Positions 1 through 64,000 of a stretch of DNA of 64,000 bases are shown here, in pieces. Below the pieces are notes generated by a model, which was not told where the DNA came from, made no database searches, and saw only the letters and a list, made by a program, of their open reading frames with translations. The DNA is from an uncultured Methanosarcinaceae archaeon. GTDB lineage: Archaea > Halobacteriota > Methanosarcinia > Methanosarcinales > Methanosarcinaceae. Both the position numbers and the translations under genes were made by a program. The stretch covers positions 32,001 to 96,000 of the forward strand of contig CAVTET010000001.1 in assembly GCA_963733675.1 (NCBI GenBank). Reading direction: 5' to 3'. Positions within the stretch are counted from its first letter, which is position 1. Each line of letters begins with the position of its first letter.

Positions 1-29
1 TTTCCCAAAAAAGCGTAATTCTATGCAAA

Positions 30-419
30 TTAAATTCCTCCGCTCTCCCATTTCTCAAGTTTCTGTCCCAAGCGTTCAGCCCAAGAACTAACCACATTCA
101 TTACAATATTTTTTACTTCAGCTCTTGAATTAATTTTATATCTGTAAATATATCCTCCACCATCCAAGTTTTGCTGTGACCTCTGCAAAATTTCTTTTTC
201 ATGAAGTTTCTTTACAGATCGCTGGATTGTGGAGATGTCCAGGTTGAAAGCTTTCGAAAGAGATTCGGTATCAACCCAGTGCTCATTCTCGCTCAAGAAA
301 TATTTCCTAACTGTAAGGTTAGATTTAGTAATGTTAAGGGCACATTTGATTACATCTTCAACTTTAAATTCTTTACAAGCAAAGTCAATCATAAAAGTTA
401 AGGTGAACAATACTTTCAT
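30..419 (-). CDS. Winged-HTH transcriptional regulator (TrmB/MarR-like); true start may be the internal Met of MIDFACK
   Basis: ORF with HTH motif 'LSKAFNLDISTIQRSVKKLHEKEILQR' and wing 'GGGYIYRY'. Confidence 0.75.
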   Translation of the reverse strand: MKVLFTLTFMIDFACKEFKVEDVIKCALNITKSNLTVRKYFLSENEHWVDTESLSKAFNLDISTIQRSVKKLHEKEILQRSQQNLDGGGYIYRYKINSRAEVKNIVMNVVSSWAERLGQKLEKWESGGI

Positions 420-802
420 TTTTTTGCGCCTGTTTTTCGAAGAATTTCATGTTCTTTTGGCTTAGCCCGATTGTTAATCAACACGGGATGCCTTTTTTCA
501 TGAATACGCATTCAGGGAATTCTTCAGATAAAAGTATAATTCTAGAATCAATCAAGTCTCTTAAAAGTAATGGGTCTTACACAACCGAGGACGTCTTCAC
601 CTTCCTGGACAAACAGGGCTTCGAGGTCAGGGGGGTCTCTGTAATGGTTGGGCTCATGAACACCTGCCTGGGCATCCCGTAGCATAGACGTCTCAGGCGA
701 TCATAATATATACTCCCTCAAGGACGATCACAGGAGTGTGGTAAAGTCCGTCCTGGATAACTATTAATCCGGTTTTAAGAAAACGTTAATTCTGTTTTTC
801 AA

Positions 803-2296
803 TCAATTCGGGGGCTCTCCTCTTTTCATCCTCTTCAAATACTTGTTCAATACCACTTCCGCAATAAGGGTAATCCCGTTAAGAGCTACACGGACGCCAG
901 GTCCTGTGGTCATCCTCTCACTATAAAACCGGTGCAGAGCCTTCAGATGCCGAAGGTTGTACTCCAAGCAAAGTCCCACCAGCTCCCAGTGCTCAGGAAA
1001 AGCCTGATCCTTTCCAAAGCCGGTCGTGCCGCCAAGCCTCGTTTCAGCTATGGGGCTGAAGAATAGCGGCATCATCAAGCCGGTGTAATCCTTCAGCGAC
1101 TCCACGAGTTCAATGGTCTGCAGCACGTCCTCGACAGTCTCGCCAGGGAGGCCAAGCACAAGGCTGGCGACAGGAAGCCAGGACTCTTCTCCGAAAAGCC
1201 GATAACAATCTCTGACTATCTCGGGCCAGCTCTCTGGGTTTTTCGGCAAAGTTTTTCTTGGCATATGCATTTGAAGAATTCTGCAGCTTCCGGTCTCTAT
1301 CCCTATCCAGGCAGACATGTACCTCTGATCTCTGCCAACTCCTGCGATCCTGGACACTTCCCGAAGGAGGTCCTGATTTTGATGAATCGTGGCGAGGCTG
1401 AGATGGGATACATCCACCGTCCTCGGACCCAGCCGCTTAACCCCTCTGAACAGTTTCTTGACCTTTTCTCCATCGGGCTTGGTGCCTGGTGAGCCGTAGG
1501 TGAAGATGTCTTGGGAATGAAGAACCACGTCTCTTTGACCTGCCTTTAGATTCACCGTTACGTCATCGAGGATTCTATCCAAGGGTCTGTGACGGAGAGT
1601 GTGCATGGTCGGAGAGCAGAAGGAACACCCCCGCCAACAACCCCTGCCGACTTCCACGATCCCGGCAATGGTTGGGCCCCTGTTCACAGGTATGTCCCCT
1701 CCTGCCACAGCCGTTCCTCGAATTACCTTTGGAACCTCATCGCCGTTAATAATAGATCGGCAGATTCTAGGAAAATCGTCCTCTCCCTCGCCCAGGTAAA
1801 TATGGTCCACTGGGACATCCTCGCCCACCAGCTCCCAGGCTCCCATACCGCCGACTACCAGCCTTGGCATATGCTCTTTGATCAGTGGATGGTTTATCAG
1901 GGCCAGGAACTTGGACCTGTTATGAGGCTCACCCCGCCCGATCATCTCCTCGATCTCGCGTAAGGCGATTTTTCCGAGGGGATCATCGTGGGTTATTCCC
2001 ACGATCTCAGTTTCTGGGCCGATGGCCTTATCAAGGTGATCTGGATGGGCCACCATCACCTCGGACCGATCAAAACCGGCCTCTAAGAGGGCTGCCTCCA
2101 CTTTTCTCATGCCGCAGGGCGCGAGCAGGGCTGAGCCGTCCGAGGCTGCAGCCACGGGAGGGCAGAAGAGCAGCCGGAAGGCTAAATCTGGCATCACAGA
2201 CTTTGGCAGCGTCGCTGCAAACCCAAGAATCGCTCCCCCGTGATATGTGCTCATCATGGTGAGATCGCTTGTCAGAACGATTTTTTTGCCCTGTAT
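803..2296 (-). CDS. Radical SAM protein with B12-binding-like N-terminal domain
   Basis: CxxxCxxC 'GRGCWRGCSFC', 'GIETGS', 'LGLPGET'. Frame extends upstream of 2257 (QGKKIVLTSDLT) to an ATA codon at 2296, preceded by RBS-like AAGGTGG. Confidence 0.8.
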   Translation of the reverse strand: MQGKKIVLTSDLTMMSTYHGGAILGFAATLPKSVMPDLAFRLLFCPPVAAASDGSALLAPCGMRKVEAALLEAGFDRSEVMVAHPDHLDKAIGPETEIVGITHDDPLGKIALREIEEMIGRGEPHNRSKFLALINHPLIKEHMPRLVVGGMGAWELVGEDVPVDHIYLGEGEDDFPRICRSIINGDEVPKVIRGTAVAGGDIPVNRGPTIAGIVEVGRGCWRGCSFCSPTMHTLRHRPLDRILDDVTVNLKAGQRDVVLHSQDIFTYGSPGTKPDGEKVKKLFRGVKRLGPRTVDVSHLSLATIHQNQDLLREVSRIAGVGRDQRYMSAWIGIETGSCRILQMHMPRKTLPKNPESWPEIVRDCYRLFGEESWLPVASLVLGLPGETVEDVLQTIELVESLKDYTGLMMPLFFSPIAETRLGGTTGFGKDQAFPEHWELVGLCLEYNLRHLKALHRFYSERMTTGPGVRVALNGITLIAEVVLNKYLKRMKRGEPPN

Positions 2297-2940
2297 TCTA
2301 AAGCCACCTTTTTTATGTTTCTATTTCATGAAATCACTGATTGCTTTATAAAAACCATCATCTCAAAGATTAATATACGCATACCTCTCCGAGTGATCAT
2401 TTAAAAGTGGGGAAAATTAATAAATGCAACTTTCTGAATTATATACACTTATGACCATGTTTCTGTATTTAGAATTTATGATTTTTGGTAACAATTCAGC
2501 GTACAGCTAAAAAAAGTAATCAGTCAGGTATTGGCGGCTCTCCTTTAAGCGCCGCATAAAGCGAATCTATTACTGACATTGCTTTTTTCATTATTGTGGA
2601 AATGTACCCTCTATTTCTACAGAAAGCATCCACTCCTTGTGGTGTTCTAAAAGTTACTGAGATCTTTTGTTGAACCCTTACCATCCTCAGATTTCTTTCC
2701 GCTTTTCATCTGCTAACTTTTCCATTTTCCGAGTAAGAACTTCAAGATCATCTTTTTCAACAAAGGCAGTTACATTGTCGTCTAATCCTTTAGCTTCCTA
2801 GACAGTGCATGAACCAGAAAGATACTCTTTGCAAGTGTATCAAAGATCATCGGATTCAGTATCATATCCAGATAATTGGATTTTTTGAGGCTTAAACATC
2901 TCACAGGTTTTTGGAAGGACTGTATATCTTTCTGTTTTCT

Positions 2941-4185
2941 TTAAAAGGTAAAAGACTCTCCGTTTGAAGGTGCATAAGAATCCACGCCGATTTCCTCCAA
3001 AATCCACTGCGAGAAAACTTCAGTTTTGTCCCCATGCATTACAAAGACTCTGATTGTGTCTTTTTTGCAGAAATCTTTTACAAGCTTTTTGAGCTCACTG
3101 TCCCCACTGTGAGCGGAAAAGTCGTACTGCTCTATTTTGGGCTTGAGTGTAAGGACATCTCCTTTTGTTTCAATAATCCTATGCTCAAGAGCCAGCCGAC
3201 CATTTGTGCCTTCAACCTGGTAGCCGGTAAGTAGGATCTTTGATTTGGGATCTTTATACAGTCTGCTTAGATAATAAAGAGCTGGTCCTCCGTCCAGCAT
3301 TCCAGCTGTAGTGACAACAACTGAAGGTTCTTTAAGGACTAAATCCCTCTGCTGAACTTTCACGGAAATCGCATGTTTGAAAGCCCTGTCAAGAAGCTCG
3401 GGATTTCTCAGATATTCAGGGTATTTTTTAAGTATTTTGTAGACGTCCAGGCCCATCCCGTCCACATAAGCCGTGATTCCGTGTGCGTCAAGGAGCATCA
3501 GGACTTCCTGAGTCCGACCTATTGCAAAGGCAGGGATAAGGGCAGTGCCTCCTTTTTCCAGAGTATCTTGGACTGATTCGATAAACTTTTCTTCAGTTTC
3601 CTTTCGTGGAATATGGTCTTCCTCGAAATACGTGCTCTCGAGCACAAGCGTATCTGCTTCAGGAAATTCGGCTGCACCAGGTACAAGCCTTGTTTCTTTC
3701 AGGTTGAAATCTCCTGTATAAAACAGACTTTCTCCGTGTTCTGATTCCAGGTGGATTCCAGAAGCACCAGGGATATGACCTGCGTTGTAAAAGCAAACAC
3801 TGTATTCTTTTATTTTTAATGTATCTCCATAATCAATCTTTCGTGTCCTGCGGCCAAGTTGAAGGAGATCTTCAGGATCAAAAGGAGATACACCCGAAAG
3901 TGTAGTCTTTGCGAGTTTGAGGGTATCTCTTCCTAAAAGGTTGGTAAACTCTGCAGTCGGTGGGGTCATGTAGACCTCAGGATTCTGGTACATCAAGTTA
4001 GGCACTGCCCCACAGTGGTCAAGGTGTCCATGTGAAACAAGAACCGTCTTCGGTTCCATGTCGTTGAGAGGATATTTGGGTATGTTTCCTACTTTTATTC
4101 CGTAATCAAGCAGTATTTCCCCATTTACGAGTAAACCAGAACGTCCAACTTCCTTACATCCACCTTTAAAGGCCAGATCCAGAAT
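2941..4185 (-). CDS. MBL-fold beta-CASP ribonuclease (aCPSF2-like)
   Basis: Motifs 'SHGHLDH', 'NAGHIPG', 'YTGD', 'LESTY', 'FSAH', 'MHG'. Frame extends upstream of 4059 through 'FKGGCKEVGRS..LLDYG' to ATT/CTG after AAGGAG. Confidence 0.85.
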   Translation of the reverse strand: MLDLAFKGGCKEVGRSGLLVNGEILLDYGIKVGNIPKYPLNDMEPKTVLVSHGHLDHCGAVPNLMYQNPEVYMTPPTAEFTNLLGRDTLKLAKTTLSGVSPFDPEDLLQLGRRTRKIDYGDTLKIKEYSVCFYNAGHIPGASGIHLESEHGESLFYTGDFNLKETRLVPGAAEFPEADTLVLESTYFEEDHIPRKETEEKFIESVQDTLEKGGTALIPAFAIGRTQEVLMLLDAHGITAYVDGMGLDVYKILKKYPEYLRNPELLDRAFKHAISVKVQQRDLVLKEPSVVVTTAGMLDGGPALYYLSRLYKDPKSKILLTGYQVEGTNGRLALEHRIIETKGDVLTLKPKIEQYDFSAHSGDSELKKLVKDFCKKDTIRVFVMHGDKTEVFSQWILEEIGVDSYAPSNGESFTF

Positions 4186-4223
4186 AAAAACTCCTTAACT
4201 TTATATTATAAAACCAATATTCA

Positions 4224-4344
4224 ACAGATGTACAGAAATGTAAAATCTGTTTCCTATTTACCTACTAGTAGTCATTGGGAGTTAGATTGATTTTTAAGCT
4301 ACTTTCATGTTGAGAAACTAGATGGTATTTTTGTGTACATCTGC
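4224..4344 (+). repeat. Family A ~120 bp dispersed repeat (MITE-like), copy 1
   Basis: Ends CAGATGTACA...TGTGTACATCTG; internal core similar to the copies at 15157, 33339, 50146 and 62138. Confidence 0.75.
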
Positions 4345-5137
4345 TGAGGATGTGACTTTAAGCTGCCTTATACTATAGAGTTGGACTTATGCCATGCAAA
4401 TAATTGTGCCTATAAATAAGATATCACATGATTTTTTTGCATTAAATATCGCAAAAATTTTCTTTGAGACAATGGTATCATTAACTATTTGAAATATATA
4501 TTCTTTTGAATTGGTAAAAGACACTGTTTTGAGTTGATGTAATCTGTGATGATGGCGATCAAGTTTATCTTTTCGTTGGAGTTGAAATAAAATATTATCC
4601 TTCAAGAATGGTGTAGGTTATAAACGAAACCAGGAAGAAAAAGAAACATATAAGCAAATGAAAATACTTTTTTTAAATAATTTCTTAATATCAGAGAGTG
4701 ACGTGAACATACTCATTTATTTTCAGAAAGTTGTGAGATCACAAGTATAATATAACTGTATGGTATGATCATTTTTTTGCTTTCTTTCGGTCAGTAATCA
4801 AAAGCATCTATTGCATCAAAATAGATATCATCTCACTTATTTTTGGTAGGCTTAATCGTTACCAAAAGCTAAACAATTATTCAAGCAGGATAGGATTAAA
4901 ATAATCTTAAATTATAAAAACAAAGAATGAATATTAAATAATAGATCCAGTAATATGAATCTTGGACAGGAAAATTAAAGAGATATTGAAGTTAATGTAG
5001 ACAGAAGATTATTTCAATGAACCTACGATTTCAGCAGATTGTGTATATAGGCTTTAAATATACCCAGCCCAAAACTTGGGTTTATCTAAATCCTCCGACG
5101 ATTAAGAATATCTTGGGATTAATAATTTGACACAGGA

Positions 5138-6070
5138 GTGCAGTTAATGGTTAAAATTTCAGTGATTGGTGCAGGAAACGTAGGAGCAACTACGGTCCAG
5201 CGACTAGCTGAGCTTGAACTTGGTGAAATTGTCATGATGGATGTTGTAGATGGATTGCCACAGGGAAAAGCTCTTGACCTAATGCAAGCAGGGGCGATAA
5301 AAGATTATGATACCCAAATATTGGGAAGTAATGATTACTCAAACATTGAAAACTCTGATCTTGTAATAGTTACAGCCGGAATTGCCAGAAAGCCTGGAAT
5401 GAGTCGAGATGATTTGATTAAAACAAACTCCAAGATAGTTGCGGAGATATCTAAAAATATTGCTAAGTATGCTCCCAAATCTATAGTAATAAATGTTACA
5501 AATCCACTTGATATTATGACCTATGTAGCAATGAAATCAACAGGATTTGAGGCAACAAAAGTATTCGGAATGAGTGGGGTTCTGGATGCTGGACGTTTTG
5601 CAAGTTTTATTGCAGAAGAACTTGAGTGTTCGAAAAAGGACGTACATGCAATGGTTATAGGGGGTCACGGTGATCTTATGATACCTCTTCCAAAATATTC
5701 TGCTGTATCGGGAATTCCACTCATAGACCTACTCCCAGGTGATAAGATTTCCAGGCTGGTAGAGAGAACAGTAGATGGTGGAGCCGAAATTGTGGAACTC
5801 CTCAGACAGGGAAGTGCTTTTTATGCCCCCTCTTCAGCTATCGTGTCTATGACTGAATCTGTTATTAAAGACTCAAAGAGAGTGCTTCCAGCGTGTGCTT
5901 ATCTGGAAGGGCAATATGGCCAGGAGGGGATTTACTTTGGAGTACCCGTTAAGCTTGGAGCTTCTGGGGTCGAAGAAATTTTTGAACTCAAACTAGATCA
6001 AGGCCAATATGAAATTCTCAGAAAATCATCAGAAGCTATTCGAAAGATAATTTCACAGATGGAAGCATAA
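5138..6070 (+). CDS. mdh: Malate dehydrogenase (LDH-like)
   Basis: 'GAGNVG', 'TAGIARKPGMSRDDL', 'VTNPLD', 'GGHGD'. Confidence 0.95.
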   Translation: MQLMVKISVIGAGNVGATTVQRLAELELGEIVMMDVVDGLPQGKALDLMQAGAIKDYDTQILGSNDYSNIENSDLVIVTAGIARKPGMSRDDLIKTNSKIVAEISKNIAKYAPKSIVINVTNPLDIMTYVAMKSTGFEATKVFGMSGVLDAGRFASFIAEELECSKKDVHAMVIGGHGDLMIPLPKYSAVSGIPLIDLLPGDKISRLVERTVDGGAEIVELLRQGSAFYAPSSAIVSMTESVIKDSKRVLPACAYLEGQYGQEGIYFGVPVKLGASGVEEIFELKLDQGQYEILRKSSEAIRKIISQMEA

Positions 6071-6777
6071 TAGATTTACTTGATGCAAAGAAAACATGGG
6101 AGATTGAAAAGAAAAATTATGCACCTTCAGTCCATCAGAAATCAATTGGCGGATGTCTATTTTGATGTAATATGATACTTTGATTACTAAATGATTGACA
6201 GCTTAAAAACATTATCCATTACCCACAGTTACCGAAAATAAGCCAACCGAAATTTGTTCAATCAATCTTAGTAAAGCTAATTGTTGGTATTGTTCTGCCT
6301 AGGATGAATCTTCACTAAAAGTTAATACCTAATTGCATGCGCCCACTCACCTAAAAGGATGTTAGATGCTTCAGGATGCCAGATCAGTTCGTCAAAATTC
6401 AGAAATTCTAGATTTTTGTTTTAACAGTTTTTTTAATTTAGGGAATTTTAACTCGGCTTTCAGCTTCCTATCAGATTCCTGAATATGGTGTTTTATTGTT
6501 TAAGCTGCCATGTTTCCAATCGATAGATAAAGCTTGCCACTTGGCCATAGTCTCTCATCAAAATATTGTTATTTTAATTCAGGACTAAGCTTGAGAAATC
6601 TGTAAGACCTACCTCCTTTCAGGTGTCTAACAATCTCCAATTATAGAGTTACTTGGATGGAATTTCAGGAATAATTGAACTTGATCTTCTACTACTTCCA
6701 TAACATGAATTTTATAGCCTTGCTCGGTGCAAATAGTGGTAAATATAGATACTAAATCCTTTTTAATTCACTTATTG

Positions 6778-6870
6778 TAGAAGATTTCGATAGACCTCTG
6801 ATTTTCACGAATAATTTATATCTTATTTATAAACATATGACCAAATTTAAGAATTTATCGAGATTCTCTA
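6778..6870 (+). repeat. Family B ~90 bp dispersed repeat with imperfect terminal inverted repeats
   Basis: TAGAAGATTTCGATAGAC...AATTTATCGAGATTCTCTA; interior similar to 32111-32202. Confidence 0.7.
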
Positions 6871-7101
6871 ATGTTATAATATTTAAACTCTCCAATGCTC
6901 AAATGCTTAGATGTTTATCTAAATTCTCTTAATTTAGTTTAGTCATGGCTCTCTAATTAGGATGTATCTAGCTAGAATATACTTATATAAATAAGATTTT
7001 AATAACAAGAGAACTTTTAATACAGCATTGTGATCATATCAGGTTGATTATTTTTAAATTATTTCTTTTCAGGTTAACAAGTCAAAGGTAGTGTTATATA
7101 C

Positions 7102-7428
7102 ATGAGAGAATCAGTCAGAAAACTTGGGCTCATAGGAGTTGGCCTCTGGGCAATGACCGAAGAAAAAATAGATGAAATGGTAAAGGATCTGGTAGATAAA
7201 GGAACCATCAGTAGGGAAGAGGGCAAAAAAGTTATTCAGGATGTGCTTGAAGAAAGCAAAAAACAGAAGGTTGATCTTGAAAGAAAAATTTCTGACAAAA
7301 TTCAGGACGCGATCTCAAAGAAAGACATGTTTACTAGAAGAGATATGCATGAACTTCAATCAAGAATAAAAATACTTGAAGACGAGATTCAGAGAATGAA
7401 AAATAAAGAAAAGATATTTTTTAAATGA
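7102..7428 (+). CDS. Phasin-family (PHA granule-associated-like) small coiled-coil protein
   Basis: 'KLGLIGVGLWAMTEEKIDEMVKDLVDKGTISREEGKK' matches the recalled phasin-like pattern. Confidence 0.7.
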   Translation: MRESVRKLGLIGVGLWAMTEEKIDEMVKDLVDKGTISREEGKKVIQDVLEESKKQKVDLERKISDKIQDAISKKDMFTRRDMHELQSRIKILEDEIQRMKNKEKIFFK

Positions 7429-7489
7429 AAATAATCTAGTTTATCGAGTTTCCACTTCCTTTACATTTCACATTTCGTCAAGTACTATA

Positions 7490-7543
7490 ATTTCATTAAG
7501 GTTTGCAGCTTCAAGTATTTCATTAAGGTTTGCAGCTTCAAGT
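7490..7543. repeat. Perfect 27 bp tandem duplication (intergenic)
   Basis: ATTTCATTAAGGTTTGCAGCTTCAAGT x2. Confidence 0.9.
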
Positions 7544-8457
7544 AGATTCTGTAGATATCTCATATCAGAATCAAGCTCCTAAATTTCTCTTGCGTGAGGC
7601 GCACTTCCAAATATTCAGATAATGAATCAATCAATTCTATGGTATCATTTGAGCCTTCATTAATTTTTTTCCTTTAGACGTATAATTCTTGATAACCCCT
7701 GATCTTGCAAATCAGATGATTGAAACTAATCGTGTTAGCAAGTGAGTAAATTTGATCATCTTCTACGATCATAAATTTAATTATTTTTAGTGAAATTTCC
7801 AGTTTTAGATCATTTACTGCAGTTTGCTAATCCTTCCTAAGAGACATTGTCTCAGTTTATGAAGTTCCACTTGTAATATCATGAACTATTCTTTGTACTA
7901 TTCCAGTACTTCACAAAATGGCTCAGATAAATTCTAACCTGTGCCATTCTTCCATTTTGGTACAGAAAACTGGGTTAATTTCCCATTTTTGCTTTGAACT
8001 TTTTCCTTTTTTCACATTTTATTGACACAATTATCTACTCTCTCAATATATTCTTCCTTATTTATTATAGCATTAGATGCGTAAAAGATGATATTGAAAC
8101 GAAAATAGTATATCTAGTAAAAAGGACACCCTACATATGGAAATCTAAAATATGATAGGTCATATGATCTTACTCTATAGCGTGTAAACCATACTTTTAT
8201 TTAAATTTCTTTTTTACTTTTTAATCCAAACTGCACACTGCATTTGCTCAGCATTCCACAGCACTTTTGAGTTTTTCTATTCGTCTATTTTTTGATAGTG
8301 CCCCATGTACCATTTATGGATTAAATTCTGAGAATATGCAATCATAAGAGACTAAATCAAGTATTGACTTTGCAAAAACTGAGAAGAAATGTAATATATT
8401 TATATAAATATTATTTTCTTTATATATTAAAAACAAAATTTGAAATGAATCAATTAA

Positions 8458-8850
8458 ATGAATCAAAAGAAATCAATAAATAGAGGGTTGATTTACATAG
8501 TTTTTTGTTTGCTAGGATTTAATCTAGTAGGGATAGCAACTGCCGACGATAGCGGGGTTTATTATTGGGATTGGACATGGCATTCTACAGATCACATTGG
8601 GACTATTTACAAAGCTTCCGCTGGATATACCTATATGATTGTGGATTTATATCTGAAAAATGATGCAGATACTTCAATATCGACACTCCCTATTTTGTGG
8701 AAGTTGACCATTGATAAAATTCAGTACGATTATGATGGAACAATCTCTGATCCTTCTATATACTACAGCCGTGGATGTAATTAAAGGAGGAGAACTCGAG
8801 ACAAAAATAGTATATAAAGTTAAAGGGAATCCTACAAGTTATAGTTTACT
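8458..8850 (+). pseudogene. Secreted DUF4352-like protein, apparently frameshifted or truncated
   Basis: Signal peptide plus 'YMIVDLYLKND' in one frame. The expected continuation 'VDVIKGGELETKIVYKV' lies in another frame after ~8765. Confidence 0.55.
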
Positions 8851-9337
8851 TGCACTCAGCCCATGGCTTATACTTTTCCTTCACAACCATTACAGGAACT
8901 TTTGAGTGATGGAGGAGATTTTCTGTTACGCTACCTAGAAGAAATCTATCTATTCCTGACTTTCCGAGAGTACCCATAATAACAATATCCATTTTATTCT
9001 CTTCAGCGTACCTGATCAGCTCTTCTGATGGATTTCCTTCAAGCAGGACAGATTCTACATTAACTCCTTTAATCTTTCCTAAATCTTTTACATGATTTAC
9101 AGCTTGCTGCCCATGTTTTTGAAAAGCCTCCTGTATCGACTCCCAATAAGGATTCATACCAACAGAAGGATAGGCACTTCCATCCATAGCAGATAAGTAA
9201 GCTTTTGACAATACATGAACTGCATAAACCGTTCCTCCACTCAATCTAGCAAACGCTATACCTTTGTCGGCAGCCAACTCGGAGCAGGCTGAACCGTCGG
9301 TAGCAATCATTATTTTCTTAAAACTAACAATTCCCAT
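8846..9337 (-). CDS. Universal stress protein
   Basis: 'IMIATDGS', 'IVIMGTLGKSGIDRFLLGSV'. Confidence 0.92.
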   Translation of the reverse strand: MGIVSFKKIMIATDGSACSELAADKGIAFARLSGGTVYAVHVLSKAYLSAMDGSAYPSVGMNPYWESIQEAFQKHGQQAVNHVKDLGKIKGVNVESVLLEGNPSEELIRYAEENKMDIVIMGTLGKSGIDRFLLGSVTENLLHHSKVPVMVVKEKYKPWAECK

Positions 9338-9579
9338 GTGAAACCCTCAATTACATTATAAATGAAAGAAATATAATAGCATTGCATTCGTGAAGTAACA
9401 AAGCCATGGAACTTTTTGATTTGATAACTTTTTGAGATTTATAATTTTGCAGAAAATTTGCGAGAAGGCCATTAAATCGATTAAGGATTTTGATGATGGA
9501 CTTTTTCATGGTTGTCAGCTTCCTAAACCAGCCTATTTTGATCAATAGAAGGGTAAAAATCTATACATATTTCTTTTCC

Positions 9580-10071
9580 CTATTCGACCGTTTCTCCCCT
9601 TACAACGAGGACTGCTTTTTTTGAGTGTCTAACCACATTTTCGGCTACACTCCCGAGTAGGAACCTCTTTATCCCAGTTTTTCCAAGTGTACCCATAACG
9701 ATAAGATCAATGTCGTTTTTTTCTGCAAAGTTGACAATCTCATCAGCAGGGTTTCCTTCAAGAATTACGGGTTCGACTGCAACATTTGCAATTTTTCCGG
9801 AATTCTCTACATAAGCCGTAGCTTCCTTACCTTGTGTTGTAAGATGCTCTTTAATTTCCTTTTTCCATTCTGCAGCTCTGGGCTCATTTTGAGTTATCGA
9901 AGCTCTGGGCTCATTTTGAGTTATCGAAAAATCCCCCGGAGCAATTACATGTACAACATATAGCTTTGCATCATTTAGCTTTGTAATTTCAATTGCTGAA
10001 TCAACTGCTTTTCTTGTTAGTTCTGAACCATCAGTTGCAACCATTATCTTCCTGAAAATACTACTATTCAT
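9580..10071 (-). CDS. Universal stress protein with a 9-aa internal duplication
   Basis: 'IMVATDGS', 'LIVMGTLGKTGIKRFLLGSVAENVVR'; SITQNEPRA x2. Confidence 0.92.
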   Translation of the reverse strand: MNSSIFRKIMVATDGSELTRKAVDSAIEITKLNDAKLYVVHVIAPGDFSITQNEPRASITQNEPRAAEWKKEIKEHLTTQGKEATAYVENSGKIANVAVEPVILEGNPADEIVNFAEKNDIDLIVMGTLGKTGIKRFLLGSVAENVVRHSKKAVLVVRGETVE

Positions 10072-10182
10072 ACCTAACTCCTCTTTTTTCCTTTCCGTTT
10101 TTCCATATTATTTATGGGATAATCCTCCTTATATATAAGTTGGTCTTTATAAACATCTAAATTGATTTTGTTCCTAAATAAT

Positions 10183-10250
10183 AGAGAATTCCGATTTATC
10201 TCTAATTTTTTTCTTCGCTAGAATCTTGTCCGAATCTTTCTCGCTAATTT
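10183..10250 (+). repeat. Family C ~65 bp repeat (probable IS-end relic)
   Basis: AGAGAATTCCGATTTATCTCT...CTTGTCCGAATCTTTCTCGCTAATTT; reverse-complement matches at 18471-18534 and 52181-52243, partial match at 22737. Confidence 0.65.
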
Positions 10251-10409
10251 ATGTATTTGACCAAATTTTTATCTTCCTTCAATTTAAGCCTTTATTCCAT
10301 GCAGAGCTTTAAGTTGAAAGCTCTGCATCTTCCCTCCTCTTATGAAGGTCAGCCACCGGTCGAAAAGGTATTTTTCTAGCCATGTACCTTCTTCATCATG
10401 GTTTATGAT

Positions 10410-10753
10410 TGTATTTCATGCTCTGTAGTTGCAACGGCATATACTTCATTTACCACTGATGTTGTGGTCAGTCACACTTCAACGATCCGACCGTCCTTGG
10501 CACAAGTCGCTTAGTGCGGTAAGGTTCCAGGCCTCAGCGTGAATAAGCTTCTTTAGTTTGGCCAACTCTTACTATCTATGGCACTCAGGGACTAGGTTGC
10601 TAATGTTCATTTTCAGTGCCTCAGCTTCACTCCAGCCGTATATACGCTCAGCCATCGGATTTCAGGCAATGATTTGGCCCTCCAAATTCTCAAAGTAATA
10701 GCTTCACTAGAGTCGTTACCAATATAGTCAGGCGGCGTAGAGACTCAAAATTC
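10410..10753 (-). pseudogene. Degraded PAS-domain fragment abutting IS6
   Basis: Minus strand, broken frames read DSSEAIT..LEGQIIA*NPMAERIYGWSEAEALKMNI and TKDGRIVEV*LT. Confidence 0.65.
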
Positions 10754-11606
10754 GGTTCCGTTGCAAAAAATTCAAAAAAATATGTAAATCTATAAGTAAT
10801 GAATAAAAATCAAAATATTCGAGGAAAATGTACTAACATATAATACTATACCAATCAATTGATTAATGTATTTGACTTCATTAAAAACAAAGTAATTTAG
10901 ATCATTTAGTTGTCCTTTTTTGATCATATTCATAGCTCCAATTCCTTTTAAAGTCTTATTAGCAGATTGAAAAGACTGAAATCCTAACATTGGATTAACG
11001 ATTCTCTTTATAGATCTGTGATCTTGTTCTATAATGTTATTCAAATACTTGATTTGTCGAATGCCTACGTTTTTAGGTAGTATTTTATCATTTTTCAGTT
11101 TACCTATAGCAGGTGGATAAGCTGGATTCTTATCAACTGTTATTACTCTTGGAATTTGATTATGATTAGAACTCAAAGCTTTCTTAAAAAATATCTTCGC
11201 TGCATTTCGATTTCGTTTTGCACTTAACATGAAATCAATTGTATCTCCATTTGAGTCAACTGCTCGGTAAAGATATTTCCATTTACCTTTTATTTTGATA
11301 CAGGTTTCATCAACTTTCCACGAATCATTGTTGATCTTAAATGTCTTCTGATCTTCTTTTCTATTTCAGGGGAATATTGATATACCCATCTCACGATTGT
11401 TGTATGGTCGACTTTTGCTCCCCTTTCTATCATCATTTCCTTTAAATTTCTATAACTTAATGGATATTTTAAGTACCATCTTACATTTAATAGGATAATT
11501 TCTCCTTCATAATGCTTCCATTTAAAGGAATTAGATAGCATATTACTATCTTTGATTTTCTTTTTATTTTATTGTATCATTAGAAAGGATTTTTTGCAAC
11601 GGAATC
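10754..11606 (-). mobile_element. IS6-family insertion sequence (IS240/IS257-like), 853 bp
   Basis: TIRs GGTTCCGTTGCAAAAAAT and ATTTTTTGCAACGGAATC (1 mismatch) enclosing a DDE transposase. Confidence 0.92.
10790..11541 (-). pseudogene. IS6 transposase split by a 1-nt frameshift near 11325
   Basis: 'FKWKHYEGEIILLNVRWYLKY', then shifted frame 'WKVDET.IKIKGKWKYLYRAVD', 'ITVDKNPAY', 'YLNNIIEQDHR'. Confidence 0.9.
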
Positions 11607-11645
11607 AAATTTGTTGTCGTTATTTAGGGAAATATATATGCCTGA

Positions 11646-12589
11646 TTATTCGACAACTGCACATGCAAAGTATAAATGCTCATCTGCTTGATCTCCATCA
11701 GTACGTCCTTGTAAATAACGTCTTTCGATGTCTTTTGGGCTCAAATTCTCCTGTAGATGAAATCCTAAATTTGCGATATCTTCGGCTAACGTTGATGGAT
11801 TGAAACCAGTAATCATCGGTTCGCCTATCTTTCTCAAATACTCCAATGATTTTTGCATTTGTGGAGACGATTTCTCAAGGATAAATGTATTATTATCGAA
11901 ATAATCAAAAACAATAGTGATGTCCACAGGAGCAATTTCCGTTATGGAACGTAGTGTTGCATACACCTCTTCTGGAGTCAAGTACGGGTGACACCAAGCC
12001 AATTAAAAAAGGTTTTAACTTTTGGATAATATGATGATGAGCTAGTTAGTGCTGTTACCAGACTTTCCTTCGTGAAATCTATAGGAATAAAATGTAATTT
12101 TGCTGGATGTTCTCATTCCAACTCAGCAAGTCGATGAGGCTTAAATTCTTGTGTGGCAGGATGGTCAACCTCAAAAACCTCCCAGTGTTCCATCATTTCC
12201 GGGCGTCGAAAAGCAAAGGTATCCAGCCCTGCCCCGAGAATCACATACTGTTTTACTCCTTGCCTGATAGCTTTTTCGAGTGCTTCTTCCGCATACCGTG
12301 CACGGCTGAAAAGTTATGCTGTCCATTTCTGTTCATTAATAATATTATTAATTACTTGCATTAAGGATGATGATGTTGTTGTAGGGTTGGAACGTAATTT
12401 AGTATTCTCAGTGTCATTTAACTGTTCATTCCACCAACTCAAGTATTGTTCAATTAGTGCTCGTTTGTCCTCAGATATCAAATGTTAGGCAAGAAAATCA
12501 TCAAAAATTTTATGAGTATCATGCATTGAATGATATGCACGCATGTAGGCTATCAACATTGCAGTAAAGCTAGCTTGGTTTTCTTTCAT
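11646..12589 (-). pseudogene. Class I SAM-dependent methyltransferase (LCM family), multiple stops and frameshifts
   Basis: Fragments 'SFTAMLIAYMRAYH', 'QYVILGAGLDTFAFRRP', 'FEVDHPATQ', 'IGEPMITGF' interrupted by stops. Confidence 0.85.
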
Positions 12590-12822
12590 CAAGTTAATGA
12601 ATACATAACTATGCTTATTAGTTTTATCACATAAAATACATACTTTTTGAGTGATCTCAAAAAACATATTCTTTATAAGTTATCATATTTTTAATTTATT
12701 AGATAATGAGTTTGATCTGAAAGGTTGCATTTAATATATTGGAGTATAAAAGTAGTAGCTTATTCGGTGGCAATGATATTTCTTGAATTAAAACTGAAAT
12801 CTAAAATTAAGACAGAATGCGC

Positions 12823-13451
12823 ATGCTAGAGACTATTGAATTTCTAGCCTTAGGAGCATTTCTTGGCCTCGCTTCAGGAATATCTCCCGGTCCACTATTA
12901 AACAATAACTATTTCTGAGACTCTACAACATGGCAAATGGGAAGGGATAAAGGTTGCGATATCTCCTTTGATTACTGACTTGCCAATAGTATTAATCTAC
13001 ATTATTTATTCTGTCACATTTGACCAGCAATAATTTTATTATCGAAATTATTGCGTTTTTTGGTGCATCGTATCTCATATATTCAGGAATAGAATCTTTG
13101 AAAATCAAGCAGAAAAGCGCTGAATTTAAGTTAAACAAAAAAGCTGCCCTTAAAAGGGGAATTATTGTTAACTTTGGGAATCCACATCCATACCTATTCT
13201 GGTTTTTGATAGGTGGTCCAATAATTTTTAAGAGTTTAAGTATTCATTTTTTGGCTACAATTTTATTTATTATTGGTTTCTATAGTTTTCTTGTAGGATC
13301 AAAAGTAATTGTAGCGTTAATTGTAGAGAGATCAAAATATTTCATTAACAGTAAATACTATTTTTTTATCATTCAGATTTTGGGAATTGCACAGATTATA
13401 TTTGGGTTAACTTTTATTAAAGTAGGTTTGAATTCGTTAGATATAATTTGA
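12823..13451 (+). pseudogene. LysE-family translocator, frameshifted
   Basis: 'MLETIEFLALGAFLGLASGISPGPLL' at 12823, frameshifts near 12900 and 12995, C-terminal part 'VNFGNPHPYLFW'. Confidence 0.8.
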
Positions 13452-14283
13452 TTCCGTACCAGAGTGTCACTTTCTGATTTTTGAGAATCACTGGAATATA
13501 GAACTAACAACTAGATGGAAAGGAATAATAAAAAGCTAAAAAGTGGGAGTCAGGTGGTTGTAGCATCCTTAAATCAAGAATCAATGTTAAGGCTAAGTCT
13601 CGACACTTATTGACATTATAGTCATTAAAAATTAGATAGAAAAACTAGATTTTTCAGGCAAGATGTACAATTCTATTACTTAAAAAACTGATTTTTATAA
13701 CGTACTTCCCTCGTTTTTGCTTCAATTCTAAATCGACAGCATTAGAATTTACAGATTTTGCTTATGCATTTCTTACATTTTTTTATTTATTATACATAAT
13801 TCGTTGAAAACTTGTCTATTCCTATAGAATGGAATGATTGAGTTAAGAAAAGGATAGGCAAAAATCGAGATATATTAACAAATTTCAAATAGAAATATAT
13901 CTTATGAGATATACTGATCATGAAGTGTAACTGGAATGATCCTAGAATATGCATAGTTTTTTGTATCAAGACTTGTGCATTTACTCTATCTCACCCAAAA
14001 ATTGAGAAAATTTTTATCTAAATATAGAGACAAATAAACAGTTTTTACTAAAACATATACAACAACTGAAGAATCAAAACGGTGCTTTTTATCCCTTAAC
14101 TGGGAAAAACCCATCAAAAATTCTCTGTACAATGGTTTCTTGAGATTATTGATTTTGCAGAAAAATCAGCATATAGCCAATTATCATTAGTATAATCTTT
14201 GTTAGTATTAAAAAACTCGCGAAATTGATCAACACAAGTTGAATAATAAAATGTTCATATAGATAATTAGTAATCTATAACAT

Positions 14284-14928
14284 ATGTTGAGAGCAATTAT
14301 TTTCGATGTGGACGGAGTTCTTGTAGACTCCATGCGCTTTCATGCCGATGCATGGGCCAATGTTTTTCATGAAGTTGGTATTAATATTACTAGGGAAGAT
14401 ATTTATGTGTTAGAAGGCTCAAACGAAATAGCGATAATTAAAGCCATTTTTGAAAAAGCTGGAAGAGAGCCTGAACCCTGGCATTTCGAGCATTTGGTTA
14501 ATAAGAAACGCGAAATATTTGAGTTTGATCAGATAAAACCCTTTGAAAGTGTTTCAGGTTGCCTCAAGAAGTTAAAACGGTATTTCAAGCTAGCTGCAGT
14601 TTCCGGGTCAAGCCGCAACACGGTTGAAAAAGTTATGAATAAATTTTTTTCATTCTGTTTTGAAGTTATCATCACCGGAGACGATTTGGAACGCGGAAAA
14701 CCTGATCCAACCCCCTTCCTCAAAGCTCTTGCAAAACTTGACATTACTAAAAATGAATGCTTTGTAATTGAGAATTCACCTATGGGTATCACTGCCGCTA
14801 AAAGAGCTGGAATCTATTGTGTTGCAGTTGCAAGTACACTTGAGCCTGATAAATTGCAACATGCAGATCTTGTGTTCAGAGATCATACTGCTCTGTTTGA
14901 CTTTCTGAAAAACCTCATTCCAAAATAG
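14284..14928 (+). CDS. HAD-family hydrolase (beta-PGM/phosphatase-like)
   Basis: 'FDVDGVLVDS', 'GKPDP', 'IENSPMGITAAKRAG'. Confidence 0.9.
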   Translation: MLRAIIFDVDGVLVDSMRFHADAWANVFHEVGINITREDIYVLEGSNEIAIIKAIFEKAGREPEPWHFEHLVNKKREIFEFDQIKPFESVSGCLKKLKRYFKLAAVSGSSRNTVEKVMNKFFSFCFEVIITGDDLERGKPDPTPFLKALAKLDITKNECFVIENSPMGITAAKRAGIYCVAVASTLEPDKLQHADLVFRDHTALFDFLKNLIPK

Positions 14929-15156
14929 ATCATTAAGTTTTCAGAACTATTTTCTGCATTTAGTCCTAAAAACTCACATCGTAGGAAATGAGATTAAAGA
15001 GCAATTATGTGACTTTCTGGATAAACATCAACTCATTATTGGTGGGCCATCAAATTTTTTGACAAAAAATATATTTAACCTATATTTGACAGAATCACAA
15101 ATGTCATAATACACAAATTGGGCTTTATGTTCCTATTTTCTTCGTATCCACTTTCG

Positions 15157-15275
15157 TCAGATATACACGAAAATGCCATCTATATCTAATATTACAGTAG
15201 TTAAAAATTAATCTGACTTTCAATAAACAAATGTGGACAAATAGGTAAATAAAGTCTACATCTGCGTGCATCTGT
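15157..15275 (-). repeat. Family A repeat, copy 2
   Basis: Reverse complement matches 33339-33460 (CAGATG..TATTT..TTGAAAGTCAGATTAATT..GATGGCATTTT.GTGTATATCTG). Confidence 0.7.
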
Positions 15276-15415
15276 GAAAAATGGGATATATGGCGCTATT
15301 CTGTTTAGATTTCACTCACCAAAAAAAATATTACATAAAAACTATGTAAAATCGGAAAAGATTCCAGATCCGGAAAATCACAAAACATATAACATGAAAC
15401 AAGAAGGTTCTAACT

Positions 15416-16690
15416 ATGGCCGAGATAAAAATTGATAGGTTTCTCTCATATATTGAAGGTACGCAGCGAGTATATGATGAAGCTACAACCCTGGAAAACA
15501 CTAAAGACACGATAAAAAAGATAGGGGTTACTCGCATTGCAGACATTACAAACTTGGACAGGCTAGGAATCCCTATTTTTTCGGCAATCCGTCCCAGTGC
15601 TGCTCAGGGAGCGATCAGTATATACTCAGGCAAGGGTTCGACCGAGCAGCGAGCTCGGATTTCGGCTATAATGGAGAGTTTTGAACGTTGTCTAGCAGAA
15701 AAACCGGGCCTGAATGAAAACATTGCAGAAGGCATTTCCGCCCCAGCTCTAGTCGAATCCTATGCCAAAGCCATAGAAAACTTCAATGTACTGGATCCAA
15801 AGACCCTCCTTCTGCCTCAGCCCTATGTTCCCCAGTCCCTACTTGAATGGGTGGGAGCGTACGATTTAATGAATGAGGAAGAAGTGTTCGTGAGCTCAAA
15901 TGCGGTTTATCATCCCTACGATGCACCAGGTCAATGTCAGAAACTTTTTCTGAGTAATACCAATGGGCTAGCATCTGGGAACGTAATTGAAGAAGCTATC
16001 CTGCATGGAATGCTTGAGGTCATAGAAAGAGATGCAATTAGTATAGCTCAGTTTACACGTAACCTTGGAAAAGAAATATTGCTGACTGAAGAAGATGGCC
16101 ATCTATACGAGATTGCCAGAAAGTTCAAAGACGCGGAAATAGAATTGAAGATCTGGCTTGTTCCCACAGATACTGGAATTCCAACGGTGATTGCAGCAAC
16201 CGATGATGTAAAATTGAAAGATCCAGCTCTTTTAGTCATGGGAGCAGGCTCCCACCTAAAACCTGCAACTGCAGTTGTAAGAGCTATAACTGAAGCTTCT
16301 CAGTCGCGGGTAGTTCAGATCCAGGGAGCAAGGGAGGATACGGATAGAGAAGGTTTTATCAGAAGCGTAGGGTACGATAGAATGAAGCGCCTGAACTATT
16401 TCTGGTTCGAAGAAGGAGAAAAAGTTTCCCTTTCTGAAGTGCAAGATCTATCCAGAAAAAGTCCTGCAGAAAACATCGATTTGATACTAGAAAAGCTCAG
16501 GGGTCTTGCCGAAAAAGTGCTAGTAGTGGACCTTTCAAGGAAAGAAGTTGCAGTTCCGGTTGTTAGAGTAATTATCCCTGGCTTTGAGCTTTTCACTATT
16601 GATCGTGATCGAAAAGGGAAAAGAATTGCTTCCGGGCAGAAGAGAGATTTTTTCAGGGACAGGAATGATAAGCCGTGGAAAAGACGATGA
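15416..16690 (+). CDS. ycaO: YcaO-family McrA-glycine thioamidation protein
   Basis: 'GVTRIADITNLDRLGIP', 'SGKG', 'SNTNGLASGN', 'EVIERDA'; adjacent to tfuA. Confidence 0.93.
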   Translation: MAEIKIDRFLSYIEGTQRVYDEATTLENTKDTIKKIGVTRIADITNLDRLGIPIFSAIRPSAAQGAISIYSGKGSTEQRARISAIMESFERCLAEKPGLNENIAEGISAPALVESYAKAIENFNVLDPKTLLLPQPYVPQSLLEWVGAYDLMNEEEVFVSSNAVYHPYDAPGQCQKLFLSNTNGLASGNVIEEAILHGMLEVIERDAISIAQFTRNLGKEILLTEEDGHLYEIARKFKDAEIELKIWLVPTDTGIPTVIAATDDVKLKDPALLVMGAGSHLKPATAVVRAITEASQSRVVQIQGAREDTDREGFIRSVGYDRMKRLNYFWFEEGEKVSLSEVQDLSRKSPAENIDLILEKLRGLAEKVLVVDLSRKEVAVPVVRVIIPGFELFTIDRDRKGKRIASGQKRDFFRDRNDKPWKRR

Positions 16691-17346
16691 AATCAAGGGC
16701 AGTAATCTTTACAGGTAACAGCATCAGCCACGAGGATGCAAAAAAAATATTGAGGGTCAATTACCAGCCTCCTATATGCAGGTTCCAGCTTGAAATATTC
16801 GTCCAGAAAGGATATAAGATCATAGGAATAATAGACGGGATTTTTTTTGATAGGGCTGCAGTAGGACACAGGGAGATTATATCTGCCCTCAATGCAGGAG
16901 TAAAAGTCATCGGCGGCTCCAGCATGGGAGCCCTTCGAGCCTCGGAACTGGATACTCACGGGATGATAGGAATAGGAAAAGTTTACGAATGGTACCGGGA
17001 TGGAACATTTGAATCAGATGATGAGATAGCAGTTAGCACAAATCCTGATACTTTCGAACCTATTTCCATGCCCCTTGTTAATATAAGAGAAACCTTGAAA
17101 GTCGCTGTAGCTGCTGGAGTTATAAGTAAAAAAGAGCAGAATGATCTTCTGGAGCTTGCAGTTAACACATATTACCCGGACAGGAGCTATCTTGGACTTA
17201 TCAAGGAAGGAGCAAAAAGAGGTATAATCCCGGAAGAGAGGAGAAAATCAATTCTAGATTTTTGTATCGTCAGAGAAGTTGACGTGAAAAAGCAAGATGC
17301 AATCCTCGTGCTTGAAACCGTAAAAAAGCTGATAGAAGATACCTGA
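16687..17346 (+). CDS. tfuA: TfuA-family McrA-glycine thioamidation protein
   Basis: 'IGIIDGIFFDRAAVGHREI', 'GGSSMGALRASEL'; ATGA overlap with the ycaO stop. Confidence 0.93.
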   Translation: MKSRAVIFTGNSISHEDAKKILRVNYQPPICRFQLEIFVQKGYKIIGIIDGIFFDRAAVGHREIISALNAGVKVIGGSSMGALRASELDTHGMIGIGKVYEWYRDGTFESDDEIAVSTNPDTFEPISMPLVNIRETLKVAVAAGVISKKEQNDLLELAVNTYYPDRSYLGLIKEGAKRGIIPEERRKSILDFCIVREVDVKKQDAILVLETVKKLIEDT

Positions 17347-17469
17347 AAATTAAGGTTTCTTTAAAACAGCATTTTTGGCTATCAAAAACTGTTTTTCAAA
17401 GCATTGTTTTATATTTTATTTTAGTATATCGATTCCGTATCATGTTTCCTTCATGATTTAATAGCTTCC

Positions 17470-18534
17470 TTCAATGCTTTACTATGTAGAGCTTGATAAT
17501 GTAAAGGCTAACAAGCATTGACAAGTCAGTTTGAGACAAACTTGTTGAAATTGATGCCTTAATTGATTGGAAATCTTTTCTTATCAATTTTGAGTTCAAA
17601 TATTTTAACAAAACAGTTTTCTGAGGCAGACATGAAGCTGAACTAATCGTTATTTCTAAGATTCTTGATTACATCAATGGCATGGTCTTTCTGACTTTGA
17701 ATTTGAGAAACAAAGTATTGATCGAATTTCTTTCATGAAATATTCTTGTTTTTTTCTGAGTACATACTAGACAGTACTACAGTCTGATCATTCAGAAAAA
17801 GAATTATTGCTAACTTCAAAGAAGAGATATGGGGACAGTTGCAAAGCTAACTTTGTTGCCTTTGTTTGAATGTAAAATAGGGGATGATTCAGGACGCTAC
17901 TTTTATCTATTCAGATCCTGGACATGCAAAATGTATAAAAATTCGATAAAATGAGCAAAAATAAGGAGAAGCATCGACAGACCTTGGATAAAAGGGGGAT
18001 AAGTCACACTTTGGGTATAAACTTCACAGCATAATATACAGGGATTATGAGCTGACAGAAGATTTAAAAAAACAAGTGAAAAACTTCATGATTATCAGGT
18101 AAATTTATATGAAAAAATGAAGTCGTTTACAGGGTAAAGGATACTTTGAAGCAAAATCAAAAATTTATGATGCAACACTGGGGAAAAAATAGTAAAATAA
18201 CGTCCTTTGGAAATGAGTGATATATTAAATACAAGATATTAACTCAAAAGATTTAAGGGGAACGAGTTTATGCAGTAACTACAAAGGTATTCAGACATAT
18301 AAGTTCTTGTTACGTTTCAAAGAGTGAATCTAAAGATGTTGTGTACAGCTTTTTGGTATAATCACCATCTTTTGATGACATCGAAAATAAAAGGAGTATT
18401 TTAAGGATAAAGGGAGCTGTCTTTAAAATCAAAGAATAATGGACCAGAAAATAAAAAATAGAATATACGAAAATTAGCGAGAAAGATTTGGACAGGATTC
18501 CTGCCAAAAAAATTAAGATAAATAGGAATTCTCT
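17470..18534 (+). mobile_element. Heavily degraded IS5-family element (left boundary approximate)
   Basis: Broken-frame fragments 'LIDWKSF', 'QWHGLSDFEFEKQ', 'HFGYKLHSII'; family C repeat at the right end. Confidence 0.6.
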
Positions 18535-18630
18535 GTAGATACTGGACATGGGAAGAGTCAGTGATGAAAACTTCAAATGTACTTTCATGCCAACTAGATA
18601 GGATAAAGTCAAAAATTTTGTTATCATTTC

Positions 18631-18954
18631 TTAATGTAAATGACTTAAGTCTACAGGTGAGGGTATAAAACCAGATTTGTGTCCACTCTGAGACTGTGCC
18701 TTTTGATTTAATTGTTTATTTTTCTGGTATTCGATAAACTTAGGATTTTCTGGTGCAAGTCCAAGCTTTGGAGAAAATTCAGTTTGGTTTACAATATTTT
18801 TGTGAATATCATATGATTTGTTTTCCTCTAAAAATCCTGTACAAGCCATCGATATTGATGAACCTATAACCAAGAAAAAAACAAGAAATTCAGTGAAAAT
18901 TACTAATTTTCTTATTATATTTGAATCAATTTTTATATTAATATGTTTTTTCAT
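18631..18954 (-). pseudogene. N-terminal fragment of a secreted C1-peptidase/lectin-like surface protein
   Basis: Signal peptide plus 'APENPKFIEYQ...GFIPSPVDLSHL', ending abruptly near the IS5 relic. Confidence 0.6.
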
Positions 18955-20310
18955 TTATATCCCAGCTTTCACTTTTTTGAGAATAATGATTCGATTGGAT
19001 TCTTTCGCCTTCTCTTTATTTTATAAAACATTTCTTCCTGAAATTCAAATTTTAATTCTTAAAGCTCAACTAATTTCTAGAATTTCTCTTAGATCATCGA
19101 TTAGTAGTCTACTTTTATATATCATTGGTATATTCTTCTTTTCAGCTTTTTCATATTTCATTCAAATCATTCTTCTGAATCTTTCTGTGTTTACGTGTGG
19201 ATCTTATGCTTGGATTTCATATACTTCCATTATAGTTTCATAATTTTTTTTTAACTCCACATTTTTATAAGAATCATACTCATCAAATTTGATGCATCCT
19301 TTGCAAATATTGTACCCAAGATCAATTGCTTGTATAGTACCATTTTTTCATGCTTATTAGTATTGTTACTTATAAGATAATATATTTTTCTGCTAATGAT
19401 TAATGTTAATATTGCTGTCCATATTAGAGTTTCAATAACTTGTTCATTCTTTGCATCAAGAACATCATTATCTCATTGATCCTTTCCTCACAAAGTCTAT
19501 ACTTCACAAAATGATGAAGGATTCCATCTGAAAGAAGTTTTATTTGATCATTTTCATAACAAAAAAATCGCAGAATAGCTTCTTCTTCTTTTAATGGAGA
19601 AATCGTTATATCATACGAAAGTTTTCTGAAATATTTCACAAAAGAGAGTTTTATCACACAATAAATATTGTAATTATACCAGAAGCACCGTGTACTTAAG
19701 GTGCAAACTTTGTTTGTATAAAAAAGGAATTATATTGATTTGTATTACAGTTAATGCAGAAAAAATGCAAAATTGGCAAATTGTGATACTTTCTATGCTA
19801 ATATCGTTTTCGAGGGAGTTTTCGAAGATGACTTCTCTATATACCAAATTGTTTCTAGCCATGAGAGTGTAAGTTTTATACTATTTAATGTTGCAGCTGT
19901 CAAATCAAAAATACGTGAAGACCAAAATTAATGAAAAAAGAATAGATTTTTAAGTCAAAATTTTAATTTAAGAGCTTCACAGACAGAAAACTTGTTGTGT
20001 CTATACCTAAGTGGATTAATTTTTCGCTCTTGTAGTCAACCATTCAATTACCTTAATAATTTAGTGGATTTTATTCTGATTTGTAGAAGTGGTTTCGGAA
20101 ATAATGAAATTAGGCACGACTGAATTTTTCAGGAAATACTATATATGATCCTGTGGTTTGACTACGATCATACCATATTTATAGATTAAAGCCAGGCTCT
20201 CTGTTATACAATTACTTTTTCAAGCTCTATTCAGGTTTGAAATTAGGTTTAATTAATCAAGTTTCTTTTCGTATTATAATTCAAATATAATATTTGGTTA
20301 AAGGGAATCT

Positions 20311-20925
20311 TTGATGAAAATAATAGCATTCGTAGGCATGCCGGCTTCTGGAAAATCAGAAGCTGCAAGAATTGCCACTCATATGCGCATTCCAGTTGTT
20401 AATATGGGTGATGTAATTCGAGAAGAGGTATTAAGACGCGAGCTTGAACCCAATGACTCAAATACCGGAATGGTTGCAACGGACCTCCGCAAATGTGAAG
20501 GCATGGATGTAGTTGCCAGACGCTGCATTTCTCACATCAGAAAAATGAATTCTGGATTTGTGGTTGTGGATGGGGTGCGTGGAATTGCCGAGGTGGAATG
20601 CTTCAGGCGAGAATTTGGAATAGGTTTTGTCCTTATTTCTATTTACGCTCCGATCAAACTTCGCTTTTCCAGAGTCCAAAAAAGGGGTCGAAGCGATGAT
20701 ATGAACAGTATCAAAGGACTCCGTCATCGAGATGAGCGAGAACTTGGCTGGGGTATGGGAGAAGCTATAGAAGAATCAAATATTGAAATTGAGAACAGCT
20801 TCACTCTAGATGTTTTTAAAAAGAATGTTGTCGAGGTTTTGAGTCACTACTCCGATTTAGACTCGTTACATAGCTCAAAAGGTCAAATATGGAAAAACAA
20901 TTCTTCTGAACAAGATTCAATTTAA
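20311..20925 (+). CDS. UPF0200 P-loop nucleotide kinase (dephospho-CoA kinase-like)
   Basis: 'GMPASGKS', 'VVDGVR', 'RDERELGWG'. Confidence 0.85.
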   Translation: MMKIIAFVGMPASGKSEAARIATHMRIPVVNMGDVIREEVLRRELEPNDSNTGMVATDLRKCEGMDVVARRCISHIRKMNSGFVVVDGVRGIAEVECFRREFGIGFVLISIYAPIKLRFSRVQKRGRSDDMNSIKGLRHRDERELGWGMGEAIEESNIEIENSFTLDVFKKNVVEVLSHYSDLDSLHSSKGQIWKNNSSEQDSI

Positions 20926-20974
20926 TTCATTAAAACCCTGCAAATAAACTCCTTTTCGATACTGGAGCAAATTT

Positions 20975-21454
20975 ATGATACATGTTACAGTTTCAGCAGT
21001 TGCGTATCCCACCGAGGACCCCGAAAAAGTTATGCGAGCAATTTCTACTCTTTTTACTGATATAGTACTCGAAAAAAAGGCTATTGAGACCATTGAACCT
21101 GGGCTAGGAGATTCTCACAGTTTATTCGTTTCTGGAGAAGGAGGGCTTGATCTCTTGCTAACTCTGCATGGGCTCATTCGAAGAGAAGAGATTATAGATA
21201 GTATCCGCAATAAAGTTTTCAGTAAAAACTTATCCAGTGCCAGTCTTTCGGTCCGTTTCTTGCTAAATAAACAGGCTGCTTTTGTCGGTATTCCCAGTAT
21301 TTCTGCTCAAAAAGAATCTCTCGGAGCTATTGAAATCGTTATCATGGCTGAGTCTCAGAACGAAATGGAAAGACTTTTAGAGTGGCTTTTGCCCATTACT
21401 GAAGGAGGTATACCGATTGTTGAAGTAGAAATGGATTATGTGGAAAAGGGTTGA
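20975..21454 (+). CDS. UPF0201/DUF54 putative RNA-binding protein
   Basis: 'YPTEDPEKV', 'LNKQAAFVG'. Confidence 0.85.
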   Translation: MIHVTVSAVAYPTEDPEKVMRAISTLFTDIVLEKKAIETIEPGLGDSHSLFVSGEGGLDLLLTLHGLIRREEIIDSIRNKVFSKNLSSASLSVRFLLNKQAAFVGIPSISAQKESLGAIEIVIMAESQNEMERLLEWLLPITEGGIPIVEVEMDYVEKG

Positions 21455-21641
21455 GATCTTCTCAAGCTTTTTAGATTCTTTATGGCTATAATTCCTTATA
21501 TTTATATACTCTTTGTATGTATAATAATGCTCTGTTGAAGTTCATTGAAAGGTCTCATTACACTAACTTAATTTAGTTAACTATATATTAATTTCCATGT
21601 ACAAACCTATATTAATTAATGAAAAGGAATGAATTGTCTTC

Positions 21642-22415
21642 ATGCAATTGCAAAGAATCAGTTTTTCATCGCATGTAGCTATCGAAGATCCTTTCAAATG
21701 GGCTTATAAGCTCGAAGATCATGGGTATACTGGTTGGGAAATTTTACAGGAGGGATCCCAGTGCTTGAACAGCAAGAATATCCAGAATTTGAAAAATATA
21801 TATGAGACTACTGGTCTTGAACTGACTCTACACTTGCCGTTCTCGGATATGAATTTGGCAGGTCTTAACAACTCAATCAGGGCAGAAGTCCTCAGGCAGA
21901 TGAAACATTACCTTGCATTGGCTTCGAACTATGTAAATTTGGCTGTAATTCACCCTGGTTATCTTTCCCATTATGGCGTACAGGTTCCGCAGGAAGCATA
22001 CCTGACTAATCTGGCCTCAATCCGTGAAATATGCGACTTTGCGGCGGATTTTGGAATTCTCATCGCTGTTGAAAATATGCCCGATTTTCGGAAAATTTTC
22101 GGAAAATATCCTGATGAAATACTTGAGATGCTTGACACTATCGGAAGCCATAACGTGGGTTTTACCTTTGATGTAGGGCACGCGAACACAGTTGGGCTTG
22201 TGAATGATTTTCTGGATCTCCTAGCAGAAAAAATATCCCATGTGCATATTCACGATAATATGGGAAAAAAAGATGAACATCTATCTTTAGGGAGAGGTAA
22301 TATAAATTGGAAATTTGTCATGGAAAGGCTTTCAGACTATAAAGGAGTCTTTGTTACTGAGATGCGTTCGGTTGAAGAAGGAATTCAAAGCCTTGATTAT
22401 TTAAGAAATTTATAA
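21642..22415 (+). CDS. Sugar phosphate isomerase/epimerase (AP endonuclease 2 TIM barrel)
   Basis: 'LHLPFSDMNLA', 'IHPG', 'VENMP', 'FDVGHA', 'HIHDN', 'DEHL'. Confidence 0.85.
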   Translation: MQLQRISFSSHVAIEDPFKWAYKLEDHGYTGWEILQEGSQCLNSKNIQNLKNIYETTGLELTLHLPFSDMNLAGLNNSIRAEVLRQMKHYLALASNYVNLAVIHPGYLSHYGVQVPQEAYLTNLASIREICDFAADFGILIAVENMPDFRKIFGKYPDEILEMLDTIGSHNVGFTFDVGHANTVGLVNDFLDLLAEKISHVHIHDNMGKKDEHLSLGRGNINWKFVMERLSDYKGVFVTEMRSVEEGIQSLDYLRNL

Positions 22416-23381
22416 AAAAGATTATTTTAATCATTTTTTTGAAGTTATTTCGATTTTTAATAGTATTCCCAAGTTATTGAATAGAAATTCTGAAAGTTAC
22501 TAATTCTTTTAAATTCTGTATCTGATTAATTGTTCTTTTTGTCACTCTTGGAGTTCTTTGGAACTATTTTTGTAACTATTAAGCCTTAATAAAGGACTAT
22601 CAAATAAATCATCTTTATATTAATTAAATTGGCAAATTTAATTAGTTGATTTTCATTAACTATTGGCTATTGATTATGTTTTCTCCTTTTCCGGCAGTAA
22701 GTAATTAGATACGTCTATTTAAGTTAAAATAGATATTAGAGGATTCCGATTTATCTCTCATTTTTATTACAATTCGTATCACTACATCTATTTAGACAGT
22801 GGCGATGCATAAAAGGCAATTTGCATACTTTATCAAAGTCACATTTGGGCCTTTGATGACATTCACTAATTAATTTTATAACAGTTTTGAAAAATCAAAT
22901 ATGGGATAACATTCTTTCTAGAGGTAATAAGGCAATCAATGTCAAAAAAGTTGAAGCGGAATAAATTTTAATTTACTTGTGCCTGTTATCCAAAAATTTC
23001 ATGTTAGTTTTCGGAGGCAATAGAGTTCTTGATAAGTTAAATGATTTTCTACCGCACCCATTTTAACTTCTATAGAGTGCAGGTGGATTAGTATATGAAG
23101 ATGAAAAAAGTTAAATGCGAAAATACACCTCAAAAGATTATGGAATTAAGTATTCAAAGTGGACATTAAGAAATCTACTAACATTTAGATCTTTTAAAAT
23201 ATTAATCATATAATGAGTTGACGACCAAATAACTAATATTGGGGGATTAATATGAAAATATTCAGTTCCCTACATTTCTTTTCTCCTTTTTTATTTTCTA
23301 TTAAGTTTTTTGAAGAATTATTTGTTTTTGAAATGTCTTTGTGGGGGCAAAGCTTTAAATCAGATTATTCCTTTGTATCGC

Positions 23382-23449
23382 ATGTTTCATTTTCGGGATT
23401 AGTTCCCGTTGGAGTGTGACCCTGCAGACAGGGTTGAACCGTGAAACAT
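23382..23449 (+). ncRNA. Structured rpl15e 5' leader (eL15-Euryarchaeota leader-like)
   Basis: Outer stem ATGTTTCAT/GTGAAACAT enclosing hairpins CGGGA-TTAGT-TCCCG and ACCCTG-CAGA-CAGGGT, ~20 nt before the rpl15e start. Confidence 0.7.
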
Positions 23450-23470
23450 AAATGAAACTTGGTGTTTTAA

Positions 23471-24061
23471 TTGGTAAAATCTTTCTATGGATATATACGA
23501 GATGCATGGAAAAACCCTGAAGAGACATATGTGAAAGAGCTCCGATGGGAGCGCTTGCAGATTTGGAGAAAACAGGGATCTGTGACCAGAATCGAAAAAC
23601 CCACACGAATTGACAGAGCTCGTTCTCTTGGATATAAAGCTAAGCAGGGTATAATTGTTGCCAGGATAAAGGTACGCCGCGGAGGACTTGGTAAAACTAG
23701 ATTCAACCGTGGGAGAAGAACACAGAAAATGGGGAAGAATAGGATCACAGGTGGCATGAGCATCCAGAGGATTGCTGAAGCTCGTGCAGACCGTAAGTAC
23801 CCCAACCTTGAGGTCCTGAACTCTTACTGGGTAGGTGAGGATGGAAAGCACATATGGTTTGAAGCCATCCTTGTAGATCCTCATCATCCTGTAATAAAGA
23901 GTGACAAGAATCTTAATTGGATCTGCTCCCAGTCTGTTAGGGGTAGAGCTACAAGAGGCAAGACTAGTGCCAGTCGTAAGGGCAGAGGTCTGTCTACTCG
24001 AGGTAAGGGCACTGAAAAAACTAGGCCAAGCATCGGTGGACATAAGAGTCGAGGTAAGTGA
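23471..24061 (+). CDS. rpl15e: 50S ribosomal protein eL15
   Basis: '[17 protein letters not shown]', '[14 protein letters not shown]'. Confidence 0.97.
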
Positions 24062-24498
24062 TTCATCACATAACGTTGCGTGCGCTTGCCCACGCAACGG
24101 AAGACGTATTCAGAGTCCAGAAAGCTCTAAAATTTTTTGTATCCAGCACTAGCGTCCGGGATAGGGAGTTGATTGAAGAGCTTCAGTCTGAGGGGCATCA
24201 TGGAAATCCAATTATCATATTGAGCTTGCAGATTAAAAGGAAGGCAGACTGTCTATGTTTTGCTAGTTTTGTCCGGGATCATTTTTTGGAGGAAGATTTA
24301 GCACGGCTTAGGAAAGAAATGCCGGAGAGGCTGGACAATGATCAGTTTTTCCATCTCCGCTTTGATAAGCAGGCTGCATACCTGCAGAAGGTAAAGCTAA
24401 CTGATTCTTCGAACGCGATCACTGTAAAAGTCAAGATCAAGACATATCCGAAGAGTAGGGAAAAAGCTGGAGCCATAGTGGAGGAGTTTTTTGGGTAA
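24058..24498 (+). CDS. RNA-binding protein of the exosome superoperon (COG1325-like)
   Basis: 'HATED', 'EGHHGNPI', 'LRFDKQAAY'. Confidence 0.85.
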
Positions 24499-25210
24499 GC
24501 CAAAATGTTATGATTTTTGCGTTCATGCAATTCCTGATGGGGATAATACTGTTGAGCAACTTTCTACTCTTGCCATGCATTTCGGGTACAGTGGGATTGT
24601 GATTGCAAATCATTCGGATAAACTTCCTCAATCACCGCCTTTACTTGCCTCAACCAACGAATTTGAAATTTTCAGAGGAATTGAGCTCATAGAAGAAAAT
24701 CCCTCGAAACTTAACAGCTTGGTAGGTAAATTCAGAAAGTCTGTGGATGTCTTGATAGTACATGGAGGTTCAGAAAATGTCAACAAGGCTTCGCTGGAAA
24801 ACCCTAGGGTAGATATATTGAATCATCCGTCTTGTGATAAGAGCGCCGGGTTAAATCAGGTGCTTGCAAAGGCAGCAGCTGAAAATGGGGTTGCAATAGG
24901 CCTGACATTGAGACCTTTCCTTCATTCAAGGGGTTCAAGGCGTATCCGTCTTTTATCGGCTCTCAGGGCAAACCTAGACCTTGCCAGGAAATACGATGTT
25001 TCTCTTGTACTCTCAAGCAGCGCAATGTCCTGTTTTGACCTTCGTTCCCCAATGGAAACACTTGCTATGGCTGAAATATGCGGGCTTGAAGAAGAAGAAG
25101 CTCTTGAAGCTATGTGTACTGTACCTGAAAAAATTATTTCAAGGAAACGTCTTGTATCTGGGTATATAAGAGAAGGCATCGAAGTGCTTGAAGAGTGTGA
25201 TTATTTTTGA
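24491..25210 (+). CDS. rnp3: RNase P protein component 3 (Rpp30)
   Basis: PHP-like fold, 'VDILNHP', 'SSAMSCFDLRSP'; conserved synteny. Confidence 0.9.
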   Translation: MGKPKCYDFCVHAIPDGDNTVEQLSTLAMHFGYSGIVIANHSDKLPQSPPLLASTNEFEIFRGIELIEENPSKLNSLVGKFRKSVDVLIVHGGSENVNKASLENPRVDILNHPSCDKSAGLNQVLAKAAAENGVAIGLTLRPFLHSRGSRRIRLLSALRANLDLARKYDVSLVLSSSAMSCFDLRSPMETLAMAEICGLEEEEALEAMCTVPEKIISRKRLVSGYIREGIEVLEECDYF

Positions 25211-25590
25211 AACGCTTGCTTCCTTCGCTTCGTGGGAAAAAACGCTATATAGCTTTTGAGCTGATTTCCGAGGGACCTGTAGGCAGGAGCGATTTGGTAA
25301 AGGAGATCATGTCCTCTGCTTCCTCACTGCTTGGGGATGTAATTTCAAGTGAATGCGATATTAAGGTTTTGGGGTTTGAAGACTGGAAAGGTATTATCCA
25401 GTGCTCCAATAACAGAGTAAAAGAAACAAGAGCTTCTCTGGCAGCTCTCACTCGGATTAATGGGAAGAGAGCAACTTTGCACATACTTGGAATTTCAGGT
25501 ACAGTTAAAAGAGCTACTGAAAAATTCATCCGAATTCATAAGGGCTTTGAGCCCGAAATTGAGACTAAATTCAGAATGGTTGAGGGATAA
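25207..25590 (+). CDS. rnp2: RNase P protein component 2 (Pop5)
   Basis: 'LPSLRGKKRYIAF', 'GISGTVK'. Confidence 0.92.
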   Translation: MKRLLPSLRGKKRYIAFELISEGPVGRSDLVKEIMSSASSLLGDVISSECDIKVLGFEDWKGIIQCSNNRVKETRASLAALTRINGKRATLHILGISGTVKRATEKFIRIHKGFEPEIETKFRMVEG

Positions 25591-26386
25591 AATCTGGAAG
25601 GTTCAGGTAGATAAAATGGCATCTTTTCTTGGTATTATTTTTATGTTTTCATTGAATCTTCAACCATGGAGCTGCTTAACATATACAATAATGAATGAGT
25701 ATTAATTAGTGTAACATATTAATTAGTAGGACTGATTGACAGTGATGTAGCTTGTGCGGAATTTCTGAAAGTTGATTGTGAATGAGTGAGATTCTGATAA
25801 GAAAGCAGGCCTAAAATCAGAGTTCATTGGAAAATTTAGAAGGTTAAATCTCAATGAGGTTCTCAAAGCCTGATTTTATGTACTAGAAATACATGGGTCT
25901 CACAAGCATTATAACTGAGTAAATACACTTTACTAACGGACTTGGTTAACATCGGAACTAGACCTCAAAAACAATTAAAATGGTCTCCCTTAAGTACGTG
26001 AATCCATGTAACAATTTGGGGAACGTATTTTATTGGGTAAAAGTGCCTTTGAATTCCCTTTATCTGGTGTATTTTCGCTGGTTTCATCCAATAAATCTGT
26101 CAGGATTTGAAGTCCCGAATAAAAGGTTAAAAACTCTAATAAGGAAGAAATACGTTATAGTGGATCAAAAGTCTTTTTCCTTACCTGAATGAAGGGTCGA
26201 GGGCTTTAAGCCCCTGAATTTTCGGGATATCCGCACAGTTTCGTGATCACTGACCAAAGCCTTTTTTTGGAAGGCGTTTATTTAGCTGATGACTCTGCGG
26301 GTAGAGATCCTAAAAGGAAGTAATGCCGGTTATTTGCCGGGAAGATTGGGAACAACAAGAATAGATATATAAGGGAGATATGGAAT

Positions 26387-27136
26387 ATGCAGATGGCACC
26401 ACAAATGGGTTATGACAGGGCAATTACTGTTTTTAGCCCTGATGGAAGACTTTTTCAGGTAGAATATGCCCGCGAGGCAGTTAAAAGGGGAACAACAGCC
26501 GTGGGAATCAAGGCAGCTGATGGGGTAGTGCTGCTGGTTGATAAGAGAATTACGAGCAGGCTTGTGGAAGCTGAATCAATAGAAAAAATTTTCCAAATTG
26601 ATGATCACATCGGAGCCGCAACTTCAGGGCTTGTGGCAGACGCCCGCTCTCTTGTTGATAGGGCCCGTGTAGAAGCACAGGTCAACAGGGTTTCTTATGA
26701 TGAACTCATAGGTGTGGAGGTTATCTCCAAAAAAATATGCGACCATAAGCAGACCTACACACAGTATGGCGGTGTCCGCCCCTACGGTACTGCACTTCTT
26801 ATTGCAGGTGTAGATGACAATCTCCCTAGGCTATTTGAGACTGATCCAAGTGGTGCTCTTCTGGAATACAAGGCAACAGCTATTGGAGCGGGCAGAAACG
26901 CAGTAGTTGAAGTTTTTGAGGCTGATTACAGAGAAGACATGAATATTGATGCAGCTATTCTCCTCGGGATGGATGCGCTCTATAGAGCTGCTGAAGGTAA
27001 ATTCGAAGCTTCAACCCTCGAAGTTGGTATTGTCTCCCTTCAGGATAAGAAATTCAGGAAATTGGTTCCTGAAGAAGTTGAGAAATATGTTCAGCAGATC
27101 CTTGCAAATCACAGAGAGCCTGAACACAAAGAATAA
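26387..27136 (+). CDS. psmA: Proteasome alpha subunit
   Basis: '[20 protein letters not shown]'. Confidence 0.97.
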
Positions 27137-27210
27137 AAATATATTAGTTTTCAGGAAATGAGTACTCAGTGAATTTTTTTATTCTCAAAATTATGGTTTA
27201 GGGAAGGTAT

Positions 27211-27909
27211 TTGGAAATGGTGTCCCTTGATGAGGCAGTTACTGCAAGGCTTAAAAGAGGCAGCAAACATTTCGAAATCCTAGTGGAGCCAGAAGGAGCT
27301 CTGGCCTACAAACGAGGAGAAGAAGTAAATCTAGAAGACATCCTGGCAGTTGAAGCAATCTTCGAAGATGCAAACAGGGGAGATCGTGCAGCAGAATCCG
27401 ATGTTGTCAAATCTTTTGAGACTACTGACATCTTAGCGATTGCTGCTTTGATCCTGAAAAACGGAGAACTTCAACTTACAGCTGAGCAAAGAAGATGCAT
27501 GCTTGAGGAAAAAAAGAAAAAAGTTATCTATACTATTTCCAAGAATGCTATAAATCCCCAGACAAGAACACCTCATCCTCCCGCAAGGATTGAAAAGGCG
27601 ATGGAGGAGGCAAAGGTTCATATAGACCCTTTAAAAAGTGTGGATCAACTAGTAAATATTACAATGAAAGCCATTCGCCCACTTATACCCATACGTTTTG
27701 AAGAAATCAGTATTGCTGTGAAAATTCCTCCAATATATGCCCCAAAAGCATATGGAGACATTTCCAAGGTTGGAACCATTACAAAAGAAGAATGGCAGCG
27801 TGATGGCTCTTGGATTGGAGTTATAAGGATTCCGGCAGGAATTCAAACTGATTTTTACGCTCTTATAAATCATCTTACGAAAGGTGAAGCTCAAACTAAA
27901 CTTTTATAA
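27211..27909 (+). CDS. Ribosome maturation factor SBDS/Sdo1
   Basis: 'FEILVEP', '[18 protein letters not shown]'. Confidence 0.95.
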
Positions 27910-27920
27910 GAGGATATTGG

Positions 27921-28703
27921 ATGGATAAAAAAATAGTGATTCCTGGTGACCTGTTATCCGCGGACACAAGAAAAGCCGGATATGGGACGTATGTTAAGAA
28001 TAACAAGATATATTCTTCGTTTTGTGGTATTGAGAATCTCAAAGATGATAGAGCTGTAGTGATCCCTCTAGCAGGAGGGTACATCCCCTCAGTAAATGAC
28101 GTTGTGATAGGGATCGTTATTGTGGTTACGCCGTCCAACTGGATAATGGACATTGCTTCTCCTTATGATGGTTTATTCCATGTATCCGAATATCCAAGAA
28201 GAATAGAATCCCGGGAGATGCCTGAAATTATGAATATAGGCGATTCTATGATTATCAGGGTAAAAGATGTAGATAGCTCCATGAAAGTTGAGCTTGGCTT
28301 GAGGGATTCAAACTTCCACAAACTCAAAACTGGTCTGATTGTCGAGGTTGAGCCTGTAAAGGTTCCCCGTGTGATAGGGCACGGCGGTTCTATGATCTCA
28401 ATGCTGAAGAAAGAAACAAACTGCAGTATTTTCGTTGGCCAGAACGGTAGAATATGGATCGATGGGAAGGGTGAAGATGTGGAGCTTTTGAGCAGGGCTC
28501 TACGGAAGATCGAAGCTGAGGCACAGCGTTCCGGATTGACAGATAGGATATACAGTTTTCTGAAAAATGAAAGGATTGTACAAAAAGAGTCAAGTAATTT
28601 AAAATTTTTTAAAAATGCGCATAAAGGCGCTAAATTAGCAAAAGAGGATCATTCCGAAGAGATCTACAGGAAAATTGACGTATTGCTGGATCCAAAGAAT
28701 TGA
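27921..28703 (+). CDS. rrp4: Exosome RNA-binding subunit Rrp4
   Basis: 'VIPGD', S1 plus KH 'VPRVIGHGGSMI', 'VGQNGRIW'. Confidence 0.95.
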   Translation: MDKKIVIPGDLLSADTRKAGYGTYVKNNKIYSSFCGIENLKDDRAVVIPLAGGYIPSVNDVVIGIVIVVTPSNWIMDIASPYDGLFHVSEYPRRIESREMPEIMNIGDSMIIRVKDVDSSMKVELGLRDSNFHKLKTGLIVEVEPVKVPRVIGHGGSMISMLKKETNCSIFVGQNGRIWIDGKGEDVELLSRALRKIEAEAQRSGLTDRIYSFLKNERIVQKESSNLKFFKNAHKGAKLAKEDHSEEIYRKIDVLLDPKN

Positions 28704-28782
28704 TTTTTGATAGAATTATGAGAGATTTTAAGGAATCTTCTATAAGCTGATTTGTTTTAGGAGTTTTTTTGGAGATCAAAGC

Positions 28783-30150
28783 ATGAGTTGTATGAGTGAT
28801 AAAACTGGAAAATTAATCACTGATGATGGGTTACGTCTTGATGGGAGGCGAGCGGATGAGATCAGGCCAATGAAAATTGAAATTGGAGTGCTTTCCAGAG
28901 CCGATGGTTCGTGTTACCTTGAATGGGGTAGAAACAAAGTCTTAGTAGGCGTATTTGGCCCTAGAGAAGCTCATCCCCGTCGTATACAGCGCGCAGATAC
29001 TGCAGTTATCCGTTATAAGTACAATATGGCTTCTTTTTCCGTTGAGGACCGTGCTCGTCCAGGCCCTAGCAGGCGGAGCATCGAAATTTCAAAAGTCTCC
29101 AGAGAAGCCTTTGAACCGGTAATTATGGCTGAGCTTTTCCCAAAAACGGCAATTGATATTTTTGTAGAAGTACTTCAGGCTGATGCGGGGACACGGACAG
29201 CCGCGATCAATGCTTCAAGTATAGCTCTTGCAGATGCCGGGATTCCTATGAAAGGTCTCATCACTTCCTGTGCCTTCGGAAAAGTTGATGGGCAAATAGT
29301 TCTCGACCTTAACAAGGAAGAAGATAATTATGGAGAGGCTGATTTTCCGGTTGCGATGACTCAGGATGGAGAAATTACCCTGCTTCAGATGGACGGGCAC
29401 CTTACATCTGAAGAAATCAAGAAAGGGCTCGAACTTGTAAGGAAAGGATGCAAGGAAATACTCGAAATTCAACAAGCAGTTCTGAGAAAAAAGTTCGAAA
29501 CTCCCATTGAAGAGCCTGCAAAAGAGACTTCTATTGAAGAGATCTCAGATATTGAGAACAAAGTTATAGAAGCAGAAGTGTCCATGAAATGCGCTTCAGA
29601 GGTAACAGTAGTCGAAGAAATTCGTGAAGAAATCAAAGTTTTTGACGAGGATGCTCCCAAAAAAATCGCTGAAGAAGAGACTATTACAGAAGAAATTCAC
29701 GAATGTGAGGAATTAGAAAACAAAATTGAAGAAGCTAAGTCCTTAGTAGAGGAAGATACTTTAGAAGGGGTAATAGAAGCTGAAATCGGAGAAAAGGCTG
29801 ATCTTAAAGCATCTTTAGAGATAAATCCCAAGATTACAGAGTTTGAAGAGCTTGAGCTCATCAAGGAAGAAGCCTGTTCCTCTGACGCAGAAAAAATGAA
29901 ATTCGAGTCTGGGGTATTTGCTGAAGAAGAAACTCCGCTTTACGAGAAATCCATTACTGAAGAAGTTATCTCAGAAAAGGCTTCTGAATCCAAAAATGAG
30001 CTTGAGTTGAAAGATAAATCCAGAAAAAAGGTTCTTGCTGAAGATGCAGTAAAAGTTGAAGAAAAGTCTGAAAAAGAGAATTCCAAAGGACCTTGGCTGG
30101 TAGTAAAAGATCCCTCTGAATCAGGAAGCAAAGGTGATAAGGATGAGTGA
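28783..30150 (+). CDS. rrp41: Exosome catalytic subunit Rrp41 with long acidic C-terminal extension
   Basis: RNase PH motifs 'RLDGRR', 'RRSIEIS', 'LQADAGTR', 'DLNKEED'; ~210 aa Glu-rich tail. Confidence 0.95.
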   Translation: MSCMSDKTGKLITDDGLRLDGRRADEIRPMKIEIGVLSRADGSCYLEWGRNKVLVGVFGPREAHPRRIQRADTAVIRYKYNMASFSVEDRARPGPSRRSIEISKVSREAFEPVIMAELFPKTAIDIFVEVLQADAGTRTAAINASSIALADAGIPMKGLITSCAFGKVDGQIVLDLNKEEDNYGEADFPVAMTQDGEITLLQMDGHLTSEEIKKGLELVRKGCKEILEIQQAVLRKKFETPIEEPAKETSIEEISDIENKVIEAEVSMKCASEVTVVEEIREEIKVFDEDAPKKIAEEETITEEIHECEELENKIEEAKSLVEEDTLEGVIEAEIGEKADLKASLEINPKITEFEELELIKEEACSSDAEKMKFESGVFAEEETPLYEKSITEEVISEKASESKNELELKDKSRKKVLAEDAVKVEEKSEKENSKGPWLVVKDPSESGSKGDKDE

Positions 30151-30934
30151 AGTTATTGCTACGCTCAAGAAGGATTATATTTACAATCTTATGGTCAAAG
30201 AAAAGCGACAGGATGGGCGTGGATTTAAGGATTTCAGGGATATCAAACTCGAAACAAATATTATCACGAAAGCTGAAGGTTCGGCAAAAATAACTCTTGG
30301 TGATACCCAGGTCCTTGTAGGAGTCAAGCTTCAGATAGGCACTCCGTTTCCGGATTCGCCAGATGAAGGTGTGATTATTACCAACCTTGAGCTTAACCCT
30401 ATTGCTTCTCCAGATTTTGAGCCAGGTCCTCCCAAAGAAGAAGCAATCGAGATGGCAAGAGTCGTTGATAGGGGGATCCGAGAATCGGGTGCAATTGATT
30501 TAAAGAAGCTGTGTGTAGCGGTGGGAGAATCAGTCTGGATAGTCTTCATAGATGTCCATGTTCTCAATGATGAGGGGAATGTTATTGATGCTTCCTGTTT
30601 CGCTGCTATTGCAGCTCTTATGACCACGATTGTTCCAAATGAGCATCCGGGGATCGGTAAAAATGTGCCCCTTGCAATGAAAGAGATACCAGTGGGCGTG
30701 ACTCTGGCTAAAATTGGCTCAAAGCTAATGGTGGATCCCTCTCTGGATGAAGAGGCAATTTGCGAGACAAAACTTACAATTGTTTCCAGTTCAGATGGAT
30801 CTGTTGCTGGAATGCAAAAAATGGGTTCTGTTCCTCTCACTGAAGCAGAAGTTCTGGAAGCAATCGATCTGGCGCGCGAAAAGGCGACCGAACTTAGAGA
30901 ACTATATTTGGAAAAGCTTTTAAGAAAGGGATAA
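30134..30934 (+). CDS. rrp42: Exosome subunit Rrp42
   Basis: 'RQDGR', 'FEPGPP', 'ARVVDRGIRES'. Confidence 0.95.
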   Translation: MIRMSEVIATLKKDYIYNLMVKEKRQDGRGFKDFRDIKLETNIITKAEGSAKITLGDTQVLVGVKLQIGTPFPDSPDEGVIITNLELNPIASPDFEPGPPKEEAIEMARVVDRGIRESGAIDLKKLCVAVGESVWIVFIDVHVLNDEGNVIDASCFAAIAALMTTIVPNEHPGIGKNVPLAMKEIPVGVTLAKIGSKLMVDPSLDEEAICETKLTIVSSSDGSVAGMQKMGSVPLTEAEVLEAIDLAREKATELRELYLEKLLRKG

Positions 30935-30950
30935 GTTGGAAGGATTACCA

Positions 30951-31041
30951 AGAAGATTTCGATAAACTCCTTAATTCTGTAATATTTATATAATTAGTAT
31001 ATAACTAATTCTTATTAATCAGAGGTTTATCGAAATTCTCA
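30951..31041. repeat. Family B repeat
   Basis: AGAAGATTTCGATAAACT...AGAGGTTTATCGAAATTCTC inverted ends. Confidence 0.75.
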
Positions 31042-31150
31042 AATATTAAATATCAGTATTAACGGTATACGTGCTACAAATGTTTAGAGGTGAAGGTCTA
31101 AATCTCATGGGTGAACCTTTATCCAGCGGTTTGAATTGAATCATTTCTAA

Positions 31151-31465
<315 letters not shown>

Positions 31466-31486
31466 AAATTCTAAGGTTGTTGTTTT

Positions 31487-31624
31487 ATGGGTTACAAGTG
31501 CACTCGATGTAAACAAAAAGTTGAAGTAGATTACGAGTACACAGGCATAAGATGCCCGTATTGTGGACATCGAATCTTAGTAAAAGAACGTCCTACAACT
31601 ATCAAACGAATTAAGGCCGATTGA
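31487..31624 (+). CDS. rpoP: RNA polymerase subunit P (Rpo12), 45 aa, below the ORF-track cutoff
   Basis: Manual translation [45 protein letters not shown]. Confidence 0.95.
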
Positions 31625-32110
31625 GGCGTATGTTAATTAATGCGGCTAAAGAGTTATGATTGTTAAAGAAGAAAAGATCTTTTAGAAATATGAGATTTTT
31701 TTTATCATTTTTCTAGACTTTTGATTAATTGCAGCCAAATGTTATTGTAATTAATTCAAACATCGGCATCCCACATGGGATTAAAAATATCAGGAATATA
31801 AGCTTTTACATTATCCTGGCGTGGATCTGGAGGAATTTATAATCAATTTATCACTTCTTTAGCGTTGAATGTCACAAATCCCCGGTTCTTTTGATCGGGG
31901 ATGAGGTTAATCACTGTCTCATTTTGTTCTTGTTCAATCCTCTAAGTCATCTCTGTTTCGTAAAATTAGTTTTTTGGCACCATTGGCAGAGGTGTTGGCC
32001 TCCACAATCTTGCAGGGATGTAATGTGGGCATTGAGTTTTAACAGTTTTATTCATGGCTATGGTCAGGTCATCTATCACATAATCTAGTGCCTGAGTATC
32101 GATACAACAT

Positions 32111-32202
32111 AAAGGATCCCGATAAACCTCTGATTTTCACGAATTATTTATATCTAACTTATATAAATATGGTAAAATGTCGGAGTTTATCAAAATTTTC
32201 AA
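32111..32202 (+). repeat. Family B repeat
   Basis: GGATCCCGATAAACCTCTGATTTTCACGAA...GAGTTTATCAAAATTTTC; matches the 6778 copy. Confidence 0.75.
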
Positions 32203-32357
32203 CAACCTAAATTATTCTAGGCTGCAGCATTAAATCAGGCAACTACAGAAGGATAACAAAAAATAAACAAAGAAAGAAAATAAAACATATACTTTTATTG
32301 ATCCTTGATTTAATAAATAAGAAGGTAAATAAAATAATTAAAAAGGGTTTTTAAAAA

Positions 32358-33050
32358 ATGTTTAAGCAGAGATTTGTGCTGGACACTACAGCACTAACGG
32401 ATCTGCAGACACGTGAGGTCATGGGCTATACTTCCCTTTGTGTAGGAATGAAAGAGATTCTTGATTTGATAGCCGATGCCCGCCTGCAGTTTGGAATAAG
32501 TTGTTACGTACCCTATCCATCAGTATACAAGGAGATGTATGAATTTACAATTCGAAATGGCTGTGACAGAGAGGTTATAGCCAAGATTGATACGTGGCTG
32601 GTGAAAAAATCTCCTGATCGCTATAGAGTAGATGTAACCTCTCAGATATTCCACGAATATGTATCTCATATGCGAGAAAGGATTGACCGAGGAATGGGAG
32701 TTGCAGAGGATGCGGTCTGGGAGGCAGCTACTGCATGTCTCTCTATTGAATATTCGCAAAGTAAAGGAAAAGAATATAGAGAAGAGATTGAAAGAGAAGT
32801 AATTGGTGGGATCATCGGCAAATTTAGGAACAAGTATCGTGCCACTCTAAGGTATGGAATTCTTGACAGTGCTCCTGATATTGATGTCCTGATTCTTGCC
32901 AAGGAGCTTGATGCAGCAGTTATTGCGAGTGATTATGGAATTGAAAAATGGGCAGAACAACTTGGAGTCCGTTTTGTACCTGCAAATACTTTCCCTATGA
33001 TGATTAAAGAGTATCTGAAGCATCTTCCTGAGAATGAAAATGAATCCTAG
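32358..33050 (+). CDS. RNA-free RNase P (HARP, UPF0278 PIN-like)
   Basis: 'RFVLDTT', '[21 protein letters not shown]', '[13 protein letters not shown]'. Confidence 0.88.
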
Positions 33051-33338
33051 CCTGAAACTAAGATCAAAGAAAGAAGGGACATTTGAAATAGATAAAATTC
33101 ATTTAACAAGTTTACTGGTTTTCGAAGCTCGAATAACAATAATTATCTTAAAAATAGGATTAGAAGTGTAATTATCCTCACTCATAGGGTTATATCTTCA
33201 TTTATATGGTCATGTTTTCATTGATTCCTAAGTTTGATAGTTGAGTAAATATATGTTCCTTTGTTTTTGTTGTTCTGTTCAATTAATACCATCTCAAAAC
33301 TGAGAACATTCCCTACAATTTCTAACAGCTTAAATTCT

Positions 33339-33460
33339 GCAGATATACACAGATGTATGATTTGTTTGCCTATTTACCCACTATTTTTCATTGAAAGTTA
33401 GATTAATTATTAAGCTACTTTCATGTTGAGAAACTAGATGGCATTTTTGCGTACATCTGT
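33339..33460 (+). repeat. Family A repeat, copy 3
   Basis: GCAGATATACAC...GCGTACATCTGT; core TAAGCTACTTTCATGTTGAGAAACTAGATGG identical to copy 1. Confidence 0.8.
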
Positions 33461-33499
33461 GGGAAGTAGGTAAAATAATATGGAATTCCTAATCGGATA

Positions 33500-34330
33500 G
33501 ATTCTTACGGTTAAATTTTTTTATGTAATACTTAATTTTGGTGAGATTTTTAGCAAGCCTAATGAAAGATTTTGGATCTAAGTAATTTATTGATAGCTGC
33601 TGAGCTATAAGCTCATCGGTAGTTTTAGCATCAAAGAAGCTGACAAATGGTTCAATCTGGAGGAAGTTATTGACATCTTTAATTTTGAAAAATTCAATGA
33701 AAAAGTTCTTTATATAATTCTTGAAATTTTGTGGGATACAAAGAGGAAATTTTATTTATCTTCTGATCAATCTATTTTAGGTTTATGATATTAAAGAAAC
33801 GGATCTAAATTTGGATGGACAAATAGAGTTCTCCAAGTACTTAATATAAACTTGGTAAGTATGGATCAGTAAGGATCATAAAACTGACGAGTTACATATA
33901 ACCGTTGGAGTTAGTAAACTCAAGAACTTATAAACGTGCCTATTGTAGTTAAGTAAATGGAGTCAAAGTTCTTACTAACAGCATTTTTCTGGCACTTATA
34001 ATCAGATGAAAAGTAGACTCAAAAAAGTTCTCTTACTATTTTTGATGAAGGAGTTTATACAGCAAATAATATTGAATTTTTGCAACAAAAAAAGATGAAG
34101 TACCTAATATACATGAAACTTTTCATCTAGTTCTTTAGCAATACTTTAAGCAGGCAAAGCTAAGATTTCACTTACTCTGAAATTAGTTATGATCTTTTTC
34201 ATCTTTCTGGGTGGGGACATCTTGCGGGTAAGATTCAGCTACAGTAGTTAGTATGGCTTTTTCAACTCTCAAATACTTCTCAAATATACCTGTTTCAACA
34301 GGAAACTCGCAGAACGTTTATATACTATTT
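33500..34330 (+). mobile_element. Degraded IS1634-like transposase relic (boundaries approximate)
   Basis: Broken-frame fragment 'SKDHKTDELHITVGVS' resembles the recalled IS1634 'GYSRDHRPD..QITVG' motif; also 'IFDEG..TANNIEF'. Confidence 0.45.
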
Positions 34331-34353
34331 AATATGTATTTGATGAAATTTCC

Positions 34354-35271
34354 TTACTTTCCATGTTTATTTTTTTCCTGAATTAAATTGATTATTTGTC
34401 TGTTTAGGGTTACTATGAGATCACTGAGGATGCCAAAAATAAACATCTGCAGACCGAATATTGTGAACAGGGCTGTGAGAACAGAAAGTTGAACACGTGT
34501 GACTCCCTGGAACCACTGGGATATCACAAAGACTCCCGAAATCAGGCCTGCCAGAATAAAAAAAGAGCCTATGATCCCAAAGTAAAACATTGGGTTATGT
34601 ACTTTTGCAAGCTTGTAGATAGTAGAACCAATTCTGAACCCATCTTTTACCGGACTTAGTTTGGTTGCACCTTCTTTGCTTCTAGGGAGGTAAGTAATTG
34701 GGACTTCTAGAACCCTCTGCTTTTTAAGGATGCATTCTACAGAAATTTCAGTCTCAATTTCAAAGCCTGTTTTGTTAAGTTCCAGTTCCTTTACACTCTC
34801 AAGAGTAAATGCACGATAACCTGAGAGAATGTCCTTTAAATTTACACCGTATGCAATGCCAAAAAACATGTTTATTAGACGGTTGCCCATCAAGTTAAGC
34901 TTTGTAAAAGCTCTTGGAGAATAATTTTCAAGCCGGTTACCAATTACATGGTCGGCTCTTCCTTCCTGAACAGGTCCGAGAAGAGCTGGAGCTTCACAAG
35001 CAAGATATGTCCCGTCCCCATCAACCATTACTACATAGGGGCTATCTATAAGCCTAAAAGCCTGGATCACCGCTTGCCCTTTACCTTTTCCGGTCTGAAT
35101 GATAACTTTTGCTCCTTTAGCTTCCGCAATTTGACTTGTGTCGTCTTTGCTGTTTCCGTCAATCACCAGAATATTAAAAAAACCCTCTTTTTTGAAATCT
35201 TCGATAACCTGTCCTATTGTCGCAGCTTCGTTCAGAGTGGGAATAAGAATACATACGTCTACGCTGTTCAA
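34354..35271 (-). CDS. aglJ: GT2 glycosyltransferase, AglJ-like (S-layer N-glycosylation)
   Basis: 'LIPTLNEA', 'IDGNSKD', 'GKGKG', 'MVDGDGTY', two C-terminal TM helices. Confidence 0.85.
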   Translation of the reverse strand: MNSVDVCILIPTLNEAATIGQVIEDFKKEGFFNILVIDGNSKDDTSQIAEAKGAKVIIQTGKGKGQAVIQAFRLIDSPYVVMVDGDGTYLACEAPALLGPVQEGRADHVIGNRLENYSPRAFTKLNLMGNRLINMFFGIAYGVNLKDILSGYRAFTLESVKELELNKTGFEIETEISVECILKKQRVLEVPITYLPRSKEGATKLSPVKDGFRIGSTIYKLAKVHNPMFYFGIIGSFFILAGLISGVFVISQWFQGVTRVQLSVLTALFTIFGLQMFIFGILSDLIVTLNRQIINLIQEKNKHGK

Positions 35272-35403
35272 GTTTCACACATATCCTTTGCTTGAATCCT
35301 ATGCCTATCGCAGAGACCATTTTATTGTGACTTTCGATAATCTCCTTTTCCGTAGAAAAAAATCCATGAGGGGTATATATTTAATGCGATAGATTGATGG
35401 TTC

Positions 35404-35955
35404 TTATAAAAGGCCCATGTTGTCAAGCTGCTGGCGGACGACTTTGACACCCTTTTCGCAATCTTGAGGGGACTTGCCACCTGTAACGACCAATTTTCCG
35501 GAACTGAAAATCAGAACAACTACCTTGGGTTCATCGATCCTGTATACAAGTCCTGGAAACTGCTCGGGTTCATATTCAATGTTTTCCAGTCCAAGCCCGA
35601 TTGCAATTGCATTAAGGTTCAGAATGGTGTGTAGATCTGCTGAAGCAACAATATTTTGGACAGTAATATCGGGATTTTCTAGGGTCTTGATTCCTATGCT
35701 GTTAAGCTTTTTTGCCATATTACCTATAACTGTGTGCACATCGGCTACATTTTTTGCTCCTGTACAGACAACTTTTCCAGAGGTAAAGACTAGGAATGCA
35801 GCTTTTGGATCTGAAACCCTGTAAACGAGCCCAGGAAACTTCTGTTTATTGTACTCAGCTCCTTCGAACTCAGATTCTATTACCATTAAATCGAATTCTT
35901 CAGCGAGTTTGGTGGATGCGACCACGTTTTCGATCTTTATACTAGATTCGCTCAT
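35404..35955 (-). CDS. tbp: TATA-box binding protein
   Basis: Two repeats 'IENVVAS...FPGLVYR...[12 protein letters not shown]'. Confidence 0.98.
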
Positions 35956-36139
35956 TCGTCAACCCTCAGTATATAAAGCAAAAGTAATATCCTCTAACCG
36001 ATATATAAAGCTATAGTTAAATGCCCCGTATGGTTTATAAATACTTTATATATGAAATACAAATCAAGCATAAATATTTAAATTAAAGTTCCAGCTTTTA
36101 TAACAAATTAAGAGAAATTAAGGCTGCACCATCGGTTTT

Positions 36140-37279
36140 TCAGGCGCCTCGGTTTTCAAATTTACTCAGACCTTTAAGAATAGAATCATATTTTTTGCAT
36201 ACCCTTTCGAGGAGATCGCCCTCTACATTGTGGTGAGTGGGTATTAGGATTTGACCTCCTCTCTCTATTTTTATGTCGCTTCTTAAAGTCCCGCAGTCTG
36301 GAGCAATAAGAATGCCTTCTGAAGAAATTACAAGAGAAAGGTCATTTATGATCCTTGAGACCATTTCAGTTGCTGGTTTTACCTTTTTCTCAATGAGAAC
36401 AGAGGAAGAAACATACTTTCCCCTGGTATCCCTTATTTTCTTGAGAGTATTTTCCACTGCTTCAGGGTCTACTTCATTAGTAAGTTCCTCAGATAATAAG
36501 GAGACTGCTTTTGCAAGATCTTCAAAGGTTGTCGAATGAATTTCAAGGATTTTCCCGTCAAAGTACTGTCTCAAAGTATCAATATAACCTGCAGAGACTA
36601 CAAGCACATCAACCTCAAGCAAACGTGAGATCTCTTCTTTTGAAGGCGAGTAGGCATTAACAACAAAGTACTCTTTAATTCCACACATGCTCATGAGAGA
36701 TTCATACATAGGAGTCACAGCAACAGTTCTTCTTCCAATCCACAAGTTGATCTCACTTTGCCCACCCTGCGACTTTAGAAGTTCAAGAATTTTCTCCTTT
36801 ATGGCTTTCGGATCATTTTTCATAAGCCCAAAATAATCTGCAAAAAGAGAAGTCGTGGAAAGCTGCCTGCTTTTCCCGCAGGGTATGGATTCTACAAATC
36901 CTCGCTTTATCAGATCCTTAATATGATCATAAGCGCCACTGCCTCTCATATCAATAAGATCTGACTGTAGCAAAGGCTGATGATATGCAACCATCGAAAG
37001 AGTGCGGAGTTTAGGGGATGATAGCTCTTTTGGTGCAACTTCCTGCATAAGTTCTGCATATTCGGGCTTGACCTGCATAACATAACGATCTCCAAGGTTT
37101 ATAATCTCGAGGGCAGATATTCTGGAAGAATAAGCCTTCATTAGCTCCTTTAATGCCAAAAGAACAGCTTTTTTGGGTTTCCCGCTTATTTTTGTAAGCT
37201 TCTCGAGGCTTATTGCACTGCCAGTAGCAAAAAGAGCTGCTTCGATAATTTCAAATTCATACATAAGTTTCACGTCCAT
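36140..37279 (-). CDS. scpB: SMC-Scp complex subunit ScpB with C-terminal extension
   Basis: 'IEAALFATG', 'TLSMVAYHQP', 'FADYFGL'; synteny with smc-scpA. Confidence 0.9.
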   Translation of the reverse strand: MDVKLMYEFEIIEAALFATGSAISLEKLTKISGKPKKAVLLALKELMKAYSSRISALEIINLGDRYVMQVKPEYAELMQEVAPKELSSPKLRTLSMVAYHQPLLQSDLIDMRGSGAYDHIKDLIKRGFVESIPCGKSRQLSTTSLFADYFGLMKNDPKAIKEKILELLKSQGGQSEINLWIGRRTVAVTPMYESLMSMCGIKEYFVVNAYSPSKEEISRLLEVDVLVVSAGYIDTLRQYFDGKILEIHSTTFEDLAKAVSLLSEELTNEVDPEAVENTLKKIRDTRGKYVSSSVLIEKKVKPATEMVSRIINDLSLVISSEGILIAPDCGTLRSDIKIERGGQILIPTHHNVEGDLLERVCKKYDSILKGLSKFENRGA

Positions 37280-37471
37280 AAAAGGAATAAAAACTAATCA
37301 GATTATCTATTCTTCAAGTGGATTTAGCTTTATATGTTTCAATTAAAAATAATGACTTTGGTAATGTTTTTTCAGGCCAATTATCCACTTACTCGTCCAG
37401 AAAGACGTCACTTATTAAATTTGCTTCAAAAGAGTTCGGAGTCTGATACCTTGAAAATTCGCTTTTTGATT

Positions 37472-38383
37472 CTATAACTTAATCTCATGAAATAAAGGGG
37501 GATTATTCTCAGTGGAAAAGCCAGATTCTTCTCCTGGGTATATATATAGTTCCCCAAATAGCTCATTCTGGAAAAGCCAAATTTTTCTGTTTGAAGCCAG
37601 AAAGAGAAGAGATAGATAATCCATAATCCTATCTTCACTTATTTTGAGGAAGCTGGAAAAAAGCACTACAGGCTGAATCATAAATAATTCTGCAAGACTG
37701 GCCCAGATAAGTACCAGCCGCGAGCTAATGGCTTCTTCATGCGCAATACCTAGGACATCACCGGTATTTAGGTGAATATCTTCATGAAGATGAAGTTGTT
37801 CTGAAGCTCTAAGAGCTTTCTTTTCATTTTTTTTGGAAATGGTTTTCTCGACTTTTTTGAGTTCAAGCATCAACTCATTGAGTGTAACTGGCCTAGTTGA
37901 AGTGCGGCGTATCGGAAACTTCGGGAGAGGAAAGTCTTCAGGTTCAGGCAGATTTAGTTCGTCTACAAAATCAGAATCAAATTCTTTAATTTCTTCCTCC
38001 TCTACTTCTAGAATTCTCGAGGATTTCATACGAAGAAGAATGGCAGAATAAAGAAGTGTTCGTGAGGAAATTCTGAGGTCCATTTTCTTGAGCTCCTCAA
38101 CCCTTCCAAGGAAACCGTCGGTGAGCTGTACAATATCGATATCCCATGGATCTATTTTTCCACCCTTAGCAAGCTCAACCAGTATGCCAAGGGGTTCAAA
38201 TGTCTCAAACTCAGAAATATCAATCAAATTCCAATCAATTCCAAGGTGTGAAAGAGTCTTTGGAAGCCCATAGGTTTCGGGATCTAAAAAAAAAGAGTTA
38301 TTTTCCTCAGATTCACGGAAATTATGACCCGATAGGTTGGGAACTTCAATTGTCACACCCACGTTATCCATAAGTTCAGCCAT
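37472..38383 (-). CDS. scpA: Kleisin ScpA
   Basis: 'IDPWDIDIV', 'LLYSAILLRMKS', 'QNELFGELY'. Confidence 0.92.
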   Translation of the reverse strand: MAELMDNVGVTIEVPNLSGHNFRESEENNSFFLDPETYGLPKTLSHLGIDWNLIDISEFETFEPLGILVELAKGGKIDPWDIDIVQLTDGFLGRVEELKKMDLRISSRTLLYSAILLRMKSSRILEVEEEEIKEFDSDFVDELNLPEPEDFPLPKFPIRRTSTRPVTLNELMLELKKVEKTISKKNEKKALRASEQLHLHEDIHLNTGDVLGIAHEEAISSRLVLIWASLAELFMIQPVVLFSSFLKISEDRIMDYLSLLFLASNRKIWLFQNELFGELYIYPGEESGFSTENNPPLFHEIKL

Positions 38384-41300
38384 TAAGCTTCACTCCAGTA
38401 ATGCTAGTGATGTTATTTTCCTGCATTGTGACCCCTATTGTTCTGCTTGCAGCCTGAATCATGGGTTTTCGTAAAGAGACAACAATAAACTGAACTTTTG
38501 ATCCTGAGGATTTAATTCGCCTTGAAACTCTCTCCACATTCCAACCGTCCAGAAACATATCAATTTCATCAAAGGCATAAAAAGGAGCAGGACGGTACTG
38601 CTGAATCGCAAAAATGAACGCAAGAGCTGTAAGGCTTTTTTCTCCTCCTGACATGGATTCGATCCGTTGAAGAGTTTTTTCCTTGGGCTGGGCCCGGAGG
38701 GTCATACCTCCTGCAAAAGGATTAGCGGGGTCTTCAAGTAAGAGCTCACCCATGCCCTCGGAAAGCTCAAGAAAGATATCTTTAAAATTGGCATTGATGA
38801 TTGTATAAGCTTCCATAAAAGAATCCCGCTTTAATTGTTCGTACTGGTCTATACGTTCAAGTAGTTGCTTCCTTTCAGTAGAAAGGATATCCCGCTTTTC
38901 CTGAAGATTCAAAAGCCTGAGTTCTACCTCTTCATACTCGTCAATTGCTCTCATGTTTATTGGCTCAAGTCTCATGAGAGCTTCTTCGATTGCTTGAATC
39001 CGCATATAAATGGTTTCGTAATTTGGGACTTCATATGTTTCTTTTATGCCTCTCCTCTGGACTTCTTCAGTGAACTTTTTTTCTTGGTCAAGAAGCGCAT
39101 TTCTAGTAGCTGTAAGCGTAAACACCTGCTGTTTTGCATTTTCAAGGGTGTTTGCAGCAATGCTAACCCTGCGCTTCACAGTGCTGTGTTCTATCTTAAC
39201 ACTATCTCTTTCTGTTTGAAGCTCTATCAGCTTATCGGAAAGCTCAAGTTCAAGAGTCTTCTTTTCATCGAGTTTTTCTTTGAGTTCCTTTATTTTTACC
39301 TTTAGAGAATCAACTTTTTTAAGCTTTGAGTTTTTCTTTTCATCAAGATCCCCGATGATTTTCTTTGCATCGGCAATTTTCTGTTCAACGTATTCTTTTT
39401 CAAGCTTCAGAGCATTCAGGTTAGCCTCGATATCCCTGATTCTACCTTCAAGTCTTCTTAGTTCCTGGTCAACGGACTCCAGCTTTTTATTGATCTCAGG
39501 TAGAGGAGAATCAGCAAGTTTTGCCTCAAGTTCGGAAATATGTGCTTCAATTTCAGCTGTAGATTTTTCTTTTTCGCTTTTTTCTGCAATAATTTTATCC
39601 ATCTCAACCCGGAGTTCAGTCCTTGAGTTCTCTATTGCTTTAAGATCTGTTTGTTTAGTTTCCAGAAGTTCTGCAAACTTGGCTCCTCGCCCTGCTATTT
39701 CCTCTAGCTGGTGTCCCTTTCGAGAAATCGTAACTTCACAGTCCCTAATTTTCCGGCTCAATTCAAAAAGATGACTTTCAATGTTATCCTGTTTGCTTAT
39801 AGCTGCAGTCCGGCTTGTATCTAAAGAATTTATCTCTTCTGCAAGCTCAAGAAGTTTATCTTTTTCCGCAGCCTCAAAGGTAATTCCAGATTTTGAAGAA
39901 AGGAACCCTCCTATCATTGCCCCGCTCTTTTCCAGGAGTTCCCCTTCAAGGGTAACCATTCTTGCCTTTCCCATGAGTTGGCGAGCACTGGCTAAATTTT
40001 CCGTCACAAGGGTATCCTGGAATACATACCAGAAGGCAGGTTCAAAATGAGAATCGAATTCGAGAAGATCAATTGCATATCCTATGACACCATTTTCATA
40101 ATTGAGATTTTCAAGACTTCTAGATTTTTTCATTTTGTTGAGTGGAAGAAAGGTAACTCTTCCTCCTTTTCTGCGCTTTAAGTATTCGATTGCTTCAGCA
40201 GCTTCGGCATCGGTGTCTACAACAATTGCTTGCATTCTATTTCCTGCGGCAATTTCCAGAGCTGTTGCATACCTCCTGTCCACTTTTCCCAGCTGGGCAA
40301 TTGTACCATGAATTCCGAAAAGTTCCTCTTGCATAAAAGCTTCGATCACCATTTCGACAGCTTTGGAATAGCTTCCTCCTTGTTCAGATGCCCTGATCCT
40401 CGCTTCAGTAATTGCATATTCTTGCTGCAGGCTATGAAGCTTGCTCTCGAGTTTCCTGATATCTTCCTTGATTCTGAAATGACTGCCTTCGATATCGTTA
40501 TTATCTTTTATAAAAGATTCCATATTTTTGGAAAGCATTTCGATTTCGTACTGGACAGAAAGTGTGTCACTATCGGAACTAGAGGCTGTTGCTTCAGCAT
40601 CTTGGATCTGTTTTTCTATCTCCCTAAGTTCCGAAGATCTTCTCCTGAGAGTATCTAAAAGTCTGTCCTCAGTTCGAATGAGCTCATTTCTCTCATTCTT
40701 TATACTCTCAAGTTCCCTTCTGGCAGCCATGAGCTCGTCTCTTGTCACGGCAAATTTTGTATCCACATCAGCAATCTTGCTATGGAGTAATATGCACTCT
40801 GTTTTGCGCTCGGAAAGCTCTGATGATATACTATCCTTTCTAAGGTTTTCAACTTCTATTTTTTCTTCAATTTCCTTGATGTTGTTCTTGTTAAAATCGA
40901 TATCTATAAAGGCTTTCCTACGTTTTGAATCAGCTTCCTCAAATTCATCTTCCAAAAGTTCAATGCTATCTGTACAGCGCGAAATTTCTCCCTTGATCTC
41001 TTCTATTTCCCTCTTGACGTGGAGTTGTTCATCTTCCCCTTTTTTGCGGATTTCAAGAGAAATTTTTTCAAGAGTCTCTTCAAGGGCTTGGATTTCCTGT
41101 GTTCTCTCGTTTAACAAAGCCTGCACTTTTTCGAGATGTTCTTCTTTTCTGACCAGCTCGTTATTCACGTTATTCAGTTCAATCCTTGCATCCTTTAGTT
41201 TAGAAAGCAAAATGTAGCCCTCAAAGTTAACTTTTTCAGCCTTGAGTGCCTGGTATTTTAAGGCTTGATCACGCTCTCCGGTCAATTTTCCCAGTTGAAT

Positions 41301-41903
41301 TCTTACTTCCTCTAGAATTATATCAACACGTTCGATTTGCTGTCTGACAACTTCCAGTTCTCCAAAAGATTTTTGCTTGCGTTCTTCAAATTCCGTAACC
41401 CCTGCAATTTCATCGATAACCTTTCGCCGTTCTACAGAGGTCATGGAGGTAATCTGTGTGACATCCCCTTGCATTACCACATTATAACCTTCAGGAGTCA
41501 CACCGGCTTTTGCGAGCTGAAAATGTATCTCTCCAAGGTTTACATTTCTTCCATTGAAGTAAAAGTAGCTATAGTATCCGCTTTTAGTCCGCCGGACCTT
41601 TCTTGAGATCTCAACTTCGTCAAGTTCCAGAGGTAGCTTGCGGTCGGAATTGTCAAAACGAATTGTAACTTGGGCAAAATCAGGTTTTTTTGCTTCTTCA
41701 CCGTTGTAAATCAGATCAGTGAGTTTCTCGGCTCGAAGAGTTCTGGAACTTGTAAGCCCTAGTGCAAAGAGAATCCCATCTATTATGTTTGATTTTCCAC
41801 TACCATTAGGGCCGGAAATTGTGGTAAAGTCGTTATAAAATGAAATCTTTACTTTTTTTCCGAAGGATTTAAAATTAACGAATTCAATCTCTTTTATGTA
41901 CAC
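38376..41903 (-). CDS. smc: Chromosome segregation protein SMC
   Basis: Walker A 'GPNGSGKSN', hinge, signature 'MSGGEKS', Walker B 'FDEID'. Confidence 0.98.
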   Translation of the reverse strand: MYIKEIEFVNFKSFGKKVKISFYNDFTTISGPNGSGKSNIIDGILFALGLTSSRTLRAEKLTDLIYNGEEAKKPDFAQVTIRFDNSDRKLPLELDEVEISRKVRRTKSGYYSYFYFNGRNVNLGEIHFQLAKAGVTPEGYNVVMQGDVTQITSMTSVERRKVIDEIAGVTEFEERKQKSFGELEVVRQQIERVDIILEEVRIQLGKLTGERDQALKYQALKAEKVNFEGYILLSKLKDARIELNNVNNELVRKEEHLEKVQALLNERTQEIQALEETLEKISLEIRKKGEDEQLHVKREIEEIKGEISRCTDSIELLEDEFEEADSKRRKAFIDIDFNKNNIKEIEEKIEVENLRKDSISSELSERKTECILLHSKIADVDTKFAVTRDELMAARRELESIKNERNELIRTEDRLLDTLRRRSSELREIEKQIQDAEATASSSDSDTLSVQYEIEMLSKNMESFIKDNNDIEGSHFRIKEDIRKLESKLHSLQQEYAITEARIRASEQGGSYSKAVEMVIEAFMQEELFGIHGTIAQLGKVDRRYATALEIAAGNRMQAIVVDTDAEAAEAIEYLKRRKGGRVTFLPLNKMKKSRSLENLNYENGVIGYAIDLLEFDSHFEPAFWYVFQDTLVTENLASARQLMGKARMVTLEGELLEKSGAMIGGFLSSKSGITFEAAEKDKLLELAEEINSLDTSRTAAISKQDNIESHLFELSRKIRDCEVTISRKGHQLEEIAGRGAKFAELLETKQTDLKAIENSRTELRVEMDKIIAEKSEKEKSTAEIEAHISELEAKLADSPLPEINKKLESVDQELRRLEGRIRDIEANLNALKLEKEYVEQKIADAKKIIGDLDEKKNSKLKKVDSLKVKIKELKEKLDEKKTLELELSDKLIELQTERDSVKIEHSTVKRRVSIAANTLENAKQQVFTLTATRNALLDQEKKFTEEVQRRGIKETYEVPNYETIYMRIQAIEEALMRLEPINMRAIDEYEEVELRLLNLQEKRDILSTERKQLLERIDQYEQLKRDSFMEAYTIINANFKDIFLELSEGMGELLLEDPANPFAGGMTLRAQPKEKTLQRIESMSGGEKSLTALAFIFAIQQYRPAPFYAFDEIDMFLDGWNVERVSRRIKSSGSKVQFIVVSLRKPMIQAASRTIGVTMQENNITSITGVKLNG

Positions 41904-41952
41904 AGAATGCCTCTTTAATTTGCGTTTTTGAGGATGTTTCTGTTTTTAAGCC

Positions 41953-42864
41953 TCAATCTGCTCTGAAATTTTTCCGGCTGCAGATGATAAGTTCTGCGTC
42001 CTCTGTTTCTCTCGTTTCCACAGACTCTTCTACTAAATGCTTTTTTGGAGCCTTTTCAGCAATTATATATTCACACTTATAATCATCTGCAGGTATTGCT
42101 CTCATAAAATCTCCCCTTTCAGTGGCATTCTGTCTCATAGTGGATAGCTTTTTGGTAGATTGCTGTCTCATAGGCTCCACTTTCCTCGAAAGCTGCTGAT
42201 TTATATTGCCTTTATATAGTCTTTTATCCCCGCTCTCGGCAATAATATACTCACATTTTGGTTCAATTTTTTCTTTATCTTGTTCTTTTGGCTCTACCTC
42301 TTCAAGCTTTAACTGAACTTTTGCACTGGTGCCTGGTAGGTGGGTAGAAGCTTCCCCAAAATCAATCATTCTATCTGTTGGAGTTTCGTTTTTAAATTCT
42401 GAGCTATGTCTGATCTTTCTGGAAAGAGAAGGGTGATCCAGAGGATCTTCAAGTGAAGGAACTAAAACAGGAGAGAAGGGTTCAAGAGTAGTGTTTTTCA
42501 TATCTTCTAGTTTTTTAGTGAGATTTTCGATTTCTGTTCTCAGTTTTTTCACAATCATTTTTTGGTCAAGTAATTCCCGAATGAGACCGTCTTGAACTCC
42601 CGCTAGTTCTCTTAGCCGTCGATCAGTTGTTTCCAAATTATTTTTTTCGGAAGCATTCAATTCAATTTTCAAATCATTGAGGATGGAAGTCTTGAGTAAT
42701 GCAGGATTAGGAATTTCTATCAATTCAGTTCTGATATTGGAAAGTATGGTATCCTTTAAGTATTGCTGATCGGAAATTTTTTCCATTTCGGCTTGCAGTT
42801 CGTTGAGAACCGAAACCTTAATAGATTTCTTGAGAGTCTCAAGCTCCTCACAGCTTATTGACAT
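41953..42864 (-). CDS. Hypothetical coiled-coil protein immediately upstream of smc
   Basis: Long ORF, probable start MSISCEE at 42864; coiled coil and twice-repeated 'KCEYIIAE'. Confidence 0.7.
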   Translation of the reverse strand: MSISCEELETLKKSIKVSVLNELQAEMEKISDQQYLKDTILSNIRTELIEIPNPALLKTSILNDLKIELNASEKNNLETTDRRLRELAGVQDGLIRELLDQKMIVKKLRTEIENLTKKLEDMKNTTLEPFSPVLVPSLEDPLDHPSLSRKIRHSSEFKNETPTDRMIDFGEASTHLPGTSAKVQLKLEEVEPKEQDKEKIEPKCEYIIAESGDKRLYKGNINQQLSRKVEPMRQQSTKKLSTMRQNATERGDFMRAIPADDYKCEYIIAEKAPKKHLVEESVETRETEDAELIICSRKNFRAD

Positions 42865-42984
42865 TCCCCTTTTTGGTATATTGTGCACGTCCCTCTGTCT
42901 AGTTCTCATAAAATACCTCATATCTGGTCCACATCTTTGATTGCCTGCAGTTTTTTGCCAGCAGGGCATATAAGCATAACTATA

Positions 42985-43071
42985 GCGAATTTCTGTAATC
43001 CTAAATTTGTTTTATGCTTATAAATGATCTATAAATGACCTGTGAAAATCAGAGGTCTATCTAAATCCTCT
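42985..43071 (-). repeat. Family B repeat (degenerate)
   Basis: GTGAAAATCAGAGGTCTATCTAAATCCTCT is the reverse complement of the family B left end. Confidence 0.6.
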
Positions 43072-44166
43072 GTAGTAAATTGATTCTCTAAGACAAATTT
43101 AAATAATGTGTATAATTTACATGTGATCTTACTTTATATATATATGGTGATTGATAGTAGTTTTTCATTCTCAAATTAAGTCCCTTTTTCTTATATTATT
43201 AATAAGAATAATTCGAAGATCTTTCCATCATATGGGGAATATCCATCAATCTAATTCTAAGCGTCGTGACATTCTAACTCTTATTATAAAATAGCTAACT
43301 TGCATAGTTCTGATCGCAAAATTTGTGAATTTTTCACATATTGATTCATTTTTGATTAAAATATCCAAATTTAGCGCAGACGCTACATAAGTTGGATAAA
43401 CGCCAATACTTTGAAAGATAAATAACTATTAATATATTTAAAAGAAGAATGCTATATATATAATTTACTCGCGAAAAATTATAAAATATGGCTATTTTTG
43501 CGATTCGACTATATAATCAGCCAATATGATATATTTCTATTTATAATTCATTCATGCTTAACATCTAAAATAATGTTAGATTCAATATCCTTTTTCATTT
43601 TAATTGGTTGAAGGCGGTTGACTGTTAAAGATGAGAAATGGGATTATTTTTAACCTATTCAAGGTAATTTTAAGGATCGGATACAATAATCACAAGGAAG
43701 TAAATCAGAACATTTATTGTGAAGACTTAGAATTAATCGAATTTTGAAGGAGAAGGAAAAGCATGAATCATCTTTACTAACTGATATAGTTTACCCACAA
43801 AGGATACTAAAATATCTAAAGAGGAGTGCATACAATTGTCTAAACATAACATGTGAGGCTCACAGGATCAGCGTAATTGTTTCGCGGAGTTATTTTGCAG
43901 ATTTTTTCCAACTTCATTGCTCTTACTAATTTAATAAAATTTATCTTTGGTAAACTATATAGATATTTATTTTAGTTTTCAATGGACAAAATAACACAAA
44001 CAAAGGCATTTCTTTACTCAACTGTCACATTTAAATTTTGAAGCTGAGAGAATAGAGGTTACAATATGAGCTACATTTGAAGTGAAATATGATTCAAAAG
44101 GAATAACCTTAAGATAGATTCTTCAAAATATATTTTCGCCACCGTATTCATAGACTTCTCGAGTTC

Positions 44167-45129
44167 TTACTCTTTTGTAGAGAATTTCACATCTCCTTTT
44201 TCGATAAGGAGTTTAAGGTCTTCCAGGCTCAAACGAGCGTTTTTATGGAGCTTTTCGCGAGCATCGCTATGTTTTTGATTTACTTTGTGCTCATCTTTAG
44301 TGAGCTGCACGTCCTTCAACCTGTCAAGATATAGGGAGATCTCATTCCGACTGCTATCAATATTCGTTTTAAGTGGGTCAATTTTTTCCTTGATTTTATT
44401 TATATTTGTGATGTTTTCTGCAAGCTGGGCGTGGTACATATTTGCTTCTTTTCGAATTTCGTCAGCAGACTTGAAATTTTCGAGCATTTCTAAGTGGCAT
44501 ACCTGAGATTCGTCAGAGAGTGCCTGGATTTTTTCATGGAACTCATCCCCCTCTTTATGGATTCCCTTAGATTCTTTATAACTTTCCTGAATTTGTGCGT
44601 GCAATTCATTTGCCTTTTTTGCAGCTTCAAGGCGTTTGCTGAGGTCATTCAATTTCTGGAATATCTTAATTTCCACTACAAGAAGAAGCTCTTTATTAAG
44701 GAAAGAATCGAGCTCAGCTTCATAAATATTTGAGATAGATCCCATACTTCCATGGGAAAATTTATTGCACTCATCCCGTTGTTCTTTGAGTCCCGCAATT
44801 CCTGAAAACAATTCTTGTGTCTTCGAGTTTACCCCACTTCTTTTTTCCTTATACTTGCCAATTGCCCTGTTAATCTCGTCCCGTCTACGTCTGAGTTCCT
44901 GCGCTTTTGCAACCTTTTCTTTTACCTGCTGGTTCAAAAGGTCTCTCTTTTCCTTCAGTTCGTCTACATCAGTTCTATTTATTTTCAGTTCTTTAAATAT
45001 CGAAGCTAACTGATGTTCGCTTTTCTCTATCCTGCTTCTGATTTCGTTTACCTTTAACTTCAGCTCCCGTTCGCTAAGGTTTGAAAGGTCGGCCGTTGCA
45101 ATTTCTGTGGTTGAAACGTCGTTGTCCAT
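44167..45129 (-). CDS. Archaeal coiled-coil protein (COG1340-like)
   Basis: Heptad-rich 320 aa ORF ending 'ARLSLEDLKLL'. Confidence 0.75.
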   Translation of the reverse strand: MDNDVSTTEIATADLSNLSERELKLKVNEIRSRIEKSEHQLASIFKELKINRTDVDELKEKRDLLNQQVKEKVAKAQELRRRRDEINRAIGKYKEKRSGVNSKTQELFSGIAGLKEQRDECNKFSHGSMGSISNIYEAELDSFLNKELLLVVEIKIFQKLNDLSKRLEAAKKANELHAQIQESYKESKGIHKEGDEFHEKIQALSDESQVCHLEMLENFKSADEIRKEANMYHAQLAENITNINKIKEKIDPLKTNIDSSRNEISLYLDRLKDVQLTKDEHKVNQKHSDAREKLHKNARLSLEDLKLLIEKGDVKFSTKE

Positions 45130-45160
45130 GTACTACCACTCGCATGTTTTCGAAAAATAA

Positions 45161-45784
45161 TTATTTTTTCAATTTTTCCCAGTAATCCAGGGCTTCTTCG
45201 TGATTTTTTATTTTGCTATTGAGCAATTTGTGCTGAGATTTACTTTTAGAAATCTCTTCATCTTTGATGCTATCATCTTCTTCAAACTGTTTTTCAGATT
45301 CTACTATTCCTTTTAGTTCGAGATTTGAATTCCTGGCTTCCTCTAATCTAACTTGGATTTGTAGAAGAAGATTTTCTTCAAACTCAGTTACCCGAAAAGT
45401 TTCACGCAGGTTTTCTATAAATAAGTCCTTAAGTTTCTGTTCCTCTTCAGGTTCTATCTGGCCTTTGAGTTTTTTAATCTCTTCCTTGAGTTTATTGGCA
45501 GTTATTTGGTTGAGTTTCGGGAACATTTCCTTTTCAAGCAATGCTTCTGCTTGATGGTAAAACTGTTGCCGTTTCTCCGTCAGGATTTCTTTTCTCTCCA
45601 TAAACTTGATTCTGGAATTCTTTAAATTTTTAGCGCCCTCTTCGATTTGGTTCAATTTGCTGGTTAGTTCTTCGAATTCCTTTCTATCATCTTCCAGAAA
45701 CCTTCTGTGTTTTTCCACAACTGCTGATATCAGCTCCTCTTCTGTTAGCACTCTGATCCCAATTTTTTCGGTTTTTTCATTCAC
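45161..45784 (-). CDS. Hypothetical coiled-coil protein
   Basis: 207 aa E/K-rich ORF ending 'HEEALDYW', co-oriented in an operon-like run. Confidence 0.7.
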   Translation of the reverse strand: MNEKTEKIGIRVLTEEELISAVVEKHRRFLEDDRKEFEELTSKLNQIEEGAKNLKNSRIKFMERKEILTEKRQQFYHQAEALLEKEMFPKLNQITANKLKEEIKKLKGQIEPEEEQKLKDLFIENLRETFRVTEFEENLLLQIQVRLEEARNSNLELKGIVESEKQFEEDDSIKDEEISKSKSQHKLLNSKIKNHEEALDYWEKLKK

Positions 45785-45913
45785 GGTATCACAATCTGTA
45801 ATTTACGTTCTATAACTAAGTTATTATCTTCCGATCTATTCCAGCCTGGAAAACTAAATCAACTAATTTCTGCCGAATTTTGGCTTTCAGGTATCCTTCC
45901 GACAGTATCTTTA

Positions 45914-46204
45914 TTAAATTCTGAAAATCTGGGCATGGGGTACATAATCGATCATTATCACGGAATTCGGATCAATAAACCCGCACTTTATGGCGCATTG
46001 GATAGTTTTTTCCCCAAAGAGATTTACAATCGTGGCTCCCTGAATAGATTTTTGCAGTTCTTCCTCTGAGACATATGTCTCTCCATAAAAGGCCTTGCTA
46101 ATCTCCACTATAGAGTTGCCATGTTTTAGTTTTTTTCCAAGCACTTCCTTATCACAGGCTGCAATAAGAATGTGCTCTCCATTTTTATAGATCTTTAGAT
46201 ACAT
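45914..46204 (-). CDS. DUF424 family protein
   Basis: 'LIAACDKEVLG', 'FYG', 'NLFGE', 'VPHAQ'. Confidence 0.88.
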   Translation of the reverse strand: MYLKIYKNGEHILIAACDKEVLGKKLKHGNSIVEISKAFYGETYVSEEELQKSIQGATIVNLFGEKTIQCAIKCGFIDPNSVIMIDYVPHAQIFRI

Positions 46205-46328
46205 ATTCTACATCCCAGTAGTATTTACAGCTTGATCGTGTTCACATAGTTTTTATGTGTGGTATTTTTCTCTGGGGTTTGGGAAGATTTTTTAGACTTA
46301 GTTTTTGGAGTTTCACTCAATCTAAAAA

Positions 46329-48437
46329 TCAGTTGACGAGTCTTATATGTTTTTGATCTGGAGAAAGAATGTCTCCTCCCTGCTTCATTTTCTTGATATA
46401 CTCTTCTGCATGAGTTCTATTTATTCCATGTTTGCTTTCAGCTTCTGTATACACTTCTTCTAATGGAGCTCCTTCTTTTCCGGGATATCTCTCACTTACC
46501 TTTTTAATTATGTCTCTAAGGGCTTTTATCTTGTTCCTTTGGCTCATGCTTGTGCCAGATGCAATTATATCTGCATCAAGAGCTCCTGTATCAGGATCAA
46601 TACCTACGTTTTTCAGGCAATTCATAACGATTTTGATAGTTCTTTCTGCATCCTCTAGAGTGACTGTATTGCTCAGGCGGACTCTTGCACTCGCTTCCGA
46701 CAGACGGACAAGGGCTTCAAGCTGTCTGGCTGTCACAGGTACTGGTGTATCTTTGCCTTCTCCTGTTTTTCGAAGATCTGTATAAAATTTCATTAGGCGA
46801 TCACGTGCGTTGCCCTCCATCACCGGGAAAACATTTTTACGAGCATATGCAACATATTTTTGCATGATTTCAGGGTCTATGATAGGTTCGATAACTTCCA
46901 TTTCGGCTTCGACTAAATCTTCCGTAATATGGGAACCAGGAAGTTTTTGACGCTGTTCGAAAAGTTCTCCTGCATAATGAGACTGAAGAATGTGGTTTGC
47001 AATCCTGCTGTCTAGAGCATGGTTCGGGGTATCAAGCAAAACAAAGATAAGGTCAAAACGAGAGAGCAGAGCTGGAGGCATGTTGATTTGTTCTGCAAGG
47101 CCTTCATAACGGTCAAAACGTCCATATTTTGGATTTGCAGCTCCTAGAAGAGCGCAACGAGACTTAAGAGTAGCAATAATCCCGGCCTTGGCTATACTTA
47201 TAGTCTGCTGCTCCATTGCCTCGTGCAGGGCGCTCTTATCCTCTGACTTCATTTTGTCCATTTCATCAACTGCAGCAACTCCCATATCTGCCATGACAAG
47301 GGCTCCTCCTTCGATTGTCCATCTCCCGTCATTCAGATCATCTTTTACGGCAGCTGCAGTCAACCCGCTTGCAGATGCACTCCGTCCTGAAGTAAAGACT
47401 CCCCTTGGGGAGAGTTTGACCACATATCGTAGGAGCTGGCTTTTTGCAATTCCAGGGTCTCCTACAAGCATCACATGAATATCTCCTCGTATCCTGGAAC
47501 CATCCGGAAGATTTTTCACCACTCCTGAAAATAATTGGAGGGAGAGGGCTTCTTTTATGTCCTCGTACCCATAGATTGAAGGTGCAACAGAACTAACAAT
47601 TTTGTTGTAGATTGCAGGGTCACTGGAAAGTTCAAGAATCTTTACTTCGTCTTCTACAGTTATTTCGAGTTCGTCATAATCCCTATCCAGGCGTTCGATA
47701 GAACTTGCTTGGAGTACAAGGTCATAGAAGGTAGATTTCCCATCTTTTAAAGTACGTTGGACAGATTTCAAGATCCCATTAATTATGACCCTATCCCCAG
47801 GAGTGACATTTCCTGTTAGATCGTCATCAGAATCAATTTCCAGACTCTGTGGCTGAGACCCTCCTTTGAGATTTTCGGGTGATTCCTGAATCTGGAGTTT
47901 TTGGGCATCGAGAAAAGTAGATTCCTCTATTATAACTTTAAAAGGTCCTTTCTTTCCACAATTTTCATCTTCACAGCCTGCAAAGGGCTCCTCAAATTTG
48001 AAGCTGCTTTGCTCCACAAAGGTCATATGCCCGCACCTGAGACACTGGAAAGCAGCTTTCGTAATCCTTGGCCTGACCTCAGTAGCTTTTCTTATCATAC
48101 CTTCAATAGCAACAAAGCGTGAAAGATGTTTACTTCTTAAATTTCTTATTGGTATCTTATTCGGAATTTTTATTATCCTTACATGAGCCTGTTCGAGGTT
48201 TTTTTCTACAGGGAGGTCTATTTCCTTCAGTGCAATCTCAGCAGCTTTTAGAAGTTCTCCAGGATGCTCAAGAAACTCTTTTGAAAGCTCTCTGTCAAAT
48301 TTCTCTATATCTGTAAAATCCACACCAAGGCTTCTCTGGTCAGGATACTCGTTTGCAAGCTGGAGAATTTCATTCCAATAATAGTCCTTAAAAAATTTTT
48401 TTAGCTTTTCTTCCCACTTGCTTTCTGTTTCAGTCAT
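46329..48437 (-). CDS. mcm: Replicative helicase MCM
   Basis: Zn finger, 'GDPGIAKSQ', 'VDEMDKM', 'LLSRFD'; probable start MTETE at 48437; no intein visible. Confidence 0.97.
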   Translation of the reverse strand: MTETESKWEEKLKKFFKDYYWNEILQLANEYPDQRSLGVDFTDIEKFDRELSKEFLEHPGELLKAAEIALKEIDLPVEKNLEQAHVRIIKIPNKIPIRNLRSKHLSRFVAIEGMIRKATEVRPRITKAAFQCLRCGHMTFVEQSSFKFEEPFAGCEDENCGKKGPFKVIIEESTFLDAQKLQIQESPENLKGGSQPQSLEIDSDDDLTGNVTPGDRVIINGILKSVQRTLKDGKSTFYDLVLQASSIERLDRDYDELEITVEDEVKILELSSDPAIYNKIVSSVAPSIYGYEDIKEALSLQLFSGVVKNLPDGSRIRGDIHVMLVGDPGIAKSQLLRYVVKLSPRGVFTSGRSASASGLTAAAVKDDLNDGRWTIEGGALVMADMGVAAVDEMDKMKSEDKSALHEAMEQQTISIAKAGIIATLKSRCALLGAANPKYGRFDRYEGLAEQINMPPALLSRFDLIFVLLDTPNHALDSRIANHILQSHYAGELFEQRQKLPGSHITEDLVEAEMEVIEPIIDPEIMQKYVAYARKNVFPVMEGNARDRLMKFYTDLRKTGEGKDTPVPVTARQLEALVRLSEASARVRLSNTVTLEDAERTIKIVMNCLKNVGIDPDTGALDADIIASGTSMSQRNKIKALRDIIKKVSERYPGKEGAPLEEVYTEAESKHGINRTHAEEYIKKMKQGGDILSPDQKHIRLVN

Positions 48438-48597
48438 ATTATTCTCGGAACTATTTTGACTTTTATGTAAAACTCTCTTTTTCAAACTGGTTTTGCACAA
48501 AATAATTCAAAAAATTGGAAAAAACGATAATAAAATCTAATGTAAGAACATGCTTATTCTCATATGAACTTTTCCATGTTTTACTGATTTTCTATTC

Positions 48598-49326
48598 CTA
48601 GCTTTCAGATTCTTTTATTGAGCATCCCATTTTTCTCTCTATTTTCCTTATTATACCCCTCAAAGTTTGAACTTCCCTTGGAGTCAGACCAGCTCTTCCG
48701 AATATTCTCCGTAGCATAAGAGAAGTTTTGTTCTTTTTGTGGAAAGGATAGTCTATTTTCTCCAACAGTTCTTCCAAGTGCCCGTAAAGAAGCTGCAGGT
48801 CAAACCCATCTGCAAGCGGATTGTTTCCTCCTCCCAGCTCCGAAAGTTCGTAAAGTACAACTGTAACTGCATGGGAAAGATTCATTATGGGATATATTTC
48901 AGAGGTTGGAACCGTAATGAGCATATCAAAATTTTTTAGTTCATCGTTTCGGAAGCCATGGTTTTCTCTCCCAAAAATAATGGAAGCAATCCCTCTATAC
49001 TCTTTGAGTTTCTCTTTGAGTTCTCTAGATGTATAAAGCGGAAGGCGGATGTGTTCTCCTGCCTTAAGGCTAGAAACTCCAGTGGTTCCTATCAGCAGGT
49101 TTGAACCTTTTACGGCATCATCAAAACTTGAGGTAACCAGTGCACCTTCAAGAATATCTCTTGCATGAGATGCCATTGCTCTTGCTTCTCCTTCTAGTTT
49201 GCAGGGATTTACCAGCACTAGGTTAGTATATCCAAAGTTCTTCATTGCTCTTGCAACAGATCCGATATTTCCCTGGTATATGGGTTCTACAAGCACTACA
49301 CGGATATCAAGTGACAAATATCTCAA
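48598..49326 (-). CDS. trmJ: SPOUT tRNA methyltransferase, TrmJ-like
   Basis: 'GNIGSVARAMKNFG', 'FGRENHG', 'IMNLSHAV'. Confidence 0.88.
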   Translation of the reverse strand: MRYLSLDIRVVLVEPIYQGNIGSVARAMKNFGYTNLVLVNPCKLEGEARAMASHARDILEGALVTSSFDDAVKGSNLLIGTTGVSSLKAGEHIRLPLYTSRELKEKLKEYRGIASIIFGRENHGFRNDELKNFDMLITVPTSEIYPIMNLSHAVTVVLYELSELGGGNNPLADGFDLQLLYGHLEELLEKIDYPFHKKNKTSLMLRRIFGRAGLTPREVQTLRGIIRKIERKMGCSIKESES

Positions 49327-49857
49327 TCCTTTTTTTGAAATCAGTTATTAAGGGAGATTTCATTTCCATAAAGACAGTCACAAAAATTCTGTACCCCAGG
49401 CAGTAAGATAAATCCTTCAAAAAAATACCTTCTTTTTACTTTTTCTATGGAATAAATGCGGGTCTCTCGGGCAAACAGCTTTGTATTTCCCATAGCTTGT
49501 ACATTTTTTTTTCTATCAATATAAATTTTAGTCGCTTATTTTTATGGATTGATATTTGAGAAGACCTAAATGTCTTTAGATCCCTTAATGTTTACTTTGA
49601 CCCCATAATATCATATTCTCTAGCAAGTGTATTTTTGAATTTAACTTTCCTTTCATCTTCATAAGCTAATCCATTATTCTCTCCACGAAAGTTAAAATTA
49701 GTGCATTAGAGCTTTATATGACTAATTAATCACTTTATTTTTTTGAAAATTTAATTATCTTTCTCAAGACTCTATTATTGTCTAGTTTGTATGTTAAGTT
49801 TGCTTTTCAAGTTTATTTGTTGATATCTTATATTCTTATTCTTCTTTTTCCCTGAAT

Positions 49858-49950
49858 ATAGAGGATTCGATAAACTTCTAAATTTAGTCGTACAGTTGTA
49901 AATTATCTATAAATGACTATTGAAAATCAAAGATTTATCAAAATCCGCCA
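49858..49950 (-). repeat. Family B repeat
   Basis: TAGAGGATTCGATAAACT...GAAAATCAAAGATTTATCAAAATCC. Confidence 0.65.
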
Positions 49951-50145
49951 AATAAATGGGTTTGAAGGAGGAAAAAAAAATCTTCAAAGACTTCATAAGG
50001 TAAATTAGACTAAAACATAAAGCTTCTGATGCACTTCGTTATTAAAAAATCTCCATATTTTCTCTCTAGCATATAATATGGATATATCCTAAAATAGAAT
50101 AGAGGTTAAAAGATTGTATTGATACTGTATTACAATCAACATTCT

Positions 50146-50267
50146 GCAGATGCATACATATGTATAATTTGTTTGCCCATTTTCCAACTATTATCTATTG
50201 GAAGCTAGATCAATTATTTAAGGTACGTCGTATTGAGAAAATAGGTGGTCTTCTGGTGTAAATATGC
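50146..50267 (+). repeat. Family A repeat, copy 4 (degenerate)
   Basis: GCAGATGCATAC..TAATTTGTTTGCC..TTGAGAAA..GTGTAAATATGC. Confidence 0.65.
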
Positions 50268-50435
50268 GAAAATTGAATGAAGTGAGTGATAAAACAACAA
50301 ATATATTATACACAAACAAATAATACTTTTACTGCTTCTTTGAACTATACATGTGATACGTGAAACGCGAATTTAAGTTTTCGAATCTCAATTGTTTAAT
50401 TACATCATTTTATAGCATTAATACAAAATTTCGGC

Positions 50436-51704
50436 ATGAGTATGACTACAAATATGGAAAGGATCCCAATAGCTTTCGGGAATAGGGTAATTGAGCTGGA
50501 AATTCCTGAAAAGAATCTCTTCAGCATTATATTGCCTTCAGAACCTGAAAAAAGAGAAGAAGCAGCTGTTTTGATCAAAAAAGCGCTTGAAAATCCCATC
50601 AAAAGCAGGCGCCTCTCGGAGATTGTTGACCCAAATACCAGAATCGCAATCATCGTTAGCGATGTAACAAGGCCAACTCCTACTGCGAAAATTCTTCCCT
50701 CTCTGCTTGAAGAGCTTTATATGGGTGGAGCAAAGGACGAGAACATAAGCATTATCTTTGCTCTCGGGCTTCACCGCAAGCTAACTGAAGAGGAGTCAAA
50801 AAAAATTGTCGGAGAGGAGATATATAAAAAAATATTATGTATCCAGCATGACACTCACAGATGCCAACGTATTGGTGTGACTTCACGTGGAACTCCTGTA
50901 GAAATATTTGAAGGCGTTATAGATGCGGATATTATTGTAGGAACCGCAAATATTGAGTTTCATTATTATGCAGGGTACAGCGGAGGAGCAAAGTCAGTTC
51001 TTCCGGGTATAAGTTCGCAAGAATCCGTGATCACAAATCATAAAATGATGTTTGACGAAAACTCTATTTCCGGAAGAGTGGACGGTGCTGTCAGGCAAGA
51101 TATGGAAGAAGCCGCAAAAATATTTGGCCTTGACTATATCCTTAATGTGGTGCTTGATAGCAAAAAAGAGATAGTTACTGCAGTTGCTGGGAATTTTATC
51201 GAGGCCCACAGAAAAGGGACTGAATGTGTGGATTCCATGTATAAGGTACCTGTGGAACCTGCTGACGCAGTTATAGTTTCTTGTGGTGGCTTTCCAAAGG
51301 ATGTCAACCTTTTCCAGGCAACTAAGGCTCTTGATAACGCAACCAAGGCAGTAAAGGAGGGTGGTTTCATTATCCTTGTGGCTGAATGCGCAGAGGGAAT
51401 CGGAAATCAAGTATATGAGTGCTGGAATAAAGAATGTCAGAGTCCTGAGGATGCAATCGAGCGTTTTAAAAATTGTTTTGAGTTTGGAGGGCATAAGAGT
51501 GCAATTGTTGCAAAAATTTCAAAAAAATTCAAAATTTACCTGATATCAAAACTCTCTCAAGAACAAACTAGGACTGCGTTCTTTACTCCAATGCCAAACT
51601 TGAAAGAAGCTCTTTCTGTAGTCCTTTTCGAAAAACCTGATGCAAAGATTCATCTGATGCCTTACGGGGGGCAGACACTGCCATTCAAAAAAGATTTCAA
51701 TTGA
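50436..51704 (+). CDS. larA: LarA-family nickel-pincer 2-hydroxyacid racemase/epimerase
   Basis: 'SDVTRPTP', 'ALGLHR', 'HYYAGYSGGAKSVLPG', 'GGFPKD'. Confidence 0.85.
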   Translation: MSMTTNMERIPIAFGNRVIELEIPEKNLFSIILPSEPEKREEAAVLIKKALENPIKSRRLSEIVDPNTRIAIIVSDVTRPTPTAKILPSLLEELYMGGAKDENISIIFALGLHRKLTEEESKKIVGEEIYKKILCIQHDTHRCQRIGVTSRGTPVEIFEGVIDADIIVGTANIEFHYYAGYSGGAKSVLPGISSQESVITNHKMMFDENSISGRVDGAVRQDMEEAAKIFGLDYILNVVLDSKKEIVTAVAGNFIEAHRKGTECVDSMYKVPVEPADAVIVSCGGFPKDVNLFQATKALDNATKAVKEGGFIILVAECAEGIGNQVYECWNKECQSPEDAIERFKNCFEFGGHKSAIVAKISKKFKIYLISKLSQEQTRTAFFTPMPNLKEALSVVLFEKPDAKIHLMPYGGQTLPFKKDFN

Positions 51705-52344
51705 TACGCTCTCTTGAGCTTATTTTTAAGTTTTAAACTTAGATTTTTTGAAACACTGAGGGTTATATTAAGAAACATTCGTGGTATTCTTTGAGTAACA
51801 TCTTTAAATGTATTTTTTTACAAACATAGTTTATAATTATCAAAAAAATATATATGTACTATTTTGTCTAAATAAATTTCACAACTATATATTTCTTTTG
51901 ATCAACTTGATTGGCACATAAGGATAGAGCAGAATACTAAAGAGGATTTCGATAATCCTCTGATTTGCAAGGGTCATATATATAATTTATGAACATGTGA
52001 TAAAAGTTCTTTCCACTATGTTCATAAAGTGGATCTGAAGATGTTGTGTACACCTTTTTGTTATATATCTCTTTCAGTTAATTACATTGAAAATAAAAGG
52101 GATATTTTTTGGATAGTTGAAGTAATCTTTAAAATCAAATAATAATGAACACGAAAAAATAGACTCAACTGAAGAAATTTGTGGGAAAGATTTGGACATT
52201 ATTTCCGCGAAAAATGGAATCAGAGGTAACTCGGAATCTTCTATATCTGGAGCTTGCTATACATAGAATAGCAATGAGAACAAAAAAAGAATAAAAAGAT
52301 TGGGAAAAGGAAAGTAAAGTACATTTAAAAAAGGGCAACTGCCT

Positions 52345-53310
52345 TTATACATGCCTTATTTCGAAAGATTGAAACAAAATTTCGGGATAAATTTCACCGC
52401 TCGAGATTGTTTTTTTGTTTTTAAGGTCGTTTACATTAAGCCTAGCAGGCGCAAAAATACCCTCATCAACCTTATAAAAGTCAAACCCTGCTTCTTTGAA
52501 GGTCTGATAAAATGGTTTCCCGAAATGGTGGGAATTTATAGAAGGTACCTTCTGTACGAATTCTTCAAGTTCGGCCAGTTCTCCGTTAAAGCACAATGTA
52601 TAGTTTGTTTCGCCGCCGTAAATCACACAGTCATTGGTTGAACCCATGCACTGAATATCGTTTCCGACTATCGGGGCAATGGGAGCAATGCCGTAGCCGC
52701 TCTTAATGCAGTTGATGTCAAAGCCAATTGACTTGAGTTTGTGGATTCCAGCTTCCACGACACGGGCCGAAATTTGGACAGAGCCGGCAATAGAGGCTGT
52801 GGGAGCAACTGCAATCATCACGTTTTCAGGATCCACGCTGCAGTGCTTTGCAATGTAATCGACAACTCTTTCATCAGGTAGTCTATTGGATTCTATGAAC
52901 AGAATTGCAGCTTGGAAGTCATCGTGATATCCTATCTCTTTATAGAGTTCTCTGGGTTTTAAGGCGAGTGCACGCGCAGGACCTGACCCCATTCCGAAGT
53001 AATCTCCGACAGAGATCCTCCAGCCTGCATACTGGGAAGCCATACAAGCAATTACCGGATTGTCAGTTGCTATCTGAATGGCAGGCCACTTGAGACCTTT
53101 CAGATCAAAGGTGGTATATTGTAGGTCAGCAAGGTCAGCTAAGCAGAGTCTCGCCAGGTACAGCCCGGCTTCATATCCCCCATCTTCTTTAACTCCGCAG
53201 TCAATAACTGTAGCCCCATTTTTGAGCTTTGTAACTTCGGTGTTTAGGTCTTCGCTCCAGTCGAGCATTTCTTCCATGACATATGATCCCATTTCGTTGA
53301 CACTTATCAA
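52345..53310 (-). CDS. mch: Methenyl-H4MPT cyclohydrolase
   Basis: '[10 protein letters not shown]', 'GSGPARAL', '[10 protein letters not shown]', 'FAPA'. Confidence 0.96.
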
Positions 53311-53801
53311 GGTATCACCCTTCTGGTTCTGGATGAACAGAAATAATGTTGTTAGCCAATATATTTTTATCAGACTTTACATCTTGAATATAATTTTTTA
53401 TAGACCTGAAAGCCATTTGTTAGTCATGGATACTTTTTAATTAGAATGGCTTGCAGATCAACAAATCTCCTAGTAATCGGCAACAGTTTACTTAGATGGA
53501 TTTTGCTCATTCAATGAGGTTAACTACAATATTATTTTGGAGTTTTGTCCAATCAATCAGGGTTAACGACCATATTATATATAAAAAGATATTAGCCGAC
53601 AAGATTATTTCCGGAGTTCTATATACTGATTCTTTTCTGTAATTTTTATCTATATAAGAAGAATTAACATTTAACTATTATTATATTATTCTAATTAGAT
53701 TATAAAGATACGGTCATTTCTTCTTACTATACACTTGACATTAAGGTTTACTTTCTCCCTTTTCAGTTCTTGTGAGGTCTTTATCTCACTTTTTCAGGAA
53801 C

Positions 53802-54330
53802 TTATGTCAAATAAGTTGTGTTTCCCTCAATAATTATTTCATCACCGATTTTTATCCCTTCTTCTAGGAGCCTCACTGCCGTAACCTTCAGTTTCGGATA
53901 AAAATTCACAACCATTCCCATAGCCAGACGTTTCTTTCTGGAAGTATTCATATCCTTTCCAGAAGAAAAATCATCGAGACTCGGAATCCCAAGGTAAAAG
54001 CATATAGAAAAGGTACTATTATAAACAGAGGAAAGTTCTAGTTTCCAGATCTCTACTTTTTTCAGATGATAATTTCCTTCTCTTAAGGCGTCGATAGCTT
54101 CCATATAGCAATTGGAAACAACTTCAAGATAACATGGATCTCGCAACTATCCTCCCACCTTAAAGGAATTTATTCCAGCTTTAATAAGCTCTGGAATTTG
54201 CTCTATAAAGCAAATATTTTTACACTAAGAAGATATTTTCCCAGAATCTCTGTACCAACTCCGTTTCCCCCAGTGAGCCTCCATTCCTATCTATATGGTT
54301 AGATGAACTCTCCACAGTTTCCGGATTTGC
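53802..54330 (-). pseudogene. U32 peptidase remnant
   Basis: Fragments 'CFIEQIPELIKAGINSF', 'RDPCYLEVV..Y.EAID', 'GDEIIIEGNTTY' with stops. Confidence 0.7.
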
Positions 54331-54594
54331 CTATAATTTTAAACAATTGAAAAAATTAAAATAAATACAGTTTTAAAATTATTTGCGTGCAATCAATGTA
54401 TTATGAATTCAAATCTAATTTAATAATGTTTCAGAGTTAACTGGTAACGAAGCCTCAAGATAAACTCTATAAAAATAAGAGAATGAACTCACTAGTTAAA
54501 GTTTCCTAAAAAAATTCGGAGAACATATACTTTCTCTATTAGGTATTGCTTCTTCCTCCCAGTTTATATGTAGGCAAAAAAATAGTTGCATGAT

Positions 54595-55896
54595 TCACTT
54601 CTTCTTTCGGATCTTTGCAAAAAGCTGTCTTAATGTATCCTCGTTACTTCTTGTGAACTCAAATGGAGAACTTGTAAAAGGTTCAAAGTGTACTGCTACG
54701 TCATCTTGCCTGTAAAAAGTCCCGTCGCATTCCATGGCATCAATGACTCCAGGAAGCACGATGTCTGAAATAACTGTTGTCAGGCAAGGTGCAATGTCTA
54801 GGCAGACGATGGGTATTTTGGCAAGGTAGGTAGCGCAGTCCGCAGGGAGATTGCTAATCAGATCAGAACACACTACAAGAGCTGCATCCACATCTCTTTC
54901 CCGAAGCATATCTACAGTCGTAAATTCTCCGGGATTGAAGCGTGGATATCCCCGCGTGAAATCGAGCCCGAAAGGATAGCCATACATGTAGGAAGCCACC
55001 TGGTTAAAACCTGCCACGTTGCAGTGGCTATGGAGAACTCCAAGAGTAAATTTAGTAAATTTATTAATTTCTTTTACTAAATTCATGACAATTTCCGCGT
55101 TCCTATGCTTTCCGATTGATGATGAAAGTCCTAAACCTACCGAAATGAAACCGAAGTTGCAATTTTTCATAATATCGAGCATCTGTTCCACTATTGAAAT
55201 AGGAACACCTGTGACCTCTTCAACTGAGGGGTGGGGTTTTTTTCCATGCAGAAGCGTAAGAAGTGCGCTGATAAGTTCATAATCGGAATTAGGCTTTAGC
55301 TGCACGTGCAAATCTGAAGCTTCAGTAGTTGGAGTTTTTCTGGGGTCCAGTGTGATGATCATTCTGTCGAAACGACCACGTTTAGTCCAATATCCACGAG
55401 GGAAAACGTCATACCTTGACATCTGCCTCGGAATGGACTCAAGAGGGTTGGTTCCCCAATAGACTATTAGGTCACATCTGTTTTTTTTCTGCCCTTCTGT
55501 TGCAGCGACTTTCCCTGCTTCCTGGATTCCCATAACTGTTGGCCCATGGTAGAGAGATGTATTTGAGTCTACAACTGCACCAAGGTATTCTCCAATATGG
55601 AACCCCACTTTGTGAGCCTCACAAGAGGTCTCGCTGCCCAAGAAGAGCAAGGGCCGTTTTGCAGAAGTAAGGATATCTGTGGCTTTTTCAAGAGCTTCAT
55701 CCCAAGCTACAGATCTCAATTTTCCCCCTTTCTTTATAAGAGGTTGCCTGAGTCGCTTGGAACTTACAACCTTCTTAAATTTGGCATTTCCAATCTTACA
55801 TGCATTTTTAGTTTCAATTGTCCCATCCCCAAGTTCTATTTGGATGTCATCGCAGGCAGCCCCACAAGCCGGACAGACTATATTTTTAAATGCCAT
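54595..55896 (-). CDS. fmdB: Formylmethanofuran dehydrogenase subunit B homolog with substituted metal ligand
   Basis: N-terminal 'CPACGAACDD..NACK' 4Fe-4S motif, 'YWGTNP', 'NPGEFT'. 'LYHGP' replaces CHGP and 'LHSHCNVAG' replaces RGHxNV. Confidence 0.93.
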   Translation of the reverse strand: MAFKNIVCPACGAACDDIQIELGDGTIETKNACKIGNAKFKKVVSSKRLRQPLIKKGGKLRSVAWDEALEKATDILTSAKRPLLFLGSETSCEAHKVGFHIGEYLGAVVDSNTSLYHGPTVMGIQEAGKVAATEGQKKNRCDLIVYWGTNPLESIPRQMSRYDVFPRGYWTKRGRFDRMIITLDPRKTPTTEASDLHVQLKPNSDYELISALLTLLHGKKPHPSVEEVTGVPISIVEQMLDIMKNCNFGFISVGLGLSSSIGKHRNAEIVMNLVKEINKFTKFTLGVLHSHCNVAGFNQVASYMYGYPFGLDFTRGYPRFNPGEFTTVDMLRERDVDAALVVCSDLISNLPADCATYLAKIPIVCLDIAPCLTTVISDIVLPGVIDAMECDGTFYRQDDVAVHFEPFTSSPFEFTRSNEDTLRQLFAKIRKKK

Positions 55897-56287
55897 ATTC
55901 ATTCCCTCCTACATAAACTTTCAGGACTACATCTTCGGCGCTCAGTACCCTTTCTTCAGTGGGCTCAATTTCCACTGGAGCACCTTTGTAGAGAGGGGAT
56001 CCAGTAGAAAGGGTGTCAGGGTCCACAACTACATTGGACCAGATCGCTTTTGGCATGAATACATTCCCTGGTCTGACTGAATTCATGCATTTTGCATAAA
56101 CTACAACCGAATGTTTACCGTTTTTACTTGTTATCTCAACTTTCTCAGGAGAGCAGAGAGCCACAAAATCAACTGGGGAAATCCAGCAGGTTGCACACTC
56201 CTTAGCATACTCAGCCTTGAATTTATCCCAACCCTTTACAAGTCTGCCTTCTTCAATCGTACTTCCAGTAATGAGTAATACTTCCAT
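55886..56287 (-). CDS. fmdD: Formylmethanofuran dehydrogenase subunit D
   Basis: 'MEVLLITGSTI', 'IWSNVVVDPDTLSTGSPLYKG'. Confidence 0.92.
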   Translation of the reverse strand: MEVLLITGSTIEEGRLVKGWDKFKAEYAKECATCWISPVDFVALCSPEKVEITSKNGKHSVVVYAKCMNSVRPGNVFMPKAIWSNVVVDPDTLSTGSPLYKGAPVEIEPTEERVLSAEDVVLKVYVGGNEYGI

Positions 56288-56297
56288 ACATCTGACC

Positions 56298-57125
56298 TCA
56301 AAGCTCGGGGTTTGTATCCACAGCCACATAAAGCACTCCTTTTGCTCGCGTGCTAATCGCATAATCCCCTATGAATTTTTTGAATTTACCTTTTAACTCA
56401 ACACCACCAAGAGTGAGCCCTTCTTCAATGCCTACATATTCGAAACCCGGTGAAAAGCGTTCGATTTTACCCCCGATAACTATGGTTCCGGCTGTCATTT
56501 CGGCACCTACCCCTCTAAGAGCTCTGCCTTTTACAATGATGAGTCCGCCGTTCTGGTGAATTCCACAGAAGCCTTCAACATTGCCTTCCACAATGATTTC
56601 ACCTCCATCCATTCCACCTCCGACCTGATGTCTGGCCGAGCCTTCGATTACAATCCGCCCACCTTTCATACCGTGCCATTTGCCTCTGTAAGCACAGCCA
56701 ACATGATCTCCAGCATTACCTTTAATGTGAAGTAGTCCACCTGTCATTTCCATGGCTGGCCAGGAATCCATATCTCCGGCAACGAAGATTTTGCCACCTT
56801 TCATTCCAGTTCCTAAATGTATGCCTACAGAACCCTCAATTTCAATTTTTCCTGCACTCATATATCCTCCAATTCTTTTGACCCTGGTTACATCACCTTT
56901 TATGCGGATTAGGGTCTCAGCTTCAGAAATATCTCCATTTCCTTGTACTTCAAAAAATTCGCAGAGAGGATATGTCCTTGGCCCCTGCCAGATGGACATA
57001 TTTCCGATTTCTTCCGCACTTTTACCAGCAAAAGAGTCCGGAGTTATAATATCTGCCTCCAGTTTAATATCGACATTCCTTTTCGGAATAAGTATTACTT
57101 CTTTCATCACTTCACCTCTCACCAT
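56298..57125 (-). CDS. fmdC: Formylmethanofuran dehydrogenase subunit C
   Basis: GxGMxGG beta-helix repeats, 'GCAYRG..GMKGG'. Confidence 0.95.
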   Translation of the reverse strand: MVRGEVMKEVILIPKRNVDIKLEADIITPDSFAGKSAEEIGNMSIWQGPRTYPLCEFFEVQGNGDISEAETLIRIKGDVTRVKRIGGYMSAGKIEIEGSVGIHLGTGMKGGKIFVAGDMDSWPAMEMTGGLLHIKGNAGDHVGCAYRGKWHGMKGGRIVIEGSARHQVGGGMDGGEIIVEGNVEGFCGIHQNGGLIIVKGRALRGVGAEMTAGTIVIGGKIERFSPGFEYVGIEEGLTLGGVELKGKFKKFIGDYAISTRAKGVLYVAVDTNPEL

Positions 57126-58866
57126 TAACCTTTATTGGAGTCGGGTTTGTGAGATACTTTTTGGGAGTTGGGTAGTTGGCAAAGCCAAGGGTATAGTACC
57201 TGAACCATTTCTTCACATCGGCCAGCATCTCCTTTTCCGTTTCGTCCTCTACATGCACTTCGGAATAGTAAGTCTGCTTTTCAGGAATAGAGACGATCTC
57301 TCCTTTAGCAACAACAATTTCGCCTCCCTTTATGGTATATTCTGCCTTCCTGAAGGTTCTGAGGAGAGCTTCGTAATTGTTTGGATCAAGTTGCTGCGGA
57401 TTTATATTGTAAATTGTAATATCTCCGTCAGCACCCACTCCAAGAGAGCCTTTTCTGTGCGCCATGCCAATTGTCCGGGCAGGGTTGGCTCTAGTTAGGA
57501 TCGCAAGATCATAGAGGGAAAGTTCCCGTTTTACTCCTCCTATCTCACTTCTATCATTGGCCCATTTGTGGCATTCACTTATGGTTTGCTTCCTGTAAGC
57601 TTCAGACATGAGCCAGGTAATGACTTCCGGATATTTAGTAAACGGGCCACCATTGGGGCTATCCGTTGTCATAATGGTCTTCCAGGGGTCGTTGATTAGC
57701 AGGAGACATTCAAGTCCCATCGCCCACTGCACGCTGTGCACTGGATTGGACTTGAGGTAGGTAAAGGGCAGGACACCTGAGCCGCCCTCCATCTCAACGT
57801 CTTTATTTGACCACTTGTTTCCTGTAAGTTTGTAAATATCGTAAATGGCAGGCCCGTCTCCCGTCATGGCTGTAGCTTCACCGAAAGGCACGCATCCACT
57901 GTCTATTACGACATGATCCTTGTTGTTGATATATCCTGCAAGTTCTTTAACACCTGATTCAAAATCTGCCCAGGTGGTGCCTCCAAAACTATTAAACATA
58001 AGATGGGCAAGGTATACTGAACGATTCCTTGTTGGATCCATTTTGATTTCAGCCCATTCCACGTCCATGTTCTGCTTGGGCTTTATGCCATCAAGAATTT
58101 TGAGAGATTCTTTTGTAATAGTATAGCAACCCGGATGTCCTAAATTGTTTGCGTGCAAGTGAAGAGGCATCGGCATGCCCAAACGTTCGTTAATCTCGGA
58201 AAGTCCTTTTATGATCTCTCTTGGGGTAATTTCAAAATGGATGTTGGCTTCATCAAGAGACCTTACGTTTTTTCCCCAACCCCAGTTTTCGACTCCTGCG
58301 GGATTGACGCATTTGACTCCATAAGTCTTATGAGTGTTCATCATCCAAGACACGTAAGCAGCAGCCTTTTCGATATCACCTTCTCGGAGGTAGCGCATCA
58401 TAAAGAAATTGTTCCCGAGTTCCAGATACCCTCCCATATCAACAATTGGAGTTGCACGCATTTCTTCATGTGTATGGCGAGCTTCTAGAGGGGGAATTGC
58501 AGCTTCAAAGATAGTTGTATAACCCATTGCTGCGTAATCATAACCCTGTTTGTAAACTGAGGGGACGGTATAACCTGAACCTGAGTGAAGGAGTGAAGTT
58601 TTCTGGATAGTTGCTTTATAGTGGTCTTCCGGGCGCATCATCCTACCGACGTTAACCTTTGAGCCTGCAACGTGAGAATGTGAGTCGACCCCCCCGGGCA
58701 TGACAGTCATTCCGAAAGCATTAATAACCGTTCCTGTTTTCAGTTCGGCAGTAGGAAGTTCTGTCACAACTTTTCCATCCTGGACGAAGATATCCATTAT
58801 TTCGCCCTTTATTTCGTTGAGTGGGTCAAAGACATATCCATTTTTGATCACAACTGTTCCGGTCAT
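57112..58866 (-). CDS. fmdA: Formylmethanofuran dehydrogenase subunit A (binuclear amidohydrolase)
   Basis: 'DSHSH', 'VKCVNP', 'HLHANNLG', 'LAHLMF', 'TTDSPNG' all present. Confidence 0.96.
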   Translation of the reverse strand: MTGTVVIKNGYVFDPLNEIKGEIMDIFVQDGKVVTELPTAELKTGTVINAFGMTVMPGGVDSHSHVAGSKVNVGRMMRPEDHYKATIQKTSLLHSGSGYTVPSVYKQGYDYAAMGYTTIFEAAIPPLEARHTHEEMRATPIVDMGGYLELGNNFFMMRYLREGDIEKAAAYVSWMMNTHKTYGVKCVNPAGVENWGWGKNVRSLDEANIHFEITPREIIKGLSEINERLGMPMPLHLHANNLGHPGCYTITKESLKILDGIKPKQNMDVEWAEIKMDPTRNRSVYLAHLMFNSFGGTTWADFESGVKELAGYINNKDHVVIDSGCVPFGEATAMTGDGPAIYDIYKLTGNKWSNKDVEMEGGSGVLPFTYLKSNPVHSVQWAMGLECLLLINDPWKTIMTTDSPNGGPFTKYPEVITWLMSEAYRKQTISECHKWANDRSEIGGVKRELSLYDLAILTRANPARTIGMAHRKGSLGVGADGDITIYNINPQQLDPNNYEALLRTFRKAEYTIKGGEIVVAKGEIVSIPEKQTYYSEVHVEDETEKEMLADVKKWFRYYTLGFANYPTPKKYLTNPTPIKVNGER

Positions 58867-59904
58867 TTAGTTCACCTCTCTTTTCACAAACCAGATCGCA
58901 TCAACAGGACAAATAAGGACGCATATTCCATCTTCCCCGCAGAGGTCTTGGTTTACAACAAAAATTTTTCCATTTTTGACCTCCAGAAGAGCTTTTTCGT
59001 CCATGTTATTTAAGTGTCCTGCTGCAAGCTCACGGTTATTGAGAGCATTTACCGGACAGACAATAACGCAGTTCCCACAGCCTAGGCATGCATCTTCATC
59101 CGTTTTTATGCATACACGATGCGTAGATTCTGGAACAGGAGCTTCGAGTATCTTTTTCTCTAGGATACTCTTTTTCTCCAAACTCGGCATAATTGAAGTT
59201 TTTCGAACAGTAATAGCGTTCACAGGACAAGCAACTGCACAGGCTCCACAATAAATACATGCATCTGGACGGTGAGTTATCTTTTCGACTCTTTCTCCAG
59301 AGTTGGCCTTTTTGTTAAAAAGAGCATTTGCCGGACAGACTTCTACACAGGTATGGCAGGTTTGACAGACATCCTCATCCAAGATCCATCGTCCTTTAAA
59401 GGGCTTTTCCACGAAAATTGCATTCATCGGGCACACTGCAGCACACCAGCTACAGTGAACGCAGCACGCCGAATTAATGAGAGTCTTTCCAACCAGCTTC
59501 AGGCTTCCATCCTTTGAAATATCCCGGACTACCTCAATACAGTTTCTTGGGCAGATATCCTCACAAAGCCCGCAGTGAACACAGTTTTCATTCACTGTCG
59601 TCGGTTTCATGGCTTTGAAAATATAAGACATGTCATTAAGGATTTTTCCTTCTTGCCTCAACTCAAGAGCACCTGTGGGACAAACTCTTGCACAAATTCC
59701 ACAAATAAGGCAATCTTCCCCCTTTCTTTCCAGAAAATTCGCATCCAACAACTTTCTTACTACAGCCCCTACAGCACCTATTGAAAGGCCACTTTTGGGG
59801 CATGCTTGTACGCAAGTCCCACAGCCGATGCATTTTTCAGGTATATAGATTAGCTGTCGGTTTTTTTTTCCGGAGAAGACCGAAAATCGTTCCCATTCTT
59901 TCAT
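58867..59904 (-). CDS. fmdF: Polyferredoxin subunit F
   Basis: Eight CxxCxxCxxxCP-type motifs (the last as CGEDGICVLICP). Confidence 0.93.
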   Translation of the reverse strand: MKEWERFSVFSGKKNRQLIYIPEKCIGCGTCVQACPKSGLSIGAVGAVVRKLLDANFLERKGEDCLICGICARVCPTGALELRQEGKILNDMSYIFKAMKPTTVNENCVHCGLCEDICPRNCIEVVRDISKDGSLKLVGKTLINSACCVHCSWCAAVCPMNAIFVEKPFKGRWILDEDVCQTCHTCVEVCPANALFNKKANSGERVEKITHRPDACIYCGACAVACPVNAITVRKTSIMPSLEKKSILEKKILEAPVPESTHRVCIKTDEDACLGCGNCVIVCPVNALNNRELAAGHLNNMDEKALLEVKNGKIFVVNQDLCGEDGICVLICPVDAIWFVKREVN

Positions 59905-59922
59905 TTTGCTTACCTCTCAAAG

Positions 59923-60200
59923 TTATTCTGTGCATGCGCTGCAAAGTAGCTAATTTCCAATGTTCGAATACCTGGCTTGGAGTTCTTGATAGTTCGTCTT
60001 CTTCTCTGAGTCTAGGTTTCTCCGAATACCTCTTATGCTGTAGACTCCTTCAAGAGCCTTTTTGCTTATTATGACCGTTATTTTCCTCATGTTACTGATG
60101 ATCACATCAATTGTTTTCGATTGTAGCTACAGCAAGGAACTAAAATGATGCGTGAGTGCCGCATTGAGTCTCATATATCAGATATATACGTTCACCTCCT
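59923..60200 (-). pseudogene. Probable fmdE remnant
   Basis: Occupies the fmdE position of fmdEFACDB; terminal 'GN*LLCSACTE*' CxxC just before the fmdF RBS; orphan RBS GGAGGTGA near 60195; much shorter than a full gene. Confidence 0.4.
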
Positions 60201-60499
60201 CGAATATCGACCATCTGACTTGTAATATTAATATATAGATGCCGGTTAATGCTCCAAAGTTAAGAAAACCATGAAAGAAAATTACCTATTAGATTTGTGA
60301 AAGCACCTAAGGCTCTTTTCCCTGTTCCATCAGGTATTTATCGGAATTTTATTTTTTTATACAATGTGGATAACCATGGGTTTTATTCTTAAATTTTCTT
60401 AAACATGAAGTAGAAAGATACGAGGAGGCAACATAGAAACATATTGCAAGAAATCTTGTTTTATGAATGTAAGATGCAACATATCCATGTGAAAGTAAG

Positions 60500-60730
60500 A
60501 TAAGATTATTACGCTCAAAATTATAGATGATGCTGGTATCATTTGAACCATCCTCAACAACTATACATCGCTTTGGCCGAACTCTGATGTGTCGGACCAA
60601 TTCATCCAATGCATCTTTAGAGCCACTTTGTGTGACGGAGCCTATAACTTTGCCTTTAAGGTCTCAGTTTTCAACAAGCAGTTCATTGGTAACAACGAAG
60701 TCATTATCAGAAGCCTTATAGGCTTCAGTG
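60500..60730 (-). pseudogene. Phosphoserine phosphatase (SerB-like) remnant
   Basis: 'DFVVTNELLVEN*DLKGKVIGSVTQSGSK..RCIVVEDGSND' resembles SerB 'NEL..DG.LTG.V.G...K...VGDGAND'. Confidence 0.65.
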
Positions 60731-60879
60731 GCATAAATTATATAAATATTAAGCAAAAAGGTATATATAATGTATAAATTTATACAATCTGTCAGATATA
60801 TAAGTGCATTGATAAATTGTTTATAAATTATTTAGTAATTTCTTATAGAAGAAAATGGTCAACGCAGGATTTTGGAAAA

Positions 60880-61710
60880 ATGGTTAAGATTGGGATTATA
60901 AAAATGGGCAACCTGGGGATGAGTCAGGTTATTACTCTGATCCAGGATGAAATGGCAGCTAGAGAGGGAATCACAGTAAGGGTATTTGGAACAGGCGCTA
61001 AGATGGGCTTAGCCGAAGCTTTGGATACTGAAAATTTCAAGCAGTGGCAAGCAGACTTTGTGATAATTATCAGCCCTAACGCAACAGCTCCAGGACCCAC
61101 TGCAGTCCTTGAAGCATGGAAGAACGTGCCATGCATTGTGATCTCAGATGGGCCAAAAAAGAAAGAAGCTAGAGATGCTTTGGAGCAACAAGGCTTTGGA
61201 TATATTATCCTCCCCGTAGATCCGCTCATCGGAGCAAAAAGAGAGTTTCTTGATCCAGTGGAAATGGTAGTCTTCAACGCTGATGTGATGAAAGTTCTAT
61301 CTATTTGTGGTGTTGTAAGACTTCTTCAAGAAGAACTCGACAAAATTACAGCGCAGCTTGCTTCCAAAAAGTCCGAAAAGAAACTAGAGCTCCCACATAT
61401 TTTTGCAAAACCAGAAAAATGCATTCAACATGCAGGTTTCTCAAATCCCTATGCGAAAGCAAAGGCTCTTGCCGCCCTTCACATAGTTGAAAAAGTAGCA
61501 CAGGTTAATTACCCTGTCTGTTTCACGCTAAAGAATCTTGACCAAATATGTCTTACAGCTGCAGCAGGACATGAAATAATGGGAGCTGCTGCGCATCTCG
61601 CAACTCAGGCAAGGGAAATTGAAAAATCCAATGATACTGTCTTCAGACAATCCCATGCAAAGAGCGGCATCCTGCTGACGAAAACTAAATTATATGAAAA
61701 ACCAAAATGA
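60880..61710 (+). CDS. mtd: F420-dependent methylene-H4MPT dehydrogenase
   Basis: 'KMGNLGMS', 'GTGAKMG', 'DPLIGAKREFLDPVEM', 'NPYAKAKA'; start MVKIG at 60880. Confidence 0.96.
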   Translation: MVKIGIIKMGNLGMSQVITLIQDEMAAREGITVRVFGTGAKMGLAEALDTENFKQWQADFVIIISPNATAPGPTAVLEAWKNVPCIVISDGPKKKEARDALEQQGFGYIILPVDPLIGAKREFLDPVEMVVFNADVMKVLSICGVVRLLQEELDKITAQLASKKSEKKLELPHIFAKPEKCIQHAGFSNPYAKAKALAALHIVEKVAQVNYPVCFTLKNLDQICLTAAAGHEIMGAAAHLATQAREIEKSNDTVFRQSHAKSGILLTKTKLYEKPK

Positions 61711-62137
61711 AAATTGAAAATTATTTTAAAGTTTTGAAATCGAAAACCTTATCAGAAAATCATGAAAAAATGTTACTGGGTGAGAATAGGAGACTTGTTA
61801 TTATTTTCAGGGGTTTTGATTGATAGAAGTCAATTGCTAGTGGAATTAAAGATCAATTTTGGAGATCCTCGAAGATGTTAAAAATCTCGAGATTTAAGCA
61901 ACAATTTAATTAAATAACATATTTGATTAAATAGTTTCTCCAGTAAGACATGAGAAATTAAAAAATTTGAAGCTGGGAATCGAAGAAGAAACTTGAACAA
62001 AAAATATGAAATAGTGAATCTATCTAAAGTATCCCACAAAAGTTTCAAATTTGATTATTTTAACTGATATTCTTGAGATGTACCTATATGTATAATTCTT
62101 TGCCTATTTGCTATGATCATTCTCGAACTCATTTCAT

Positions 62138-62258
62138 GTAGATGAACACATGAATTTTCTCTATTTTCTTAATACGAAAGTAGCTTAAAAATTAATTTAG
62201 CTTTCAAGAATAATAGTAGGTATATAGGCAAACAAATTATATCTCTGTATATATTTGC
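62138..62258 (-). repeat. Family A repeat, copy 5 (plus a partial opposite-strand copy at ~62076-62110)
   Basis: Reverse complement reads TAATTTGTTTGCCTAT..TTGAAAGCTAAATTAATTTTTAAGCTACTTTC. Confidence 0.7.
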
Positions 62259-62406
62259 GAAATTTAGGATTATTCATTGAAGAACATTCTCCTGAATTTT
62301 TGATTTATTGCAGTCAATTACCAGTATAATTGATGATAAATTTTTGCGATCTCAGAATATATTCAAAAATCTCTAAATTAACAATGATTGAAAAAGAGGG
62401 ATTTTT

Positions 62407-63300
62407 ATAGAAATCAATGGAGTAGAAATCGAAAATACATATGCAGAAGCTTTTCAGATCAAGATTGCACGAGTGCTCATCACAGCCGTTACAAAACGCT
62501 GGGCTCTTGTGGCAGCTACTGAAGCTACAGGCTTCGCAACGTCTGTTATAATGTGTCCTGCAGAAGCAGGAATCGAAAAACTAGCAGATCCAAGTGAAAC
62601 CCCTGATAAGAGGCCTGGAGTCTACATCCAAATCTGTAATTTCAAATATGAAGCTCTGGAAAAACAATTACTTGAAAGGATCGGGCAATGTATACTTACA
62701 GCTCCTACAACTTCAGTTTTCAATGGGCTTTATGAAGCTGAAAAGCAATTTAACATCGGCTCCAAACTCAAATTTTTTGGGGATGGTATGGAGTCAGAAT
62801 CCCAGATTGCTGGTCGCAAAGTATATAAAATTCCTCTAATGGGAGGAGATTTCCTGAATGAAGTAAATATCGGAGCTGTAACTGGAATTGCAGGAGGCAA
62901 CTTCTTTATTTTTGGAGACTCGCAGATGAGCGCCCTTACAGCAGCCGAAGTTGCTGTGGATGCAATTGCAGAGCTCGAAGGCACAATTACCCCTTTCCCT
63001 GGTGGCATTGTAGCTAGCGGATCCAAATCCGGAGCAAACAAGTACAAATTCCTGAAGGCTACAACTAACGAAAAATTTTGCCCCTCCATAAAACACAAGA
63101 TTGAGGACACTGAAATTCCAGCAGATGTCAATTCTGTTTATGAAATAGTTATCAATGGGCTTGATGAAGTAAGTGTTAAAGCTGCCATGAGAGCAGGAAT
63201 TAAATGTGCTGTAACTGTTCCAGGCATCAAGAAAATCACCGCAGGAAACTACGGTGGAAAGCTCGGGAAATACCAGTTCAAACTGCACGACCTATTCTGA
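62407..63300 (+). CDS. ftr: Formylmethanofuran:H4MPT formyltransferase; apparent start codon is ATA
   Basis: In-frame (I)EINGVEIENTYAEAF from 62407; 'SVIMCPAEAG', 'PFPGGIVASGSK', 'AGNYGGKLG'. Confidence 0.95.
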   Translation: MEINGVEIENTYAEAFQIKIARVLITAVTKRWALVAATEATGFATSVIMCPAEAGIEKLADPSETPDKRPGVYIQICNFKYEALEKQLLERIGQCILTAPTTSVFNGLYEAEKQFNIGSKLKFFGDGMESESQIAGRKVYKIPLMGGDFLNEVNIGAVTGIAGGNFFIFGDSQMSALTAAEVAVDAIAELEGTITPFPGGIVASGSKSGANKYKFLKATTNEKFCPSIKHKIEDTEIPADVNSVYEIVINGLDEVSVKAAMRAGIKCAVTVPGIKKITAGNYGGKLGKYQFKLHDLF

Positions 63301-63479
63301 TCTCTATATTTTTTTCGGTTTCAGTTTTCACAATTTCCTTTTTTACTGATTAAGGACGAAGTAGTCAAGAACAAAATGTAATATGGCGATGAGAAAAAAA
63401 TACAAAACAAGAAATATTGACTTCATGGTTTGATTTTTTTGAGATTATATGTAGAGAAAATATTGTCGTGCTAATTGGC

Positions 63480-64000
63480 TATTTTTGGGTCATCAAATTT
63501 CAAGAGATCTGAAACCAGCAGAATGAATTTCTTCTGATCAATGCCAGTAACTCATATCATTACATAAGCTGCGAGGAAAGCTCCTGTAATCATTCCGAGA
63601 TTTGCAAACTGACAACAAGGAAAGTAAGCATGAACCAATTTTTAACATATCTTTGAAGGTTTTAATTCTTCCAGGGCTTTTATATCAGCTATGGAGGATT
63701 TTGCGGTTTTGCCTCCTACAGCCAGCAAACTAGCCTTCAGTAATCAATGGCTTCGGAGTGATTAGAAAGGCGATCAAAAAAGCATTCAGAGGTAAATAAG
63801 GGTGGTCTTCGTAGAGTAGATTCCAGTCTGCACTCTGGACTCTGTTGAGAATGAATCTACATATGAAAGCTATTAAAAATAGTATACTCAAAATAAGTAA
63901 ACTATTTTATAGATAAGATACGAAATTGAATTAACCCACAGTATTCAAATGCTTGGATCAACAAAGGCAATGCTCTTGGCAATTTAAACAGGTTTGAAGA
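63480..64000 (-). pseudogene. TraB/PrgY-family membrane protein remnant (runs off the window)
   Basis: Broken frames 'AFLITPKPLITEG*FAG', 'KNWFMLTFLVV', 'FANLGMITG'. Confidence 0.55.

Follow-up and report, generated by a model that had tools for sequence, protein, structure and literature searches.

A clade of Methanosarcina has kept the operon fmdFACDB of the formylmethanofuran dehydrogenase complex, while the metal site of the B subunit is altered in all its members and genes for synthesis of the molybdopterin cofactor are missing. As the cofactor pathway is deleted, the metal site mutated and the five genes intact, the complex probably only splits formyl-methanofuran (formyl-MFR) to formate. 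Sequence and gene content support the view that it would be unable to interconvert CO2 and formate, and the lineage, as predicted from its genes, has lost both the reduction of CO2 to methane and the oxidation of methyl groups to CO2. The best reading, to which we give about an even chance, is that of a pterin-free complex that would be left with the hydrolysis of formyl-MFR to formate, for anabolism. A stronger proposal, somewhat short of an even chance, is that of a working formyl-methanofuran hydrolase that would have arisen in Methanosarcina by pterin loss, a young and independent counterpart of the bacterial Fhc complex, with FmdD, the FmdB cluster and the polyferredoxin still on board, and the cell's only formate source. 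The clade comprises six species-level genomes (G000, which carries the window, G019, G055, G064, G066 and G067), all of them assemblies with an estimated completeness of 73-92%. The window is the whole stretch of 64,000 nucleotides that was analysed.

The five genes of the operon are read from the minus strand. The polyferredoxin subunit (345 aa) is encoded by fmdF (58867-59904) and matches NF042909 (FwdF) with 225 bits, under the cut-off of 375; eight Fer4 stretches were found by domain search, and seven CxxCxxCxxxC motifs plus an eighth with other spacing form a set that is identical in eight canonical orthologues. The amidohydrolase subunit (584 aa), encoded by fmdA (57112-58866; TIGR03121, 840 bits, cut-off 393), matches the solved structure 5t5i_A with 620 bits. 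With the ligand list of FhcA/FwdA, taken from the available extract of PMC6926001, every element of the binuclear-metal amidohydrolase signature (HxH, carboxy-Lys, two His, Asp) is found in FmdA, and H63, H65, K185, H236/H238, H288 and D402 are the same in all 13 sequences compared (five from the clade and eight canonical). Judging from these residues, the FmdA site for forming or hydrolysing formyl-MFR is intact. The beta-helix scaffold subunit (275 aa) is encoded by fmdC (56298-57125; TIGR03122, 293 bits, cut-off 131) and the pterin-capping domain subunit by fmdD (55886-56362), residues 26-151 of which match NF042908 with 65.6 bits (under the cut-off of 175), PF01568 scoring 41.7 bits; since the family match begins at Met26, the likely start is at 56287. 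The formate-dehydrogenase-type subunit, encoded by fmdB (54595-55902; TIGR03129, 598 bits, cut-off 328), has 435 aa from an ATG at 55902. It is a member of the one_C_dehyd_B family within the A-C-D-B gene set, and its N-terminal [4Fe-4S] motif (CxxCxxxC...C, four Cys) is retained. The first-pass annotation of this DNA had listed the metal motifs of FmdA, the N-terminal 4Fe-4S Cys of FmdB and the clusters of FmdF as remaining, and the orthologue alignments agree.

The metal site of FmdB is altered at several positions. Codon 118 (55549-55551, minus strand) is TAC in all six clade genomes, which places a Tyr instead of the Mo/W-ligating Cys in the motif LYHGP. Codons 291-293 (55024-55032, minus strand) read CAT AGC CAC (His-Ser-His) instead of Arg-Gly-His in the motif HSHCNV, with His291-Ser292 at 55027-55032. 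In the best solved match, 9sw6_J (609 bits), these two motifs are ICHGP and IRGHCNVAG. Furthermore, codon 322 (54937-54939, minus strand) is TTC (Phe) and codon 351 (54850-54852, minus strand) is AAT (Asn), where canonical Fmd and Fwd have an invariant Tyr and an invariant His, respectively. In the extract of PMC6926001, Cys118 of FwdB is named catalytic. His119 and Arg288, the latter being Arg291 here, are catalytic residues as well; FmdB retains His119, and Arg291 is gone in all six clade genomes. Among 98 invariant or near-invariant columns, defined across 42 canonical Fmd and Fwd sequences, only four changes, C118Y, R291H/N, Y322F and H351N, are common to the six clade FmdBs, and at least 88 of these positions are unchanged, His119 among them. 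That only four of the columns are altered clade-wide, with the Cys and the Arg known to be catalytic among them, is more than chance would give. An FmdB unable to hold or use a Mo/W-bis-pterin would have lost the CO2/formate redox half-reaction.

These codons, re-read on the minus strand, are those in which the first-pass annotation had seen a Tyr at the Mo/W Cys and a His-Ser at the Arg-Gly. Its numbering (Tyr116, His289-Ser290) pointed to the right codons but was counted from Met3; from the ATG, the positions are 118 and 291-292. In 19 class-A orthologues, the codons are TGC or TGT at position 118, CGT, CGC, AGA or CGA at 291, and GGC or GGT at 292, so that each change can be a single G-to-A transition, as had been suggested. 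The form PRQMSRY, which had been regarded as anomalous relative to PRHMSRY, proved to be ordinary, Gln160 being normal in all examined Methanosarcina Fmd-type sequences and PRHMSRY being the form of the Fwd class and of one outgroup. Within the clade, four genomes have CAT (His) and two have AAT (Asn) at position 291, position 292 is AGC, GGC, GCC or TCC, and one genome has TAC at position 293; this variation suggests that codons 291-293 are now drifting. The possibility of an assembly error, raised earlier, can be discarded, since the changes recur in six genomes and an independent soil DNA run contains an exact match to the stretch. As Tyr118 is common to six species, all divergence within the clade is later than this change.

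The genes for the cofactor are also missing. MoaC is found in none of the six clade genomes and is present in 51 of the 59 genomes of the genus, MoaE is found in 0/6 clade genomes versus 6/6 canonical ones, and MoaA and MoeA were not found in G000 and G019, the two clade genomes searched, whereas three of three canonical genomes have both. In G000, the loss of moaC is a clean deletion, its flanks being adjacent on one contig. From these gene losses, the bis-pterin guanine dinucleotide cofactor would be missing from clade cells. Directly upstream of fmdF lies an fmdE pseudogene (59962-60333, minus strand), which aligns with the FmdE from a canonical genome at 34% identity over 125 aa and contains several in-frame stops; the decay is the same in G019, and a remnant with stops occupies the matching place in G064. 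In G000, TIGR03129 and PF00384 each gave one match, so that neither another FmdB/FwdB nor a further PF00384 protein was found, and a canonical B subunit of Fmd or Fwd is missing from all six clade genomes. The other five have only the Tyr-type FmdB, four of them also having a 33%-identical orphan without the His and the Arg. Among the searches proposed by the first-pass annotation, those for a second intact fmdB/fwdB and for moa and moeA genes thus came back empty, the Tyr-type gene being the sole operon FmdB, and the annotation's claim that interconversion of CO2 and formate is beyond the complex is borne out by the loss of both residues in six genomes, the lack of a second B subunit in G000 and the missing Moa/MoeA genes.

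The other genes of the C1 pathway are largely kept. The formylmethanofuran:H4MPT formyltransferase gene ftr (62407-63300, plus strand; TIGR03119, 420 bits) is single copy in G000; its likely start is an ATA at 62407, the in-frame N-terminus being conserved and preceded by GAGGG. In five genomes, it lies outside the operon, 2.5 kb upstream and on the opposite strand. The methenyl-H4MPT cyclohydrolase gene mch (52345-53310, minus strand; TIGR03120, 456 bits) is one of two copies, the second being at C4:482919-483881 (89%). In the same way, a second copy of mtd (60880-61710, plus strand; NF002162, 397 bits, family match from Met22) accompanies the one at C1:125385-126281 of G000 (84%); the copy beside the operon is interrupted by stops in G019 and frameshifted in G067. 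MfnB, for methanofuran synthesis, is found in 6/6 clade genomes (split in G067), Mer in 6/6, MtrA in 5/6, cdhA in 4/6 (G000 included) and [NiFe]-hydrogenase large subunits in 6/6. Methanosarcina is regarded as a metabolic generalist among methanogens. In this clade, searches for mtaB gave nothing in G000, G055 and G067, a broken gene in G064 and G066 and an intact one only in G019, and mttB is lost or broken, G000 having none. Trimethylamine use is thus gone and methanol use mostly gone, so that acetate is likely the main substrate.

With these genes, the sole remaining chemistry of the complex would be formyl-MFR + H2O <-> formate + MFR. Methyl-H4SPT from acetate cleavage would pass through Mer, Mtd, Mch and Ftr to formyl-MFR, from which formate would be released. 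This would yield F420H2 and formate for PurP-type purine enzymes, an anabolic or overflow role replacing the central catabolic one, and FmdB, FmdD and FmdC could be mainly scaffold, like FhcB and FhcC in bacteria. A demand for formate (two PurP-type genes are present) and the lack of another source among those sought (no PFL in G000, G019 and G064, no Fdh-type protein in G000) argue for this hydrolase reading. Against it, a pure hydrolase needs neither the clusters of FmdF, nor the [4Fe-4S] Cys of FmdB, nor FmdD, all of which are retained; the constraint is 2-5 fold weaker, FmdA included; no formate/nitrite transporter family gene was found, nor was one found in a canonical genome; and His119 and most family-invariant residues of FmdB are unchanged, so that its pterin pocket may not have collapsed.

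Across the five clade genomes with full context, fmdF, fmdA, fmdC, fmdD and fmdB contain no stop in 1,772 codons, whereas a neutral model predicts about 29 new stops per lineage and about 144 over five lineages. Median dN/dS, computed in the clade at a pairwise dS of about 0.3, is 0.277 for fmdF (canonical 0.113), 0.127 for fmdA (0.039, a 3.3 fold difference), 0.175 for fmdC (0.088), 0.26 for fmdD (0.095), 0.169 for fmdB (0.036) and 0.096 for ftr (0.036). Purifying selection is thus 2-5 fold weaker on each of the five subunits (0.13-0.28 in the clade versus 0.04-0.11 in canonical orthologues), and mcrA and mcrG show no comparable rise in the clade, which suggests that the role of the operon is less important than before. 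The relaxation is spread over all subunits, and none is singled out as the one retained.

As five or six genomes keep every Fe-S motif of FmdF and FmdB, there is a minor but appreciable chance that the complex was retained for another job. The FmdF-FmdB chain might, for example, carry electrons or serve as their sink, or Ftr or other enzymes might dock on the complex, and catalysis by FmdA would then be incidental. Both fmdF and fmdD have stayed open despite about 6 and 2 neutral stops, respectively, expected per lineage. Moreover, orphan Cys-less FmdB paralogues with no fmdACD beside them are retained in many other Methanosarcina genomes, which hints that a Cys-less FmdB may have a use of its own. 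However, the catalytic ligands of FmdA do not vary, and among the five genes dN/dS is lowest in fmdA; methanofuran synthesis and the single-copy ftr, kept as well, would be pointless without formyl-MFR turnover, and no partner was identified.

Only a slight probability is given to a dying relic, on which selection would have ended at the cofactor loss and whose genes would just not be broken yet. The dN/dS values at 2-5 times those of canonical orthologues, the drift at positions 291-293, the loss or breakage of fmdE, spare mtd, mtaB (G064, G066) and mttB, and the three active-site changes within reach of single G-to-A transitions would fit it. Yet these dN/dS values are far under 1 at the dS considered, the expected stops are absent, the change is found in six species whose divergence came later, and unselected neighbour genes gained stops over the same time. 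Relaxed selection and drift, the alternative proposed earlier, are therefore not the whole story, as the five genes are open in five genomes, while the neighbouring fmdE and a spare mtd copy did decay.

The uptake direction, in which FmdA would condense free formate with methanofuran and H2-derived electrons would then lead to methane, CO2 reduction being bypassed, has a similarly slim probability. The intact FmdA site, the hydrogenases of all six genomes and the retained Mtr, Mer, Mtd, Mch and Ftr are compatible with it. According to the extract of PMC11656701, FmdA of the normal enzyme condenses formate with MFR, formate accumulates in a small internal cavity, and rapid formyl-MFR consumption favours condensation. 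However, no formate transporter family gene was found, and the constraint on the pathway is relaxed, below a catabolic level. The condensation of formate with MFR is moreover endergonic, which also counts against uptake. That the complex is still a true dehydrogenase, with a scavenged pterin cofactor or another ligand arrangement, is extremely improbable. In its favour, His119 and at least 88/98 family-invariant FmdB positions are unchanged and FmdD and the Fe-S chain are retained. Against it, FmdB has lost the Cys that ligates the metal as well as the catalytic Arg, position 291 is His or Asn, four cofactor-synthesis genes are missing and uptake of pterin cofactor is not known in archaea.

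Compared with canonical Methanosarcina FmdFACDB (class A; solved relatives 9sw6 and 5t5i), the gene order is identical, identity is 79-83% in FmdB and 83-86% in FmdA, and the Fe-S motifs and FmdA ligands are alike, whereas the clade has Cys118, Arg291, Tyr322 and His351 replaced, a decayed fmdE, a host without pterin synthesis and 2-5 fold weaker selection. As in FhcABCD of Methylorubrum extorquens (6s6y; extract of PMC6926001), an intact amidohydrolase A subunit is combined with a B subunit that has neither the catalytic Cys nor the catalytic Arg; a B subunit without pterin, B and C as scaffold and formate as product, described there for Fhc, would be expected here from the genes. However, the clade complex still has a [4Fe-4S] domain in its B subunit, a cap subunit (D) and a polyferredoxin with eight clusters, none of which Fhc has according to the same extract, and its FmdB keeps His119, unlike FhcB. 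Furthermore, ftr lies beside the operon, whereas the formyltransferase FhcD is part of the Fhc cluster and complex, and the loss in the clade is recent, inside one genus. The clade FmdB scores 375 bits to 5t5i_B, 375-609 bits to archaeal FwdB/FmdB and 28 bits to FhcB (6s6y_B). Membership of the Fhc family was rejected on this last score and on the presence of the Fe-S domain of B and of fmdD. The earlier description as a convergent Fhc-like system is a fair functional analogy, but the retained FmdD, Fe-S motifs and FmdF and the kinship to Fmd set the complex apart from Fhc proper.

By analogy, the nearest precedent is Methanosphaera, described in the extracts of PMC13135261, PMC9723798 and PMC5563889 as methanogens without molybdopterin synthesis that retain H4MPT pathway genes for anabolism. 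In both, moaABC/moeA-type genes are lost, formylmethanofuran dehydrogenase, Ftr, Mch, Mtd and Mer are kept, and an anabolic role is proposed. However, Methanosphaera belongs to another phylum, lives in animal gut rather than in soil and peat, and grows on H2 plus methanol, whereas G000 has neither mtaB nor mttB and has cdhA. Methanimicrococcus blatticola, another member of the Methanosarcinaceae, has likewise lost moa/mob/moe, together with CO2-reducing and methyl-disproportionating growth (extract of PMC9723798); its losses, unlike those of the clade, extend to fwd/fmd, ftr, mch, mtd and methanofuran synthesis.

If the hydrolase reading is true, C1 oxidation in a soil and peat lineage would end at formate and not at CO2, and the first steps from a CO2-reducing Fwd/Fmd to a formate-releasing machine would be on view. 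The clade would offer a naturally occurring Fmd complex without pterin that differs by only about 20% from relatives that are well studied and open to genetics, and thus an easy test system for FmdA, FmdC and an Fe-S chain without the redox site and for the evolution of Fhc-type complexes. The clade sequence occurs in soil and peat metagenomes, and its presence affects the reading of Methanosarcina sequences in wetland and soil data. In three metatranscriptome libraries, contigs cover 26/30 bins each, which is compatible with expression, short of proof.

The orphan degenerate FmdB paralogues of other Methanosarcina (classes B and C) have Gly-Asn at positions 118-119 and are 71-79% identical to the clade FmdB. 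They resemble it in the loss of the Cys, and position 351 is replaced in them too. Unlike the clade FmdB, they are encoded by solitary genes with no fmdFACD next to them, 13 of 14 have retained Arg291, and they coexist with canonical Fmd/Fwd and pterin synthesis. In a quick tree, they group with the Tyr clade (SH-aLRT 94).

The genes fmdF, fmdA, fmdC, fmdD and fmdB lie on the minus strand at 54595-59904 and encode an Fmd complex whose B subunit has lost catalytic residues. FmdB (54595-55902) matches TIGR03129 at 598 bits for a cut-off of 328, FmdA and FmdC match TIGR03121 and TIGR03122 at 840 and 293 bits, and FmdD and FmdF match Fwd-specific models under the cut-offs of these models. An excerpt of PMC6926001 gives Cys118, His119 and Arg288 as the catalytic residues of FwdB, to which His290 is added in an excerpt of PMC11656701. 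At the corresponding sites, Cys-His and Arg-Gly-His are present in 9sw6_J, the nearest FmdB of solved structure (609 bits). In the FmdB of the window, the Mo/W-ligating Cys is replaced by Tyr118 (TAC, 55549-55551) and the Arg-Gly of the RGH motif by His291-Ser292 (CAT AGC, 55027-55032), as reported in the first-pass annotation, which numbered the identical codons from Met3 rather than from the ATG at 55902. The motif PRQMSRY, which it also listed as a deviation, is ordinary, Gln being found there in every Methanosarcina Fmd-type sequence extracted.

FmdB proteins 86-97% identical to that of the window are found in five further species-level Methanosarcina genomes (G055, G064, G019, G067 and G066), which together with the source genome, G000, whose C1:32001-96000 is the window, are referred to here as the clade. 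All six share the TAC codon for Tyr118. Residue 291 is His in four of them and Asn in two, residue 292 is Ser, Gly or Ala, and residue 293 is Tyr in one genome; the drift of these residues shows that the former redox site itself is under no constraint any more. Among the 98 columns invariant, or nearly so, in 42 canonical Fmd and Fwd sequences, only four are altered in all six clade members: C118Y, R291H/N, Y322F and H351N. The 19 canonical orthologues use TGC/TGT at 118, CGT/CGC/AGA/CGA at 291 and GGC/GGT at 292, so that single G-to-A changes are indeed enough for the active-site replacements.

An assembly error is ruled out by the codon shared among six genomes, which are assemblies of 73-92% estimated completeness (G000: 3.92 Mb, 15 contigs, 92%), and by X3, a soil DNA run independent of the study that may have supplied the window. 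The 13 contigs of X3, at least 99% alike, span 55027-55032 as well as places 55540 and 55554 flanking codon 118, without any difference from the window. A 90%-alike contig of another run, X13, also crosses codon 118, with no difference at 55549-55551 among those listed, and is not counted as evidence.

No hidden second enzyme turns up in G000, where searches with the FmdB protein, TIGR03129 and PF00384 give a single match each. Elsewhere in the genus, genomes have two to six FmdB matches, which sort into the canonical Mo-type, a 36%-identical Fwd type and degenerate orphans. In the other clade genomes, the Tyr type is the sole copy (G067) or is joined only by a 33%-identical orphan without the His and Arg (the remaining four).

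The molybdopterin synthesis genes are missing too. Of 59 genomes of the genus, 51 have MoaC, and the eight that lack it are the six clade genomes and two fragmentary assemblies with canonical FmdB. MoaE is found in none of the six clade genomes versus six of six canonical ones; MoaA (above cut-off) and MoeA_N, which three of three canonical genomes have, are both missing from G000 and G019. On a single contig of G000, about 330 bases separate the two genes that enclose moaC in a canonical genome, and moaC was therefore deleted rather than left unassembled. The fmdE gene, the head of the canonical operon, is reduced to a remnant with several in-frame stops (59962-60333), likewise in G019 and G064. 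Residues and gene content together show an FmdB redox half-site that, as read from the sequences, cannot work, in a cell predicted to be unable to make the cofactor.

Metal-binding and cluster motifs elsewhere in the complex are preserved, as the first-pass annotation had stated. FmdA keeps its metal-binding motifs (H63, H65, K185, H236/H238, H288 and D402, invariant in 13 sequences), which match in alignment the known ligands of FwdA/FhcA; all four N-terminal Cys remain in FmdB, and every cluster motif in FmdF. MfnB, involved in methanofuran synthesis, is found in all six clade genomes (split in G067), Mer in six and MtrA in five. The operon is flanked by ftr, one mtd copy and one mch copy. 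These mtd and mch are second copies, which weakens an argument from pathway clustering: G000 has two mtd 84% identical (window 60880-61710; C1:125385-126281) and two mch 89% identical (window 52345-53310; C4:482919-483881), and the operon-adjacent mtd is interrupted by in-frame stops in G019 and is frameshifted in G067. The ftr gene has no ATG, GTG or TTG at its conserved N-terminus (window 62389-62475); its frame is open after a TGA at 62389, with GAGGG upstream of an ATA at 62407; six out of seven canonical genomes read ATG at this place. This ATA is not clade-specific, since the canonical genome G006 also has it.

With the redox site lost, there is about an even chance that the complex works as a hydrolase. 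The remaining chemistry would be the FmdA reaction, formyl-MFR + H2O <-> formate + MFR, which could be fed from methyl-H4SPT through Mer, Mtd, Mch and Ftr, and the route would yield F420H2 and formate for biosynthesis. PurP consumes formate and ATP, as known from work on Methanocaldococcus. Among four clade genomes searched, PurP-type genes number two in G000, G019 and G066 and one in G064. PurT was found in none of five genomes, including G000, which also has neither a PFL nor an Fdh-type protein. A PFL-like gene of G066 (G066:C7:314446-316014) is interrupted by stops and scattered across frames, and the other genomes searched have no PFL.

It is less probable, although worth considering, that the complex is kept for another role. 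Selection still acts on FmdD, on the cluster of FmdB and on FmdF with its eight clusters; these parts may have some redox role, or the complex may require them to fold and assemble.

That the operon is a relic is improbable. Selection on it is relaxed, as the first-pass annotation had envisaged, with median pairwise dN/dS (Nei-Gojobori counts; 10 clade pairs and 28 canonical pairs, 21 for ftr) of 0.277 in the clade versus 0.113 in canonical genomes for fmdF, 0.127 versus 0.039 for fmdA, 0.175 versus 0.088 for fmdC, 0.26 versus 0.095 for fmdD, 0.169 versus 0.036 for fmdB and 0.096 versus 0.036 for ftr. The clade medians of the five subunits, 0.127-0.277, are all far below 1. Under a simple neutral expectation, each lineage would have gained about 29 stop codons in the operon, with 6.6 in fmdB and 6.0 in fmdF (half of the pairwise dS per lineage, transitions given twofold weight, indels ignored); no stop is found in any of the five genes in the five clade genomes from which the whole operon was fetched. 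A genome-wide rise of dN/dS is ruled out as the cause, the values of three clade pairs for mcrA (0.08-0.10) and mcrG (0.02-0.04) not exceeding the canonical medians of 0.134 and 0.092. A third neighbouring frame has higher dN/dS in the clade (0.12-0.18 versus 0.039), and a fourth was discarded as a spurious antisense frame. From these ratios and stop counts we infer that the upper C1 branch is under real yet weakened purifying selection, which fits a drop from a central catabolic to a lesser role.

Formate uptake by the complex, for which the reversible FmdA reaction would allow, is just as doubtful as a relic. The formate transporter PF01226 was found in none of five genomes, and this is uninformative because a canonical genome is among them. 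A dehydrogenase still active despite the replaced ligand and the lost cofactor synthesis is the least credible reading by far.

MttB, the trimethylamine methyltransferase, is found in none of the six clade genomes versus six of six canonical ones. MtaB, present in three copies per canonical genome, is absent from three clade genomes, broken in two and intact in G019 only. [NiFe]-hydrogenase large subunits occur in all six clade genomes, cdhA in four, and mcrA in three of the five searched (G055 not among them), the misses being the least complete assemblies. The loss of the trimethylamine methyltransferase and, for the most part, of the methanol one, together with cdhA and the hydrogenases, suggests that the clade lives mainly on acetate, which is unusual in this genus.

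The first-pass annotation had compared the complex to Fhc. This can be retained for a putative functional analogue and abandoned for membership, since Fhc, as described in an excerpt of PMC6926001, has no Fe-S domain, D subunit or polyferredoxin and has Ftr built in, and since kinship is remote (28 bits versus 375-609 bits to archaeal FwdB/FmdB). The nearest precedent is Methanosphaera, in which, according to excerpts of PMC13135261, PMC9723798 and PMC5563889, molybdopterin synthesis was lost and the pathway kept "for anabolism". In Methanimicrococcus blatticola, of the same family as the clade, the enzyme was lost too, unlike here (excerpt of PMC9723798). In the FwdB family at large, 123 of 150 representatives cover both sites and 19 of these 123 keep Cys-His...Arg, by residue calls from pairwise BLAST at 26-50% identity, some of which may be misaligned; most still have the N-terminal CxxCxxxC. 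Loss of catalytic residues is thus, by these alignments, common across the wider family, and matches without the Cys are also noted in an excerpt of PMC10100899. One distant representative, P0086 (among P0001-P0150), has Tyr-His...Asn, like the clade. The literature searched describes no Methanosarcina without molybdopterin synthesis and no archaeal pterin-free Fmd complex. What is new is the combination, within Methanosarcina and in free-living soil and peat species, with the only Fmd of the cell affected and the whole complex still selected. Close canonical relatives are at hand for comparison with the clade complex.

Metagenomes from soil and peat, produced by several studies, contain the window sequence (runs X3, X13, X16 and X17 were compared). 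Three metatranscriptome libraries from two studies have contigs over 26 of 30 bins each, which agrees with transcription, DNA carry-over being also possible. Cover is missing over 56365-56895 in X13 and X16 and over 59728-59904 in every RNA run, gaps that are given no interpretation. Runs with small shares (X18-X20) do not count towards the evidence.

In a quick tree, the Tyr clade stands beside two orphan classes of degenerate FmdB, B and C (SH-aLRT 94, not starred), a grouping that may be due to long-branch attraction. Synteny and the single-step path from TGC to TAC favour a change in place of the operon fmdB. One or two orphan paralogues, 71-79% identical to the operon gene (L033, L034, L038-L046, L022-L024), occur in many Methanosarcina genomes. 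They have Gly-Asn at 118-119, or a short deletion there, and Gln at 351; no fmdFACD lies alongside them, and their genomes also have canonical Fmd/Fwd. G065 has a canonical FmdB gene and one with Gly-Asn, both of which run over two frames (G065:C22:95533-96835 and G065:C28:2528-3830; L093, L094, L098, L099), which may reflect frameshifts or assembly errors in a genome 82% complete. A third FwdB-like orphan, 31-34% identical (L049, L050, L057, L058, L060, L062, L064, L066, L068, L070, L095-L097) and not found in G000 or G067, has the Cys in 11 of 13 sequences, Leu, Phe or Gln for His119 and Val or Ile for the Arg. It is open in four clade genomes unable to make the pterin, and in G019 a short ferredoxin-like frame lies directly upstream of it.
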